Origin: an uncultured archaeon
GTDB lineage: Archaea > Thermoproteota > Bathyarchaeia > Bathyarchaeales > Bathycorpusculaceae
DNA length: 64,000 nt
Direction: 5' to 3'
NCBI GenBank assembly: GCA_963782915.1
Contig: CAWALK010000020.1
Location: 192,001 to 256,000, forward strand
Below, in pieces: positions 1 to 64,000 of the stretch. Each line of letters begins with the position of its first letter. Position 1 is the stretch's first letter. The notes under the pieces were generated by a model. The model ran no database searches and was not told where the DNA came from. It was given only the letters and a program-made list of their open reading frames with translations. Both the position numbers and the translations under genes were made by a program.

Positions 1-331
1 CTGTGACGGTGGCGAGTGCGGTTGCGTTTGCTGCTACGCTGCTGCTCTTTAAGCCTCGGGCAGCAGGGATGTTAGACGTAGTTTTAACTTTAGCGCCAAA
101 TGTCTCTTCTAAATTAAACCGCTCAAGGACCCGTATGACAGTGCGTTCCATCAGAAGCGTGCTTTCTTTTGGGTCAGAGGTTATTTGTATTTCGAAAATG
201 CCTGCTTCATCTGTAAGTTTGACTTCTGCTTTAGTCCATAAATCTACGCCGAAAGCTGCACCCTTACCTAATGCAATCGCATTTACGATTGTCGCTGCGC
301 CATGCGCCACTGCCACCGCTTTACCCGCCAA
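1..331 (-). CDS. aroK: Archaeal shikimate kinase (GHMP family), 5' part; runs off the window
   Basis: Manual translation from TTG at 331: MAGKAVAVAHGAATIVNAIALGKGAAFGVDL...NIPAARGLKSSS (GHMP PxxxGLxSS motif); follows aroE. Confidence 0.9.
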   Translation of the reverse strand, partial: MAGKAVAVAHGAATIVNAIALGKGAAFGVDLWTKAEVKLTDEAGIFEIQITSDPKESTLLMERTVIRVLERFNLEETFGAKVKTTSNIPAARGLKSSSVAANATALATVT

Positions 332-337
332 ACCTAT

Positions 338-1199
338 CTACACCTTCTGCTGTAAATGAGTTAGCGCTGCCTTCCTCATAACTTCAACGGGTGCCGATTT
401 GCCTGTCCAGATTTCAAAGGATGCTGCGCCCTGATAAATCAGCATCTCAACGCCGCTCACCACTTTGGCTCCGACGGTTTTGGCGTCTTTTGCCAATTTA
501 GTTTCAAATGGATTGTAAACGATGTCCATGACTGAGAGGTTTCTTCGGAGCAATTCGGATCGGAACTGGGGTTTGGTCTGGGCGTGGTTTCATGCCCACT
601 GAGGTGGCGTTGATTAGGACATCTGAATCTTGCAGGTTAGCATCAATATCTTCCAGCGAAAGTGAGCCTGCTACTATTCGTTTGTTAGCTGCTTTCTCCA
701 CCAACCGTGCCAATGCCTGAGCATCCTTTACGGTACGGTTAAGCACTGCGAGTTCGTCAGCTTCCTTAGCCATCGCATAAGCAATCGCTCTGGCTGCTCC
801 GCCTGCACCAAGCAACAGCACTTTTCTGCCTTTCAGTTCGACGCCGTTTTCTTTTAGCGCCTTTACTGCGCCTACGCCGTCAGTGTTGAAGCCAAACAGC
901 AAGTTTTCTTTGTTTAGGACTGTGTTAACTGAATTGATGATTTGGGCTGATAAGTCAATGCGGTCTAAATTTGCCATCACCGTTTTTTTGTGGGGCATGG
1001 TTACGTTTAATCCGCGGATGTTTAGTGCCCGCATCCCATTTACTGCATCCACTACATAGGATGGTTTAACTTTGAACGCTAAAAACACGTAGTCCAAGTC
1101 GAGTGCTTGAAAGGCTGCATTATGCATAATCGGGCTTAGCGAATGCTCAATGGGGTCACCTATGACTCCGCACACTCGAGTTTTGCCCGAAATAGTCAT
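338..1199 (-). CDS. aroE: Shikimate dehydrogenase (one frameshift near 550)
   Basis: GDPIEHSLSP, NVTMPHK, NTDG, GAGGAARA, NATSVGM; C-terminal DIVYNP...GVEMLIYQGA lies in ORF 338..553. Confidence 0.95.
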
Positions 1200-1891
1200 T
1201 TATTGCCCTATCCCCAGTAGTTTGTATGCAGTCTTCATTTCTTTTATACTCATCTGTCCCGATGCCGTCTGGTTGCTTTCGTCGAGTGAGGCGAAGGTGA
1301 AGTATGCGCCAAATGCTGGGGAGAGTAACCTTGAGGTTTTGCCTTGCTTCGCCCATGCAGAAGCAGACAAGCTTTGCTTTAGTGGAGGCGAACTGAAACA
1401 AAGCTCAACACTGGGAGGTTGTCTTCGATTTGTTTTGCGGTTAAGACGATTTTGCAGATGTCTGCTCCGCATGCGATTTCGTTCATCGAGGATTTTTTCC
1501 ATGGAGGATGACGTGTTAGGATTCCGTCGAATTTGTGGTAGGAAACGACGGTTTTTGTGCCAAGTTGCTTTAGTTTGCTGAGGGTTTCGCTGCGTTTTGG
1601 GCTGGAAAAATCTACATCGACAAACGCAAAACCGCTTTTAGCAGCGTTCAACAAGGTTTGCTGCCTCTCAGCTTCAGAACCAGTAAAATGCCCTTTCTCA
1701 CTTTGCAACTTGTTCGTTGCAATTAGCGGGATTTTTGTGCTCTTAGGCAGATCCGCTAAATTCCTTGTTTCTTCAAGGCAATCCATGCTGACCTCAACAA
1801 AATCTGCTTGAGCCTTCTCGGCTTTCTCTATTAGGTTTAAGGCTTCGGCTATGTTTTTAGGCATAATAGAGACGCAAATTTTTGCGCTCAC
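1200..1891 (-). CDS. aroD: Type I 3-dehydroquinate dehydratase (frameshifts near 1500 and 1390)
   Basis: KICVSI, VVSYHKF, GADICKIV, CMGE and APNAG-region/TASGQ segments spread over adjacent frames; operon position. Confidence 0.85.
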
Positions 1892-2909
1892 TTCTCAATC
1901 ACCGTTTCATCTGGCACAGAGATGCCAAAGTGTCTGCCTCCACGAGCCGCCAAGTGCACCATGACTTCGTCGCCTGGTTTTAGGTCGGTGACGGGTTTGG
2001 ATGCTTTTGGGGTGACGACTCGGATGGTTTCGGCGTTCTGCAGGATGGTTTTAATGGTTTTTCCCTCTACCTGTGCTTCTACTAAGATGAGTGGGCGGAT
2101 TTCGATTTTTATGCGTGCCAACGTTTGCTTTGCGGGTTTTGCCCTCGCGGTTAACGAGTATGACTTCGTCGCCTGCTTTGAATTCTTGGAGGTAACGTGT
2201 CGTTTGCAGATTGCCCAACGTGTACATGGAGCAGGAGCCGGCGTTTACGCGGAAAGGTCGTGATGCTACATAGGGGTTTTCGTTAACTTCCGCTTCCACC
2301 AAGAACAAGCCTGCGCTTTGGCTGCCGACCAGCATGCCTTCGCCTGGCTGCATCAAGTCACAGGTGTCAACGCAGACGCGTGCGCCGGTGCTGATGGGTT
2401 TGGTGGCTAAGATTTTGGCTGGTACCATCTCAAGTTTTAAGTGCGTCGGGTTTTACGATGGCTACGGTTTTTAGGATTTCATCCGCGTCGGAAGTTTTTA
2501 GCAAGACGCCATCGGTTCCTAATTCAAGGGTTTCCAACGCTACTTTTGCTTCTTCGGCGTTGGTGACTTCTGCGATTAGTTTGCTTTTGCCCTTTATTCG
2601 GGCGATGAGGTTCTCCAGTGGAATAACTCGCCAGTTTGCTGTGCTGACTAAGTATGTGTGTTGCGCCTTGTTCGGCAGCTTTAACGATTAGGTTTTCGCT
2701 TGCTTTGTCACTGATGCAAATCCGCAGAACTTTCTGCTGCTTTATTCTTTTTCGAGGGCAGCCTCATTGCTTGGAGAGACTACGTTGATGGTTTGTTTGT
2801 TAGCTAGAAATTCTGCTTTATCATCTTCGATGACTACATCGACATATTGATTGATAAGCGCCTCTATAGAGCTCTTTTTTTGGGTTGTTTCTAGCCAGAG
2901 TTCCTTCAA
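1888..2909 (-). CDS. aroB': 3-dehydroquinate synthase II (several frameshifts)
   Basis: TTG start MKELWLE; RVCVDTCDLM..GEGMLVGSQS, RPFRVNAG, ILQNAETIR, GGRHFG motifs in consecutive fragments. Confidence 0.9.
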
Positions 2910-3698
2910 GCCTTGACACCCAATAGCTTTTCTGCTTGCTCAACCGACGCATTTTCATGCACAATTGCTGAAAGCGCCTTGGCAATTGCGGTTGGGTTGT
3001 CGCATTGGAACACATTGCGCCCAATGGATAAGTCCTGCTGCGCCTGCTTTGAGTGCATCAAAAGTGGTTTGCAGCACTTCCTGTGGCGATTTGCATTTGG
3101 GTCCACCCGCAATAACGACTGGGGCTGGGCAACTTTCAGTGACCATTTTGAAGGTGTCTATGTTGCCTGTGTAGTTGGTTTTGATGATGTCTGCGCCCAG
3201 TTCAGCGCCGATGCGGGCTGCGTGGGCGACTACTTCGACGGCGTGTTCGTTTTGGATTTTGGGTCCTCGTGGGTACATCATGGCGAGAAGTGGCAATCCG
3301 AAGGCATCGCATTCTTCCGCAACCTTGCCAAGGTTTGCCAGCATTTTGTCTTCGTCTTGTGCGCCAACGTTGACATGAACGGAGACTGCGTCTGCGCCTA
3401 TGCGGAGTGCTTCTTGTACGCTGCATACTTGGACTTTGGCGTTGACGTTTGGGCTCAGGTTTGACATGCCTGAGAGCATCACAATTAAGCCTGCGCCGTC
3501 TACGTCGATGCGTCTGGCGATGCCTTTGTGGACTAGGATGGCGTCGACTTTGCCTTTGATTAGTTGGTTGGTGATGGTTTGCATGTTAGTTATGCCCTGT
3601 ATGGGTCCGACGGTGACTCCGTGGTCCATTGGGACAATGACTGTGCGGTTGTCTTTTTGGAAGACCTGTTTTAGTCTGCGGGTTTTGCCTTCGTTCAT
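2906..3698 (-). CDS. aroA': 2-amino-3,7-dideoxy-D-threo-hept-6-ulosonate (ADH) synthase, class I aldolase (frameshift near 3025)
   Basis: VPMDHG, MMYPRG, AELGADIIKTNYTG, VVIAGGP, GRNVFQ; adjacent to DHQ synthase II. Confidence 0.9.
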
Positions 3699-3708
3699 AG
3701 TTCCACTT

Positions 3709-4952
3709 CTAATGTGTTTTAAGCGCGTTTTTAATTAACTTTAGCGCCTTCTCTTTCTCGTTCCAATCTACAAAAAGCAGAATACTCGATGTAATTGTTA
3801 ATATGCCGCTGATGTTTATGCCGTTAACGCGCAGGTCCTCGCTGATTTTGCCGATGATGCCCTGAGTTTCCTCTAAGCCGACTCCGCTGGTTTTGAGGAA
3901 GACAAGGTCTTTTTTGACTGCCATGGCTATGGTTTCTTTGTTGTTGATGGTGATGTCGTGGATTTGGTTGAAGAGTTTGCTGATATTCTCGGTTTGTGGG
4001 ACGTAGACGATGATGGAGTTGGTATTCATGGACATGCCTATGAGGCAGGTGTTTTCTTTGACTTTTTGAACGATTTCAGTAATGACTTGTGGATTCTTTG
4101 ACATGCCTTCGCCAATGACAGTGATTTCTGCGACTGGGCCTTCGTTGGCGATTTCGGCATCGAGTTCGGTTGCTAAGCCATCGGTTATGATAGTGCCGTT
4201 TTTGCTTAGGTCGTCGAGTTTGTTGCTCACGACTTTAACGTCTATGTCTTTAGGTTTGTACTTAAGCGCTTTATGTGGATGAATTTAGCGCCTGAATCTG
4301 CCAAACCGACCAATGTGTTGACGTTGATTGTTGGGAGCAGTTTTGGTTGAGCGATGATTTTGGGGTCGCTGGACATGATGCCCTCGGCATCGGTGACCAA
4401 GACGATTTGGTCGGCGTTTATGCCTTGGCCCATGAGGAAGGCTGTGGTGTCGCTTCCGCCCCTGCCAAGGGTGGTGATTTTGCCGTCTTTGGTTTTGCCG
4501 ATGAAGCCTGCGATGACTGGGATGGTGCCTGCTTCAACCAGTGGGAGGATGTTTTCTTTGATGTTTTTCTCGCATTCCTTAACCAGTGGATTTGCGTTCT
4601 GGAAGTTCTCATCCGTAACTATAGGCCATTTGGCATCCATTGGGTCAAAGTAGCATGCGTCAACGCCATTGTTTCGAAGGGCGGCGGCGAAGAGGCGTAT
4701 GCTTGTTCGTTCCCCCATCGAGAGGATGTCGTCTAATTCATGTTTTGCAAGTTTCCCATTCGAAGTGTTTTTTGCTGTGGCTAAAAGTTGGTCTGTGGTT
4801 TTACCCATAGCTGACACTACAACGGCGAGTTTAGTGCCTTTTTTGGATTCGTTAACGACTGCCATGACTGCTTTTAACATGCGTTCGTGATCAGCTAGGC
4901 TGGAACCGCCGAATTTAACCACAATTTTACGTTCAGAGAGTTGTCTTGTCAT
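3709..4952 (-). CDS. lysC: Aspartate kinase with C-terminal ACT domains (frameshift near 4270 joins ORFs 4242..4964 and 3709..4230)
   Basis: VVKFGGSS, VVVSAMG, TTLGRGGSDTTA, TDAEGIMSSDP; ACT-like C-terminus. Confidence 0.9.
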
Positions 4953-4974
4953 TTTATGTTGCACCCATTTCTTT

Positions 4975-5012
4975 GCCCAGAACCGTTCTCAAAAAATTTG
5001 TCAGTTCTGGGC
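4975..5012 (-). promoter_or_regulatory. Hairpin with internal U6 tract between the leader peptide and lysC (candidate attenuator)
   Basis: mRNA sense GCCCAGAAC-TGACAAATTTTTTGAGAACG-GTTCTGGGC; perfect 9-bp stem starts immediately after the leader stop codon. Confidence 0.7.
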
Positions 5013-5102
5013 TTAAGGAAAATAACTGTAATAATAAAAGCCGTAGTCGAAGCTGTGGAATTGTGCTGCGTTGAATTCGCTTTTGGCTTTAGCGTTGAGC
5101 AT
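5013..5102 (-). CDS. Phe/Tyr-rich leader peptide, 29 aa: MLNAKAKSEFNAAQFHSFDYGFYYYSYFP
   Basis: Manual translation, ATG 5102 to TAA 5013; 5 Phe + 5 Tyr, with 9 of the last 15 codons aromatic; directly upstream of the aromatic operon. Confidence 0.75.
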   Translation of the reverse strand: MLNAKAKSEFNAAQFHSFDYGFYYYSYFP

Positions 5103-5137
5103 AGCTTCGAACCTGTCCAATCACTCGCATCTTAGAA

Positions 5138-5151
5138 AATATAAGCGTTTC
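5138..5151 (-). promoter_or_regulatory. Putative BRE/TATA promoter of the leader-lysC-aro transcript
   Basis: Minus strand GAAACG-CTTATATT about 36 nt upstream of the leader ATG. Confidence 0.55.
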
Positions 5152-5251
5152 GGATTAGAGCTTTTTAACTTAAGCGATATCTTCAGGTTCTGCAGGCTCG
5201 ATGCATCTTCAGGCTTAGTCAACGGCGCCTGCGGTTTTTCTCTCTGCAAGC

Positions 5252-6900
5252 TCATTTAACCGCCTCCACAAGCGCCTTAGCTGTTTCTTTACGCACACCT
5301 GCAGAGTTATCGACCGCTTTGGTAGCAATGTCTTTTTCTAGCGTCTGCACCTTGCCCATTGCCGCTTGCTTCTTCTTCTCAAATTCAGCACGCAACTGCT
5401 CCATTTCATACGAGGAATTCTGTTCAGCTAACTGCAACCGTTTCTTTGCATCGAAGAATTTCTGTTCAGTTTCGAAGACTTGCTGCTGAATAGCGACTTT
5501 CTTGAGGGGGTTGCTTGTTTTGGTCATTTTTAATTTGGCGATTTCATTTGCCAAGTCATCGACGTTCTTGTTTAGCAAATCCATGGCGAACTTGCGTTTC
5601 TCTTCAAGCATTTTGGTTTGCGCTTCGAATTGTGATTCGATGTCGCCTGATTTGCCCGAATCCGTGGAGGATGTACCGACTGCCATTGCCAACCGTTTCT
5701 TAACAGAGTTTAATCTCTGGGTTAATTCGCTGACTTTCTGGTCCTGTGCCATCTTCTGCATGGGGTGCCGATAGCTGACTTTGACTGCTTGCGCCTCTGA
5801 CAGTTCTTTTTCGATGTTTGCCATGCTTCGCATGAAGGTTTCGATGGCGCTTGTGCCTTTCTCGACTAATTGTTTTGTTTGGGCAGCATGTTCCTCATCT
5901 ATTTTATTTAGCAAATAGCGGTTTTCTACCAGGGTTCTGTATGAGACTGCGATGTCTGCTTCGTTGGCTATTCTGTTGTCGAGTTCATCTTGGATTTGCC
6001 CAAAGATTTGGTTATATTGTGCGCTAAAGGTTTCGTCCGCGCCGATGGCTGTGTTGGATTCAAATGATAGGATGACTTGGCGGAGGTTTACCATCCAGTC
6101 GTCAAAGTATTTGCTCACTGGTTCCTGCTCGAAGACTTCGTCGCCTAACATGTCGAGGTAAGTTAAGGCTTCGGATGTGACTGATTCTATTTTGGCGTTT
6201 CTTTCCGCCAATAGCTCTATGGTTGGGTCTATCTGCGGTGGTTCCTCGACTTTGGGTGGCTCTTCTATGATTGGCTCTGGCTCTATTGGGGCTGGTTCTG
6301 GCTCAGGTATACTGATAGGTGGCTCAGCTGCGACTAGCGGGGATCGGGAGCGGTTCTGGCTCTATCACTGGCAACATGGGCTCTATTGCTGGAGGCATTG
6401 GAGCTGGAATCATTACGTGGGCTGTCTCGATAATTGGGGCTGTGTGCTTTGCGGAGTCTCTGGGCTGCAATCTCCAGCGTTAAAGCTTCAAACTTGGGCA
6501 CCAACTCATCAATAACTGCCATCATCAAATCGCGGTATTTGGCTTCGCTTAAATCAAGCAGTTCACGGCGCCCATCCACAAAAGTCAAAGCTAAATGCCC
6601 CGTGGGATGTATGAATGCTTTTTCGACTAATCCTAAATCGATGGGAATTATGGATGTGGAGACGGCAATGGAGGAAGTCCATGGCTCCATGTTGGATTTT
6701 AGGGATTTTAGAAAATGGGTGACGACAGAATTTTCTTGGTTGGTTAATTTGCTGATTTCTTGGATGTCTTCAGCGACGGTTTGGAATGTGCTGGCGATTT
6801 CTTCTATGCTAATCTGTTTCTTGCCAGGGTTGTTTAGGTGCTGCGCTGGGGTATGTGCTTGGTATTCTACGAATATGGTGTCTGCTGCATCTTGAGTCAT
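5252..6900 (-). CDS. Hypothetical protein: N-terminal domain, Pro/Glu-rich linker, internally duplicated coiled-coil region (probably one frameshifted gene)
   Basis: ORFs 6334..6900 and 5252..6211 are bridged by a PEPEPAPIEPEPIIEEPP linker in frame with the downstream ORF. Confidence 0.6.
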
Positions 6901-7052
6901 GGCAAGACAAAGCCCATAATGTGGCTGCTGGGGATTAGCGGTTGGCGTGTCTCAGAATTTACACACACAAGGGTGTACAAAAAATAGCCGTTTGGATGAA
7001 TGCCCAAGAATTGTTGACTACTAAAAAAAAGAAAAAGGGATAAAAGATTTAC

Positions 7053-10000
7053 CTAAACTCGTCTGCGAAGCATCAACAGAATCGCTAAGCCCATGATGAC
7101 GACAACAATGATGATGACGACGCCTAATGGTAGCAGTATCTGATCAGCCATTGACGGTGCCGCAGTTGCTCCCGGTGAAGCTGTTGCTCCAGTTTCCATA
7201 ATGTTGAATACGCTGCTTCCGGTTGATGGCCAGTAGCCGTTTGTGCCTGGGAATGTTGCATAAACCGTATATTTACCTGCAATGTCCGGTTGCCATACTA
7301 GGTTGAATGCGCCCGTGATGTCGGTTTTAGTTGTGCCGACGGTTCTGTAGTTTCCGTTAGCATCTACAACGTTGATTGTTACGTCAACGCCTGTGAAGTT
7401 GCTTGGCATTGGTCGTTGTTGATAGATGTAGCCCATCCAGTCCTTCATGCTTGCGTCAGATGCAACTGGGACTCCGTAGGGGAATCTGGCTGCTTGTTGA
7501 TCTTGCTTTGTACCTGCGGAAACATCAAGAACTGTGCCTCTAATCACTACTGACTGTCCGAGGGTACCAGCTAGGTCTGGTGCTGACACCATTATTGCGC
7601 TTGGTCCTCTGCCTATGCTGTAGACTTGTTGATCGTAGCCATTCATGCAGGTTAGGTAGCCGTCTGCTGTGGCCCATGCTGATCCAGCGGTTGACCATTC
7701 GCTTGGGTAACCTGAAAGTTGCCATATTTCCTGTCCTGTAGATGCGTTGATTGCGCGGTAGGTGCAGCCTTTGTAGATTGGGTTTGGTACTGTGTGTTCG
7801 TCTGTTGCTGTGTAGACTACTCCGTTGGATATTGATTGTATCTGTGTTGGGTATGCTCCGTAGAAGACGTTGAATCCTGCGTTGGTGCTGTTTCCTGCGC
7901 CGCCGTTACCGTAAGTCCATTGTAGTTGGCCTGTTCTGTCGTTGTAGCAGTAGAGTATGCCTGAGAATGAGCTGACATAGATGTTTCCGTAAGCGATTAC
8001 GCCGCCTAGTGTGACGGTGCCTGGGTTTCCGTAATAGTCAAAGGCTGATTGAGGTGCGGTTGGACCCCACAGTTTGTTTCCTGTGTCAAGGTCGTATCCG
8101 ACCCACTGTATTGTGTCTTGTAGGGTGAAGGTGAAGACGCGTGTCTGGAAGTCAGCTGGTTCAGGAATCAAAGATACGTTGCCTGCTGGTGGATCGTAGG
8201 TTTTCGTCCACATGATTGAGCCTATTGTTCCTCTGGACGCGTTTAGATTGATGCCGAAGAATGTGTACGGAGCTTGTGGTGTGCCGGTTCCGCTGGCTGC
8301 GAATCCTGCCGGTAGAGCGCCACTTCTGCATAGTAACATGTCGCCGTAGTTAGCCGCAACAATAGTTGGTGCCGCTGCGCCAGTCATGCTGTTGAGTGAT
8401 GTTGGCAGTGATATGTTCCAGTCATAGGTGGATATGGATTGGGGGTACTTGCCAGTTGCACCTGAAGTAACAGGTGTTAATGGAACGCTTGCGTTAACTA
8501 TCAGTGTTGATCCGTATGGGGCCCACATGGTGTTGTTGCTTCCGCCAGGGCTGCCTGCAATGCTGCCAGGAACATAATTGAAGTAGTTGCCTGATACTGG
8601 GTCTCGTGCGTTTGGCGGCATTGTAACTGATTCGCCTGTAATTGGAACAGGAAGTTGTACAACGAGTGCGCCGTTGCTTGCGTTTAGGATTGACGGAGAT
8701 AGGCTTCCGCTGCCGGTGTAGGGGTTAATGTCGTATTGCCATAGTCTAGACATGTTCCATTGCGACAGATAGTAGATTGGGTTAGCATTTGTGCCTGCAT
8801 TGTATAGGTTATACTTTAGTGGTTCACCGCTTGGACCCATTACGGTTGTGCCTGCGGGTATAGCAGTTACATTGAATAGTGCATCGCCTGTTGCTGCATC
8901 GTACAAGTTCCACTGTGTTGATCCTGCCGCTCCAGGCGCTAGAGACGCTCCTGCTGGAACAACTGTACCGGGTGAAACAGTGACCTGTGCCACTAGAACA
9001 GCTGGGTAAACGCCATGTTGGTCAGGGTCCCAAAGGTTATAGATATAGCCGAATGATAGCTGTGGAATGTTCTGGTTGCTCCAGATTTCTTTGCCTGTGC
9101 GTAAGTCAATTGCGACTGTTGGTCCAGTTGAACTGCCGCCCATGATCGGTGAGCCAGTGAATGATGCTGTTTCAGTGTAGTATAGTATGCCTTGGATTAT
9201 GATGGGGAAGTAGAATCTTGGTGCATAGGATGAACCTTCGAAGTATGCGACTCCGTAAGCGTCTGAGTTAGGGTCTGAGCCGCCAGGTTGGAATTGGTTT
9301 CCGCCGACAACTCCTCCGAATTGAAGAGGTCTGGTCCACATAACGTGCGCTGTCAGTGGTCCTTGTGCGTCTGGGTGGTAGAGTCCTCCGTATCCGCCTG
9401 CGCTGCTCCAGCCTCCCACTGGGGGAGAGCCGTTGCCTAGCCAGTTGGATGAGATTTGCCACCAGTCAGTGTTTTCGCCGTAGATTGGACGGGACCAATA
9501 TTCTGTTGGAAGCGGATAACTTGTTATGGCTCCCGGTATCTGTTCCTGTTGCACAACTAGTGTCGTGTTTGCGGTGCTTGGCAAATATGTGTCGTTGAAG
9601 AGTATGGATTTTTCGTAGCCGTTGCCGTTTGCTCCGTAGACTTGTCCCGGGAAGTTGAATATGAACTGGTATGTGCCGATTTGGTCAGGGGTTACTGTGA
9701 CATATTGCGATGACGTTGGGTCCGTTACTGTGGCGAAAATCTGAGTTGTGACGTTGCCATCAGGTGCGATTGTTGTTAAGTTGAAGTTTTTGAATCGCCA
9801 ATTGTTTGAGAGCAATGCTGCGCTGGCCGTAGAACCGTTTGCTGGGTTAGCAGGGGTTGTTCCGCCGGCTATGTTTCCAGCGGCTCCACCGTAAACGGCG
9901 GAAAGCCACATGTAGACATGTGCAGTTTGGCCGACGCCGATTGGGCTAGGCGCTGCTGTGATGTATGCGTATGTTGGTATCTGCCATGGGGGTGTGTGTG

Positions 10001-10088
10001 CGTTTGTGTTGGGGGTTAAGATCATTGAGGTTGCTATTGATAGCATTAAGAGTAGGCTGAAAAATAGAGAAAATTTTCTTTTATTCAT
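7053..10088 (-). CDS. Secreted, membrane-anchored PQQ-binding-like beta-propeller protein (1011 aa)
   Basis: Signal peptide; repeated DLxTGxxxW blades; Ig-like C-terminal domain; C-terminal TM helix followed by RRR. Confidence 0.85.
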   Translation of the reverse strand: MNKRKFSLFFSLLLMLSIATSMILTPNTNAHTPPWQIPTYAYITAAPSPIGVGQTAHVYMWLSAVYGGAAGNIAGGTTPANPANGSTASAALLSNNWRFKNFNLTTIAPDGNVTTQIFATVTDPTSSQYVTVTPDQIGTYQFIFNFPGQVYGANGNGYEKSILFNDTYLPSTANTTLVVQQEQIPGAITSYPLPTEYWSRPIYGENTDWWQISSNWLGNGSPPVGGWSSAGGYGGLYHPDAQGPLTAHVMWTRPLQFGGVVGGNQFQPGGSDPNSDAYGVAYFEGSSYAPRFYFPIIIQGILYYTETASFTGSPIMGGSSTGPTVAIDLRTGKEIWSNQNIPQLSFGYIYNLWDPDQHGVYPAVLVAQVTVSPGTVVPAGASLAPGAAGSTQWNLYDAATGDALFNVTAIPAGTTVMGPSGEPLKYNLYNAGTNANPIYYLSQWNMSRLWQYDINPYTGSGSLSPSILNASNGALVVQLPVPITGESVTMPPNARDPVSGNYFNYVPGSIAGSPGGSNNTMWAPYGSTLIVNASVPLTPVTSGATGKYPQSISTYDWNISLPTSLNSMTGAAAPTIVAANYGDMLLCRSGALPAGFAASGTGTPQAPYTFFGINLNASRGTIGSIMWTKTYDPPAGNVSLIPEPADFQTRVFTFTLQDTIQWVGYDLDTGNKLWGPTAPQSAFDYYGNPGTVTLGGVIAYGNIYVSSFSGILYCYNDRTGQLQWTYGNGGAGNSTNAGFNVFYGAYPTQIQSISNGVVYTATDEHTVPNPIYKGCTYRAINASTGQEIWQLSGYPSEWSTAGSAWATADGYLTCMNGYDQQVYSIGRGPSAIMVSAPDLAGTLGQSVVIRGTVLDVSAGTKQDQQAARFPYGVPVASDASMKDWMGYIYQQRPMPSNFTGVDVTINVVDANGNYRTVGTTKTDITGAFNLVWQPDIAGKYTVYATFPGTNGYWPSTGSSVFNIMETGATASPGATAAPSMADQILLPLGVVIIIVVVIMGLAILLMLRRRV

Positions 10089-10111
10089 TTTATTTCCTTC
10101 AAAAGTTTAGA

Positions 10112-10146
10112 TGAGCTTTTCTTTTGGTTTGCCAAAAAAGTGCTCA
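10112..10146 (-). promoter_or_regulatory. 5' leader hairpin upstream of the PQQ-like gene
   Basis: mRNA sense TGAGC-A-CTTTTTTGG-CAAA-CCAAAAG-AAAA-GCTCA. Confidence 0.45.
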
Positions 10147-10247
10147 CTTAACAGGTATGTATAAGCGGAAACTGGTTAAAAAATCTATATGCTTGAACAG
10201 TTGAACTCTTCGTGTCACCGCTGTCTCGTATGTACATCTAACAGGCG

Positions 10248-10949
10248 CTAAACAACTTTAATTATTTGGGGAATCTTGCCAGCAGTCCCAACTTCACCCC
10301 TATAAATCACCATAACTCCCTCGACACCCTCAATCGCTAAACCCCTGCTGATGCCAGCTTGGATTGCTGCTTGGACATCCTCGCCTTTTACAACATTCCC
10401 AACAGCTGTTGCTGCCGCATCTGCTAAGGTAGCGTTTCTGCAAAAAACCGTTGCCGCCTCCGCATCACCAAAGCTTAATGCGTGGCTGAAGCGTCCGGAG
10501 CTGGTGGCGACGCCGATTGGGAACTCGGTTAATCTGAAGCCGAAGCGTTTTGAGAGGGGTTCTTCGCCTATTGCAACTGCTACGTCGACGGGTTGGTTTG
10601 ATTCTGCATAGATTTCTCCGCCGTTTTCAACCACTGCCACCATGCAGCCTGTGCGTTTCATGTCTTGGACTGCTAAGTCAGCTATGGCTCCTGCAACTGC
10701 CGCCATGGGTCCAACATCCGCTTTTTGTGCGGCTTCAGCCATCATTTTAGCAACCAGCGGCTTCTCAGGTGCAGGAATAGGCGTTAAGGTATAGAGAAAC
10801 TTGGGGTTAGCCCTGACATACAATTCGAGTTCTTGCCTGTTGCGCCTGATAGATTCTTTAGCTGCTTCGATGGCTTCCGGTTTATCGGAAATTAGGGTGC
10901 ATTGGCTTTCTTTTAGGGTAAATGCTATTTTGTGGAGGGGTATAGTCAA
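10248..10949 (-). CDS. UPF0280 / ApbE-like protein (MA1715 type, sulfide assimilation)
   Basis: VGPMAAVAGAIAD, VENGGEI, ATSSG...HALSFGDA, LADAAATA. Confidence 0.85.
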   Translation of the reverse strand: MTIPLHKIAFTLKESQCTLISDKPEAIEAAKESIRRNRQELELYVRANPKFLYTLTPIPAPEKPLVAKMMAEAAQKADVGPMAAVAGAIADLAVQDMKRTGCMVAVVENGGEIYAESNQPVDVAVAIGEEPLSKRFGFRLTEFPIGVATSSGRFSHALSFGDAEAATVFCRNATLADAAATAVGNVVKGEDVQAAIQAGISRGLAIEGVEGVMVIYRGEVGTAGKIPQIIKVV

Positions 10950-11389
10950 CTTTTCTTTACCCGATTGTTCGAGGAGTGATCGTTATTGTTGCCGTTGGGT
11001 TTGATTGATTTTATAGCTCTTGCGGGACAGGCATCAACGCAGATGCTACATGTGCTGCCAAGACACTTCTCCTTATCAAACTGAACCGTTGTGTCTTTGT
11101 CTAAGCTGATGGCTTCTACGGGACATAATGCGACGCAGGTGCCGCAGTTAAAGCATTTGTCACTGTTAACTTCGATAAGTTTAGGCACTGTTACGCTGAC
11201 GCCCCGTTTGCGGAAGGCTTCAACAACTTTCTGTTGGATGTCGTCGGGCACTTCGGCTAGGATTTCTCCGCCTTTACTGTTAATATGCGCTGAGAGAATC
11301 GCCATGGGTACTTTGTATTCGATGATGATTTGTGAAGCGATGGGTTCGGAAACTTGTGTTTCACTGAAGCGGATAAGTATTCTTCCCAT
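10946..11389 (-). CDS. NIL domain + 2x[4Fe-4S] ferredoxin (MA1822 type subunit)
   Basis: Start MGRILIRF; CFNCGTCVALCP and CLGSTCSICVDACP; follows the DUF39 gene. Confidence 0.85.
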   Translation of the reverse strand: MGRILIRFSETQVSEPIASQIIIEYKVPMAILSAHINSKGGEILAEVPDDIQQKVVEAFRKRGVSVTVPKLIEVNSDKCFNCGTCVALCPVEAISLDKDTTVQFDKEKCLGSTCSICVDACPARAIKSIKPNGNNNDHSSNNRVKKS

Positions 11390-11393
11390 ACCA

Positions 11394-12896
11394 CTACCTC
11401 CCCAGCAGCTTGGACACATCTTCTGAGGTGATGATGCCCAGCACTTTCTTTTCAATATCAACAACTGGTAAAGCGGAGATGTTGTGTTGTGCCATGCGTT
11501 TCGACGCAATCTCCAGTGGCTCATCAGGTTTGGCTGTGACTACATTGTGGGATTCGATGTCTGCTAAGGCTTTTTTGCCCTCTGCCATCGCTCTGGTTAT
11601 GTCCCATGAGGTGACGATGCCACGGAGTTTACCGGTTTCGTCCACTACGACGATGTGGTTGACTGATTTGGTGACTATGCGTTGGGCGATGGCTTGGATT
11701 TCTTCGTTTTCGGTACAGGTTACTGCCGGATGCATAACGGATACGACGAAGGGGATTTCTTCGGTTTGGCGCATCGGTTTGAAAACGGTGTTTGTGGGTA
11801 AGGTTTCGACTGGTGAGGTTAGGGTGAAGGTGCCTTCTTCAATCCACGACTTTAGGGTGCCTGCTACTTTTCTTGCCATTTTCAGGCTAGACAGGGAGCT
11901 GACGCGGACTTTTTTGCCGTTGATTGTTATAGCCCCTGATTTGAGGTCTTTGTAGCTGACTTGCCCAAACTTGGGACGGTCACGGCGGGGTACGCTGTAG
12001 TCGACGATGTCAGTGAAGATTTCGCTATCCCTAATTGCGGTTTTCTTGGCTAAGCCTATGTTAAGCATTGGGATTGGGATGCCTAAGCCAAGGTACATGG
12101 AGGTGCCGTATTTGGTGAAGCTGCCGCCCTGCAGGAACTCGGGTGACATTTTTTTGGCGTCACCTTTGACCATAAGGGTGCCGTTGAGATTTTTGGGGCT
12201 GTGCTGGGTGCCTTCTCCGATGACGTAGCCTTGGGCTCCTCCGAGGAAGATGCGGGTGCCCATTCCAATAGTTTCGTAGTTGGGGTCATTCATGAGTGGG
12301 TTGAGTTCGCCTGCGCCCGAGAAAGTGGCGTTTTTGAATCTGGGCAAAAGCTTACTCATGTAAGTGTAAATTACTTCGTCGCTGCTGTTTACCGCGCAGT
12401 TGTAACGTTGGTAGCCGTTGCGGAAGTTCAGCAGATAAAATTGGTTAAGGTCATCTTTGGTTAGGGTGGTTTTGACTGCTGTTCTTGGGTAACAGTCTGT
12501 GCCATAGGCTGTTGCTCTGAATTCGACTTCTTTGCCTGCGACAAGGTCCGAGATAACGTGGCCTCCGCCGTACTCACAGGGCTGCTTCTCAGACATGTTT
12601 GTAGCGCCCACAAATATGTCAACGGCTGCTCCCGGATGGCACACTTCAACGTCGTTGAGCCATGCCCTCTCGATTTTGATTGGTGGATCGGAGTGGCCGA
12701 GGTTTATGACTGCGCCTGAACTGCACATGGCGCCGAAAGTGCCGGTTGTAACTACATCAACTTCTTTGAAGGCGACTTCTACGCCGCTGTTTTCGACGAG
12801 TTTCTTCATTTCTTCAGCGGTTAAGACTTGGGCGTCGCCTTTGCGGATTTTATCATTTATCTCTTCTACTGTGCGAGTTTTGCCTTGTTGCGACAA
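11394..12896 (-). CDS. L-aspartate semialdehyde sulfurtransferase (DUF39 + CBS pair; homocysteine biosynthesis)
   Basis: VDVVTTGTFGAMCSSGA, YGGGHVI, GTDCYPR, SGAGELNPLMNDP; C-terminal CBS domains. Confidence 0.92.
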   Translation of the reverse strand: MSQQGKTRTVEEINDKIRKGDAQVLTAEEMKKLVENSGVEVAFKEVDVVTTGTFGAMCSSGAVINLGHSDPPIKIERAWLNDVEVCHPGAAVDIFVGATNMSEKQPCEYGGGHVISDLVAGKEVEFRATAYGTDCYPRTAVKTTLTKDDLNQFYLLNFRNGYQRYNCAVNSSDEVIYTYMSKLLPRFKNATFSGAGELNPLMNDPNYETIGMGTRIFLGGAQGYVIGEGTQHSPKNLNGTLMVKGDAKKMSPEFLQGGSFTKYGTSMYLGLGIPIPMLNIGLAKKTAIRDSEIFTDIVDYSVPRRDRPKFGQVSYKDLKSGAITINGKKVRVSSLSSLKMARKVAGTLKSWIEEGTFTLTSPVETLPTNTVFKPMRQTEEIPFVVSVMHPAVTCTENEEIQAIAQRIVTKSVNHIVVVDETGKLRGIVTSWDITRAMAEGKKALADIESHNVVTAKPDEPLEIASKRMAQHNISALPVVDIEKKVLGIITSEDVSKLLGR

Positions 12897-13055
12897 AGTA
12901 GTAGCCTTTCCCTTGATGCCAATCAGGAGGCTAAGCGGGCATATATTATTTGCGCAAAAACAGCTGCTTTATCTTATAATGATGTTATAGCAAAGTATTG
13001 CCCAAAGTAACCAAATTTGCCTTTAAATAAGGGAGGGGGAGGTCTCACAGAGCAG

Positions 13056-14576
13056 TTATGCTTGGTGGTTTTTGCCGTTGTAATCGGTTTTGAGCACGTT
13101 CATGCCGCTTATGACTGCTTCGATGGATGCTTTGACGATGTCTTCTCGAACGCCCATAGCTGTGACTGTTCGCTCGCCTTTGCGTAGGTGAACAACGACT
13201 TCGACCATGGCGTCTGTTCCGCCTGTGATGGCTTTGACGTTGTATTGTTCAAGTGTTATTTGCTCTGTTTCTGCCAATGCGGCTTTGACGGCGTTGATGG
13301 CTGCGTCGACTGGGCCGACTCCTATGGCGCTGCCCCAGACATCTTTGCTGTGCAGTTTGAGTTTGGCGGAGGCGGTTGCGGTGACTTTGTTGCCTCCGAC
13401 GTAGGTGATTTCTTCGAGTTCGATGGGTTTGGCGCCGCTTAAGCCCATGACGGTTTCGGCGATTGCCAAAACATCTGCATCCATGACGCTTTTGCCTTTG
13501 TCACCCAGCTCTTTGATGCGTTGGAATATGTCACTGAACTGTGTCTCTGTGGGTGTTAAGCCCATGTTTGCGAGGTCGTTTTTGATTGCGTTTGAGCCGC
13601 TGTGTTTGCCGGGTGCGAGGCGCCGTTTGCAGCCCACTAGTTCGGGCGCGATGGGTTCGTAGGTTAAGGGGTTGGCTAGGACGCCTTGTGTGTGGATGCC
13701 TGATTCGTGTGTAAACGCGTTTTCGCCGACTATGGCTTTGTTTGGTTGGGTGTGGACGCCTGTTAATCTGGATACCAGTTGGCTGGTGTTGTAGAGCAAT
13801 TCGGTTTTGATTTTGAGGTCCAGTTTGTAGAGGCTGCGCAGTGAAATCACGATTTCTTCTAAGGCTGCGTTTCCTGCGCGTTCGCCTAAGCCGTTTATGG
13901 TGCCGTGTGCTTCTTGAGCGCCTGCTCCTAAAGCGGCGACGGTGTTGGCGACTGCCATTCCGAAGTCGTTGTGGCAGTGTACGCCGACCGGCACCTTGAT
14001 TTTGTCTGTTAAGCGAGTAAAGTAGTCGAAGCTGCGGTCAGGTGTTAGGATGCCCACTGTGTCGCAGGCGGTAACGCGGTCAACGCCGCAGTCTACAGCG
14101 GTTTGGAAGACTTGGACTAAGTAATCGAAGTCCGAGCGGGTTGCATCTTCCGCCAACAGGTCCACTTTTAAGCCGTGGGCTTTGGCGTATGTGATGCAGT
14201 CTTCGGTGGCTTTTAGCACCTGTTCTCGGGTTTTGCGGAGTTTGCACTCGATATGCAAATCGCTGGTGGGTATAATCATGCTCATTGTGGAGGCGCCGCT
14301 TTTGAGGACGGCGTCGATGTCTCCTCTTGTGCCTCTGCCTGCGCTGCTGACTTCGGCGCGTAAGCCTTGATGTGCGATTAAGCTGACGGCTTCCATTTCG
14401 CCGTCGGATACCGCTGCGAATCCGGCTTCGATAACGTCTACGCCTAGTTCGTCTAGCCTCTGGGCTATGCGCAGTTTATTTTCAGGTACAAGTGATACTC
14501 CGGGTGTTTGTTCACCATCTCGCAGGGTGGTGTCTAAAAATCTTATGGACTTAGGGAAGCGGTTGAATAAAGCAAT
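13056..14576 (-). CDS. 2-isopropylmalate synthase / (R)-citramalate synthase family; start codon uncertain
   Basis: DTTLRDGEQTPG in frame upstream of the tracked ORF; HCHNDFGMA, NGLGERAGNA, HESGIH; LeuA-type regulatory domain. Confidence 0.9.
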   Translation of the reverse strand: MALFNRFPKSIRFLDTTLRDGEQTPGVSLVPENKLRIAQRLDELGVDVIEAGFAAVSDGEMEAVSLIAHQGLRAEVSSAGRGTRGDIDAVLKSGASTMSMIIPTSDLHIECKLRKTREQVLKATEDCITYAKAHGLKVDLLAEDATRSDFDYLVQVFQTAVDCGVDRVTACDTVGILTPDRSFDYFTRLTDKIKVPVGVHCHNDFGMAVANTVAALGAGAQEAHGTINGLGERAGNAALEEIVISLRSLYKLDLKIKTELLYNTSQLVSRLTGVHTQPNKAIVGENAFTHESGIHTQGVLANPLTYEPIAPELVGCKRRLAPGKHSGSNAIKNDLANMGLTPTETQFSDIFQRIKELGDKGKSVMDADVLAIAETVMGLSGAKPIELEEITYVGGNKVTATASAKLKLHSKDVWGSAIGVGPVDAAINAVKAALAETEQITLEQYNVKAITGGTDAMVEVVVHLRKGERTVTAMGVREDIVKASIEAVISGMNVLKTDYNGKNHQA

Positions 14577-14594
14577 ACCCCATTTAAATCACGT
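14546..14594 (+). repeat. 49-bp direct repeat, copy 1 (overlaps the 5' end of the leuA/cimA-family gene)
   Basis: tggacttagggaagcggttgaataaagcaataccccatttaaatcacgt; 46/49 identical to 17849..17897. Confidence 0.9.
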
Positions 14595-14789
14595 ATTATT
14601 GAAGGGCGCTCTGCGGGAATATAAGATTTATGGTATTAGGATTCACCGCTGCCTCAGATAGGCGATGGAAAAGTATGATAAATTCAATTATACGATTCAA
14701 ACTCAACAAGCTACCGGTATAGCCATGGGTTCAAAATAAGGAAAGGATGGATCGAATGGACAGATATCCAAGCGATCGAGGATTCCCTG

Positions 14790-14999
14790 CTATTGCGTGT
14801 CACTGATAACGTTTTCTTTCTTTTTGTGCGGCTTATAAATAACGCCGGCAATGAATAGCACGATCCCAATTATGGGTAATACGAGCACTATTTCTTGGCC
14901 TCTTGCAAAATAAAGGACCAAGCCTACAAGGATTAATATTCCTCCGATTCCGAGGAGTCGTCCTTTGTTTGTTTGATAATAATCTTTCATGTCCACCAA
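14790..14999 (-). CDS. Small two-TM membrane protein
   Basis: Two hydrophobic helices; GGAGGTG SD-like sequence upstream; follows the ABC permease. Confidence 0.65.
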   Translation of the reverse strand: MVDMKDYYQTNKGRLLGIGGILILVGLVLYFARGQEIVLVLPIIGIVLFIAGVIYKPHKKKENVISDTQ

Positions 15000-15031
15000 T
15001 TTTCACACCTCCCTCTTGTTTTCCGACTTTG

Positions 15032-15775
15032 TTATTTCCATTTTGTTAGTATTTCCTCCCTTCGGAAAGTTTTGGTGCTGACATAGAACAGTGCCACATC
15101 AACCGCTAAGAGAACCCCTGAAATTATGAGCAGGCTGTTTACGTCAAGAGTTATTATGCCTGTCTCGCTGAGAAGGTATATGCCCAGGAGTGGAAAGAGA
15201 ATAAAAACTCCAAAACTGTTAGCGCTGCGCACATCATTAACTCGTGATGAAACAATGACACTGAACAGAACACTCAGCACAATGGCGACCGGCATCAGAA
15301 GTAGGAGTAAAGTGGCGATGTTCCAGTTTGGGAAATAATAGTAGCCAAGTGTATTGAAAGTAACCGCGTCAACGCCCACCATGAAGACTACTGCAGAAGC
15401 ATACATTGCTACTAAAGTCGGAATAACTGCGGATATGGCTTTTCCAAGCAATATTTCTCCATCAGTGAGAGGCGTGGCTAGAAGCGGTTCTAGGCTTTTC
15501 TCCACTTTCTCCCCCACTATACTGTAGGAGGCAATCCCTAAGGGAACGTATGCTGCTCCTATGACTAAAAAGAAGGAAAAGGAGTTAAGCAACGCCGGAA
15601 GCACACTGGGCGCTGAGAGTCCGGGGCTTCCCCTTATTGCTAAATACTCTAGTATCGCCGGAAACAGGACCGAGATGACAACGGGGAAGATGATGATTGA
15701 ATACCAGACGTTTTTTACTCGCCTAAATATTTTGAAGTCCCTAGCCGCTATAATCCACGCCTTTGAAAGTCTCAT
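15032..15775 (-). CDS. ABC-2 type transporter permease
   Basis: SIVGEKVEKSLEPLLATP..EILLGK; six TM helices. Confidence 0.9.
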   Translation of the reverse strand: MRLSKAWIIAARDFKIFRRVKNVWYSIIIFPVVISVLFPAILEYLAIRGSPGLSAPSVLPALLNSFSFFLVIGAAYVPLGIASYSIVGEKVEKSLEPLLATPLTDGEILLGKAISAVIPTLVAMYASAVVFMVGVDAVTFNTLGYYYFPNWNIATLLLLLMPVAIVLSVLFSVIVSSRVNDVRSANSFGVFILFPLLGIYLLSETGIITLDVNSLLIISGVLLAVDVALFYVSTKTFRREEILTKWK

Positions 15776-15778
15776 TAT

Positions 15779-16696
15779 TTATCTCCTCACAAGTTTTAGA
15801 TAGGTATCTTCCAAAGTTGTGCCCACCACATTGATTGATCGGATATGACCGCCCGCAAGTACTATAGCCTCTACAACAGGTGAATTTTCTTTGTCTGGGT
15901 TTTCCACGTCAAATGTTACTGTGTCACCGCTGGTAGACAGGTTTTTGAGCGCCAATTTCTTCAATACCCCCAAAACCGTATCGTTCACTTGCTGTTCCAA
16001 TCCGATAACTGTCTTCCTGCCGCTAACGGACCTTTCAAGGTCCTGCGGAGTACCAATTGCTCTAAGACTCGTATTCATTATTGCTACTCTGTCGCAGATT
16101 CTCTGTGCCTCGTCGAGGTTGTGGGTGTTTAGAAAAATTGTCTTCTTCTCTTTTTTTAGTTGAAGAATGAAATCTCGGACTGTTTTCGAAGCCTCAGGAT
16201 CTAGATTCGCGGTAGGTTCATCCATAAAAATGACTTGTGGTTCATGAATTAGGGCTCGGGCTATGGCAAGTTTCTGCTTCATGCCTTTAGAAAAAGTCCC
16301 TGCCAAAACGTTCCTCTTCTCCCAAAGCCCCAGCATCTCAAGAAAACGCTGAATGTTCTCTTTTCTTTGGGACTCCGGAACATCATACATTTTAGCAAAA
16401 AAATCTAGATTGTCATAGGCTGTCAGGTTTTCAGACAAACCAACGTTATCAGAGACAAACCCGACTATTTTACGGATTTTTAGCGAGTCCTCTTTATTGG
16501 CGATGTCGAAGCCGCCGATTTTCGCGTTTCCGCTGGTTTTGGAAATAAGGCAGCAGAGCATGCGAACCGTGGTGGTTTTGCCTGCCCCGTTTGGTCCTAA
16601 GAAACCGAAGATTTCCCCTTCATCCACGTGGAGGGTGAGGTTGTCTACGGCTGTTAGGTCACCGAATTTTTTAGTTAAGCCCTCTGTATCTATCAT
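15779..16696 (-). CDS. ABC transporter ATP-binding protein
   Basis: GPNGAGKTT, FSKGMKQK, MDEPT, THNLDEA; likely start MIDTEGL. Confidence 0.92.
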   Translation of the reverse strand: MIDTEGLTKKFGDLTAVDNLTLHVDEGEIFGFLGPNGAGKTTTVRMLCCLISKTSGNAKIGGFDIANKEDSLKIRKIVGFVSDNVGLSENLTAYDNLDFFAKMYDVPESQRKENIQRFLEMLGLWEKRNVLAGTFSKGMKQKLAIARALIHEPQVIFMDEPTANLDPEASKTVRDFILQLKKEKKTIFLNTHNLDEAQRICDRVAIMNTSLRAIGTPQDLERSVSGRKTVIGLEQQVNDTVLGVLKKLALKNLSTSGDTVTFDVENPDKENSPVVEAIVLAGGHIRSINVVGTTLEDTYLKLVRR

Positions 16697-16805
16697 GCAA
16701 TTACCTTTCTGGGTTAACTTGAACCGGTTTCTGATAGTAATAGCGAAGGATTGATAAATAAACTGTGATTGGTACAATTTTTGTACTAGCAGAATAAACA
16801 AATGC

Positions 16806-17516
16806 ATGCAAAGCTTCAAAGGTACAGCTAAGGCGCAGATTATGGTTGAAGAGAAAGTTTCCGTTCAGCAAGTCAAGCAAGTTACAGCGCGAGCCCTGGA
16901 CCTTGAACGCTATATTCTGAGGCGCACCTGGGGACTCTGCTATGTGGTGCTTGCAGTAGAAATCGCACTTATCACCATTCTGCCATTGCTATTTGCAGCA
17001 ATTGGGCTTTCAGCTGACTACAGCTTCACAGCACGCTTAGCGGTAAACACAGCCATAAGCATTACCGGATTAGCCGTTATCTCATGGGTTTTCAAGAAAG
17101 TTTACAATGCCATGCAGGTGCGCAGAGAAATTACTGACTCAATATGGGGAAAACGGCGCAGGCCACGCTGGGCGGCAGCAATTTGGCTATTATACTACCT
17201 GCCAATCTTAGCCGCAATCGTTTTCTTCCGTCCCATCGGCTCTTTAGTTCTCTATGTACTGCTAGCAGCATCGGCGCCATCATTCTATTATGCACTCAGA
17301 ATCTCCTTTCCCGAGCGCATACCCCGCGAAGGCATAGCCGTATTAGCCACTTATACCGCCTGCGCAGTCACCAACCTATCTCTTTTCCTATTAAACGCCC
17401 ATTACGCTGCCTACCCACTCACCTGGGCAGCCATGGTCGTTGTCTCAGCAGTCGCCTCAGTAGTCGCTTACAGGCAGAAGCCGCCCCACCCGCCGGAGGC
17501 GACAGCAGAGTGGTAG
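16806..17516 (+). CDS. Hypothetical multi-TM membrane protein
   Basis: About six hydrophobic helices; coupled to the downstream regulator. Confidence 0.7.
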   Translation: MQSFKGTAKAQIMVEEKVSVQQVKQVTARALDLERYILRRTWGLCYVVLAVEIALITILPLLFAAIGLSADYSFTARLAVNTAISITGLAVISWVFKKVYNAMQVRREITDSIWGKRRRPRWAAAIWLLYYLPILAAIVFFRPIGSLVLYVLLAASAPSFYYALRISFPERIPREGIAVLATYTACAVTNLSLFLLNAHYAAYPLTWAAMVVVSAVASVVAYRQKPPHPPEATAEW

Positions 17517-17836
17517 CCGGCAAAATCCCCAACGCAGACGCCATAAAAGCCCTAAACGAGCAGCTGAGTGACCCCAGTCTCAAATCCTCAACCCGCATAC
17601 TGATCCTCATTCTGCTCGCTATGAACAAGAAACTCAGCGCCTCTCAGCTGCGTTCGCTCGTCGGCTTAGGTAAAGGCAGCTTAGAAAACCACCTCTCTAA
17701 ACTCGAATCCGCTGGATTAATCCGTGTCCGCTCCGTCAGGTCATGGGGTGGCACTCACCAAGTCGTGGAGATAACTGAGAAGGGGCTGGAGGATTGCAGG
17801 TCGCTGCTCAAAAAAATCCATGACTTAGACGTTTGA
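17510..17836 (+). CDS. Winged-helix (ArsR/MarR-like) transcriptional regulator
   Basis: GTG start after GGAGG; TRILILILL...LGKGSLENHLSKLESAGLI...ITEKG. Confidence 0.85.
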   Translation: MVAGKIPNADAIKALNEQLSDPSLKSSTRILILILLAMNKKLSASQLRSLVGLGKGSLENHLSKLESAGLIRVRSVRSWGGTHQVVEITEKGLEDCRSLLKKIHDLDV

Positions 17837-17848
17837 AAATGGTAGCGG

Positions 17849-17897
17849 TGGATTTAGGGAAGCGGTTGAATAAAGCAATACCCCGTTTAAATCATGT
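17849..17897 (+). repeat. 49-bp direct repeat, copy 2
   Basis: tggatttagggaagcggttgaataaagcaataccccgtttaaatcatgt. Confidence 0.9.
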
Positions 17898-17928
17898 TCC
17901 CCTCTCAGCGTTAGGCATAAAATGGGCG

Positions 17929-18618
17929 TTAAGGAGACCCGCCTATTTCTTGCTGAAGATGATCAAAAAAGCATTTCATGAATCTTATTCGACGCTGGGC
18001 AATGAGCCTTGCTTTCTTGGTGTATAGGCTGCGTGGGATGTTTTTGATTTTGAGTTCAAACTCAATGTTTAGGGCATGTTTGGAAAAATCCTTTATGCGC
18101 CCATTCGGTTTACCCCCGAATAGATTGCCCGCAACGTATTCATCCAGAGGTGTCGAAGAGAAAAGTTGCTGATGGTACTCACCTGAAATCATGTAGCCCC
18201 GAGCGATTCCCAATGCGCCAAGAAGGTCTAGTTTGTCGGCATCGAAGAGTATTTTGGCTTCTTTTGAGGCAGGTTGGCAACTGGTTCGGTACCTGTGTGT
18301 TTGAATGCAATGCTTGATTTTGTCAATATCTTCTGGGGAATAGTTTAGGTTCATTAAAATGGCTTCAGCCATTTCGGCTCCGACCATTGCGTGGTCAGTT
18401 TTTCCAGTGTTATCTTGGTCTTCTTTCACTCTTGCAATATCATGTAGCAGTGTGGCAGTCGTTAAAATATCGAGGTCTACTGTTGGGTCGTCAGATGCGA
18501 TTAGTATTGCATTCTTGTATACGCGGGTTATGTGGTCAAGTGTGTGTCCTGTGTCTTTGGATAATTCGGTTTTAACGTGGTCGAGTATTTGGCTTTGTTT
18601 TCGGTTCAGATGGAGCAC
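17929..18618 (-). CDS. HD-domain metal-dependent phosphohydrolase
   Basis: GHTLDHITRV, LLHDIAR, DHA, THRYR, LFDADKLD. Confidence 0.9.
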   Translation of the reverse strand: MLHLNRKQSQILDHVKTELSKDTGHTLDHITRVYKNAILIASDDPTVDLDILTTATLLHDIARVKEDQDNTGKTDHAMVGAEMAEAILMNLNYSPEDIDKIKHCIQTHRYRTSCQPASKEAKILFDADKLDLLGALGIARGYMISGEYHQQLFSSTPLDEYVAGNLFGGKPNGRIKDFSKHALNIEFELKIKNIPRSLYTKKARLIAQRRIRFMKCFFDHLQQEIGGSP

Positions 18619-18704
18619 CCGGTTTATCCCTTGTTAGAGCAATTAATAAAATTAAGTTATTGCATTTGGGATTAAGAAACAGGCGGGGTGTGCCTTGTTG
18701 CATG

Positions 18705-19023
18705 TTAAGCTGTTTTTGGCAGTTTCACCACAAGAAACCTAAACGCCCTCGCCGGTGTTGCGGAGCAGATGCGGGATGCCTTTGGGGCTCTCGATTAGGG
18801 TGTCTTTTGCTACTTCTTGGGGTTCTTCACCGATTTCTACAACGCCTTTGCCTTCGAGGATATAGAAGAACACATCAACCGGTGTTGTGTGCTTTTTTAG
18901 TGATTGCCCCTGTGTCAATGCCATATGGATAACTTCGGCGTCTGGGGTTGAATAGATTTTTCTTGCGTCAACCATGTGGGCGTTCTGGAATGGTTTGATT
19001 TGGTCCACTTTAGCGGTTTTCAT
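18705..19023 (-). CDS. Cupin domain protein (frameshift near the 3' end)
   Basis: KKHTTPVDVFFYILEGKG...PKGIPHLLRNTG; FLVVKLPKTA in the adjacent frame. Confidence 0.85.
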
Positions 19024-19100
19024 AAGCACATATTGGCGGTGAGGTAGGTTTAGGGTTGCCACTAACAGCTTAGGGTTTTATTGGTTTTATAAAAATGGAA

Positions 19101-19122
19101 GAAACCCCAACTCAGGGGGTTC
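19101..19122 (-). terminator. Hairpin followed by a pyrimidine/T tract after the 39-aa ORF
   Basis: GAACCCCC-TGAGTT-GGGGTTTC then TTCCATTTTT. Confidence 0.5.
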
Positions 19123-19242
19123 TTATTGGGTCCGTCTTCTTCGAATGTATTCTGCCGCCACAGTATTGTCCGGCAGGGGGTTAGTGGGTGCTGCTTTGAT
19201 TTCTTTAACTACTTTGATGGGTACTTTTTCTGATTTGTTCAT
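19123..19242 (-). CDS. Small basic protein, 39 aa: MNKSEKVPIKVVKEIKAAPTNPLPDNTVAAEYIRRRRTQ
   Basis: Manual translation; TATA-like CTTAAATA about 40 nt upstream; hairpin directly after the stop. Confidence 0.5.
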   Translation of the reverse strand: MNKSEKVPIKVVKEIKAAPTNPLPDNTVAAEYIRRRRTQ

Positions 19243-19401
19243 TCAAGTCATCCCTAAGTACAACTATAACGCGTTTGCTATTTAAGCTCTATTTTATCTC
19301 AATAAACAATAGTAGTGAAGTGCAAGGTACAGTCACCTGCAAAGACTGTTTATGGGAAGATAAGCCCTGGTTTACTGACTAGTTGAACTCGTCGTTGAAT
19401 C

Positions 19402-19600
19402 TATATATGGGGGAGGGGGGTAGCTGGCAGAGCAACAAAGCCCCAGTGTAAGCCGAATCTTTGGGTTTACGGCAAGCGCCTAGCAACCATAAACGCCGCC
19501 TGTCAACCGCACAAGCCCAGCCGTTCTAAACCAACAAATGCCCGCTTCTGCTTTGTTTTCGTCTGCATTCATTGAGCCTATAAATAGAGGGGGGCTAGAG
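19402..19600 (+). repeat. About 200-bp dispersed intergenic element, copy A
   Basis: TATA-like+G-tract at both ends; anchors GCAACAA, CGGCAAnCGC, CAACCGC, GTCTGCA, TATAAATA collinear with copy B. Confidence 0.6.
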
Positions 19601-19695
19601 AGGAAATCGCAAGCGATCGTTTTTTCGCATAAAACTTAACAGCAACACCAACCCAATAATTCTATAATACCCGCTTATTCAGAAGGTATTCGAAG

Positions 19696-21326
19696 TTGAG
19701 AAGCGACGAAATTAAAACTGGAATTGAAAAAGCGCCTCACCGCGCCTTGCTAAAGTCTTTAGGTTTACAGGACGATGACATGAATAAGCCGTTTATCGGC
19801 GTAGCAAACAGCTACACAAACATCGTCCCCGGACATATCCACCTCCGCAGCATCGGCGAAGCCGTAAAAGAAGGCATACTCGTTGCAGGCGGCATACCGT
19901 TTGAATTCAGCACTATTGCAGTCTGCGACGGAGTCGCCATGGGACACATCGGCATGCGTTACTCGTTGCCTTCGCGTGAGATCATCGCCGACAGCGTCGA
20001 AATCATGATGCAAGCCCACAGCCTCGACGGCTTAGTAATGATTTCAAACTGTGACAAAATCACCCCCGGCATGCTCATGGCAGCCGCACGCATAGACGTG
20101 CCCTCTATCATGGTTACAGGCGGCCCAATGCAGGCCGGACGCCACCACGGCAGAAAAGTCAGTTACTCCAGCATGCCTGAAGCCGTAGGTCAAGTCGCTG
20201 CCGGCAAATTATCCGAAGCTGAACTCCTCGAACTCGAAACCAACGCGTGCCCCGGATGCGGAAGCTGCAGCGGCATGTTCACCGCCAACACCATGGCATG
20301 CATGACTGAAGCCCTCGGCATGTCACTGCCCTACTGCGCAACCTCACTAGCCAACAGCGCATTCAAAATGCGACTCGCAAGAGCCACGGGCAAACAAATC
20401 ATCAAACTCGTCCAAGCCGACTTAAAGCCTTCCCGGATACTAACCAAAGAAGCCTTCGAAAACGCCATCGCCGTAGACATGGCTCTGGGCGGCTCAACCA
20501 ACACCACCCTTCACCTGCCAGCCATCGCCAAAGAAGCAGGCTTAGTGTTGCCATTGTCAACTTTTGATGTTATCGGCAGAAAAACCCCACACATATGCAG
20601 CATGATACCCAGCGGCGTCTACGCGATGGAGGATTTGGATGCAGCAGGCGGCGTCCCCGCAGTCATGAACGAACTCAAAAGCCTACTCCACTTGAACCTG
20701 CCTACTGTCAGCGGCAAAACAGTCGGCGAAAACATCCAAAACGCAGAAGTCCAAGACCGCAAACGTTATACACCCATTAAGCGACCCGGTGCATAAGGAA
20801 GGCGGCATAGCAATCTTGTTCGGCAACCTTGCACCCAAAGGCTCCGTTATCAAATCCGCCGGTGTCTCAGAAAAAATGATGAAACACACTGGGCCGGCAA
20901 AAATCTATGATTCAGAAAAAGAAGCCCTAACCGCTATCCGCGGCAAACAAATCGTTCCGGGCGACGTAGTGGTTATCCGCTATGAAGGTCCAAGAGGCGG
21001 ACCCGGAATGCCGGAGATGCTGTTTCCGACCGCAACCATCGCTGGCATGGGCTTAGCCGATTCAGTCGCGCTTATCACCGATGGACGCTTCTAGCGGTGC
21101 AACCAGGGGCGGCAGCATTGGGCACGTAGCACCCGAAGCCTTCGAAGGCGGACCCATCGCGGTGCTCCAGAACGGCGACGTCATAACCATCGACATACCC
21201 AACCGCATCCTAAAAGTCGAATTAAGCGACACTGAGCTGCAGATGCGGCTTGCTGCTTGGAAGCCTCGGCCGCCAAAAATCACCAAAGGCATCTTGTCGC
21301 GCTATAAGCCGACTTCGATTGAATAA
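19696..21326 (+). CDS. ilvD: Dihydroxy-acid dehydratase (frameshifts near 20770 and 21090)
   Basis: [60 protein letters not shown]. Confidence 0.95.
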
Positions 21327-21329
21327 AAA

Positions 21330-21658
21330 TAGAAACAAAGACTGTGGAGGGGTTGCTGTTTGGTTTACCGGCAGCGTCCCATACCGATAGCCGTTGCCCA
21401 TCATGCCCGAGCCATACTGGGGCTGATTCTGGTTTTGTGTTTGTGCTCCGTAACCGTAGCAGCCGTATCCGTTTTGGTTGTAGCCCTGTTTGTGCCGTAT
21501 GGGGGTGCATTGCCGTTTGCGTATGAGGGTGCTTGGTTGTAGTTGGGGTTGATTGTTGCCCTGTTTTGGGTGTTGGCGAATTGTGCGGCGGTGACGCCGA
21601 CTAGTGCTGCAACCACGAGGGATGCCGCGACTATTGCGAGTATGATTTTTGTTTGCAT
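21330..21658 (-). CDS. Small exported Gly/Tyr/Asn/Gln-rich protein (frameshifted)
   Basis: Signal-like N-terminus MQTKIILAIVAASLVVAALVG; GYGCYGYG...GSGMMGNGYRYG in the adjacent frame. Confidence 0.5.
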
Positions 21659-21816
21659 TTATTTTACCTTCGATTACATATGGGCTGCGTTTGGTTTGGA
21701 TGTTGACTGAAACAGAAATGAAACGGTTTTTTGGATACAGTTTCTTCCATGGAAAATTGATCATTAATCGTGAAAATCCTTAAATCCGCGATTGATGAGT
21801 CTAAATTAGATATAGT

Positions 21817-22435
21817 ATGAAAAGAGTCAACCTCTTCCTAATACTACTGATCACCGCAATAACCGCACTAATCGCCGCAACAATCATCGGCTTCGCAATC
21901 TTCTCAACAAACCAACAAAACCCCTACAGTTGGATGAGCCAAATGTGGGGCGCCAGCAACACCGCAACAAACGGGAACGGATACGGCGGCATGGGCGGCA
22001 TGATGGGACAAACCCCAACACCAACCACAACCGCCAACTCAATGCTGCCCTACTACGGCGTCCTATTCGCAGTCATAATCGCCGTAACCATCGTCGGCGT
22101 AATCGGCGTGGCTTACTACCTTGTTTATCCCCAAATCCGAACAGGCACCACCCAACAACCAACCGCCCTAACCATGCAGCCCCACGTCAGTGACAGTCTC
22201 CGCTTATGAGTCAGTCTCCAAAACCCTAACCGAAGACGAACGCAAAATCATCACCGTACTGCAAGCCCACGAAGGCAAGTATCTACAGAAATACATCAAA
22301 AACGAAACAGGCCTAAGCAGACTCCAAACCCACCGAATCATCGCCAGATTATCCGAACGCGGCATCGTCTCGCTAGAAAAGACAGGTAACACCAATCAAG
22401 TGTACCTTGCAGACTGGCTAAATCATAAAGCTTAG
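21817..22435 (+). CDS. Membrane-anchored winged-helix protein (two TM helices + HTH; frameshift near 22190)
   Basis: TM-GMGGMMG-TM, then LTEDERKII...LQKYIKNETGLSRLQTHRIIARLSERGIV. Confidence 0.8.
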
Positions 22436-22446
22436 TTGCTCTCACT

Positions 22447-22652
22447 TAGACCCCCCTCCCTTATTTATACTCTAAACATTTGCAGACTCGCTACTGAGAG
22501 GACTGCCTATTCATTGGATGCCGCTTGATTCTATTAAGCGGTTGTTAGGTGGAGGCTTGTTTTGGGTGTGCGTTTGCCGCGGTCTAGTCAGCGATAAACT
22601 ATATTGAAAACTGTTGTTGCTTTGTACTGACCTCCCTATCCCCTATTAATAG
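22447..22652 (-). repeat. About 200-bp dispersed intergenic element, copy B (inverted relative to copy A)
   Basis: Same five anchors, with offsets within 1-3 nt of copy A. Confidence 0.6.
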
Positions 22653-22963
22653 CACTTTTTTTGGGGGTTCCAATTGCAAAGTTGTTCTGTTTTGTCAGTC
22701 AAGAAACCTTTACGGGAACCCCTTTATCAAAAGTAACCCAGTGGAATGCATAAATGGCAATGTTTAGTAAAAAAGCCAAGGAATAATTATTCTAATCACG
22801 GTATTGGCGTGGGGGATTATGGCCGCTTCTGCTGACAGCCAGTTGTGGTTGTGCCGCCACTACTCCAAACGCTTTTAGAGCCAAAACGGTTAGAATTTTG
22901 TAAGTGACTTGACCGCAATTCATGCAAGTTACCATTTTTTAGAACAACAATAAAGGGACCAAA

Positions 22964-23323
22964 GTGTTAACTACGGATTGTATCGAAGGCTTAGAAATGC
23001 AGGTTGAACGCATACCCAAAAGGCAACTTGCCGCAGCATGGCAAACGCTGAGCAAAAAACCGTTTCCCAAAGTCAAGATGCTCAGGCTAAACGACGATGA
23101 CTTTAACCATGTCCTGCAGCATCGGCACTGTTTAGAGGATGACCTGCGGGAGATTGAGGAATGGGGCAGGGTGCTTTCAACTAAGGGTACGGATGCCTGC
23201 ATTTTTAATGCTGAAGACACCGACGACGCAGACTACATTATACTGGTTCGGAAAAATCCGTATCATAACTTGGAAGAGATTATTGTTCATGAACTGGGCC
23301 ATATTGCCAGAGGCGACCTCTAA
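22964..23323 (+). CDS. Small protein with a C-terminal HExxH zincin-like motif
   Basis: EEIIVHELGHIARG. Confidence 0.6.
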   Translation: MLTTDCIEGLEMQVERIPKRQLAAAWQTLSKKPFPKVKMLRLNDDDFNHVLQHRHCLEDDLREIEEWGRVLSTKGTDACIFNAEDTDDADYIILVRKNPYHNLEEIIVHELGHIARGDL

Positions 23324-24339
23324 CCCAACTTGTTGATAACTGATTCTTTGAATAGTCTAAGTCCTTCTGTGCTTGGCAAATCCGCGAAGTAAAGCATATA
23401 ATAAGTTACGCCTAAACTGGCATAAATCTGCAACTGAGAAATGCACTCATCAGGTGTACCAGCCAACGTGTACTGCTTGAAATCCTCAAGCGAAGTCCCC
23501 GCAGGTTTAAACTTAGCAACCTTTTCATCCAATTCTTCTTGGTTTTGGGCGATGAGTATTTGTCCGCTAGGCCAACAAGAACGCTCTATCTCACCAAAAT
23601 TTCTGCCCACAGCATCGCAGTGACTCTTCAGAACAGACAACTTATGCCTGTAAGCCTCGATTGAGGGCACAAAACCCCAGTCGAAACGGTCTGCATATTT
23701 GGCTGCTACTTTTAGGGTATGTTTTTCTCCGCTTCCACCGATGATGATTGGTGGACGGGGCTTCTGTTGGGGTTTGGGTTCGCAGACGGCGTCTTTTAGT
23801 GTGTAGTGTTTGCCTTGGTAAGTGGCTTTTTGGTATGTCCAAAGTCGTCTAATGACTTCTAACGCTTCTTCCAACTGGGCTATCCTGACAGTGGGTTTAG
23901 GAAAATCGAGGCCGTAAGCGAGGTGCTCGGCTTCTTGTATTCCTGAGCCAATGCCGAATTCCAAGCGTCCATTTGACAAAATATCCAGTGTTGCCGCGGT
24001 TTTTGCAAGCAACGCAGGATTATGATGCGCATTACAGGTAACCATGGTGCCGAGGCGTATTTTGCTGGTTGAAGCCGCCAATGCTGAGAGTGTGGTCCAG
24101 CATTCGAGAATAGCTGAGTCTTTGTACATGAGGTGGTCGTCGAGCCAAACGGAATCATAGCCCAAACGTTCACACTCCAAAACTACGGTTTTAAGTTGGG
24201 CTGTAGTACTCGTTGGGTTTAGATTGGAAAGCATAGAATGGCAGGAAGACACCGAATTTTTTTTGACCCAACAATTTTCAACCTTACAAGCCAATATCTG
24301 GCGCAGCCAAGTAATAGCCTTTAGCATCCAACCCTCCAA
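23320..24339 (-). CDS. LLM-class (probably F420-dependent) oxidoreductase; N-terminus probably frameshifted
   Basis: GYDSVWLDDH, ECWTTLSALA, LAKTAATLDILSNGRLEFGIG, PPIIIGGSGEK; KFGVFLP in the adjacent frame. Confidence 0.9.
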   Translation of the reverse strand: MEGWMLKAITWLRQILACKVENCWVKKNSVSSCHSMLSNLNPTSTTAQLKTVVLECERLGYDSVWLDDHLMYKDSAILECWTTLSALAASTSKIRLGTMVTCNAHHNPALLAKTAATLDILSNGRLEFGIGSGIQEAEHLAYGLDFPKPTVRIAQLEEALEVIRRLWTYQKATYQGKHYTLKDAVCEPKPQQKPRPPIIIGGSGEKHTLKVAAKYADRFDWGFVPSIEAYRHKLSVLKSHCDAVGRNFGEIERSCWPSGQILIAQNQEELDEKVAKFKPAGTSLEDFKQYTLAGTPDECISQLQIYASLGVTYYMLYFADLPSTEGLRLFKESVINKLG

Positions 24340-24438
24340 GGCACAAAAAATGTTGCATAAACACGATAAAATACTCGTATCAACCCAGATAAGTAATTAT
24401 AATTCATAAAACCTATTTTGTGTAAAATCGCAGTTTAA

Positions 24439-24942
24439 GTGATTGCCATGCCGTCTAAACCGCCTTCTATTTTCGATTTGATGAATGAAGACGAGGAAGC
24501 ACTAAGCGAAGAAGAAGAGCGCAAGAAACGGCGAAAAGAACTAATTGAACCCACAGGCATCAAAGAACTTTTCAAAGACGGCAAAATCACCATCAACAAA
24601 TTCACCTGCGTCGGAGGCCAATGCAAACTCTGCATCAAAGCCTGCCCAACCAACGCGCTCTACTGGGGCACAGGCGAAGTCGGCATAATCGATGACCTCT
24701 GCGTTTACTGCGGAGCCTGCGTAGTCAACTGCATGGTGGATAACTGCATAAAAATCGAACGTGAACCTGACCAGGGAAAAACTGAACGCTTCAGCAAAAT
24801 CGGCGACGTGGTCAAGTTGGAGGAACGCAAGAACACCAAGAAACGTTTTGAGCGGGTAAAAAACAACGCTGCAACGATGCGGCGTGCACCCTTAGAGCAT
24901 AATAAAAAACAAACCCTGTACTCAGAAGTAGAGCCACTCTAA
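24439..24942 (+). CDS. 4Fe-4S dicluster domain protein
   Basis: CVGGQCKLCIKACP and CVYCGACVVNC. Confidence 0.8.
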   Translation: MIAMPSKPPSIFDLMNEDEEALSEEEERKKRRKELIEPTGIKELFKDGKITINKFTCVGGQCKLCIKACPTNALYWGTGEVGIIDDLCVYCGACVVNCMVDNCIKIEREPDQGKTERFSKIGDVVKLEERKNTKKRFERVKNNAATMRRAPLEHNKKQTLYSEVEPL

Positions 24943-24944
24943 AC

Positions 24945-26294
24945 TTAAACAGCCGTTTTTGGTTTTTCCAAGGGTAAAGAAACGCTGAAAACCGTCCCTT
25001 TGCCAAGCTCACTTTTTACAATGATTTTTCCGCCATGAGCCTCGATTATACGTTTACAAATGGGTAAACCAAAACCCATTCCCTTAGCCTTGGTAGTAAA
25101 CAATGGCATCCATAACTTGCTCAAAGTCTCTTCGCTCATACCTGCACCTGTATCATGAAAAACAAAGACGACATAGCCAGCGGTCTTTTTGCTGGTGATG
25201 GTTAGTTTTCCGCCTTCGGGCATGGCGTCAAAAGAGTTCTTGATTATACCTGTGAAAGCTCGTTCGATTCGGTTGCTATCGAGGATGAGGGTTGGATGTG
25301 CGGTGGTTTTATCGATGATTTCTATGTTTGTTGGGGCTTTGATTTGGTTTAGTGAACGCATAAGTAACGTTTTAGGGTCTGACGGTGAAGGCTCTAAATT
25401 GATAACTTGGGAGTACTCGATTAAATCGTTAATGATTTTGTCTGAACGTTCGATGCAATCATCGATTACCTCTAGCATCTCAGTACAAGCGGGATTATTC
25501 TCATTAACTTTTTGTGTTTTAAGACAATAAACGGCGCCTCTAATGCCCTGCAAAGGATTGCGCAGATCATGACCAATAATCCCAGCTAACTCCCCAATTG
25601 CCGCCAACCTCTCAGCTTTAAGCAATCGCTCCTCCAGTTTTTGGAGGCTCTGGTTTGCTTCTTCAAGTTTCTTTTCTAAGACAATAAAAGATGGCAAACT
25701 GCTCGGAGTCACAGCGTCTGGCCTATGGAACATAAACGCAATGAATACCACTCCAAAAAGCGATAACATAACTGGTATATCTACTGAAGTGCCAAGATCC
25801 ATAACTACCCCTTCGAATAGGAAGCATAGAGTGGCAATCAAGAAGTTAAGGTCCGCACAATCTCGGCTTTTAAAGAAAATATAGACTAGAATCGGAACCG
25901 ACGTTCCCATAAACAAAATCATTAAGCCTAAACGTAGATAGGCAAATGGCAGCTGAGCAAAAAAGATAGCAAGAGACGCCAATGTTCCCGCCATAAAGAC
26001 GATGAAGGGTCCCTTGAAATTTTGCATCTTAAACAAACTGGATAACCGCAGCTATTACAACCGCAAAAGCCATCGGTACAAACAACCATTCACCAGAAAC
26101 AAAAAATGCAGTTCCACCTAAACTTTCCACTAAAGGCGCATAAAACCCAAAACCTGACAAGAATAACCCGATGGCAAAAACAAGTTTACGCAGATTTCTA
26201 TCCTTAAAATAGAGAAAGTTAGGATTCCTGAAAGTGTTAGAGAGGCAACTAAGGGGATGAATAGAAAGAGGCTGTCCTTTAATGCTTGATACAT
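24945..26294 (-). CDS. Membrane sensor histidine kinase (N-terminal TM region frameshifted)
   Basis: GHDLRNPL H-box, KNSFDA N-box, [17 protein letters not shown]; TM segments continue upstream to ATG 26294. Confidence 0.9.
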
Positions 26295-26498
26295 CTATTT
26301 TCCTCTGCTGCCGATTTCTCTTCTGCCGCTACAGACACCTATTGCAGGTTAACCAATTAGTAATTTGTGCGTAGAGCAAATAACAGAAAACCAATCTCTT
26401 CTGCGAGTGATTAGAGCGCTAAGAAAACCGAAAAGTCAACAGGAAAACTGATAAGCAAAAACATTATTCTACAGCAACCACAAGGAAGAAACCTTCAA

Positions 26499-27515
26499 AT
26501 GAGTAAAACTTACACCATAGTCGCGCTTAAAGGAGACGGCATCGGACCAGAAGTCACCGAAGCCACCGTCAGAGTCCTTGAAGCTGTCCAGAAAAAATCC
26601 AATTTTAAACTTAACATAGTCTATGGCGAAGCAGGAGCTCACTGCATCCCACAATACGGCACTAACCTGCCCCAAGAGACAGTGGATCTTATCAAAAAAA
26701 GTGACGCATGCCTAAAAGGTCCCATGACTACACCTGAAGAAGCAGGCGCACCCGTGAGCGTCGCAGTCACCTTACGCAGAATGTTTAGCCTCTATGCGAA
26801 CGTTCGCCCATGCAGAACCTTCCCCAACGTTGAAGCCCTAAAACCCAACATAGACTTGGTTGTAGTTCGAGAAAACACTGAAGGCCTCTACAGCGGCGCA
26901 GAATCACTCTTAGCACCAGGCGTCGGCATAGCTCTCAGAATAATCACCCATGACGCTTCACTCAAAGTCGCAGACTTCGCCTTCAAACTCGCCATGCAAC
27001 GCAGAAAACACCTCACATACATCCACAAAGGCAACATCCTACGCATAACCGACGGCATATTCAAAGACGCAGTCAAAGAAGCCCAAAAGAACTACCCCGA
27101 AGTAGAAGTAGACGACCTACACATCGACGCAGCCACCATGCAACTCATCAAGCAACCCGAAAAATACGACGTCATGGTCACAACTAACCTCTTCGGCGAC
27201 ATCATATCTGACGAAGCCTCACAGGTTACAGGCGGCTTAGGCTTAGCAGCAGGCGCAAACATCGGCGAATCCTACGGCATGTTCGAACCAGTCCACGGCA
27301 GCGCACCAAAATACACAGGCATGAACCGGGTTAACCCAATCGCAACCATAATGGCAGGCGCAATGATGCTTGATTGGCTAGGCGAGAAAGCCGGCGCAAA
27401 GAAAATCGAAGACGCCGTAATCGCTGTGCTCAAAGAAGGCAAAGTAAGAACCGTCGATTTAGGCGGCAAAGCGACAGGCACAGAAATAACCGACGCTATT
27501 ATCGCAAAAATCTAA
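26499..27515 (+). CDS. leuB: 3-isopropylmalate / isocitrate dehydrogenase family, probably LeuB
   Basis: GDGIGPEV, LYANVRP, RENTEGLY, HKGNIL, NLFGDIISD, EPVHGSAP. Confidence 0.8.
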   Translation: MSKTYTIVALKGDGIGPEVTEATVRVLEAVQKKSNFKLNIVYGEAGAHCIPQYGTNLPQETVDLIKKSDACLKGPMTTPEEAGAPVSVAVTLRRMFSLYANVRPCRTFPNVEALKPNIDLVVVRENTEGLYSGAESLLAPGVGIALRIITHDASLKVADFAFKLAMQRRKHLTYIHKGNILRITDGIFKDAVKEAQKNYPEVEVDDLHIDAATMQLIKQPEKYDVMVTTNLFGDIISDEASQVTGGLGLAAGANIGESYGMFEPVHGSAPKYTGMNRVNPIATIMAGAMMLDWLGEKAGAKKIEDAVIAVLKEGKVRTVDLGGKATGTEITDAIIAKI

Positions 27516-27588
27516 GGCGATATAGCCCACAAATTTTCTTTTTTACTTTTATTTAACTTCCTTTTGCAAAACAAAAAATATTTTCCAA

Positions 27589-28440
27589 TTAAAATATTGC
27601 GGCTTGAACGGTAATAGCTGTGTTAGAGTCAACGTGAACCTCAACTGCCCCATTCTGCGTTTCCTTCACACGCGCGTTAACCAGCAGCAACCGTGGACTC
27701 TCCCTGAGCGCCTTCTCGATTTCCTCAACCTTCTCATTCCAGACAACCACAACTGCCTCTCCTGAATCATCTCTTAGAGCCAGCCGCATGACTACGCCGT
27801 CGGTGCCGTCGCTTTTAGGAAAAACGTTTTTACCATAAACCGCTTTCACCGTGCCCACAACATGTACGTTGCCTGAACTGCTGTTAAGACCGGATATTTT
27901 TGCGGTAAACTTTTCGAGTGGTGGATAATCACCGCTTTTAGCTCCAGGTTGGAGTTCAATTAGGCTTTTGGTGCCCAGATGCAACTCGGTTTTGCCATAG
28001 CGGTCCTCACGGGTGTAACCATGCAGCAGACGTACAGCCTGACCAGCCTTTAACTCGCCTTTTTCTACAATGTCAGCTCTTTCATTCCATAACATAACCC
28101 GCATGAGCCCATCATTATCGCCAAGCATTATAGTCGCGAATTTCCCCGATTTCTCTTGACCCTGAAAAGATTTAACCGGAAAAACCGCAACTAAGCGACC
28201 CGCAACCGTTACATCATACAATCCCGGAAACAGCTTGCTTGAAGACAACACACTACAGCTTTGGAAAACATTCTGCTGCACCACTACACCAAGTTTAGCA
28301 GCAATCAATCTTAGAAGCGTCTCATCACCCAACAATCCGCCCGTTCTGGCTTTTTCAGCTTCCAACCGCTCTAGTATCTGAGCTTGGTTAATCTGCGGAT
28401 TCTTCGCTTGAATCTCATCTATGAGGTCTTGGGTGGTCAT
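27589..28440 (-). CDS. Replication protein A / OB-fold ssDNA-binding protein
   Basis: N-terminal GGLLGDETLLRLIA domain plus two OB folds (RVMLWNE, DDSGEAVVVVWNE). Confidence 0.8.
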   Translation of the reverse strand: MTTQDLIDEIQAKNPQINQAQILERLEAEKARTGGLLGDETLLRLIAAKLGVVVQQNVFQSCSVLSSSKLFPGLYDVTVAGRLVAVFPVKSFQGQEKSGKFATIMLGDNDGLMRVMLWNERADIVEKGELKAGQAVRLLHGYTREDRYGKTELHLGTKSLIELQPGAKSGDYPPLEKFTAKISGLNSSSGNVHVVGTVKAVYGKNVFPKSDGTDGVVMRLALRDDSGEAVVVVWNEKVEEIEKALRESPRLLLVNARVKETQNGAVEVHVDSNTAITVQAAIF

Positions 28441-28557
28441 TTTTCGCCGACACGATAAAGCGGTGCGGCGCTTTTAATTTTTTGTGTTTCCAAGGGGTTT
28501 TCTGGTTATATTTATTAAAAGGGCTGTTCCACTGCATTTGGAGGCATTCACTGCATA

Positions 28558-28824
28558 ATGGCGGATTTGACTGTTTTTTATGCAATCGGCATAGCACTCG
28601 TTATAGTCGGGGTTGCTGTGATTGTTGCAGCCCTCATCCGCGCCTCGACCGGCAGCAGCAAAGGACAAAGCAGGGTGCGTGGTGCAGGCGTAATCATGAT
28701 TGGGCCTATTCCCATCATTTTTGGTACCGATAAAAAGTCAGTTAAAACTGTTTTGGCTTTGGCATTGTCGCTTTCGATTGTTTTCTTGATTATTTTGTTG
28801 GTTTACTATTGGTTGATTGGGTGA
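28558..28824 (+). CDS. DUF131 family membrane protein
   Basis: GAGVIMIGPIPIIFGTD. Confidence 0.85.
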   Translation: MADLTVFYAIGIALVIVGVAVIVAALIRASTGSSKGQSRVRGAGVIMIGPIPIIFGTDKKSVKTVLALALSLSIVFLIILLVYYWLIG

Positions 28825-28827
28825 TTT

Positions 28828-29124
28828 ATGATGTTGAATGAACAAGATGAGGATGAGAGCATAGCGGTTTCCAGCAGACTGTTGGGTTTAGTGTTGTTGG
28901 GTATAACTTTGGTTTTTGTCGGTATCGCAGTAATAATTGTTGCAACCATAGTTTTGGGTGGTTCAGGCAGTGTAGGCGGAATAATTCTAATCGGCCCCAT
29001 CCCAATCGTTTTCGGTGCAGGCCCAGAAGCCGTCTGGTTAATCGCTATAAGCGTAATTTTATCTGTGATAAGTATAGTTTTATTCCTGATAATGAATAGG
29101 CGAGTAAGAAGAAAAGAAAAATAA
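28828..29124 (+). CDS. DUF131 family membrane protein (tandem paralogue)
   Basis: GGIILIGPIPIVFG. Confidence 0.85.
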   Translation: MMLNEQDEDESIAVSSRLLGLVLLGITLVFVGIAVIIVATIVLGGSGSVGGIILIGPIPIVFGAGPEAVWLIAISVILSVISIVLFLIMNRRVRRKEK

Positions 29125-29131
29125 AACTGGC

Positions 29132-29254
29132 TTATTCCGGAGTAGTCTCTTCTTCTTTCCCGTAGTATGCGTACATGAAGATTAAGGCTATGGCAATGAA
29201 TATTGAGCCCATCAGAACGTACTGAAGGGTTAGGAAGTATGCGCTTATATCCAT
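29132..29254 (-). CDS. Single-TM microprotein, 40 aa: MDISAYFLTLQYVLMGSIFIAIALIFMYAYYGKEEETTPE
   Basis: Manual translation; GAGG SD-like and TTTAAATA box upstream. Confidence 0.6.
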   Translation of the reverse strand: MDISAYFLTLQYVLMGSIFIAIALIFMYAYYGKEEETTPE

Positions 29255-29409
29255 CGAGGTTCCTCTGTATTTACTCTATTGTTGTAGCATCTTCATATTT
29301 AAATCTAAACCCAAAAGCCCTCTCTGAATAATGTTTTCACCTTTTGATGAAACACAAAACGGATCAGCCCAACCCAAGCAATGAATTGGTTAACCAGATC
29401 AACCCTAAC

Positions 29410-29826
29410 CTATTTCTCTACAAGCGGCTTTTTCCATTCATTCATGAGCATATCGTAGCATTCGTCGTTTTCTTCAAGCGTTTCAAACCAGCCTAGATTC
29501 TGCGCCAGCTTCTGAGTTAAGAGGTGATAGCACATATGGACTTTTTTATCGAGCACTCGGAAGTAGAAATCGTCGCATGTGCAGAATTCGGCTTCGGGCA
29601 TCGTGAGGTAGTCGCGTTCTCTGCCGATCACAATCCAAACGATTCTTCCGCTTGGCTTGAAAATGTATTTCTTCACTCTGTTCTCTTTGAGTGCATCAAG
29701 CGCCTTCGTAAACCGTTGCCCAAACAACTCGTAGAGTTCAGTGAGGTTATCACCCGACAGTTTCCCCGCTGCTTTAGCTTCTCTACAAATAGCGTTAAGC
29801 GTATCGATTTCGGAGTTGCTGCTCAT
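29410..29826 (-). CDS. SWIM zinc-finger protein
   Basis: FCTCDDF...MCYH. Confidence 0.8.
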   Translation of the reverse strand: MSSNSEIDTLNAICREAKAAGKLSGDNLTELYELFGQRFTKALDALKENRVKKYIFKPSGRIVWIVIGRERDYLTMPEAEFCTCDDFYFRVLDKKVHMCYHLLTQKLAQNLGWFETLEENDECYDMLMNEWKKPLVEK

Positions 29827-29867
29827 GGGTACACATGCTTAGTATGAGGGGATGTGAATTTAGGCTT

Positions 29868-30464
29868 TTAGCCTATGTTTATGGTTTCGCCTTTGGATTT
29901 GGATGGCTCAATTTTTGGTATAACGACTTCTAAGACGCCGTTTTTGTAGGTTGAAGCTGCCTCTTTCACTTTGACTTTAGTTGGCAGCTGGATTTCTTTG
30001 TAATATTTATTCTGGGATGTATCGACGGATATGTCCAGTGAATCTTCGGTGCCGTGCAGTTTAATGTCGGTTTTTTCTACGCCTGGCAATTCGACGACTA
30101 CGCGGATTTCTGTCTCGGTTTCAACGATGTCAACCAGCGGTTCGCGTTCTTCTTTAACTTCCGGCGGACCCTTCAAACCCTTTTTGATGTTGCCGAATTC
30201 CTGTATTTCGGGTTTGCCGTCGGGCCCGATTTTCATGCTGTAACCATAAACGAATGGTCCAAGCTCTTTTACGGTGCTGCCGTCGGGGAGTTTGCGTTCT
30301 TTAACGTATTCTTTGGGTACTTTGTCGGTGAAGTTTTTGAGTTCTTCATCCATCATTTTCTCCATTTCTTTGAACATGTTATCTATGTCGCCGAAGAAGG
30401 GGTCTTTTGATGTGTTGCGGCGTTTTTTGAACCATTCAGGAAAATCGTCATTATCTGAAGACAA
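29868..30464 (-). CDS. hsp20: Archaeal small heat-shock protein Hsp20
   Basis: GPFVYGYSMKIGPDGKP..EFGN, REPLVD, ELPGVEK, YKNGVLEV. Confidence 0.93.
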   Translation of the reverse strand: MSSDNDDFPEWFKKRRNTSKDPFFGDIDNMFKEMEKMMDEELKNFTDKVPKEYVKERKLPDGSTVKELGPFVYGYSMKIGPDGKPEIQEFGNIKKGLKGPPEVKEEREPLVDIVETETEIRVVVELPGVEKTDIKLHGTEDSLDISVDTSQNKYYKEIQLPTKVKVKEAASTYKNGVLEVVIPKIEPSKSKGETINIG

Positions 30465-30768
30465 CTAACTCACCTGTTATTCTGTGCATCTTTCAATCCA
30501 ATAAATTTATTGATTAAAAATCGCCAAACAGAACTTACCCATCTGCAGAATCAAAGCTCCATAAAGGTTACTGAATTAAATTTCTAACAGGATCCAACTA
30601 TGCTCCGAGTCTCCGCATTCGCTTAAACTTTGAGTATACTGGCCCAAACTCCATTTTGCTCACACAGCGGCAACCAGAATCAACCAAAAAAACCTCATTG
30701 GCTTTTAAAAGTTTAAATGAAAGAATTCAGACTAAACAACCACGACGCTACTAAACCGTGGCGTTTGT

Positions 30769-30903
30769 GCCGGGGTAGCCTAGCCTGGCTAGGGCGCCAG
30801 ACTCATAATCTGGAGAACAAGTAGGGCCATACGCCCCTGTCCAGAAGTCGCGGGCTCGAAGCTATAATACAGCATTATGGCGAGAATCCCGCCCCCGGCA
30901 CCA
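30769..30903 (+). tRNA. tRNA with CAT anticodon (probably elongator Met), introns at 45/46 (30816..30846) and 59/60 (30861..30886); CCA encoded
   Basis: Acceptor GCCGGGG/CCCCGGC; anticodon arm CCAGA-CTCATAA-TCTGG; after intron removal variable loop AGGTC and T arm GCGGG-CTCGAAT-CCCGC; BHB-type motifs at both introns. Confidence 0.93.
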
Positions 30904-30924
30904 AACAATTTTCATTCTAAAATT

Positions 30925-31401
30925 CTAGAGTTGCTTGAGGTTCTGGGCAAACTCTTCTGCATGTTTTAGGTCTTCAGCGTCAGGTTTACCCTTGTTCATG
31001 CCGCCGAACACTTTAAGGAAACTGTTAGTGTTAAACCCGTGGCAATTAAACTCATCAACAATCGTGTAGCCTTTGGTTTGCAGTTTTTCCCTGAGTGCAG
31101 TGTGGATTTTAGCTTTGTATGTGGGGTTTGAGACTCCGCTGGTTGAGAAAATAAATACTTTCTTGTCGGTGACGTTGGGTAGTTGGTCGGCGAAGTCCAG
31201 CAGGGGTTTGTAGTGTTTTCCGCTATCAATCCCAGCGCCAAAACCGATCAGTCGATACTGTTGGAGTTCTTGGGGGTTTGCCTGCTGTGGCGTCACTATT
31301 TCTGCGTCAAGAACTTTAGCGAAAACCTCAGCTATTTTCTGAGTGTTATTGTGATGATACGAATATACAACTAATAGAGCTTTCATTATTTTCATTTCCA
31401 C
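30925..31401 (-). CDS. Flavodoxin family protein
   Basis: YSYHHNNTQKIAE, IGFGAGI, FIFSTSG, GKPDAEDLKHAEEFA. Confidence 0.88.
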   Translation of the reverse strand: MEMKIMKALLVVYSYHHNNTQKIAEVFAKVLDAEIVTPQQANPQELQQYRLIGFGAGIDSGKHYKPLLDFADQLPNVTDKKVFIFSTSGVSNPTYKAKIHTALREKLQTKGYTIVDEFNCHGFNTNSFLKVFGGMNKGKPDAEDLKHAEEFAQNLKQL

Positions 31402-31406
31402 GCTTT

Positions 31407-32415
31407 TTAACCGTAATATTGCTTTAGTGCTTTAAGTGCATTTAGAGTTATCCATTTGCTGTCTTCGCCCTTGCGCTCAATGTTAGCTTGGTATCTGCCG
31501 TTGAAGGTGTTCTCCAGTTTCCATCTCCCCAGCCTATCCTGTTTGGAGACGACGAGGTCAACGGCTTCCTGCATTCGTTCATCCCTAACTCCAAGCTTTG
31601 TTAGTACCCTCAGAATCTCCAATGCGTCTGTTTGATACATTAGGGGAAAACCGAAATGCAGCCACCCAGGCTTTGACACCTTGCTTAAATCGTGGCTTTT
31701 TTTGTAGATGTGATGTTTGAGGAAATATTCGGTGCCCTTTTGGATGGTGGTTTTAGTTTTGCTGTCCCTTTGATCGGCTGGAATTTCCGCGAGCGCCTTT
31801 AGGGCTTTTGCTGCGCCCATATGGCAACTATGCTTCCCAAAGCACATCTCGAATCTGTCGTATGGCCAACCCTTCGGTGCACCCTCTCCATCGGCATCAT
31901 CGAATCGCTGATAAGTCGATATCCAATTGATTGCATCTTGTACTCTTGGGTCTTCAAGGTACCCCAATCTGATTAGGCTCCAGACCATGTTGCCCGTTAG
32001 GCAGGGTATAACTCCGCTTTGTCTGCCTCCGCCTGTTTTCTCGGCTTTTGCCATGGAGAACCCGTGGCTTTCGTGGTGCTGGCTGTTTTGGAGGATGAAT
32101 TCGCAGGCTTTCTTTATGCGGTCATCGGTTGGGTCTGGCGCCGAGTTCCGCCAAAATGATAAGTTGCCAGAGGTTCCCTTGTATTTGGCAGTGTAAAAGC
32201 TGCCGGGGGTTTCCCAGTAGCCGTTGCTGTTCATTTTGGCGAGGATTTTTGGCACAACCCCTTTGTCATAATTGCCTTTTTTGCCTCTAGACTTCGGGGC
32301 TTTTTTGGGGTTTTTCTAAGATATCAGTTAGTGTGAAGTAGCGGACAGATGGGTTTTCCTCTTCCAAAAGCCACTCAGTTGGGTCCCCTTTAAGGATAGT
32401 TTTCCAATCGCCCAT
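31407..32415 (-). CDS. Alpha/alpha-barrel prenyltransferase-repeat-like protein (5' end frameshifted)
   Basis: N-terminus MGDWKTILKGDPTEWLLEEENPSVRY; PCLTGN, FGFPLMYQTD, KQDRLGRW, SKWITLNA. Confidence 0.7.
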
Positions 32416-32529
32416 TCAAATCCCCCTGTCAAATCTAACCTATGGTTGAGAGAATTGTGCTTAAATGATTTTCCAGTCCATTCAGATAGCTATTTATCGA
32501 AAGCCTCAGCGCTAATACTTGTGGTTTAC

Positions 32530-33000
32530 ATGCAGTTTTTCCGCTTAAGAGACGACGAATCAAGAAATTGGCGCAACCATCTCATAATACAGTTAGGCAA
32601 AGAAGAATTCAATGCCCTAAAAACCCGATTCGACACTCAAGTGCCCAAACTAACCTGCCAAGCCATAATCCGCAGTGGCAACCCATATGTCGTCTTCGAA
32701 TACGGCGGCTCCATCTGCCTCAGCGAAGCTTTTGGAAGCGGCGAAACCTTGGGTGAAAAATTAGTCGCCGGCGACATCGTAACCGTCATCTTAACCGATA
32801 AACCAACAAATCAACTGTTCAGTTCCTCTGGTGAGGGGTTGGCATTGGATTTCGGGTTAGACCAAGTCATCATCTATCCCTTCACGTACACTAAAGAGAT
32901 GGAGCAAATCTACGATTTCTATCGGCACTCCACACATTTAAAAGAGGACAAGAGTGATTTAACAAGCAAGACTAAGTCAAAACGGTTATCGTTTAGGTGA
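32530..33000 (+). CDS. Hypothetical protein
   Basis: Open frame overlapping the start of the next gene; no recognisable motif. Confidence 0.55.
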   Translation: MQFFRLRDDESRNWRNHLIIQLGKEEFNALKTRFDTQVPKLTCQAIIRSGNPYVVFEYGGSICLSEAFGSGETLGEKLVAGDIVTVILTDKPTNQLFSSSGEGLALDFGLDQVIIYPFTYTKEMEQIYDFYRHSTHLKEDKSDLTSKTKSKRLSFR

Positions 33001-33461
33001 ATATTATGAATTGCCCCAGATGCGGAAACATAAATGCAGACGGCGCAGGTTACTGTACAAAATGCGGCGCCCAACTAACTAATGCTCAAACCAGCCAGTT
33101 CCTTATCGTAACAACTCCAACAATAGCTGGCTACAAAATCAAAAAAGTACTCGGCATAGTCACAGGCTTAACACCGCGAACCAGAGGAATATTTGGTCAA
33201 TTCGTCGCAGGATTCGAATCCATGGTCGGCGGAGAAGTAACCGCATTCACCTCCGAAGTCGAGAAAGCCCGTTGGGAAGCCATCGAACGCGCCAAATCTC
33301 GAGCAATTGCGCTTGGGGCAAACGCGATTATCGGCATGGATGTGGAAACCTCATCTATGGGCAACCAAAACAGCAGTATAATGTTGTTTTCGGCGACTGG
33401 AACCGCTGTTATAATTGAGCCCGAAGACGTTGCCAAAAGCAACTCGTCAGTCTCCGTTTAG
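32997..33461 (+). CDS. Zinc-ribbon + YbjQ/UPF0145 heavy-metal-binding domain protein
   Basis: CPRCG..YCTKCG; IVTTPTIAGYKIKKVLGIVTG, LGANAIIG, ATGTAV. Confidence 0.88.
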   Translation: MNIMNCPRCGNINADGAGYCTKCGAQLTNAQTSQFLIVTTPTIAGYKIKKVLGIVTGLTPRTRGIFGQFVAGFESMVGGEVTAFTSEVEKARWEAIERAKSRAIALGANAIIGMDVETSSMGNQNSSIMLFSATGTAVIIEPEDVAKSNSSVSV

Positions 33462-33481
33462 TCAGATAGCGGCTGGTTAGC

Positions 33482-35069
33482 TTGAGCTTGATAGAGAAAA
33501 CCAAGCCTTCGCTGCCAGTAGTGCCTAAACACGTGAACTACCCAAATGTGCCTCTGCATGGATTGCTGGAGGTAAGTGCGATGAGGTTTGGGGATAAAAC
33601 CGCTATTGGTGCATGGTGAGCGCACTATCTCTTATTCGGAATTGGATTCGTTGTCAATTCAGTTCGCGAACGCTTTGGTCACATTAGGTGTTGGAAAAGG
33701 TGACCGTGTGGCGATTTATTCTGCCAAACATTCCCCAATTCGTAATTGCATACTTCGGAGCCCTCAAGGCTGGTGCGGTTGTGACGGCGATTAGTCCTAT
33801 GCATCGCGAACGTGAGGTTGAGTATCAACTGCGCGATTCTGGACGCCCAAACAATCGTCACCCTCGACACACTTTACCCTGTAGTGGCGAAGGTTAAGGA
33901 AAAAACGCTCGCTCAAGCACATCATAGTCACTAAATTAGCTGAATGCTGACTTTGGAAAGCTGCTGGAGGCGCACTTCCAAGGACAAGCCCAACGTTGCA
34001 GTCAATCCCACTGAGGATTTGGCTGCGCTCCAATACACAGGCGGCACCACGGGAACAGCCAAAGCAGCAATGCTAACACATAGCAACCTCGTCTCAAACG
34101 CCCTGCAATTCGCCGCCATGATAAAGGGTACAGCAGACGATGTTTTTCTGACTGCGTTGCCGCTTTTCCACATCTACGGTATGACCACCAGTATGACCGT
34201 GCCCATTAGTTTGGGGGCGAAAATGGTGTTGCTGCCCAAGTTTGAACCAACTAAAGCCTGCGAAGCAATCCAGACAGCATAAAGTGACAGTTTTCTGCGG
34301 TGTCCCCACGATGTATCAGTATCTCCTCGGCAACCCCGACCTTGCCCAGTACGATTTGGGGTCGATTCGGGTGTGCATTTCGGGTGCTTCTTCGTTGCCG
34401 CCTCAGGTGCAGAAACGGTTCATGGAGGTTACGGGCGGGTTTTTGGCTGAGGGTTATGGCTTGACGGAGGCGTCGCCTGTTACCCATTGCAGCCCCGTTG
34501 ATAAGGCTTTGTTGCGTGTGGGTTCGATTGGGTTGCCTTTGCCCGATACGGAAGCTAAAATTGTTGATTTAGAAACAGGCGAAAAAGTTCTTGGCATAGG
34601 CGAAGCTGGCGAGTTAGCCGTAAAAGGACCCCAAATCATGAAAGGCTACTGGAACCACCCCGAAGAAACCGCCCTTGTGCTCCGCGACGGTTGGCTCCTC
34701 ACAGGCGACATCGCCCGCATGGACCCAGACGGCTACTTCTACATCGTCGACCGCAAAAAAGACCTAATCAAACACAACGGCTACAGCGTCTACCCCCGAG
34801 AACTCGAAGACATCCTCTACGAGCACCCAGCAGTGAAGCTTTGTGCAGTCGTGGGCAAGCCTGATGTGGCGGCGGGTGAGGTTCCGAAGGCGTTTGTGGT
34901 GCTAAAAGAGGGCTTCTCTGTTTCGGGTGGGATATTGAGGGTTTTTGTTAACGATAAAGTGGCACCTTACAAAGCAATTGCTGAAGTTGAGTTCAGAAAG
35001 GAGTTGCCTATTAGTTCTGCGGGTAAAGTGCTGCGTCGGCAACTGAAAGAGAAGCTGAATCCAACATAG
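33482..35069 (+). CDS. Long-chain fatty-acid--CoA ligase (multiple frameshifts)
   Basis: LQYTGGTTG, LPLFHIYG, EGYGLTEASP, GWLLTGD, VDRKKDLI, GKVLRR. Confidence 0.9.
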
Positions 35070-35126
35070 AAACCACACAAAGTCTCATGCGCTACCTCCC
35101 TCCCCTATCAGGGGATCAAAGTTCTG

Positions 35127-35245
35127 TTCTGCTTGCGGTTTGCTCCACAACCAGCTTGCAACATAAACCAGACGCTAAACGCCAAAAGCAATGGGCGGCA
35201 TAATCGATTGGTTGTTGTTGTGTATAGGCGGTTTTTGGCAACAAC
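35127..35245 (+). repeat. About 120-bp structured intergenic repeat, copy 1
   Basis: Ungapped 94-nt alignment to 53065..53158 (69/94 by manual count), then a shared GTTGTTG...GCAACAAC hairpin. Confidence 0.8.
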
Positions 35246-35280
35246 ACACTGTAGAAAAAACAAGCCGAAAAAAGGAAAAT

Positions 35281-35610
35281 TTATTTAGAGACAAGAAAGC
35301 CAATAACGAATCCAACAATGAACCCGATGCCCAACGGTAACATACCAAACAGTAATGTTCCAAACTGGACTGCCATGGGTCCATACTGGACTGCTAAATC
35401 ACTCATTGCCCCAAGGTTCAATGTATAGAAGCCCAGATACGCAACTATGATTGCGATTGCCGCTGCGATTATTGCGAATTTGAGGAATTTATGCAATAGA
35501 AAGCCTACGACGACTCCGATGACTAGCGGAATTATCATTATGATAAGTGGTGATAAACCGGCTATGCTTCCGGAAGTGACAAAACCGAATACATCCTCTA
35601 TTATGCCCAA
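35281..35610 (-). CDS. FUN14-like small membrane protein
   Basis: IGVVVGFLLHKFLK...GFIVGFVIGF pattern. Confidence 0.65.
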   Translation of the reverse strand: MGIIEDVFGFVTSGSIAGLSPLIIMIIPLVIGVVVGFLLHKFLKFAIIAAAIAIIVAYLGFYTLNLGAMSDLAVQYGPMAVQFGTLLFGMLPLGIGFIVGFVIGFLVSK

Positions 35611-35721
35611 CTGAATCTCTCCTCTAACTGACTGGTTAGCTATTGGAGGGCATATGGTATATACTTTTGCTGCTTGAATCCACAGGGTTTGCGTGAGCTT
35701 CTTTATTTAAGACTCAGACAG

Positions 35722-35922
35722 TTATTTTTTGAGGATTTTTAGCACTACTTTTTCGCCCATCCAACAGAAAAACAGTATCGCACAGAAGGGGCCTAAGAAG
35801 AAGCCGAAGATAATCTCGTTGTTCTGAGTTGCCGCCTGAGCTAAAACTGGGTAAGTAACTACGCCTGCAATGACAAAGCAAACTGTTAGGATAAATGCGA
35901 TGGCAAAAGTGGCTGGTTTCAT
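35722..35922 (-). CDS. Small two-TM membrane protein
   Basis: Two hydrophobic segments and a basic C-terminus. Confidence 0.5.
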   Translation of the reverse strand: MKPATFAIAFILTVCFVIAGVVTYPVLAQAATQNNEIIFGFFLGPFCAILFFCWMGEKVVLKILKK

Positions 35923-36094
35923 GTTGTATCGAACTGTTCTTTGATTGTCTTAAAGATTATCCGGTAAAACTAGAAATGTATAAGAGAAAATTGCGAAAAA
36001 AACGAAATATTCGTCGTGGGGATTTATATCGTTCTGAACCAAATAATGTTAGATTGAGGTTCATTGGCGTGGAAAACCACAAATCGTGGTTAAA

Positions 36095-36252
36095 AAGCTG
36101 TTTACGCCTATGATGACAACCAAATCGAAGGGTCAAGGATTCGGTTTAGCAGTGGTTAAAGCCTGACAGAAGGTTTAGGTGGAACAGTGACCTTTGAGAG
36201 TGAAGAGGGCAAAGGAACAATTTTTATTATGCGTTTCCCCCCAAAGAGATAA
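36095..36252 (+). pseudogene. Isolated C-terminal remnant of a histidine kinase ATPase domain
   Basis: KLFTPMMTTKSKGQGFGLAVVK, frameshift, LTEGLGGTVTFESEEGKGTIFIMRFP; no upstream kinase sequence. Confidence 0.8.
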
Positions 36253-36422
36253 ACGGTAAATGGACCTACAAGTAAAGTTTTGGAGCTTAGCTCAATTTTG
36301 TAAAAGCGTGGTATTAATGGGTTGATATACTGCGTTTTTTACACTGATAATGTTAATTCTATCCGTAATGATGTTTATCCTCAGGGCCCTGACTGACTAA
36401 GTTTACTTATCAATGAATAAGA

Positions 36423-36463
36423 AAATCGTAATTACAAGGATAGAATATTACGTTTTTTTCGGA
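36423..36463 (+). repeat. 41-bp direct repeat, copy 1 (left edge of AT-rich cassette)
   Basis: aaatcgtaattacaaggatagaatattacgtttttttcgga; 39/41 identical to 41874..41914. Confidence 0.9.
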
Positions 36464-36659
36464 CCTATATCTCGCCCAAAGTCGGAAGTGGGAATTTGGG
36501 CCGAAGATCTTAAAAATTTTTTTCCGTTGATTACTTCCTTAACAAAAAATTTTATTCTTGTAGGTTTGTGGCTGTTTGTAGTAGTTCACACATGCCTATT
36601 AGATGATGGATGTTACTTTATACCGTTCTAAAAAATTCCGATTTTTCGGAGGTGATTTT

Positions 36660-37181
36660 ATGGTTATGTCTCAACGAACGGTTATGTATGGTCCAATGCA
36701 GTTGCTTGCAATAGGATTTCCGGGTAACAAGTTTAGCGGTGAAATTCTTCCAGCGATAAATGATGCCAGAAATACAGATTTAATTCGGATGATTGATTAC
36801 CTATTTATAGCTAAAGATGCAAACGGCAATATAGGTGCGGTTAAAGGTTCAGATCTAGGCAAAAAAGAAATCAAACAGCTTGATTCAGTTTTAGGTGCGT
36901 TGATAGGTTTAGGTGCAGGCGGCATAGAAGGCGCAAAAATTGGAGCTATAGAAGGTGCTAAATTCGGCGAACGCGACTTTGGCTTATCGAAGCAAAACAT
37001 TAGAGAAATCGCAGAAAATATTCCTAACAATAGTTCCGCATTGCTGATGTTAGTAGAGCATTTGTGGGCTAAGGGCATTAAGCAGGCGTTGGTTAATTCG
37101 GGCGGAATTATGCTAGCACAAGGAATGGTGACACCGGAAGTTATAGTAGAAATTGGCGCTGCATTAAGAGCACAAGCCTAA
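36660..37181 (+). CDS. DUF1269/DUF6325-like protein
   Basis: GPMQLLAIGFPGNKFSGEI, IRMIDYLFIAKD, IPNNSSALLMLVEHLWA; GGAGGTGA SD. Confidence 0.8.
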   Translation: MVMSQRTVMYGPMQLLAIGFPGNKFSGEILPAINDARNTDLIRMIDYLFIAKDANGNIGAVKGSDLGKKEIKQLDSVLGALIGLGAGGIEGAKIGAIEGAKFGERDFGLSKQNIREIAENIPNNSSALLMLVEHLWAKGIKQALVNSGGIMLAQGMVTPEVIVEIGAALRAQA

Positions 37182-37365
37182 TTTTTCTACTCATTACTGC
37201 TCTAAATTAGAAGAAGAACACGTTTTAAGTCGTCCAGAATGTATGTCTCGACTTAACGTTTTCCTTTTTTTACATCATAGTTACAAAAGTATTTTGATGA
37301 GGATATTTCAATAAGTTGGCTAGTCAAAATTTTATAATACAGGTAGCGAGGACGCATAAAAAAAA

Positions 37366-38031
37366 TTAGCCACCTAAAATCAAAGTTATTATTACAATTA
37401 TCAATCCAATAATAATTAACTCAACGGCCATTAACAGCTTATTTCTAAAAACATATTTTGCATAAAACCAACCTAGTACACCTAAGCATGCAATAGCTAT
37501 ATAAAAAGCTAGCAACAAGGCATTAAACAGATTCGGTATAACTAACAATGGCCAAACAACTAATATGCCTACAATAAAAACTAAAAAGCCCTTATAAAAA
37601 CCGCCGATATAGTCATTTCTTCTTGATAGACGGGAAGGTTTCTCAAGCACTTTTGCCTTTTCATAAATCTCTATCGCGAATTCTCTTTTTAATTTGGTGC
37701 TGAACTGCTCAAGCGAGCTCTTGTCAAGGTCTTGTTCTATTTGCGCAATTGCTGCATCTCGGTCATTTGATGCTTTTACGCTAAATCCATACCTCAAATA
37801 GGTTCCTCTTTCAAACCCTTTCTCAAAAATGTATAGAAAACCGTGAAGCGCACCATGCGCAATATTTACAGATATCGCTGTAATGGCAATTATCAATGCA
37901 AGTCCTTCAGTTTTTGAGGCAGCAAGAGTAAGGCTGCTGATAGTAATCATCGTTGCAATTACCCCAAAGAGCATACCACCTGTACTATCAGAAATTTCTA
38001 TACGATGCTTAACCATAAAAAGTGCCTCCAC
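37366..38031 (-). CDS. VIT1/CCC1-like membrane protein
   Basis: Five-TM layout with soluble insert; paralogue of the neighbour. Confidence 0.55.
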   Translation of the reverse strand: MEALFMVKHRIEISDSTGGMLFGVIATMITISSLTLAASKTEGLALIIAITAISVNIAHGALHGFLYIFEKGFERGTYLRYGFSVKASNDRDAAIAQIEQDLDKSSLEQFSTKLKREFAIEIYEKAKVLEKPSRLSRRNDYIGGFYKGFLVFIVGILVVWPLLVIPNLFNALLLAFYIAIACLGVLGWFYAKYVFRNKLLMAVELIIIGLIIVIITLILGG

Positions 38032-38051
38032 AAAAAACTCTTGGTTGGAGA

Positions 38052-38741
38052 TTATCCTCCTAGAAAGTATGTCAATACTGTAATGAATATGCCCAAGAGA
38101 GAGTAAATGATTCCTTTCCTCGCCTTAACCAACGGTCCCTTACGCGTCTCAGTCCAAAAACCAATGACGAACATAAGAACAATTGCTATAACAACCGCCA
38201 AATTCAGCAACTGAGGAATTGCTAGCACATTTCGCAGCAATATGAGGGGAAAAATGATTACCAGACAAGCGCCAAGGTTCAAGCACATATCAAGAAAGAT
38301 TGTAATGATGCTGTCTTTAGCTGGGACTTTCTCTTTTGACTTTATCTCGGAATAATTGGACACGATTTTTTCGTAAAGTTTTTTCTTTTCATCCTCGTCC
38401 AGAACGTTTACGTGAGTATCTTGCAGGTCCTCCTCAACCATCTTAAGGCTCATATCCGTCTGCTTTGGGCCTTTTGCATAGTTGGAGATTAGGTTCTTTC
38501 TTGCGGTTAGGTCGTGGTTCTCAAAAACATAGAAGAAACCGTCAACTATTCCCCAGGCAATGCAACAGGAAATGGCAGCAACGACTACCAAAGCTGCAAT
38601 TCGGTCGAGGAGGGCTGGATAAGCATATAGCGCCTGATTTCTTAGAATAGCAAGAAAACACAGGGTCATTACAACCCCGAAAATTGGTTCAGCGGCGAAC
38701 CAGAATCTACCGAAATAATCGGATAAGCCCATAATTTGCAC
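38052..38741 (-). CDS. VIT1/CCC1-like membrane protein
   Basis: EPIFGVVMTL...CCIAWGIVDG; five-TM layout; ends LGG like the neighbour. Confidence 0.6.
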   Translation of the reverse strand: MQIMGLSDYFGRFWFAAEPIFGVVMTLCFLAILRNQALYAYPALLDRIAALVVVAAISCCIAWGIVDGFFYVFENHDLTARKNLISNYAKGPKQTDMSLKMVEEDLQDTHVNVLDEDEKKKLYEKIVSNYSEIKSKEKVPAKDSIITIFLDMCLNLGACLVIIFPLILLRNVLAIPQLLNLAVVIAIVLMFVIGFWTETRKGPLVKARKGIIYSLLGIFITVLTYFLGG

Positions 38742-38981
38742 TATCCCTTCACTTTTCTGGTTGATGAATCCTGTCTAAGCGGTGATGACTCGCAATTTGA
38801 AAAATATTGAAAATATCAATTAGCGGCAACATTGCTTGCAACAGGATATTCTTCAAGAAAATGACCAAACGTATTAAGCTTAACAATTAATATTAACTTT
38901 CGTTGCAATCGCTAATTTGATTTTATAACTTCGTTTTCAAATATTGTTGTACTTTATTGCAGCCACATATATTTTTTAGAA

Positions 38982-39320
38982 ATGATTGGATTTCTCATGA
39001 TTGGTGAAATTTTGGTAAGTATTTTGAATTTGATAGGCAAAACTGTCATCACAAAAAAAGGAACAGTTCTGGGGAAACTCGCCGACTTGGATTTGGATGA
39101 CCTCACTCTGACACCGGTAGCATTCCATGTTGAACTAAGTGATGAAGTAGCAAAAACCTACGGCGCTAAGAGCGGCTTTATGAAAAAATCGGTGATACCC
39201 TTACCCATCAAAATGGTGAAGACTCCAATAGCCGACACTGTTATGTTAACAGAAGAAATAACAAATATTGACGAACTTCGCAACCGTGTAACAACCACAA
39301 GTGGGATTCCAAGATTGTAA
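38982..39320 (+). CDS. PRC-barrel domain protein
   Basis: LIGKTVITKKGTVLGKLADLDLD. Confidence 0.8.
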   Translation: MIGFLMIGEILVSILNLIGKTVITKKGTVLGKLADLDLDDLTLTPVAFHVELSDEVAKTYGAKSGFMKKSVIPLPIKMVKTPIADTVMLTEEITNIDELRNRVTTTSGIPRL

Positions 39321-39504
39321 AAATCAATTTCCGCTCAAAAACACAATTATAAGGTTTTAATAGATTTTTTTCTTCCCTGACGTAACGATTGCAATAATGA
39401 AAAGTTGTTAAATTCTATAATTCGTTCTTTTTTTGACTAATTAGTTTAATTCATGTAATAAAAATAGTGCTATTTTTTAAAATCGAAATATTAAGTGATT
39501 TCAT

Positions 39505-40164
39505 TTGTCTGAGATAGAGGGTAATAAACCGTCCATACCTAAACTAAGCATTGAAGGTCTTAATGACCTTATTTTTGGGCTTGCTTTGACTATTGGCGCC
39601 GTTACTCTTGTAGGGAATCCGCCGACCACTCCTAATGAAATGTATGTTGATATTGCAATTTTTGCTTTTAGCTACTACATTCTCATTTCACTATGGATGA
39701 GGCATAAACAAATTATGTCAGTGCTGCCGCTTGAAAGAAATAGAACAACGCTAACCAACGTTTTCCTACTGTTTTGTGTTTCCATTGAACCGTTCTTATT
39801 CAACATGCTTCAAACACCTATCACTGGAGCTGAAAGCTTCACTTTTCTTGGGACTGCGTCTGCTGTTTTCGCTATAGACCTTGGCGTGATGATGCTGATG
39901 CAAGCGCTATTATGCGATGAGGTTGGCACAGAAGACCGAAAACTTGTTCCACAAGACTTAATCCACCCGCTTAAGGTAGAAAGAAACGCTTGGTTTCTAT
40001 GTGGTGGTATCTTTTTCGTATCAGCGATTCCCGTTTTTTGGTCAATCGAGATTAGCGGACTTGCGCTCAGATATTGGATATGGATAATTCCCTTGGGCTT
40101 GGCTTGGGTTGACAGAGTTTACCGACTACGGCTAAAGAGAAGACGATCAAAAAGTCAACTTTAA
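39505..40164 (+). CDS. TMEM175/DUF1211 family K+ channel-like protein
   Basis: IEGLNDLIFGLALTI (variant of RxxxFSDxxFxxxxT), LWMRH, NVFLLFCVSIEPF. Confidence 0.75.
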   Translation: MSEIEGNKPSIPKLSIEGLNDLIFGLALTIGAVTLVGNPPTTPNEMYVDIAIFAFSYYILISLWMRHKQIMSVLPLERNRTTLTNVFLLFCVSIEPFLFNMLQTPITGAESFTFLGTASAVFAIDLGVMMLMQALLCDEVGTEDRKLVPQDLIHPLKVERNAWFLCGGIFFVSAIPVFWSIEISGLALRYWIWIIPLGLAWVDRVYRLRLKRRRSKSQL

Positions 40165-40199
40165 AGAAAGTTTTAGGTGAATTGCTGCAACCTAATTAC

Positions 40200-41630
40200 T
40201 TATTGCCTTTTTGCAGCAACAATACGGCCTTCATTAATGGCATCTAATAGTTCTTGGTAGTCGCCCTCTGTCTGTTCAGCATAAGCTACACTGAAATCGG
40301 CAATAGCTTCATCAAATTCTGAACCATCGTTGAGGTAACCGGCAATCTCTACAGCATCCCCAGAACGAGCATGAGCATGCGCCAAACAATTGCTGCAGCC
40401 TGCAAGATACTTCCCTAAGCCATTCTTATCTAACAATGACACTTCTAATGAGCCTTTCATGTCTTTTAGTTGTCGCCAGTAATATTCTCGTTCAGCAAAA
40501 ACTGGGCTTTTGCTTCTTCCAAGGAAAATGTCACTTGCCGACTGCATTAGTCGTTGTCCTGACACTACCCGCTCTGAATGATTGGCAAATTCTTCTTGAG
40601 GCAAATAACGCTCAAGTACTGAAGGTCCAGCCTCTTTTTGTTGTAGAATAAGTGCATCATCAGCAGAGTTAGCCTGCAGCAAGCTTATGAAACAGCGAGT
40701 ACCCACACTGCCTACACCGACAACCCTCAGAGCAGTGTCGACAACATGATAATGACCTAAAAGTTTGCGCCGGTCGGCTGTAACACTGCTGACATACTCA
40801 AGCCAACCCTTTTCGAGATCATTTTGCGAAACTTTGAATTTCTCGTCATCGATTAAAAGATCACTCTTCAACAGGTCAGTTGTACGAATTGTTAAAGGAG
40901 GAGCATTGATAAACTGGCGTTGACCGTGTGCAATCTCGGTAAGTTTTTCTAGTGTTTGTTCTTTTGTACTAGTTTTAGCTTTATTTAGCGTTTTTTTCAT
41001 TATGCTCAACTCTTTCTTCGAAGCAGAAGACGTTTTTACCAGATTTTCAGTGTCAATGGAATAGTACCAAACGTCAAGAGTAGGCATAGCTGCAAAGGAT
41101 GTAATCGATTTGCGATATTTTTTGGCCACACGCTTGGCTAGCTTGCGATTATCCTCTGCTTTAAGACCGTTTTGTTTTCCTGCTAGGACTGCACTTACTG
41201 CCAGGCGTTTTAGATCCCACTCCCATGGCCCAGGGTAGCATTCATCAAAATCGTTAATGTCGAAGATTAATTTGCGTTCCGGGGATGCAAAGATACCGAA
41301 ATTGGCGAGATGCGCATCTCCACAAAGCATTGTTTTGATGCCGCTTACAGGAGTTTTGGAGAGATCGGCTGCCATAACCACGGCTGATCCTCTAAAGAAC
41401 GCAAAAGAGGAAGTAGCCATGCGTCCATACTTGATCGGTAATAAGAAGGATAGGCGCCCTTTGTCATTTTCCTGAATTAAACTCATTGGATTTTGAGAAC
41501 TTTTCGCACGCTTCCAATGAGCATGACTCTTCCAAGGAATTTCCTTGTTAAGGGTTTTTCCTTTTTGCCATCGCTCATCACGACTTAGGGCTCCAATTAG
41601 CTGTTTAGGTTTAGTATTGATTGGCAACAA
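40200..41630 (-). CDS. DUF2252 family protein (kinase-like)
   Basis: RMATSSFAFFRGSA, CGDAHLANFG, FDINDFDE, RVVGVGSVGTR, RQLKDMKGS, LAHAHARSGD. Confidence 0.92.
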   Translation of the reverse strand: MLPINTKPKQLIGALSRDERWQKGKTLNKEIPWKSHAHWKRAKSSQNPMSLIQENDKGRLSFLLPIKYGRMATSSFAFFRGSAVVMAADLSKTPVSGIKTMLCGDAHLANFGIFASPERKLIFDINDFDECYPGPWEWDLKRLAVSAVLAGKQNGLKAEDNRKLAKRVAKKYRKSITSFAAMPTLDVWYYSIDTENLVKTSSASKKELSIMKKTLNKAKTSTKEQTLEKLTEIAHGQRQFINAPPLTIRTTDLLKSDLLIDDEKFKVSQNDLEKGWLEYVSSVTADRRKLLGHYHVVDTALRVVGVGSVGTRCFISLLQANSADDALILQQKEAGPSVLERYLPQEEFANHSERVVSGQRLMQSASDIFLGRSKSPVFAEREYYWRQLKDMKGSLEVSLLDKNGLGKYLAGCSNCLAHAHARSGDAVEIAGYLNDGSEFDEAIADFSVAYAEQTEGDYQELLDAINEGRIVAAKRQ

Positions 41631-41873
41631 ACCACCAATCTTTTAAACTCAATTGCGAAAATAAGACTATGTGGTTGTATAAAACTAGTAACTTATCTTA
41701 CGGTGCCTCTAGGGCTTCAATTGTTGGTTCGTCTCCTCCGGTCCGCGCGCGCAGTTTAATTCTTGATTTCTCTAGGGCCGCTATCTTAAGCGCGCGCAAA
41801 TTGAATTAACAAGTTAGGCTTTTGGCAGGCAATAGAAACCCTCAACAGAGTTTATTTAGAATGAAAATAATAT

Positions 41874-41914
41874 AAATCGTAATTTCAAGGACAGAATATT
41901 ACGTTTTTTTCGGA
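41874..41914 (+). repeat. 41-bp direct repeat, copy 2 (right edge of the cassette, just before hypF)
   Basis: aaatcgtaatttcaaggacagaatattacgtttttttcgga. Confidence 0.9.
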
Positions 41915-41961
41915 AACTATAAGAGAAAACTTCGAGCTTGATTTAAGTTAAGGTTAACTGT

Positions 41962-44244
41962 TTGCGCGTTAAACTCAACGTTTCGGGTATTGTGCAGGGT
42001 GTTGGTTTTAGGCCTTTCATCTACCGTACCGCCATTAGACATGGCTTGGCAGGGTATGTGCAAAATAGGGGCGATGCCGGAGTTGAGGTGCTGCTTGAAG
42101 GCAACGCGCAAAGTATCGAGCAGTTCATAGATAGTTTAGTTACAGGGAAACCGCCAAGGGCTAAAATAGACCGAATCAAGCGAGTTGAACTCTCAGGCAC
42201 CAACGAATATACAAAATTTACCATTATTCAAAGCTCCCAAGAAGCCGAACACCCCGGCTCCATCATACCACCCGACATCGCCATCTGCAACCAATGCCTC
42301 AAAGAACTCCGAAACCCAAACGATCCCCGCTACAACTACTTCTTCATAACCTGCACCGACTGCGGACCACGCTTCACCATCATCGAGCGGCTACCGTACG
42401 ACCGCGAAAACACAACCATGCGAGAGTTTCCGCTATGCGGTTTTTGCCAAAAAGAGTATGAGGACCCGGCGAATAGGCGGTTTCATGCCCAAACCGTGGC
42501 GTGTCCAACTTGCGGACCCAAAGCATACCTGACTACAGCATCAGGCGAAACAGTAGAAGTCAGTGACCCTGTGCGGGAAGCTGGACGATTGCTCTCCGAA
42601 GGCAGCATATTGGCAGTGAAGGGGTATGGGGGATTCCACATCGCCGCCTCCGCTATCCTTGAAGAGCCGCTTTTGCGGTTAAGGGAATCTAAGCATCGCC
42701 GTGAGAAACCCTTCGCCCTTATGGCGAGGGATTTGGATGCGGCAAAAAGCTTCGGTGAAGTGGGTGCAAAAGAACAGGAACTGCTGACTTCTCCTCAGCG
42801 CCCAATCGTACTGCTCAACAAAAGCAAAAACTATAACCTCTCATCTTTGGTCGCCCCACACCTGCATAACGTCGGCGTCATGCTGCCCTACACGGGGTTG
42901 CACTACATGCTCTTCGACCAAGTCGCGGATACATCGTTTGTTATGACTAGCGCCAACCCGCCCAACCAGCCCATAGTAAAGGACAACGATGCCGCTCTGG
43001 AAATCCTCGGCGGAACAGTCGATTATTTACTGTTTCACAACCGCAAAATAGCCCATAGATGCGACGACTCCGTCATGCGCGTCCACGGCAACCGAGAGGT
43101 ATTTCTCCGCAGAAGCCGAGGATACGCACCCGCTCCAATACGCCTAAAAACTAAGGCTAAACGTTGCGTTGTAGGTTTAGGCGCAGAATTAAACAACACC
43201 TCAACAGTGCTGCTTGACGATAAAGCCTTCATCAGCCAACATATCGGCGACGTAGAAAACATCGAAACCCAAACTTTCCTCCAAGAAGCCACACAGCATC
43301 TCCAGCGCCTAACCAATACCCGCGCTGAGGTAGTTGCCTGTGATTTGCACCCAAAATTTACAACCACTCGCTTAGCCAAAGAAATGGCGGAGTCAGCTGG
43401 GTTGCCGCTTGTTCAAGTCCAGCATCACCATGCACATGCCGCGGCGTTACTGGCGGAGCATGGTTTAGACGAAATTGTAGCGGTAACCTGCGATGGCTAT
43501 GGATATGGTTCTGATGGTGCTGCGTGGGGTGGAGAAATCCTCCATTGCACAAGCACCTCGGCAGGGTTCAGCAGACTTGCTCATTTAGAGCATCAGATGC
43601 TTTTGGGCGGTGACGTGGCAAGTCGGTACCCCCTGCGTTTGGCAGCGGCAATGCTGTCTAAAGCAGGCGTAGACGTTGAAGATTGGCTGCACCAAAACAG
43701 CGGTTTGCTGTCTTATGGTGAAATGGAAGCCGAACTAATCCTAAACCAACTAAAAAAAGGCACAGGAGCAGTTCAAACGACCAGTTGCGGCAGGGTTCTT
43801 GATGGGGTTTCGGCGCTTCTGGGGCTTTGTGAGGTTCGCAGTTATGAGGGTGAACCCGCCATGAAACTGGAATCAGCGGCGCTGTCTGGCAAAGATGTTT
43901 TGAAGCTTGAACCGCAAATTTACGGCAATATCTTGGGTACCTCTTTCTTGCTTAAGGCAGTCTATGAGAATTTAGGCAAGGTTTCTGTTGCAGACTTAGC
44001 CCACTCAGCCCACGTCTACATAGCTAAGGGTCTTGCAGCTTTAGCAATCGAACAAGCCCAAGATCAGGGCACAAAAAATGTGGGTTTCACAGGCGGCGCA
44101 GCCTGCAACCAACTCCTCGCCCAAATCATCCGAGAAGCCATCGAATCAGCCGGACTACAATTCTATGTTCACGAATCGGTTCCGGCAGGCGACGGCGGAA
44201 TCTCATTTGGACAGGCAATTGTCGCATCAAATTCGTCTTTCTAG
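41962..44244 (+). CDS. hypF: Carbamoyltransferase HypF
   Basis: GIVQGVGFRPF, zinc-finger CxxC pairs, KGYGGFH, QHHHAH, GDGGISFGQ. Confidence 0.97.
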   Translation: MRVKLNVSGIVQGVGFRPFIYRTAIRHGLAGYVQNRGDAGVEVLLEGNAQSIEQFIDSLVTGKPPRAKIDRIKRVELSGTNEYTKFTIIQSSQEAEHPGSIIPPDIAICNQCLKELRNPNDPRYNYFFITCTDCGPRFTIIERLPYDRENTTMREFPLCGFCQKEYEDPANRRFHAQTVACPTCGPKAYLTTASGETVEVSDPVREAGRLLSEGSILAVKGYGGFHIAASAILEEPLLRLRESKHRREKPFALMARDLDAAKSFGEVGAKEQELLTSPQRPIVLLNKSKNYNLSSLVAPHLHNVGVMLPYTGLHYMLFDQVADTSFVMTSANPPNQPIVKDNDAALEILGGTVDYLLFHNRKIAHRCDDSVMRVHGNREVFLRRSRGYAPAPIRLKTKAKRCVVGLGAELNNTSTVLLDDKAFISQHIGDVENIETQTFLQEATQHLQRLTNTRAEVVACDLHPKFTTTRLAKEMAESAGLPLVQVQHHHAHAAALLAEHGLDEIVAVTCDGYGYGSDGAAWGGEILHCTSTSAGFSRLAHLEHQMLLGGDVASRYPLRLAAAMLSKAGVDVEDWLHQNSGLLSYGEMEAELILNQLKKGTGAVQTTSCGRVLDGVSALLGLCEVRSYEGEPAMKLESAALSGKDVLKLEPQIYGNILGTSFLLKAVYENLGKVSVADLAHSAHVYIAKGLAALAIEQAQDQGTKNVGFTGGAACNQLLAQIIREAIESAGLQFYVHESVPAGDGGISFGQAIVASNSSF

Positions 44245-44295
44245 ACCAAACTGCTTTTATCGCCCAAAAACCCCTTTTTTAGTTATCTGATACTT

Positions 44296-44523
44296 ATGTG
44301 CCTAGCAATTCCAGCAAAAATCATGACGTTGGAAGGAGAAAAAGCCCAAGTTGATTTTGGACAGGGCGTATTGCGAGACGTTAACGTGTCGCTTGTTGAG
44401 GTTAAACTCGGCGAATACGTGCTTGTGCATGCAGGTTACGCAATTCAGGTTTTGGAAGAGAAAGAGGCGCTGGAGACTTTGAGCCTCTGGAATGACATTT
44501 TAGCCCAAGCGGGCGAAGAATAA
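44296..44523 (+). CDS. hypC: Hydrogenase assembly chaperone HypC
   Basis: MCLAIPA, YVLVHAGYA. Confidence 0.97.
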   Translation: MCLAIPAKIMTLEGEKAQVDFGQGVLRDVNVSLVEVKLGEYVLVHAGYAIQVLEEKEALETLSLWNDILAQAGEE

Positions 44524-44536
44524 CCGAGGCATCAGC

Positions 44537-45629
44537 ATGGCTGAGAACATGCGTTTTAGAAACCCCGAGGTAGCGCATACTATTGCACAGAAAATCCGTG
44601 ACGTTGCACCCAAGAAGGGGCAAGTTAAGATTTGTCATGTCTGCGGAACCCACGAATGGACCATAACCCATTTTGGATTGCGCAGTTTACTTGCCAGAAA
44701 ACGTTGAAGTCATTGCCGGACCAGGGTGTCCAGTTTGTATTGTGCCCGCCGCTGAAATCGACGAAGCCGTGCAACTGGCAAAACAGGGCAAAATCATAAC
44801 CTGCTTTGGCGACGTCTTACGCGTACCAGGCAGCGAATCCTCGCTTCTAGAAGCCAAAGCAGCAGGAGCAGACGTCAGAATCGTCTATGCGCTCTCTGAT
44901 GCGGTGGAAATGGCTAAAAAGGAACGTGAAAAAGAGTTTGTATTCTCAGCCGTTGGATTCGAAACAACCGCACCAATCACCGCCGTCGAAGCCTTAGGTG
45001 ATTTGCCTGAAAATTTCAGTTTCTTGGTTTCCCATCGCCTCATCCCACCCGCCATGGAGTTATTGTTGGGTGTTGAGGATTTGCAGATTGACGGATTCAT
45101 CGCACCCGGACATGTAAGCGCCATAATAGGCTTAAAACCCTACGAGTTATTCACCAAAGTCTACCGAATGCCAACCGTCGTCGCAGGCTTCGAACCCAAC
45201 GACGTGTTAATGTCCATCTACATGATACTAAAACAGCACAGCACAAGCGAAGCAGAATTAGAGAATGAATATTCACGTGTAGTGAAGCCAGAGGGCAACA
45301 AGAAAGCGTTAGAAGTTATGCGTAGAGCCTTCAAAGTTACGGCTGGCAACTGGCGTGGCATCGGGCGACTCGACGATTCAGCATTAGCCCTAAAAGACTC
45401 GCTCGCAGAGTTTGATGCACGCAAAAAATATAGCCTCAAAGAAACGCAAGGAAAAGACATCCAAACCGGCTGCCAATGCCACCAAGTCATAGTCGGCAAA
45501 ATCAAACCCAACCAATGCCCCCTGTTCCTAAAAGCCTGCACCCCAGCCAAACCCGTCGGAGCCTGCATGGTCAGCAGCGAAGGAACCTGCCGTGTCTGGG
45601 CAAAAAACGTCGCCGCAAACACAGCTTAA
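44537..45629 (+). CDS. hypD: Hydrogenase maturation protein HypD (frameshift near 44690)
   Basis: HVCGTHE in the upstream frame; GPGCPVC, GFETT, PGHVS, GACMVSSEGTC. Confidence 0.95.
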
Positions 45630-45630
45630 C

Positions 45631-45939
45631 TTATTTTTTGAATTCCACAACTATGAGCTCGGCAGTTGTGTTGCCCGTGTTTGTAGCTTCATGGTCCTGT
45701 GCTTTTAAGAAAACTACTGAACCATCCGTTAAATTCATCTCGTCAGTTTTACCGGCTGAGGTTAACCTTAAGCGTCCGCCTTTTATGACATAAGCCATGT
45801 GGTCTGGGTGATGATGCATTTTTGCTGTATCGCCCGGTTTGAAGGTTGCTTTGAAGACTCTGGCGTTATCGTTTTCGTTTAGCAGTTTGTATACGTTGGA
45901 TGCTGTGGCCAGTGGGTCGTTGCGGTCTATGCTTTGCAT
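45631..45939 (-). CDS. Cupin domain protein
   Basis: FKPGDTAKMHHHPDH...HEATNTG; GGAGGTGA SD. Confidence 0.85.
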   Translation of the reverse strand: MQSIDRNDPLATASNVYKLLNENDNARVFKATFKPGDTAKMHHHPDHMAYVIKGGRLRLTSAGKTDEMNLTDGSVVFLKAQDHEATNTGNTTAELIVVEFKK

Positions 45940-45980
45940 GAATTCACCTCCACAAAACGCTCGCTAAAAAAAGTTAGGGT

Positions 45981-46109
45981 TTAGTGGCAGCAGCCATGTT
46001 TCTCTTCTTTTTTTGTCTTCACAAACAATGCTAATCCAAGGGCAGCCATGGCGAAGCCAACGGTTGCTATATGCAACCCCATATACTTTTTATATTCTCC
46101 CAAAAACAA
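45981..46109 (-). CDS. Single-TM microprotein ending in HGCCH: (MFLGEYKKY)MGLHIATVGFAMAALGLALFVKTKKEEKHGCCH
   Basis: Manual translation; GGTGA SD before TTG; TTTATAA box near 46140. Confidence 0.6.
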   Translation of the reverse strand: MFLGEYKKYMGLHIATVGFAMAALGLALFVKTKKEEKHGCCH

Positions 46110-46269
46110 TTCACCATCTTAGAAGGCAAGGAAAATTGCTTATAAAGTTGTGTTGTTTCCCCATGAAGCAGCGAAAGATCACTAAATATTTAATGCGCTT
46201 AATTCAGGAGGAAGCATAAAAGCCCAAATCCATAAAATGGCTGGGTTGAAGCCAAAAAACTCTGGCGGT

Positions 46270-46488
46270 TTATCTTATTGCTTCATCAATTATTTGATTT
46301 CGTTTTGTACTCGTAACTTCCTTGAAAAGTTCCAAGCACTCTTCTTTAGTTGGCGCTTCAATGGATATGCTGCCGTAAGCACCGATATCAATTCGATAGT
46401 TTCTGTCTCTTCCTCTTCGTTCCATTTCTTCAAGTTGTGCTATTTTATTTTCCCCTCTCGAAATTAATGTAAACATACTATGCACCAT
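46270..46488 (-). CDS. Small hypothetical protein (true start probably internal, near 46425-46443)
   Basis: MERRGRDRNYRIDIGAYGSISIEAPTKEECLELFKEV...; purine-rich GAGAGGGGAAA upstream of the internal start. Confidence 0.55.
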   Translation of the reverse strand: MVHSMFTLISRGENKIAQLEEMERRGRDRNYRIDIGAYGSISIEAPTKEECLELFKEVTSTKRNQIIDEAIR

Positions 46489-46586
46489 GTATTATATTCT
46501 TAATGTCTTTTGAGCGGTTCATTAATTTCTAGGGCTAACACTGTATCAATTTAATCAAATTAACGGTAACTGGTTAACTTAGAGAG

Positions 46587-46665
46587 AGGTGAAAAGAGGC
46601 TTAAACGCAAGTAAGGGAAATTGGAAGAGAGAGGGGAAACCTGCGTTTAAGCTGGCTTTTCACTT
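46587..46665 (-). ncRNA. Candidate small RNA: long stem with a 26-nt C/U-rich loop
   Basis: GTGAAAAG/CTTTTCAC plus GCTTAAACGCAGGT/ACTTGCGTTTAAGC; loop TTCCCCTCTCTCTTCCAATTTCCCTT; TATA-like ATTATAT near 46700. Confidence 0.5.
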
Positions 46666-46740
46666 CGCTTATCTACACTATGTCCCATATGAATGATATA
46701 ATGCGATGTGACTGCCTCAAGACAACAACAAACTTCGGGT

Positions 46741-47061
46741 TTAGTGTTGCATGGATTGAGCAATTTTCCAGGGTCTGATAACGCCGGGGTTATCCCAGTA
46801 TGCACAGCACATGCGAACGGTAACGAACATTTTTATGGCTTCGTTGTTGCAGAATTTTTTGTCCGATGCATCGGTTTTTGATCCGCCGGGCAGGGTTATT
46901 AAATCGGCTTCCTGCGCTCTTTTCATATCATCTTGATTTTTTGGGTCAAGGCCGCCTTGTGTGTTGAGTTCTGTTTGGTTGGTTGGTTCCCCATTTTTTG
47001 ATATGTAGAGGCAGTTATAGCAGTTGGTTCCCATAATCTTCTGTTTTTCCAAAGAAAACAT
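46741..47061 (-). CDS. Small Cys-rich protein (CxxC...C...CC-x2-W), possible Fe-S or Zn binding
   Basis: NCYNCLY, KFCNN, VTVRMCCAYWDNPG. Confidence 0.7.
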   Translation of the reverse strand: MFSLEKQKIMGTNCYNCLYISKNGEPTNQTELNTQGGLDPKNQDDMKRAQEADLITLPGGSKTDASDKKFCNNEAIKMFVTVRMCCAYWDNPGVIRPWKIAQSMQH

Positions 47062-47095
47062 CCTCCAAGAAATTAATTGTGTTTAGAATTGAATT

Positions 47096-47223
47096 GCCAA
47101 GTTGAGTCTAAACCCTAAGCAGACATCCTAACCGATTCAGCACACACCCAAGACACCGAAGTGCCCCAGGCTGTTACTAGCTTCAGCTTGGATACCACAG
47201 TAAGGCGTGTTCCTCAACTTGAC
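47096..47223 (-). ncRNA. Candidate rod-shaped structured RNA (128 nt) capped by cUUCGg, upstream of the Cys-rich ORF
   Basis: Nested helices GTCAAGTTGAG/CTCAACTTGGC, GCCTTA/TAGGGT, GGTATCC/GGATGTC, AGCTGA/TCGGTT, GGGGCAC-TTCG-GTGTCTT; G-U pairs work only on the minus strand. Confidence 0.6.
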
Positions 47224-47288
47224 ATCACAATGCAGACTCCACATTGAATTTAATCGTTTGTTGGCACACCCTGTAATTATCAATTAGC

Positions 47289-48869
47289 CTAACGTATAGT
47301 TTGGAAAACGAAAACCCGGTATGGCGTGGCTCCGAAGGTTTCTGCTAAGGTGAAATTGCCGCTTGAAACAACAATATCCGTGATGCTTTGGGCTGTGAAT
47401 GTTGAGTTGAAGTAGTTGTAGCCTGTGTTCTCGTCCAGCATCAAGTATTTTACGTGGTTCTGTTGGCAGAGATATGTAACTTCTGTTATGTTGAAGTCCA
47501 TCGGATAGGAATCCGGCGGCAGAGTTGGGTATTGAATTAAGGTGTTGTTTTTGCCTTCGTTTGCGTTTAGGTAGAATTTGAGGACGTTTATGTTGAGGTT
47601 GTTTATGGGGCACAACACCAAAATCGAATCCGACCCATTGATTCGTTGGGCGGCGTAGTGTGTTGCTTCGGGCAGAGGTATGTAAACGGTTTCGTTAGCA
47701 ACCCACTGCTGGGCTTCAACTACGCTGTAGATTGCCGCAGAAGCGGTCAATGCAATGAGGCATCCCGCAAGAACCTTGCCCAGCAGCTTCCTATTAGCGG
47801 GGGTATTGGCGTTTTTCCAGTAGTGCTCTGCTTTGCCGTATAGTGCAGCTACAAAAGAGGCGCCGGCAACCGCCACCACCGGATAAAGCGGCAAAACATA
47901 ACGCCAAGTCCGAGAAGCAATCAAAGTAAAAAACACATAAATCACAAGCAGCCAGACAAGAAAAAACCTGTCCGCCGGCTTTCGCCGCAGAGCAAACAAG
48001 CCAATCCCAAGCGCACCCAAAACAAAGATGCCAATCGAGATGGGATGGGCAAACGCTATTCCCGGAAATGTTGACTCGATTATGTAGAAGATGGGTATGG
48101 GGAATCTGATGCTGTAAATGTTGGCTTGTGCATCATTGATTTGGAGTAGGCTTAGCCATGGTGCTATTCCTCCCGAAACCGTCAATGCAGCCAACACTGG
48201 AATGACGATGGCTGCTACGCCTACAAGGAAGAGTGTAAAGCGTGAGAGCTTAGGCTTAAACTCTGCATGGTAAAGCAGCAACGGCAAACTAATTGCAATA
48301 ATCAGTCCTGCAAGGAGCGCCGGATACTTTATCAAAAAAGCGCAGCCCAACATCAAACCACAAAACACAATCATCTTGTCTTTGCCCGAATGGATCCACT
48401 CAAGAAACAGCCAAAACGCGGCAACCAAGAAAAACATAAGCGCAACCTCCAAAATCGACAACCGAGCAACCCAAATGAACCCTGGCATAACAGCCAAAAA
48501 AATGCAAGACAAGAAAGCAACCCTTCGGTTATATGCTTTTGAGGCAAGTTTAAACAAAACAACCAGGGTTAAGAGCGCAAAAACTACCGAGACAAACCTT
48601 CCAACCCATAAACTGGCACCAAATGCAGTGAAAACTCCCGCAGTTACTATGTCAAACAAGGGCGGATAGAACGTAGTCGCCAAATACTCCGAGATTCGCC
48701 CCTGAGAAAGCAACAAAGCACCATACAAATGTGGGGTTTCATCCCAAAGGATGCTCTTAAACGCCAAATCAAAAGACAACAGCACAGCACAGGCAACGAT
48801 GAAGAGCAGGAAAAGCAGTTCCCACCTTCCAAGCCGTCGCAGTCGAGTGCTGATTTGAGAGAGCATCAT
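47289..48869 (-). CDS. GT-C fold glycosyltransferase (family 39, ArnT/PMT-like)
   Basis: LWDETPH, YPPLF, RFVSVVF, FLIKYP, RYVLPLYP; many TM helices. Confidence 0.88.
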   Translation of the reverse strand: MMLSQISTRLRRLGRWELLFLLFIVACAVLLSFDLAFKSILWDETPHLYGALLLSQGRISEYLATTFYPPLFDIVTAGVFTAFGASLWVGRFVSVVFALLTLVVLFKLASKAYNRRVAFLSCIFLAVMPGFIWVARLSILEVALMFFLVAAFWLFLEWIHSGKDKMIVFCGLMLGCAFLIKYPALLAGLIIAISLPLLLYHAEFKPKLSRFTLFLVGVAAIVIPVLAALTVSGGIAPWLSLLQINDAQANIYSIRFPIPIFYIIESTFPGIAFAHPISIGIFVLGALGIGLFALRRKPADRFFLVWLLVIYVFFTLIASRTWRYVLPLYPVVAVAGASFVAALYGKAEHYWKNANTPANRKLLGKVLAGCLIALTASAAIYSVVEAQQWVANETVYIPLPEATHYAAQRINGSDSILVLCPINNLNINVLKFYLNANEGKNNTLIQYPTLPPDSYPMDFNITEVTYLCQQNHVKYLMLDENTGYNYFNSTFTAQSITDIVVSSGNFTLAETFGATPYRVFVFQTIR

Positions 48870-48935
48870 ATTACCTGTTAAGCCTAAAAAATGGGGCGAC
48901 GGCATTTATAATTTTGCAGACAGCCGCAGTTTTGC

Positions 48936-50001
48936 TTAGCAGATTCTTGGTACTGGGTCGCCGACTGGTCGCGCAATTATTCTTTTGCCGCCAACCAGCG
49001 TCTGCATCGCTACGCCACGGAATTGTGTGGTGGCTTCGCCGATTATCTGTGCTTCTTTACCCTGGGGTGTTTGCCTCAGAAACTCTAAGGCTTCCTCTGC
49101 CTTTTCGGGAACAACGCCGATGATGAGTTTGCCTTCGTTGCCGATTTCAAGGGGGTCTAATCCGAGCATTTCGCAGGCGGTTTGTACGTCTGGGTGGATG
49201 GGGACTTTGTCTTCGTATGTTAATATGCCAACGTGGGATTTTTCGGTCCATTCGTTGAGGGCATCTGCTAAGCCGCCGCGGGTGGGGTCTTTCATGGCAA
49301 CTACTCCCCCGACTTCACCCAATAGTCGCTGCACCATTTTGTTGAGGGGTTTCACATCAGATTTGATTTCGCTGCCAAACTTTAGCCCCTGCTGAGCTGA
49401 GAGCACGGCAATTCCGTGGTCGCCGATGGCGCCTGTAAGAATGATTTTGTCGCCTACCGCTATGTTGGAGTCGAGTGTCCAGCGGGCTTTAAGCTCCCGA
49501 GTTTTCCTGACAACTTCGAGGTTGCTGTCTAAGGCTGCGGTGCGTTTGCCGATGCCTGAAACGTTCATGACTAAGCCACCCAAGGCGCCTTTCTCGACAA
49601 CTTTGGTGTCGCCTGTGACGATGCCAACGTCTGCTTCAAGGCATGCTTCCCGCATGCTGGCGAGCACCCGCTCTAAATCTGAAATCAGCAACCCCTCTTC
49701 CAAGATGAGCCCGCATGCTAATGCAAACGGCTGTGCACCCAAACAACGAAATGTCGTTTACTGTGCCCGAAATGGCGATTCTGCCGATGTCGCCGCCTGG
49801 GAAAAATATGGGCTTCACCGCATGAGAATCACTCTTAAACACCACATCACCCACGACTGCCGCGTCATCCATAGCTTCGAGTGGGACTTCTGCGTTGGCG
49901 ATGCCGCCGAAGGCTTTAACGACGTAGTTTTTGACTAAGTCATGCATGACTGTGCCGCCTGCGCCATGCAGCATAGTGATCTTCTCATTTTTTGATGCCA
50001 T
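48936..50001 (-). CDS. hypE: Hydrogenase maturation protein HypE (frameshift near 49740)
   Basis: HGAGG, DSHAVKPIFFPGGDIG, TGDTKVV, KDPTRGG, C-terminal PRIC. Confidence 0.95.
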
Positions 50002-50149
50002 TGTGGTTGCTCCTAAAGGGTAAAATAGGAAGGTTAAAAGTGAAACATAAACAAATCGCACCATGAATACAAACTGTGTATGGTATCCAATAATTTTTTA
50101 TAACAAAGCCACTCGAATATACGGAAGAGTAAATCGAGGCAGAACTAAC

Positions 50150-50590
50150 ATGGCTAATCAACAAGTAAGTAACCCGCCCAGTGCAGCTTATTACCTGACA
50201 CTAATCGGCGGCATATTAGGCGTAATAGTTGGAATATTCTTAATCTTCATCCTCGTCGGCGTCTGGATAATAATTGCAAACGTCCTGATGATTATTTATG
50301 CACAACGTATCCTGGCTCAACCAACAGAACATTCACACTATGGAACCTACATCATAATACTATCAATACTTTCAGGATTGAACCTCTTATGCTTGATCGG
50401 AGGCATACTCGCAGTAACATACCAACCAATGCCCACTCTGGCAGCGTCACAACCTTACCAAACAACCGCACCCTACACACAGCCAACAGGGTATGCCTAT
50501 GCATCCACCAAGTATTGCCCACAATGCGGTAACGCAGTCGGCGGAGAAGCCCAATTTTGCCCAAAATGCGGCAAAAAACTCTCCCCATAA
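50150..50590 (+). CDS. Membrane protein with C-terminal zinc ribbon
   Basis: TM helices then YCPQCG...FCPKCG. Confidence 0.8.
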   Translation: MANQQVSNPPSAAYYLTLIGGILGVIVGIFLIFILVGVWIIIANVLMIIYAQRILAQPTEHSHYGTYIIILSILSGLNLLCLIGGILAVTYQPMPTLAASQPYQTTAPYTQPTGYAYASTKYCPQCGNAVGGEAQFCPKCGKKLSP

Positions 50591-50602
50591 ACCTTTTTAA
50601 TT

Positions 50603-51026
50603 TTAGAGCTTCCCTCTAAGCTGCGCCCTAACCGTTTCAAAACAGAACCCAACAGCACAAACCGCAATAACCACCGCAGCAAAAAAATAACCACTCGTCA
50701 ACACAACAGGTCTAAAAAAAGCCAAATCAACCACAAGCCCAATAACCGCAAAAATTGCGTAGAAAAGATACCGCGGCACAAAATAGCGGCTAATTTTTAT
50801 GGTATCTTCCAAAATAACTCTGTCAACAACGTAATCTTCCGTTTTCCCGCTTTATCAACCCAGCGTCTTCAAGTTTTGCGAGATGATAAACCGCCAGTGA
50901 AGGCGAACTCAAATTTAGTGCTCTTTGAACTTCGCGGGTTCCCTGAGGTTTGCCTTTTTTGAGTAGGTAACGGTAGATTTCAAGTGTTGTTCCCTTGAGT
51001 ACATCTTCCGCTTTATCCGACCCCAT
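50603..51026 (-). CDS. HTH regulator fused to two TM helices (frameshift near 50830)
   Basis: LKGTTLEIYRYLL..REVQRALNLSSPSLAVYHLAKL; PRYLFYAIF TM region downstream. Confidence 0.75.
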
Positions 51027-51186
51027 GGTATACCATCGTTCTTTTTCCAGTAGGGTTGGGTCTGATTTAAGCGCATCCATGTTCAAGAGTTTAGAACGGT
51101 TCCATGGGGGTTAAGCAGAGGTGTTCAAAACTGTAGAATTAAGTATGCACTTACCCATTGGCATATTAATTTGTTGAAGTGACCCT

Positions 51187-52572
51187 ATGAGCGCACAAAA
51201 AAACAAAACAATCATCGCCATAACTCTCGCAATGATAGCCGTTTTTCTTTTGGGCGGAGTAAGCTTTACCTTTTTTCCATCCCAAACAGCCAACCTCTAC
51301 ACTTTCTCCTCAGATGCGCATAATGTCGGACGCTCCAAGCATTCCAACAATCCTAGTCTCAGCACATATCATGTGGAACAGACCCATCCATGCTGACTCC
51401 AAGCTACTATTTCGTAATAACCCGATATTAACCCACTAGATACCATTAGCCATTCGATACCGATGGAAAGCATAAACTCCACAAACACGCCCATTCGTTA
51501 GAAATGGCAATATCTACACACAGACAAGTGACATTTTCAATCAAACAATCCTAATCCAGAAAGATAACATTGTTTTTGACGGTGCAATCACATTTTCAGG
51601 GCAACGTTTACAGCGACTTTCTGCGCTCAAAGACGGATAGAAATCCAGTAAACGTCAACATGGTAACGTAACAATCAAAAACTTCAACATTAGCTAATTC
51701 TTTCAGGGTATAATCGGTGCAAAATTCTGCACAAACCTGACTATTGAAAACAATAACTTAACCATACGGATAGCAATACGGCATACCGTAACTTCTGACG
51801 TCAACAATACTAAGGAAATAATCAGGCAACAGCTTCTCAACAATACTCCAACAGCTAATAACATTCTCAACCACTGGCAATAATGCGTTATGCAGAAACA
51901 ATGTAATTTCCAAAAACAGCATTATCGGAGCTTACAACGGAATATTCGCCAATTCCGTTTATAGCACTTTAGTTTCCGAAAACATGATGATGTCGATGTA
52001 AAAATCCCCATCTATGCATAGGATAAAACGCTCAAATCACAAACAACCAACTCTTCGACGGCGAAAACGCAATCACATCGACTCCTACGAGCACAGTAAC
52101 CGGCAACTATTATCTCAAATTTCAGAAGGCATATTCCTCAGTGGCGTTCAGAGCAGTCTATACCCAAAACACTGTCGCAAACTGTACCTATCCCATTGCC
52201 CTTTCTGGGTCAAACGATCCCTATCCCCTTGATAACAACACACTTCTATCATAACAACTTCATCAACTACACCCAGCCCTTATCGGCTCATCGAAATGCC
52301 TTCACTTTCGCTAATCAAATTGGGATAACGGTATGGAAGGCAACTTTTGGAGCAGCTACAGTGGCACCGACTGCAACGGCGATGGTATAGGCGACACTGG
52401 ATATGTTTTAGCTGGGAACTGTACTGATCGGTATCCGTTGATGCAGCCGTATGTGGCGCAATCACCTGATCTTGAAATGGGTCAATGGTTTTTTGTTGCG
52501 GCGGCGGTTGCTGCAGCTATAGGCGTAGTTGTGGTGGTCTTGGTTTACGCGAGGTTTAGAGGTCACCGTTAA
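51187..52572 (+). pseudogene. NosD-like right-handed beta-helix surface protein, heavily frameshifted (pseudogene or poor-quality sequence)
   Basis: Signal peptide; FYHNNFIN, GNFWSSYSGTDCNGDGIGDTGY...DRYPLM; C-terminal TM. Confidence 0.7.
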
Positions 52573-53064
52573 CCAAGTCCGCTCTTTTTCTCCATGGCTT
52601 TGGGATGTCTCGGGTTTTTTATGCGAATTAGACTACCCTAAACAGCACAAAACATGCGCTTCCCGAAAGCCATCGCAGATTGGGCTGAACTCACTTCAAA
52701 AGGGCTGGCTTTTGCTATCTCTTCGGGCCATGTTTCACGACTAAAAGTGACTGTTTTTTCTCTTTCTTTTGAAGTTCTTTTTCGTGCAGTTGCTGTTTAT
52801 GATGTTCCAGTCCTTCGATTTTTTCTTTCTTGCTTTTAGGCATACATAAAACACCAAAATTGTATGCACTCACTAGAGATGTGGACGGTTAAAAATCATT
52901 GCTTGAGTGCAAAGTTGGTGGGTAGCCGTTGCAATTAGGGGTCAGCATAGGTTCAGCATTTAAATAGGGGTCTATCGGGGCAGACCAGCGGAAGTTGCCT
53001 ATTTATTCTTTATATAAGGGAGGGGGTAGGTGCCTCTGAGGTAGGTAGTAGGTTCTAACAATGC

Positions 53065-53186
53065 TTCTGCTTGTAAAATACTCCACAACCAGCCTGCAAC
53101 CCAAACCAGACGCAGACACAAAAAAGCAACCGCCTACCCAATCGGCTGGTTGTTGTTGAAATAAGAGGGGCACACAGCAACAACCA
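53065..53186 (+). repeat. About 120-bp structured intergenic repeat, copy 2
   Basis: Homologous to 35127..35245; helices CAACCAGCC/GGCTGGTTG and GGTTGTTGTTG/CAGCAACAACC. Confidence 0.8.
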
Positions 53187-53555
53187 ATAAAAAAAATGTG
53201 CCTATCAAAAAGATTAACTCGCGCGCTGTATCCCTGCAAAAAATCTTAACAAGCGGGCAACCCAAAAAACCAAAAACAAACACCCTGAAACCCCAAGCGG
53301 TTGTTGTGTAGATGCACTTTTCACCAACAACTACTACCTAAAAACACCAAAAAACCTGCTTAACAAGGCATTCTTGGATAAACTATAAAAGGCTAAACGC
53401 AATCCACAAACAGTACACCTCACTGCAACGAAATGCATCCCTCTGGTAGGGACGTTAACTAGTCACTTTCGATAAAATGACTAAAATCTTAGTTGTGATA
53501 CGGAAAGCAATATAAATCGCTTTTACGTGTTTGAATGCGCATCGGAGAAATAATA

Positions 53556-54041
53556 ATGCCAAAATGGGGATACTCAATAATCCAAGAAATGCTAAATCCA
53601 GAAAAAACAGCGAAAGCCAGCGGTAGAGAACTCAAGGTATCCCACAAAGCCGCTAGGGAAGTCGCTAAAGCCCTAAAGGGTATGGATCTAGTACAAGCAA
53701 AAGATTTCCTCAGAGATGTTATGGTCAAAGCCAAACCAGTCCCATACACCCGATATACCAAGAAACTGGGGCACAAAGGCGGCATGCAAAACTGTGGAGT
53801 TGGCAGATACCCAATCAAATGCGCCGAATCAATCCTTGGCGTTTTGAAAGCAGCTCAAGCCAACGCAGAAAACAAAGGCTTAGACGTTGACCGCTTGAGA
53901 ATCATGCACTGTGCAGCCTATCCAGGCGTAAAACTAAAGCGTTACATGCCAAGAGCACACGGCAGAGCATCACCAAAATACGAAATTACCACTCACGTTG
54001 AAATCGTGCTCGAAGAAAAATCCACCTCAGGAGAGCAATAA
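53556..54041 (+). CDS. rpl22: 50S ribosomal protein uL22
   Basis: VSHKAAREVA, GRYPIK, PRAHGRASP; GGAG SD; TATAAAT at 53511. Confidence 0.96.
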   Translation: MPKWGYSIIQEMLNPEKTAKASGRELKVSHKAAREVAKALKGMDLVQAKDFLRDVMVKAKPVPYTRYTKKLGHKGGMQNCGVGRYPIKCAESILGVLKAAQANAENKGLDVDRLRIMHCAAYPGVKLKRYMPRAHGRASPKYEITTHVEIVLEEKSTSGEQ

Positions 54042-54803
54042 ATGAGCATAGTCAAACGTTTCATAACCGAATCAATGAAAAGAACAGAAATCGATGAATT
54101 CTTACAGAAAAAACTCGAAAGAGCAGGATACGGCGGAGTAAACCTATCCAAAACACCCTTGGGCACCCACGTAGTCATCTACGCAATGCGTCCAGGTCTA
54201 GTCATCGGTAGAGGCGGAGAAACCATCAAAGAACTCGCCGCTTCACTTGAACAAAACTTCAAAGTTTCCAATCCACAAATCAGCGTCTCAGAAATCGAAG
54301 TGCCAGAATTCAACGCACACGTCATCGCCAACCGAGTCACATCAGCACTCGAACGAGGAGTACACTTCAGACGCGCAGGTTTCTGGGCACTTAACCAAGT
54401 CATGGAAGCAGGCGCACTCGGATGCGAAATCGTCATCAGCGGCAAACTAACCACTGAACGAGCACGCTTCGAAAAATTCCGCGCAGGCCACTACCCAATC
54501 GTCGGCGAACCAGCACTCGTCGCCATGAAAACAGCCGAAGCAGCTGTCCAACTAAAACCAGGCATGATCGGCGTAAGAGTCAAAATCATGCCCCCAGACG
54601 CATACTTCCCAGACAAAGTCACAATTATCGAACCAAAGAAAGAAGAAGAACCAGCAGCCGTCGCACAAGCACCAACACCAGCGCCCGCACCAGCACCTAC
54701 ACCAGCAGCAGAACCAGCCCCAGCAGTCCAAGCCAAAGAAGTAGTTGACGAACCAAAAGAAGCAGCACCAACAGAAGCAAAACCCACAGAGGAGAAACAG
54801 TAA
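54042..54803 (+). CDS. rps3: 30S ribosomal protein uS3 with Pro/Ala/Glu-rich tail
   Basis: PGLVIGRGG, LERGVHFRRA, GVRVKIMPP. Confidence 0.97.
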   Translation: MSIVKRFITESMKRTEIDEFLQKKLERAGYGGVNLSKTPLGTHVVIYAMRPGLVIGRGGETIKELAASLEQNFKVSNPQISVSEIEVPEFNAHVIANRVTSALERGVHFRRAGFWALNQVMEAGALGCEIVISGKLTTERARFEKFRAGHYPIVGEPALVAMKTAEAAVQLKPGMIGVRVKIMPPDAYFPDKVTIIEPKKEEEPAAVAQAPTPAPAPAPTPAAEPAPAVQAKEVVDEPKEAAPTEAKPTEEKQ

Positions 54804-55100
54804 ATGGCACCAATAATGCGCATGAAAGAAATAGATGCAATGAGCCCTGAAGCTCGAGAACAAAGATTAATTGATTTACGCGTAGAACTAGCACGCATAC
54901 GCACCATGGTTAAAGCAGGCGGCGCAGTTGAAAACCCAACTCGCATACGCCAACTACGCAAAACCATCGCAAGAATCCTAACAATACAAAACGAACAAGA
55001 ACTCGGGCTACGCAAAGCACCTGAACCAGAAAAGAAAGAAGAAAAACCAGCAAAAAAAGCAAAGCCCAAAAAAGAACCTGAGGAGAAAACATCCGAATGA
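54804..55100 (+). CDS. rpl29: 50S ribosomal protein uL29 with Lys/Glu tail
   Basis: NPTRIRQLRKTIARILT. Confidence 0.95.
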   Translation: MAPIMRMKEIDAMSPEAREQRLIDLRVELARIRTMVKAGGAVENPTRIRQLRKTIARILTIQNEQELGLRKAPEPEKKEEKPAKKAKPKKEPEEKTSE

Positions 55101-55378
55101 AAGTAACTCCTGACATCATCCGTTACGAATTCATCGGAGCAAAAGGCCTAGTAGCAGCCAGCCCAAACATGAACCTGATGGGCGTAGGCGGCTTAGTAGT
55201 AGGCGAAACACGAAACACCTTCATGTTCCAAAATCAAGGTTTAACCCGCAGCGTAATCAAAGAAGCTGCAACATTCGATTTCACTTTCAACGACGGAACC
55301 GCCGTTGAAATTGACGGTAAACTTTTAGTCGGCCGCTCAGAAGACCGATTAAAGAAAAGCATAAAGAGGTTATGGTAA
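55097..55378 (+). CDS. rnp1: Ribonuclease P protein component 1 (Rpp29)
   Basis: EFIG, VVGETRNT, IDGKLLVGRSEDRLKK; operon position. Confidence 0.92.
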   Translation: MKVTPDIIRYEFIGAKGLVAASPNMNLMGVGGLVVGETRNTFMFQNQGLTRSVIKEAATFDFTFNDGTAVEIDGKLLVGRSEDRLKKSIKRLW

Positions 55379-55379
55379 T

Positions 55380-55736
55380 ATGTCGATGACTTTCAAGCAA
55401 CCAAAAAAGACCTGTGACGACCCTAACTGCCCATTCCATGGCACACTCTCCGTTCGCGGACGTGTACTGGAAGGCATGGTTCACACAGCAAAGATGGACA
55501 AAACCGTTATCGTTGACAGAGAATTCACACAATTCTCATCAAAATTCGTACGTTACGAACGCAGACACGGCCACATCCCATCACACAATCCACCATGCAT
55601 TGACGTTAAAGAAGGCGACCGCGTAAAAATCGCAGAGTGCAGACCACTCAGCAAAACGGTCTCCTTCGTAGTAGTAGAAAAATTAGGAGAGGAGAAGATA
55701 ATATGTGCGCGGCTAAAGCGAAACAGAGAGCCCTAA
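55380..55736 (+). CDS. rps17: 30S ribosomal protein uS17
   Basis: CDDPNCPFHG, ECRPLSKT. Confidence 0.96.
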   Translation: MSMTFKQPKKTCDDPNCPFHGTLSVRGRVLEGMVHTAKMDKTVIVDREFTQFSSKFVRYERRHGHIPSHNPPCIDVKEGDRVKIAECRPLSKTVSFVVVEKLGEEKIICARLKRNREP

Positions 55737-56146
55737 CATCAAAAGGCATGGCCTCACACGGACAAAAAATCAGCCGTGGCCTACTAGCAGGTTCAGAAAT
55801 GAAATGCACCGACAACACCGGCGCACGAGTTCTACGCTTAATCCAAGCTATGGGCTATAAAGGCAGACTAAGACGTTACCCATCAGCCACAGTAGGCGAC
55901 AAAGTAACAGTTTCAGTACGCCAAGGCTCACCAGACATGCGCAAAAAAATCTTCCAAGCAGTCATCGTCCGCCAAAGAAAAACATTCAGAAGAATCGACG
56001 GCGTCTGGGTACAATTCGAAGATAACGCAGCAGTAATCATCACCCCCGAAGGCGAAATGAAAGGCTCAGAAATCAGAGGCCCAGTCGCAAGAGAGGCAGC
56101 AGAGCGATGGCCAAGAATCGCAAGCGCCTCAAGCATAATCGTATAG
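55703..56146 (+). CDS. rpl14: 50S ribosomal protein uL14
   Basis: DNTGAR, FEDNAAVI, GPVAREAAERWP. Confidence 0.96.
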   Translation: MCAAKAKQRALTSKGMASHGQKISRGLLAGSEMKCTDNTGARVLRLIQAMGYKGRLRRYPSATVGDKVTVSVRQGSPDMRKKIFQAVIVRQRKTFRRIDGVWVQFEDNAAVIITPEGEMKGSEIRGPVAREAAERWPRIASASSIIV

Positions 56147-56156
56147 GTGTAAAATA

Positions 56157-56744
56157 ATGCAACAAACTAACAGAGTAAAGAATCCTGGTAAACAAAGAAA
56201 GATGCTCTTCAACGCACCAGCTCACCTCCGCCACAAACAAATGGGCGCACCACTATCCAGTGAGCTAACCGCATCAAACGGCGCAAAAACCCTGCCAGTA
56301 CGCAGAGGCGATACCGTTCGCATATTACGCGGCGACAACAAGGGCTTTGAAGGCAAAGTTTCACGTGTCGACATGAAAGCCTACCGCATCTACATGGAAG
56401 GTTTAACACGCGAAAAAGTCGACGGCACAAACATCTTCATCGCAGTACACCCATCCAAGGTACAAATTCGCAAACTCAACCTTGACGACAAATACCGCAA
56501 AGAAACAATCCTTGGACGCAAAGTAGTATCTGAGAAAAAAGAAACAACCAAGGCAAAGCCAGCCAAAGCCACAAAGGCTCCAGCTAAGGCAGCAAAAGAA
56601 GAGAAACCAGTCGAAGAAGCGGCACCTGCAGAAAAAGCAGCAGAAAAGAAACCAGCCGCTAAAAAAGCAGCAAAAGAACCAGAGGAAAAAGCAACCGCAC
56701 CTAAAGCGAGCGCTAAAAAAGCCTCTGAAAACGGAGGAGAATAA
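56157..56744 (+). CDS. rpl24: 50S ribosomal protein uL24 with Lys/Ala/Glu tail
   Basis: PVRRGDTVRILRGD, HPSKV. Confidence 0.96.
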   Translation: MQQTNRVKNPGKQRKMLFNAPAHLRHKQMGAPLSSELTASNGAKTLPVRRGDTVRILRGDNKGFEGKVSRVDMKAYRIYMEGLTREKVDGTNIFIAVHPSKVQIRKLNLDDKYRKETILGRKVVSEKKETTKAKPAKATKAPAKAAKEEKPVEEAAPAEKAAEKKPAAKKAAKEPEEKATAPKASAKKASENGGE

Positions 56745-56746
56745 GT

Positions 56747-57511
56747 TTGGGTAAAAAAGGAAAAACCGCAAGGCTGAAACGTAAGCCAGCACCAGCATTC
56801 TGGCCAATTCACAGAAAAGAACTACCGTGGGTAGTGAAGCCTTCATCAGGTTCACATTCACTCGAAAAATGCGTACCTCTAACACTAGTTCTACGCGACA
56901 TGTTAGGTGTTGCACAGACAAGAAAAGAAGGCAAACTAATCATTGCACAGGGCAAAGTCCTAGTAGATGGCAAAATTAGAAAACGCGATGAATCACCAGT
57001 CGGCTTAATGGACGTAATCTCCCTGCCTGACATGAACAAATACTACCGCGTCATGCCATCACACAAAGGCTTAGTTCTGGCTCCAATCAGCAAAGAAGAA
57101 TCAACCGTTAAACTGGTTAGAGTTGAAGACAAAACCACAGTAAGCGAAGGCGTCCAAGTTGCACTACACGACGGATCAGTCATGCTCGTCAAAGTAGCAG
57201 ATCCAAAGAATCCAGTAGAAGTAAAATACGAAACCTTCGACGTCCTCAAAGTAACCTATCCAGAAAAAACAGTAACTGAAACACTCAAAACCAAAGAAGG
57301 AAACTTGGCAATAATCACAGGCGGAAAGAACATCGGCAAAACAGGCAAAATCGTTGACATCGAAAAAACAGAAGCAAAGAAACGCCGCCAAGCACTAGTC
57401 CTCATCGAAGATGCAAAAGGCCAACGTTACCAAACAATCTTAGACTTCGTCTTCTCCATAGGCGAAGCTTCCCCAATGATAAACACCCTGGAGGCATTCG
57501 CAAGTGTCTGA
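56747..57511 (+). CDS. rps4e: 30S ribosomal protein eS4
   Basis: LKRKPAPAFWPIHRK, PVGLMDVI, ITGGKNIG. Confidence 0.96.
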   Translation: MGKKGKTARLKRKPAPAFWPIHRKELPWVVKPSSGSHSLEKCVPLTLVLRDMLGVAQTRKEGKLIIAQGKVLVDGKIRKRDESPVGLMDVISLPDMNKYYRVMPSHKGLVLAPISKEESTVKLVRVEDKTTVSEGVQVALHDGSVMLVKVADPKNPVEVKYETFDVLKVTYPEKTVTETLKTKEGNLAIITGGKNIGKTGKIVDIEKTEAKKRRQALVLIEDAKGQRYQTILDFVFSIGEASPMINTLEAFASV

Positions 57512-58043
57512 AGAAACCATGATTAAGAACTGGGAAGAGCATCCAATGCTCAAACCCAAAATCGAGAAAGTAGTCGTAAACCTCAACGTAGGCAAATCAG
57601 GCGAACCACTCGAAAAAGCAAACAAAGTACTCAAAGAAATCACCGGACGTAACCCAGTTAAAAGAAAAGCCAAAGAAACAATCCGTGACTTTGGCATACG
57701 TGAAGGTGAATCCATCGCAGTCGTAGTTACCATGCGCAAACAAGAAGCAGTCGACTTCCTAAAGAAAGTCTTCCCAGTCGTCGATAACAAACTCGCAGCA
57801 CGAGCATTCGATGTACGCGGAAACTTTAGCTTTGGACTCAAAGAACACATCGAAATTCCAGGCGTCAAATACGACCCTGAAATCGGCATATTCGGCATGG
57901 ACATCTGCGTAACCGTCAACAGACCTGGTCAACGCATAAAAATCCGCAAACGCCAAAAGAAAGCAATCGGTCCAAAGCATGTGCTAACACCGGAAGAATC
58001 AATCCTCTTCATCAAACAAACACTAGGAGTCGAAATCGTCTAA
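57504..58043 (+). CDS. rpl5: 50S ribosomal protein uL5
   Basis: [27 protein letters not shown]. Confidence 0.97.
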
Positions 58044-58059
58044 AACAGAGTGTGAATGT

Positions 58060-58224
58060 ATGGGAAAACAGCAAGTCAAGAAAGAACGAAAATACGGCAA
58101 AGGCTCACGTCCATGCGTAAGATGTGGTTCGTACGGTCCAGTTATCCGACGTTACAATTTATATCTATGCAGGACATGTTTTAGAGAGGCTGCCCCAAAA
58201 TTAGGTTTCAAGAAATATGAGTAG
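58060..58224 (+). CDS. rps14: 30S ribosomal protein uS14 (Zn type; absent from the ORF track)
   Basis: Manual translation [54 protein letters not shown]. Confidence 0.96.
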
Positions 58225-58241
58225 GAGCTAAAAGAACAAAA

Positions 58242-58625
58242 ATGGACACTTTAACAAACGGTCTCGTGACAATAATAAATAACGAAACACGCAATAAACG
58301 CGAATGCATCATCAGCCCAGCCTCCAAACTATTGGGGCGCGTCCTACGCATTATGCAACTTAACGGTTACATAGGCGAATTCGAATTCATCGACGATGGA
58401 CGTCAAGGCAAATTCAAAGTACAGCTACTCGGCAGAATCAACAAGTGCGGTCCAGTTAAACCACGATTCGCAGTAAAATCAACAGAGTTTGAAGATTGGG
58501 AAAAGAAATTCCTACCATCCCGAGACGTAGGCATAATGGTTGTTTCAACTTCTCAAGGCGTAATTGCCCACCGCGACGCTGAAGGAAAGAATATTGGAGG
58601 AAGGCTTCTAGCCTTCGTGTATTAG
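58242..58625 (+). CDS. rps8: 30S ribosomal protein uS8
   Basis: GYIGEFEFIDDGR, VSTSQG, GGRLLAFVY. Confidence 0.97.
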   Translation: MDTLTNGLVTIINNETRNKRECIISPASKLLGRVLRIMQLNGYIGEFEFIDDGRQGKFKVQLLGRINKCGPVKPRFAVKSTEFEDWEKKFLPSRDVGIMVVSTSQGVIAHRDAEGKNIGGRLLAFVY

Positions 58626-58637
58626 GAGTCTAAGTGT

Positions 58638-59183
58638 ATGCGGCTTCCAGAAGTATCAAGAACAATCCAAGTTCCAGACGACGTAACATTAAATGTAGTT
58701 GGTAAAATAGTTACTGTTAAAGGTGCAAAAGGCAACCTAACACGCGACTTCTCCTTTGCAACAGTTGCAATAGAAGGCCAAGGCAAAATCGTTCGCATAT
58801 CCGCGAAGTGGCCACGCAAAAAAGAAGCAGCTCTAGTAGGAACCCTCACCTCACACATCAACAACATGATCAAAGGCGTTACCCAAGGCTACACCTACAA
58901 GATGAAAATCGTCTTCTCTCACTTCCCCATAACAGTCAAAGTACAAGGCAAAACCGTCCAAATCGAAAACTTCACAGGCGAACGTAGACCTCGTGCAGTA
59001 AAAATCTTAGGCGACGTCAAAGTCAAGATTGACCCTGAAGACATCATCATTTCAGGCGCAAACCTTGAACAAGTCAGCCAAACAGCAGCTAACATCGAAC
59101 AATCCACCAAGGTGCGTAATAAAGACCCAAGAGTCTTCCTAGACGGCATTTACACCTATGAAAGAAATGAAGGTATGGCATAA
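58638..59183 (+). CDS. rpl6: 50S ribosomal protein uL6
   Basis: HINNMIKGV, SHFP, DPRVFLDGIY. Confidence 0.97.
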   Translation: MRLPEVSRTIQVPDDVTLNVVGKIVTVKGAKGNLTRDFSFATVAIEGQGKIVRISAKWPRKKEAALVGTLTSHINNMIKGVTQGYTYKMKIVFSHFPITVKVQGKTVQIENFTGERRPRAVKILGDVKVKIDPEDIIISGANLEQVSQTAANIEQSTKVRNKDPRVFLDGIYTYERNEGMA

Positions 59184-59776
59184 TGACAGAAAAGAAAGCT
59201 TCCCCATCACGAAAAGCACTTCAAGTTAGGGCACGCGCCAGAAACAAAAAGCCAAAGTTCGTACGTGCAGAAAGCTGGAAGTACGACCGCTTTAGCTTAA
59301 GTTGGCGTAGACCACGCGGATTAGACAACAAAATCCGCAGAAAAATCCTAGGCTGGCCTCCAGGACCAAGCATGGGTTACAAAGGACCAAAGGTTGCCCG
59401 ATTCCTACATCCATCCGGCTATAAAGAAGTCATAGTCTTCAACGTAGCAGACTTAGCAAACGTTGACGTTAACACACAAGCCGTCCGCATTGCTCATAGA
59501 GTCGGCTTACGAAAACGCGCAGACATCATCGCCAAAGCAAAAGAAATGAACCTTAAAATCTTAAACGTCAAAGTATCAGCACAAACCGAAGCAGCCGAAG
59601 AGGAAACTGAAGAAGAAGCGGAAGGCGAAGAAACAGAAACCGAGACCAAAGCGGTCAAGGAAGAGAAAAAGCCCAAACAAGAGAAAAAGGCAAAAGCAAA
59701 GTCTGCACCAAAAAAGAAAGAGGCAACTAAAAAGAAAGAAACTAAACCAAAGAAGAAGGAGACTAAGAAGCAATGA
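59183..59776 (+). CDS. rpl32e: 50S ribosomal protein eL32 with acidic-then-basic tail
   Basis: WRRPRGLDNKIR, HPSG. Confidence 0.96.
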   Translation: MTEKKASPSRKALQVRARARNKKPKFVRAESWKYDRFSLSWRRPRGLDNKIRRKILGWPPGPSMGYKGPKVARFLHPSGYKEVIVFNVADLANVDVNTQAVRIAHRVGLRKRADIIAKAKEMNLKILNVKVSAQTEAAEEETEEEAEGEETETETKAVKEEKKPKQEKKAKAKSAPKKKEATKKKETKPKKKETKKQ

Positions 59777-60228
59777 CCAATCTAACAGGACAAAGACGTT
59801 TAGCTGCACAAATCCTCAAAATTGGGCAGAACCGCGTTTGGATAGACCCAGCACGCATGGATGATGTCGATGGCGCAATCACACGTGAAGAAGTAAGAAA
59901 ACTCATTCACGAAAAAATCATCGTTTCATTGCCAGAGAAAGGCGTAAGCCGCTCTCGCGCAAAAACAATCCGAAGCAAAAAACACTTAGGCCGACGTAGC
60001 GGTCCAGGTAGCATAACTGGTGCAGGCCACGCAAAGGTAACTAAGAAAGACGCTTGGATGATTAGAATTCGCTCTCTGCGACGCAAACTCCGCGAGCTCA
60101 AAGCAAGCCGAGTTATCACAGAAGCCACCTATACACAATACTATAGAATGGCAGGCAGTGGCAGGTTCCAATCCATCGCCGATATGGAGCGCAACTTAAA
60201 AGCAAATGATCAGTGGAGGAAACGTTAA
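59773..60228 (+). CDS. rpl19e: 50S ribosomal protein eL19
   Basis: QRRLAAQIL..RVWIDP, GRRSGPGS, WMIRIR. Confidence 0.96.
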   Translation: MTNLTGQRRLAAQILKIGQNRVWIDPARMDDVDGAITREEVRKLIHEKIIVSLPEKGVSRSRAKTIRSKKHLGRRSGPGSITGAGHAKVTKKDAWMIRIRSLRRKLRELKASRVITEATYTQYYRMAGSGRFQSIADMERNLKANDQWRKR

Positions 60229-60229
60229 G

Positions 60230-61153
60230 ATGGCAAAAAGTGCACATTACAGAGTACATGTAAGACGCAGACGTGAAGGAAAAACCGATTACCAAGCTCG
60301 AACAGCAATGGTTACTTCCGGTAGACCCCGACTTGTTGCGCGTCCATCAATCAAGAACACTACAGCACAAATCATCATTGCTAAACCAATAGGTGACATG
60401 GTGCTTGCAGCAGCTAGCAGCCGTGAACTTGTCAAAAAGTACGGTTGGAAAGCAGCAACAGGCAACATACCCGCAGCTTACCTAACTGGTTTACTCTGTG
60501 GATTAAAAGCTAAAGCAGCAGGCATAGACGCAGCAATCCTTGACATAGGCATGATTATTCCAACAAAAGGCGCAAGAGTCTTCGCAATCCTAAACGGTGT
60601 ACTAGATGCAGGCGTTGAAGTTCCACACGGCGAAGAAAAAATAGTGGCTGACCGTAACAAAGGACAGCACATCGCAAGCTACGCTGAAGAATTAGGCGTA
60701 GACTCTGACGAGTACAAAGCCAAATTCTCAAAGTTCCTTGCAGCAGACGTTGCCCCTGAAAAGCTTCCCGAACACTACAGCACAGTAAAAGCTGCAATTG
60801 TCGGGTCATTCAAGGGTGCACAAGTTGCTCCTGAACCTGAAGCTAAGCCGAAAGCTAAAGCTCCAGCTAAAGAGAAGGCAGCTCCTGCAAAGGAGAAAGC
60901 AGCCGCTCCGGTGAAGGAAAAAGCGCCAGCAGCCAAAGAAGAAGCTCCTAAAGCCAAAGCTGTCGAAGCTAAAGCTGCACCAGCTAAAGAGGCTCCAGTA
61001 GAGAAAGCCCCTAAAGCTGAGAAAGCAGAAAAAGCTCCAGCTAAAGAAGGCAAAGCAAAAGAGAAAGCTGCTCCCGCCAAAGAAAAGGCAGTTCCCGCTA
61101 AAGAAAAAGCACCAGCCAAAAAGGCAACCAAGAAGGGTGAAAAGAAAGAATGA
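60230..61153 (+). CDS. rpl18: 50S ribosomal protein uL18 with about 110-aa PAKEKA-repeat tail
   Basis: RRRREGKTDY, NIPAAYLTG, ILDIG. Confidence 0.96.
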   Translation: MAKSAHYRVHVRRRREGKTDYQARTAMVTSGRPRLVARPSIKNTTAQIIIAKPIGDMVLAAASSRELVKKYGWKAATGNIPAAYLTGLLCGLKAKAAGIDAAILDIGMIIPTKGARVFAILNGVLDAGVEVPHGEEKIVADRNKGQHIASYAEELGVDSDEYKAKFSKFLAADVAPEKLPEHYSTVKAAIVGSFKGAQVAPEPEAKPKAKAPAKEKAAPAKEKAAAPVKEKAPAAKEEAPKAKAVEAKAAPAKEAPVEKAPKAEKAEKAPAKEGKAKEKAAPAKEKAVPAKEKAPAKKATKKGEKKE

Positions 61154-61815
61154 GTAGAAATCCACGAGATAAATCCAGAGATAGCGAAAGACGCCAAAAC
61201 AGCCTAGAAACTTGGGTACCAAGAACCCGTCTGGGCAAACTAGTACAAGAAGGCAAAATTACAACTGTCGAAGAATTATTCCTCTCCGGAATCAAAATTA
61301 GCGAATCACAAATCGTCGACTCTCTTATTCCAGACTTACAAGAAGAAGTCATCAACGTTAACCTCGTACAGAAGCAAACTGACGCAGGCGAAAAATCACG
61401 CTTCAAAGCCATCGTCGCAGTCGGCAACAGAGACGGCTACATCGGTTTAGGCCAAGGTAAAGCCAGCCAAGTCCGCAACGCCATCGAGAAAGCAGCAGTC
61501 AACGCCCGACTAAACATTATCCCTGTTAAACGGGGCTGTGGTAGTTGGGAATGCGGTTGCGGTAAACCACACAGCATCCCATTCGAGGTAGAGGGTAAAT
61601 GCGGTGGTGTCCGAGCAGTTATCATTCCAGGTCCAAGAGGCTTAGGGCTCGTTTCAAGCGAAGTTGCCAAAGTTATCTTAGGCTTAGCGGGTGTTAAAGA
61701 TCTCTGGATGCGCAGTTTCGGCTCAACAAGAACAGTGCCATCATATGCATGTGCAATCTTCGACGGCTTAAAGAAAACTTACAACTTGATTACAACAACC
61801 GATTGGGTGAAGTAA
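61150..61815 (+). CDS. rps5: 30S ribosomal protein uS5
   Basis: WVPRTRLG, QKQTDAGE, RGCGSWEC. Confidence 0.97.
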   Translation: MSRNPRDKSRDSERRQNSLETWVPRTRLGKLVQEGKITTVEELFLSGIKISESQIVDSLIPDLQEEVINVNLVQKQTDAGEKSRFKAIVAVGNRDGYIGLGQGKASQVRNAIEKAAVNARLNIIPVKRGCGSWECGCGKPHSIPFEVEGKCGGVRAVIIPGPRGLGLVSSEVAKVILGLAGVKDLWMRSFGSTRTVPSYACAIFDGLKKTYNLITTTDWVK

Positions 61816-61816
61816 A

Positions 61817-62305
61817 ATGTCAGAACAGAAAATTGAAGAATGCAAATGTTACGTAGTAGTTAGAGTTCGCGGCACCGTCAGTGCAATGAGGGAAGCCCGC
61901 GAAACACTCGATCTGCTCCGCTTAACACATACTAACCATGCAATCATAATTGACAGCAGACCAGCCTACAAAGGCATGCTACAACGCGTAAACAACTACG
62001 TAACTTGGGGCGAACCCTCCAAAGAACTCATCGTTGCAATGCTTACCAAACGCGGAAGATTCGCAGGCGACCATAAAATAGCTGAAAACATCGAAAAAAC
62101 CGGTTACAAAACCATCGAAGAACTCGCAGACGCCATAGTTAACTGCAAAGTTGCATACAGCAAACTACCAGACATCGAAGCACGCTTTAAGCTGCATCCA
62201 CCAAGCAAAGGCTACAAGGGTCAAACCAAGAACAGCTTTAAATCCGGTGGCGAAGCAGGTTACCGCGGCGCAGCCATCAACGACTTAGTCAAACGCATGG
62301 TCTAA
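61817..62305 (+). CDS. rpl30: 50S ribosomal protein uL30
   Basis: VVRVRG, YVTWGE, LHPPSKG, GYRGAAINDLVKRM. Confidence 0.96.
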   Translation: MSEQKIEECKCYVVVRVRGTVSAMREARETLDLLRLTHTNHAIIIDSRPAYKGMLQRVNNYVTWGEPSKELIVAMLTKRGRFAGDHKIAENIEKTGYKTIEELADAIVNCKVAYSKLPDIEARFKLHPPSKGYKGQTKNSFKSGGEAGYRGAAINDLVKRMV

Positions 62306-62451
62306 GACCATCCGTTCCAACTTTATATTTTTTAATTTTTAATTTTAATTAATTAGCGAATTCTGTTAATAATTACTAATTTGTACTAACGGTAAGTTTC
62401 TAAATCCAAAAAGTTAGCTACAAAAAAAAGAACAAAGAAATTGTGGGAAAC

Positions 62452-63105
62452 TTAGTTGGTGTTTTCGAAGGTTTCTTTGAGTACACTGCGGTTTCTCCAG
62501 AAAACTTTGGATTCCGCAACATACTCTTTCTGTTGGGTGTTGTGATGTAGCATTGCACCCAAGTTCTTCTTTGCCACATATGCTTCTGCTGCGCGTAGAG
62601 GTTTGTAGATGAATGTGAAGTAGGCTGTTGCTGATCCCATCAAGAATCCGCTGAACCATAGTGGAGCTACGAAGAAGAAGAAATAGAAGTTCCACACATC
62701 AACGGGGCCGAATAATGCGATTTGTACTGGCGGCGGATAGGTCATGTTTGTCCAGTAGAAGCTGCCCAGCATGAAGTCAAGTGTGTTGAAGCCTAGTCCG
62801 GTCATGACTATAGCTATGAAGAATGCGCCTGTTAGGATTAAGATGTGTTTTTTGGTTTTTGTGTAGTTGAAGAATGAGGACATTGCAAGTCCTGTGGCTA
62901 AACCGCCGATTGCCATTGTTGCCAACCCAAAGAGGCTGTAGGCGTATTGGGCGTCCATGACGATGTAGTTGTTCATGTGCCACTGGAACGTCGCGTTTAC
63001 GCCGTACCATTCAGCGCCAATCATAACTCCAACATACAAACTATAACAGAGTAAAATAACGCTTAGCACCAATGCTGATGCTAAAGCAATTTGCTTTCCC
63101 CTCAT
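62452..63105 (-). CDS. Hypothetical four-TM membrane protein
   Basis: Likely start MRGKQ after GGAG; four hydrophobic helices. Confidence 0.7.
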   Translation of the reverse strand: MRGKQIALASALVLSVILLCYSLYVGVMIGAEWYGVNATFQWHMNNYIVMDAQYAYSLFGLATMAIGGLATGLAMSSFFNYTKTKKHILILTGAFFIAIVMTGLGFNTLDFMLGSFYWTNMTYPPPVQIALFGPVDVWNFYFFFFVAPLWFSGFLMGSATAYFTFIYKPLRAAEAYVAKKNLGAMLHHNTQQKEYVAESKVFWRNRSVLKETFENTN

Positions 63106-63300
63106 ATTCTCCCTTCCGAAACATGGAGGTAATTGCATCATTCTTAAAACTTTCTGAATCCGTAGATGGAACCATCGCTTGGATTCGATTGATATGCTAA
63201 TCCGTTTGCTATGGTTGCTCAAATGTTTTCTTGGAATGTTGAATCCGTATGCAACAAGCGTTAAATAATACTTCAAATACAACCACCCACTGGTGATGCG

Positions 63301-63606
63301 ATGCAGAAGTGGGCTGATTACTTAATCTCTTCCGTACGAACTAACCCGAGTAGTTGCCTTGTTGATTCTATGGAGATTCATTCAGACTTCGGTAATATGG
63401 TCTGTGAAACCGTAATAGCTTCTAGGGCAGATGTTATCGCCAACATAAAGCGGGGCATCACTTACTCCACAGTGTTTAAGACTGCGATGGGGAAATGGCG
63501 TAAAGGCGACGATGTGCACTTAGTTACCGTTAATGGGCAAGAGTATCTGCGTACTGATAGTGAATGTGTGGCTAAGGATCAATTCGACGAAGTGCCTGAA
63601 TTATAA
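63301..63606 (+). CDS. DUF3892-like protein
   Basis: ADYLISSVR, G..V..V.VNGQEYLRTD....DQFDEVPE. Confidence 0.75.
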   Translation: MQKWADYLISSVRTNPSSCLVDSMEIHSDFGNMVCETVIASRADVIANIKRGITYSTVFKTAMGKWRKGDDVHLVTVNGQEYLRTDSECVAKDQFDEVPEL

Positions 63607-63656
63607 AACTTACAACTTAACTTACCCCTATCAAAAAGCAAGTGTTCATACTGTTG

Positions 63657-63779
63657 TTAAATGGACACTTTGATTTCAGAGTATATGCTTTTGTGTTCCC
63701 TTAATCTGTGCTCTCTTAATTTGTTTGGGTTAGACATCATTGCTTTGCATATTGGGCATTTCAAAAACATGTAATCCAT
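63657..63779 (-). CDS. Stand-alone C2H2 zinc-finger microprotein, 40 aa: MDYMFLKCPICKAMMSNPNKLREHRLREHKSIYSEIKVSI
   Basis: Manual translation; C-x2-C-x12-H-x4-H; AAGGAGG SD 6 nt upstream of the ATG. Confidence 0.75.
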   Translation of the reverse strand: MDYMFLKCPICKAMMSNPNKLREHRLREHKSIYSEIKVSI

Positions 63780-64000
63780 AGCAGTCCTCCTTGGAATTAG
63801 GCGGACTTTTGCTCTCTTAATCCAAGTTTATCTATTAAGAGATAGCCTATTGGTGATGGAAACGAGTCTGTCTTGGCTGCGGTAAACTTGGACTACAGCA
63901 AGCCCGCCCATTCAAAACGTGGATTTGAAGATAGTTAAATGATTGTTGGCTTCGCCCTGAAACAACTACTCAGAAAGTGAATATCTTAACGTTAAATTGC

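Follow-up and report, generated by a model that had tools for sequence, protein, structure and literature searches.

A candidate Phe/Tyr-sensing leader peptide in front of the lysC-aro operon of Bathyarchaeia

Between the promoter and the first gene of a long lysC-aro operon, a contig of an uncultured archaeon of the Bathyarchaeia carries a short reading frame crowded with Phe and Tyr codons, the stop codon of which touches a hairpin. This arrangement raises the question of whether a ribosome translating the short frame could decide the expression of the operon. A first-pass annotation of the window (the whole 64,000-nucleotide stretch of DNA analyzed here) had proposed that it does, and we analyzed the locus together with its relatives and with control regions.

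Anatomy of the leader and its operon

All elements of the locus lie on the minus strand. Sequence reading gave the order BRE/TATA promoter, 29-codon ORF, stop codon abutting the hairpin P2, Shine-Dalgarno (SD) sequence and lysC, with P1 as a second helix; the TATA-like box, ORF, stems and U tract were each found where the first-pass annotation had placed them. The BRE/TATA promoter of the leader-lysC-aro transcript, CCGAAACGCTTATATTTT (5153-5136), contains the TATA-like box CTTATATT (5145-5138), and the leader ORF begins 42 nt past this box. The ORF (5102-5013; ATG at 5102, TAA at 5015-5013) consists of 29 codons plus TAA and encodes MLNAKAKSEFNAAQFHSFDYGFYYYSYFP, a peptide with five Phe, five Tyr and no Trp. 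A recount of the last 15 codons, the control codons (FHSFDYGFYYYSYFP, 5016-5060), gave nine Phe or Tyr and no Trp, exactly the composition claimed earlier. The leader is a small ORF overlooked by gene callers.

P2 follows the leader ORF directly. The first base of its 5' arm, GCCCAGAACUG (5002-5012), is the base after the stop codon, and its 3' arm is CGGUUCUGGGC (4975-4985). The 9-bp stem that had been described next to the stop (GCCCAGAAC, 5012-5004, with GTTCTGGGC, 4983-4975) is present and extends to 11 bp with one G.U pair (5012-5002 with 4985-4975). Its loop holds a T6 (U6) tract (4991-4996) with an A-run before it; the tract lies on the coding strand 16 nt past the leader stop codon and is a candidate oligo-U termination or pause signal. 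The previously noted second helix of 8 bp, P1, was also confirmed in place: its 5' arm, TCGAAGCT (5110-5103), is located directly 5' of the leader start codon (UCGAAGC = 5104-5110), and its 3' arm, AGCTTCGA (5054-5047; GCUUCGA = 5047-5053), covers the codons Ser-Phe-Asp just before the aromatic run. The lysC gene has an SD-like GGGUG (4966-4962) 9 nt before its ATG, which is itself 22 nt past the P2 stem. This SD lies 8 nt outside P2, and the sequestration of the SD in a hairpin that characterizes cat and erm leaders was not found.

Pfam domain matches agreed with the lysC-aroA'-aroB'-aroD-aroE-aroK operon that had been proposed. The first gene, lysC, encodes aspartate kinase; its N-terminal part (4242-4952, ATG at 4952) matched AA_kinase (4.5e-46) and its ACT-domain part (3709-4230) matched ACT_9 (2.3e-08). 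The frame of lysC is broken in this assembly; in relatives, the gene is one uninterrupted frame of 411-432 aa. It is followed on the same strand by aroA' (DeoC/LacD aldolase, 2955-3698), a fragment of aroB' (DHQS II, 2051-2428), aroD (1379-1891), aroE (504-1199) and a GHMP-type shikimate kinase (aroK, 2-331). Beyond the window, the operon goes on with EPSP synthase and chorismate synthase and ends with chorismate mutase, an aminotransferase and prephenate dehydrogenase. The locus is the promoter-proximal leader of a long lysC-aroA'-aroB'-aroD-aroE-aroK-aroA-aroC-CM-aminotransferase-tyrA operon, and the F/Y-rich, W-poor leader is cognate to the genes at the operon's end. It is restricted to the aro-type lysC: at the 13 loci of the other lysC paralogue, a different gene precedes lysC and the leader is missing, and the leader profile matches this genome once.

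Folded alone, the 202-nt leader did no better than shuffled sequences (z -0.73; 43/200 shuffles as good). Since the fold of the single sequence is unremarkable, the case against chance rests on comparison with relatives. Rfam holds leader families such as Phe_leader and the like; none of these matched at gathering score in the window, nor at E ≤ 10 in 4850-5250. RNAalifold predicted only the mutually compatible P1 and P2 and no mutually exclusive helices, and when the P2 5' arm was masked in five genus members, no consistent partner for the 3' arm appeared. No intrinsic terminator, that is, a GC-rich hairpin followed by a U-run, was found before lysC, the T6 being in the loop and no T-run following P2.

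Conservation within the genus and across the phylum

The first-pass annotation had named conservation in relatives as the check on its proposal. In a set of 38 distinct leaders from the same genus (Bathyarchaeia), the aromatic-rich uORF and both stems were conserved without exception. The uORF was intact and in frame in 38/38, with a length of 24-29 codons, and the 24 leaders that were parsed, with 27-29 codons or more, were all intact; within the ORF, gaps in the alignment appeared by eye to be multiples of three. The promoter core GAAACGCTTATAT was invariant or nearly so in the 38 sequences. The distance from the TATA box to the uORF ATG was 39-47 nt in 36/38 leaders, a spacing that implies a leader 5' UTR of probably about 10-20 nt. 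GGGTG or GGGGG was retained at the SD in most genus sequences.

The last 13 residues of the leader peptide held 6-10 aromatics in every one of the 38 leaders. Taken together, Y, F and W accounted for 298/494 (60%) of these residues, while the variable N-terminal part had 41 among about 540 (7.6%). Substitutions of control codons among relatives were confined to F/Y/W/H, and within the genus the C-terminal motif SF[DE]Y.FYY was well preserved. In 37/38 leaders, the 5' arm of P2 started 0 or -1 nt from the stop, and this placement of the stop, as in attenuators, would let a terminating ribosome occlude the next RNA segment.

Both P1 and P2 were recovered by RNAalifold without guidance. In the genus alignment, 95.7% of the cells of the two helices pair, compared to 21-45% when the partners are slid; for P1 the figure is 99.2%, with one compensatory pair (CG/UA) plus G.U changes. 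One-sided changes in the core pairs gave G.U on the sense strand in 15 cells and broke the pair in 2, and all one-sided changes in the nine core pairs of P2 led to G.U on this strand. This pattern points to an RNA of the sense strand, not to a DNA palindrome. The loop length, and with it the spacing of the P2 arms, varied from 12 to 21 nt. The stems had also been expected to covary. Both were kept, but double changes occurred at only three pairs, a number reached by 67/500 shuffles, and 9/18 pairs never vary. With covariation in the genus this thin, the structural case leans on recurrence across families.

An aromatic-rich uORF ending 30-100 nt before lysC was found at 45/85 loci (13 other Bathyarchaeia families), and the same criterion was passed by 42/1424 (2.9%) control upstream regions of this genome. 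Hairpins in the other families begin -3 to +5 nt from the end of the stop codon and have unrelated sequences; their recurrence was assessed by folding each locus separately rather than in a single alignment. Over the 50 nt that begin at the stop, mean MFE was -18.7 (z -3.68; 38/44 below z -2) in these families, while controls had a mean MFE of -6.6 (z -0.49; 7/42 below z -2). The layout common to the families is a hairpin, 2-12 nt and the SD, and at most loci 9-28 nt separate the 3' end of the hairpin from the lysC start. Aromatic composition was kept across families, and order and spacing were not. The P2 arms were nearly invariant across two families (GCCCAG/CUGGGC in f1 and f7), and the uORFs of f26 and f35 carried conserved peptide-like motifs (MG[DG]xLFGDGVY, MGGHLYWH...). 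In other classes of the phylum, aromatic uORFs were seen by eye at 14/19 loci, including those of six Candidatus Terraquivivens species and of a Nitrososphaerales MAG that is more distant. Inspection by eye also revealed 1:2 / 2:3 alternative helices in another class (f58, f62).

Because the uORF and its stop-adjacent hairpin are conserved in relatives and such uORFs are rare in controls, a Phe/Tyr-sensing leader peptide appears well supported. At the level of sequence comparison, there is a strong case for the leader being more than chance. The core idea of the first-pass annotation, a Phe/Tyr-rich leader ORF with a stop-adjacent hairpin controlling lysC-aro, thus gains support from recurrence in the genus, in other families and in other classes of the phylum. 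The search for cognate leaders at trp and his operons that it had further suggested was negative in this genome, where neither the upstream regions of trpE and hisG nor the start of the PDT-containing gene cluster had a Trp, His or Phe leader, the start of trpE being blurred by a probable frameshift. Two whole-genome scans, for residue-biased small ORFs before long ORFs and for a uORF with a stop-adjacent hairpin and a gene, gave about 100 noisy candidates each, among which the aro leader alone stood out. The absence of cognate leaders at trpE, hisG and the PDT cluster indicates that the device is not a general habit of this organism.

Proposed mechanism and alternative readings

Most likely, the leader acts as a ribosome-mediated attenuator through which the availability of charged tRNA-Phe and tRNA-Tyr is sensed. 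Its first layer, a translated leader in which the position of the ribosome sets P2, is judged from the sequences to be quite probable. The 29-codon leader would be translated behind the polymerase, and when Phe or Tyr is scarce, the ribosome would stall in the F/Y run, in most cases with 5-12 codons left to the stop. The 3' edge of the stalled ribosome would then fall short of the hairpin, P2 would fold, and the operon would be ON. When both amino acids are plentiful, the ribosome would stand at the stop and cover the P2 5' arm during transcription of the loop and 3' arm, so that P2 would be prevented and the operon would be OFF. P1, in which the 5' end and start region pair with the codons before the control run, may time initiation or protect the 5' end.

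Oligo-T is the terminator signal of this genome, and it is hairpin-free. Runs of at least five T occur after 33% of long-ORF stops compared to 7% inside genes, T6 is present within 80 nt after 19% of long-ORF stops compared to 1.5% inside genes, and the terminator regions show no extra hairpin propensity. An aCPSF1/FttA orthologue is encoded (TIGR03675, 898.8 bits against a cut-off of 580.2; G000:C12:291568-293451). In the available excerpts of the published work, aCPSF1 is described as binding U-tracts via its KH domains (PMC8716108), and in the FttA pre-termination complex the RNA runs from the polymerase exit channel to FttA (PMC11616081). We take it that RNA reaching FttA must be single-stranded. 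Among the genus leaders, the P2 loop has a run of at least five T in 30/38 and of only 3-4 in five more, and the run is absent in 3/38; after P2, the longest T-run is 1-2 nt in all 38.

In this genus, we tentatively place the OFF route at premature termination at or just beyond U6, a second layer to which we give somewhat less than an even chance. If P2 did not form, its U-rich loop and 3' arm would remain unpaired in the RNA trailing the polymerase, where aCPSF1/FttA could assist oligo-U termination. Folded P2 would hide the RNA from the factor or block the 5'-3' exonuclease of the factor; in this ON state the polymerase would reach lysC, and the lysC SD would recruit a new ribosome. The T-run terminators of the genome, the loop runs of at least five T in most genus leaders and the aCPSF1/FttA gene argue for a read-out at the U tract. 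Since the 3' arm is transcribed after the tract, P2 cannot stop intrinsic release inside it and could act only on a slower, factor-dependent step. Counting against the explanation, archaeal polarity logic would predict more, not less, termination on ribosome stalling. In other families, a T-run of at least four is lacking in 15/46 leaders, and some have the hairpin followed directly by T5 (L110, L111, L148, L168, L171, L173, L184). As the loop T-run is not universal, the termination read-out cannot be general in this form. A 365-nt contig of a relative, from an RNA run, covers 4618-4977 and gives no information on transcript ends; three raw metatranscriptome runs yielded 0 reads at the locus. 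No sequencing run shared half of the words of the query, and the best RNA runs shared 0.06 of them. The whole explanation, with the second layer included, comes close to an even chance and falls just short of it.

The leader ribosome may instead set a fold that governs initiation at lysC, either by itself or in combination with termination, a reading that we consider rather unlikely. Folded P2 would leave the SD free, and otherwise the freed 3' arm and loop would mask the purine-rich SD region; in a variant, the U/C-rich control codons would mask this region after ribosome release. The order of hairpin, 2-12 nt and SD is kept across families as such an output would predict, the 15/46 other-family leaders mentioned above have no T-run of at least four to terminate at, and SD-like 5' arms with CCUCC-like 3' arms were seen by eye near the true SD at L112, L114, L115, L143, L144 and L184. 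In the other families, predicted SD accessibility was 0.64 with the ribosome stalled and 0.37 with the ribosome at the stop (35 vs 4 of 43 loci), all such accessibility figures being thermodynamic predictions only. However, the effect was not sequence-specific, as the freed region gave 0.40 when shuffled compared to 0.37 for the native sequence (n.s.). No difference was predicted in the genus of the window (0.56 vs 0.51; 11 vs 7 of 24 loci), where the SD is not part of the hairpin and shares its richness in G with the 3' arm. The specific idea that the freed 3' arm masks the SD ('3:4') was kept as a rival only, because a shuffled arm does the same and the genus shows no effect. A 'lower-stem' idea, in which the U/C-rich control codons pair with the SD via a P2 clamp, was dropped: the measure of SD masking was 0.38 for the native control codons and 0.36 for shuffled ones. 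It is also conceivable, and in our view improbable, that P2 acts negatively, whether as a hairpin resembling a terminator, as a site of processing or by barring the access of ribosomes. Stalling on the last aromatic codons (Y-F-P before the stop) would then melt the base of P2 and turn the operon ON, and plenty would lead to quick release and folding of P2. In nearly all leaders, the aromatic codons do continue to within 1-3 codons of the stop, and the hairpin plus T5 of some families resembles a bacterial intrinsic terminator. Against this, a hungry ribosome would stall as soon as it met a scarce codon, with 5-12 codons left to the stop. With its edge about 12-13 nt past the A site, it would from there fall short of P2. 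In addition, the genus of the window has no T-run past P2 beyond 1-2 nt in 38/38 leaders, and the terminators of this genome have no hairpin propensity.

We see little probability in an arrest peptide of the TnaC type, in which the nascent aromatic peptide and free Phe/Tyr would stall the ribosome at the stop, hold the P2 5' arm and keep the operon off. The abutment of stop and P2 in 37/38 leaders, the SF[DE]Y.FYY motif of the genus and the peptide-like motifs of f26 and f35 are in line with it. Across families, however, only aromatic composition is kept, neither order nor spacing, so codon counting fits better than a shaped peptide, and the P1 3' arm accounts for part of the genus motif (SFD). 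The chance that no ribosome sensing is involved appears very slight. In that case a dimeric repressor would bind the palindrome as a DNA operator, or a small functional protein would be encoded by the uORF, or a protein would bind the U-rich RNA and the frame would be accidental. The near invariance of the P2 arms in f1 and f7 goes beyond the needs of pairing, and the excerpts available of one study describe control of archaeal aro operons by a DNA-binding protein, Tar in T. kodakarensis (PMC6737238). Nevertheless, frame, start and stop are kept in 38/38 leaders despite the variable N-terminus, composition is conserved while sequence is not, and unrelated hairpins hold the same position relative to the stop in other families. 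The arm spacing of 12-21 nt and the one-sided substitutions giving G.U on the sense strand only also argue against this reading. On the basis of this variable spacing and these strand-specific changes, we rejected the DNA-operator reading of the palindrome.

Relation to known systems and meaning

Ribosome-mediated attenuation, the preferred reading, is a textbook bacterial mechanism and needs a ribosome closely behind RNA polymerase. E. coli pheA/pheL, trpL, hisL, thrL and leuL are leader-peptide transcription attenuators of amino acid operons. Like them, the present leader carries, after the promoter and ahead of the first biosynthetic gene, a short ORF that ends in a dense run of cognate codons. 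The stop of this ORF is positioned such that a terminating ribosome would cover the RNA segment that follows, and the leader has two conserved helices. Unlike them, it has an archaeal host and a BRE/TATA promoter, and no 1:2 / 2:3 / 3:4 set was found in it; its U-run lies inside the loop of the only downstream hairpin rather than after a GC hairpin, the termination of its genome is oligo-T based and hairpin-free, and it has no Rfam leader match.

The E. coli tna operon, which involves TnaC and Rho, is catabolic and is turned on by a stalled ribosome that hides the rut site, TnaC sensing free Trp via its peptide. Here too, a ribosome at the leader stop would decide the access of a termination factor just downstream, with aCPSF1/FttA in the place of Rho in the favored read-out. 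In contrast to tna, the operon is biosynthetic, an RNA hairpin and not the ribosome would hide the RNA, and codon composition is conserved. In the translation attenuation of cat/cmlA and ermC, the SD is inside a hairpin that is opened by a drug-stalled ribosome. The present locus shares with them a leader ORF immediately before a hairpin near the SD and, as proposed, a fold set by ribosome position, whereas its SD is 8 nt outside P2 and the predicted SD masking is not sequence-specific.

With respect to archaeal oligo-U termination by aCPSF1 (FttA), a T6 located 16 nt after a stop is in a typical terminator place for this genome, and the factor is encoded; the difference is that the tract lies between a promoter and its operon and is enclosed by a conserved hairpin. 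No description of conditional use of an archaeal oligo-U signal was found in the literature searched. Tar (TK0271 of T. kodakarensis) and TrpY are presented in the excerpts available as DNA-binding transcription factors that act at promoters (PMC6737238), whereas the conserved elements here belong to the transcript, depend on the strand and are linked to a reading frame. For leader-peptide attenuation in archaea, no paper was found in the openly licensed literature, older subscription papers being outside the scope, which is consistent with the earlier remark that the mechanism is poorly documented in archaea. The parts available of a review of archaeal coupling do not mention attenuation or leader peptides (PMC8116511). 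FttA has been proposed to police transcription-translation coupling, and quality control of coupling in archaea is treated as a hypothesis in the excerpted text of that proposal (PMC11616081).

Our proposal, possible though still short of probable, is that leader-peptide attenuation operates in Archaea and is widespread in Thermoproteota, from many Bathyarchaeia families to Candidatus Terraquivivens and further classes, with lineage-specific RNA designs guarding lysC-aro, and that in this genus P2 is an anti-terminator, set by the leader ribosome, which denies aCPSF1/FttA its single-stranded U-rich substrate. If this is true, the leader would be the first natural archaeal regulatory device reading out transcription-translation coupling, either ancient or repeatedly invented. 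A conserved cognate-codon leader before an amino acid operon in dozens of archaeal species provides a concrete test object for coupling-based regulation in archaea. The locus also suggests that attenuation logic can be built on a hairpin-independent, factor-assisted terminator, and that the aromatic pathway of an abundant uncultured lineage of sediment and soil may be under cis-acting feedback control.

Leader and operon anatomy

The leader anatomy claimed by the first-pass annotation was exact to the base when the minus strand was read across 4700-5500. The promoter CCGAAACGCTTATATTTT (5153-5136) is followed by TCGAAGC(T) (5110-5103), the 5' arm of a helix designated P1, and by a leader ORF (uORF) of 29 codons that runs from the ATG at 5102 to the TAA at 5015-5013 and encodes MLNAKAKSEFNAAQFHSFDYGFYYYSYFP. 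Phe and Tyr each occur five times in this product and Trp is absent; 9 of its 15 C-terminal residues are aromatic. The 3' arm of P1, AGCTTCGA, lies at 5054-5047. Directly 3' of the uORF stop is the 5' arm of a hairpin, P2 (GCCCAGAACTG, 5012-5002), which pairs with CGGTTCTGGGC (4985-4975) across a 16-nt loop comprising an A-run and T6 (4996-4991). The SD-like GGGTG of lysC (4966-4962) and the lysC ATG (4952) follow.

Pfam identified the downstream genes as aspartate kinase (AA_kinase and ACT), an ADH synthase-type aldolase (aroA'), dehydroquinate synthase II (aroB'), aroD, aroE and a GHMP-type kinase. Further genes on this strand, past the left edge of the window, code for EPSP synthase, chorismate synthase, chorismate mutase, an aminotransferase and prephenate dehydrogenase. 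The unit therefore makes chorismate and leads onward to Tyr and Phe, and a leader rich in Phe and Tyr and poor in Trp matches the pathway products of the operon behind it.

The assembly (3.28 Mb, 25 contigs; the window is 192001-256000 of contig C20) has split frames in many genes (window 3709-4964, 2051-2428, 1379-1891 and 504-1199; contig C23, 6081-7506; locus L295, 2944-4895). LysC is divided into 240 + 173 aa, compared with 411-432 aa in relatives, aroB' is represented by a fragment of 125 aa, and frames are likewise broken in aroD, aroE, trpE, the aminotransferase and prephenate dehydrogenase, a pattern that looks like assembly indel errors rather than the decay of one pathway. A single-base difference, with one codon changed (Q to H), separates the leader from that of L043, a relative 96% identical in lysC. 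Elsewhere in the window, Rfam detected a 132-nt tRNA at 30769-30900 on the plus strand (44.7 bits), presumably with an intron; ARAGORN reported no tRNA within the window.

Folded alone, the 202-nt leader was no more stable than its shuffles (z -0.73), and it matched no Rfam family. One sequence thus carries no proof by itself, and the argument has to be built on relatives.

Conservation within and beyond the genus

A lysC orthologue was present in all 36 same-genus genomes searched. The 43 loci gave 38 distinct genus leaders once three duplicate records, L006 (cut by a contig end) and L042 (another family) had been left out. All 38 share one design, in which an invariant promoter core and the P1 5' arm precede the ATG, the next ~15 codons vary freely, and the P1 3' arm (codons S-F-D/E), the aromatic run, the stop, P2, the SD and lysC follow in that order. 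Two leaders carry an additional in-frame ATG upstream of the uORF. The final 13 uORF positions hold 6-10 aromatic residues per leader; Y, F and W account for 298 of 494 residues there versus 41 of ~540 in the N-terminal parts, and changes within the run are confined to Y, F, H and W. In 37 of the 38, the P2 5' arm has its first base at an offset of 0 or -1 nt from the stop.

RNAalifold predicted P1 and P2 from the genus alignment without guidance, and 95.7% of cells were paired on the named structure versus 21-45% with partners slid by 1-3 columns. The first-pass annotation had called for a conserved aromatic uORF with covarying stems; an intact in-frame uORF of 24-29 codons was found in 38/38 leaders, whereas covariation was thin (double changes in only three pairs, a count reached by 67 of 500 shuffles) because the arms are almost invariant. 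One-sided changes in core pairs produced G.U on the sense strand in 15 cells and a broken pair in 2, and they are mismatches when read on the opposite strand or as DNA. Together with a loop length ranging from 12 to 21 nt across the genus, these changes argue for P2 being an RNA hairpin of the mRNA, against a DNA palindrome bound by protein. The arm sequence GCCCAG/CUGGGC (columns 151-159/183-191 of the genus leader alignment A1; L129-L150) is nearly unchanged across two families whose LysC is only 60-70% identical. It is conserved beyond the needs of pairing, and a partner, protein or rRNA, might conceivably read it by sequence.

Of 301 genomes drawn across the class, 99 carried an aro-type lysC like that of the window (E <= 1e-62). 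The non-genus upstream set comprised 79 loci plus six from the order, 85 in all. Leaders termed class I, with at least six aromatic residues in a 12-residue window and a uORF end 30-100 nt before lysC, occurred at 45 of the 85 and span 13 families; applied as a control to 1424 regions preceding long ORFs in the window's own genome, the same criterion selected 42 (2.9%). A different, motif-conserved uORF (class II) was found at 30 loci of families f26 and f35, eight loci were unclear, several of them with weaker aromatic uORFs, and two had too little upstream sequence. The class I hairpin starts -3 to +5 nt relative to the end of the stop codon, and its sequence is family-specific (arm pairs such as GGGGAAGGGGAGGG.../...CCCUUUCUCCUCC and AAGCUUCGAAACC.../...GGUUUCGAAGCUU; further arms GCCGCGACCG..., AGCCAAGAC... 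and GGGCUGAAACGG...). Over the 50 nt from the stop, MFE averaged -18.7 kcal/mol and z -3.68 (z < -2 in 38/44), versus -6.6 and -0.49 (7/42) for control aromatic frames of the window's genome (Mann-Whitney p ~1e-11, overstated since the loci are related). A second lysC paralogue (13 loci, 40-46% identical) has a coding gene immediately upstream and no leader, and the genus-leader profile matches the window's genome at one site only.

Inspection by eye was extended to 19 loci from other classes, taken from 401 genomes drawn across the phylum; 14 had aromatic uORFs, with sequences such as ...MFGYFYFYYFGP, VFGFFYGFYFYFYFGP, ...SFSYFFYYSF, MAYFFFSY and ...GYSYYRYSE... before the stop, and 5 had none. 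One uORF is common to six species of Candidatus Terraquivivens, and a short aromatic uORF was also seen by eye in a more distant Nitrososphaerales MAG. The aromatic-rich uORF and the stem, on whose presence in relatives the earlier reading had been staked, are both clearly conserved. Contigs titled Methanocella sp. (L034/L250) and Candidatus Micrarchaeota (L051) carry the same kind of leader before Bathyarchaeia-like aro-type lysC (87% and 50% identity) and are probably mis-binned or mislabelled.

Variant designs were also observed. Class II loci (L151-L207) have uORFs of the form MG[DG]xLFGDGVY..., ...FGGHIYGD[YR]YW... or MGGHLYWHKPAPETLIQV before the stop; near-invariance in f35/g80 extends, synonymous sites included, over the first 24 uORF nucleotides and the flanks CUCUGGUG...CACCAGAAUCAGAC. 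Two readings of class II are conceivable, a sensor based on an arrest peptide and a riboswitch-like RNA in which an ORF is embedded. In L208-L212 (f58, f62) the leader ends in ...YFGP, and a helix spanning the stop codon joins GGGGACC to GGUCCC, the codons for Gly-Pro; an alternative partner of GGGGACC(AG), (CU)GGUCCUC, lies just 5' of the SD, so that a putative classical 1:2 / 2:3 alternative is visible by eye. In f7 and its relatives (L110, L111, L146-L150, L044), CUGGGUC or CUGGGCC just 5' of the leader start repeats the hairpin 3' arm, as seen by eye. This repeat is thus a possible partner of the 5' arm in a helix that would close around the entire uORF; such pairing may represent a locked state of the untranslated leader.

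Proposed sensing and read-out

The coding frame, the aromatic composition (not the sequence) and a hairpin 5' arm starting at the ribosome's stop point are conserved, a set that is, judged from sequence comparison, the signature of a device measuring ribosome progress. When Phe-tRNA or Tyr-tRNA is scarce, the ribosome would halt at the first scarce codon. The first aromatic control codons (F, Y, F, Y, Y, Y) occupy codons -12 to -5 from the stop, and the 3' edge of a ribosome lies ~12-13 nt beyond the A site, so that the edge of a stalled ribosome would fall short of P2 and P2 would fold. A ribosome arriving at the stop would instead cover the entire P2 5' arm. Because the operon is biosynthetic, folded P2 would be the ON state. 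We consider it highly probable that the leader ribosome senses Phe/Tyr supply in this manner.

Of 1431 long-ORF stops in the window's genome, 33% had at least five consecutive T in the next 80 nt and 19% had T6, versus 7% and 1.5% inside genes. These T-runs peak 0-30 nt past the stop, where hairpin propensity is not raised, and by their distribution they are the terminator signal of this genome; a similar pattern is reported for other archaea (PMC8716108). The leader T6 lies 16 nt past the uORF stop, just as at the end of an ordinary gene, although here it is preceded by a promoter and followed by the operon which that promoter drives. At least five T were found within the P2 loop of 30/38 genus leaders, and none has a T-run after P2. 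The genome encodes aCPSF1/FttA; KH domains of aCPSF1 are described as binding U-tracts (PMC8716108), and FttA as receiving nascent RNA straight from the polymerase exit channel (PMC11616081). The T-run terminators, the loop T6 and these factor properties lead us to favour a termination model. A terminating ribosome holding the 5' arm would leave the U-rich loop and 3' arm single-stranded behind the polymerase, and factor-assisted termination would follow; folded P2 would make both unavailable, and transcription would continue into lysC. We infer this read-out only tentatively. It is close to that of the first-pass annotation, with the decision moved from the instant of intrinsic release, which precedes synthesis of the P2 3' arm, to a slower step that depends on a factor. 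The earlier interpretation was right in kind, with the mechanism still a proposal.

Several observations count against the termination model. Mutually exclusive helices were looked for in the genus and not found. The loop T-run is missing in 3 of 38 genus leaders and only T3-4 in five more, 15 of 46 non-genus class I leaders lack a run of at least four T, and some families have T5 after the hairpin instead; what stays most constant from family to family is that the hairpin lies close to the SD. A read-out at the level of translation, in which the effect of the leader ribosome on P2 would set access to the SD, is therefore a serious rival, to which we assign a rather low probability. Predicted SD accessibility in 43 non-genus leaders was 0.64 with P2 allowed versus 0.37 with the 5' arm masked (35 loci versus 4), as this read-out would have it, but the values were 0.56 and 0.51 in the window's genus. 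A shuffled freed strand also masked the SD equally (0.40 versus 0.37), so that no evolved anti-SD helix is shown. Masking of the SD by the control codons themselves failed the shuffle control and was rejected. An inverse logic with P2 as a negative element, a TnaC-like peptide sensor and a DNA operator, the last at odds with the G.U changes, are ranked lower.

Cognate leaders, for which the first-pass annotation suggested scanning the trp, his and ilv operons, were not seen in the trp and his operons of the window's genome. The best RNA runs contained 0.06 of sampled words, and three raw runs yielded 0 reads. The sole RNA-run contig placed (run X20; 365 nt, ~94% alike and hence from a relative, depth ~5) covers 4618-4977, starting within the P2 3' arm and extending into lysC; contigs cannot reveal RNA ends.

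Relation to known leaders

The bacterial pheA, trp and his leaders are nearest in function and have in common with this leader a leader ORF, cognate codons and a stop adjoining the following RNA segment. Two further bacterial features, alternative helices and a hairpin-plus-U terminator, were both tested and not found here, and the leader is therefore not to be filed with them; it represents an archaeal version of the attenuation principle known from bacteria. TrpY is one of the DNA-binding proteins that control archaeal aromatic genes. Another is Tar in T. kodakarensis (PMC6737238). In the open-access literature searched, no account of archaeal leader-peptide attenuation came to light, and an older report in subscription journals is possible; term look-up in a 2021 review of archaeal coupling (PMC8116511) and a 2026 termination review (PMC13675443) returned no mention of attenuation. 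The leader type is widespread within an uncultured archaeal lineage, and it turns regulatory transcription-translation coupling in archaea into a directly testable question.
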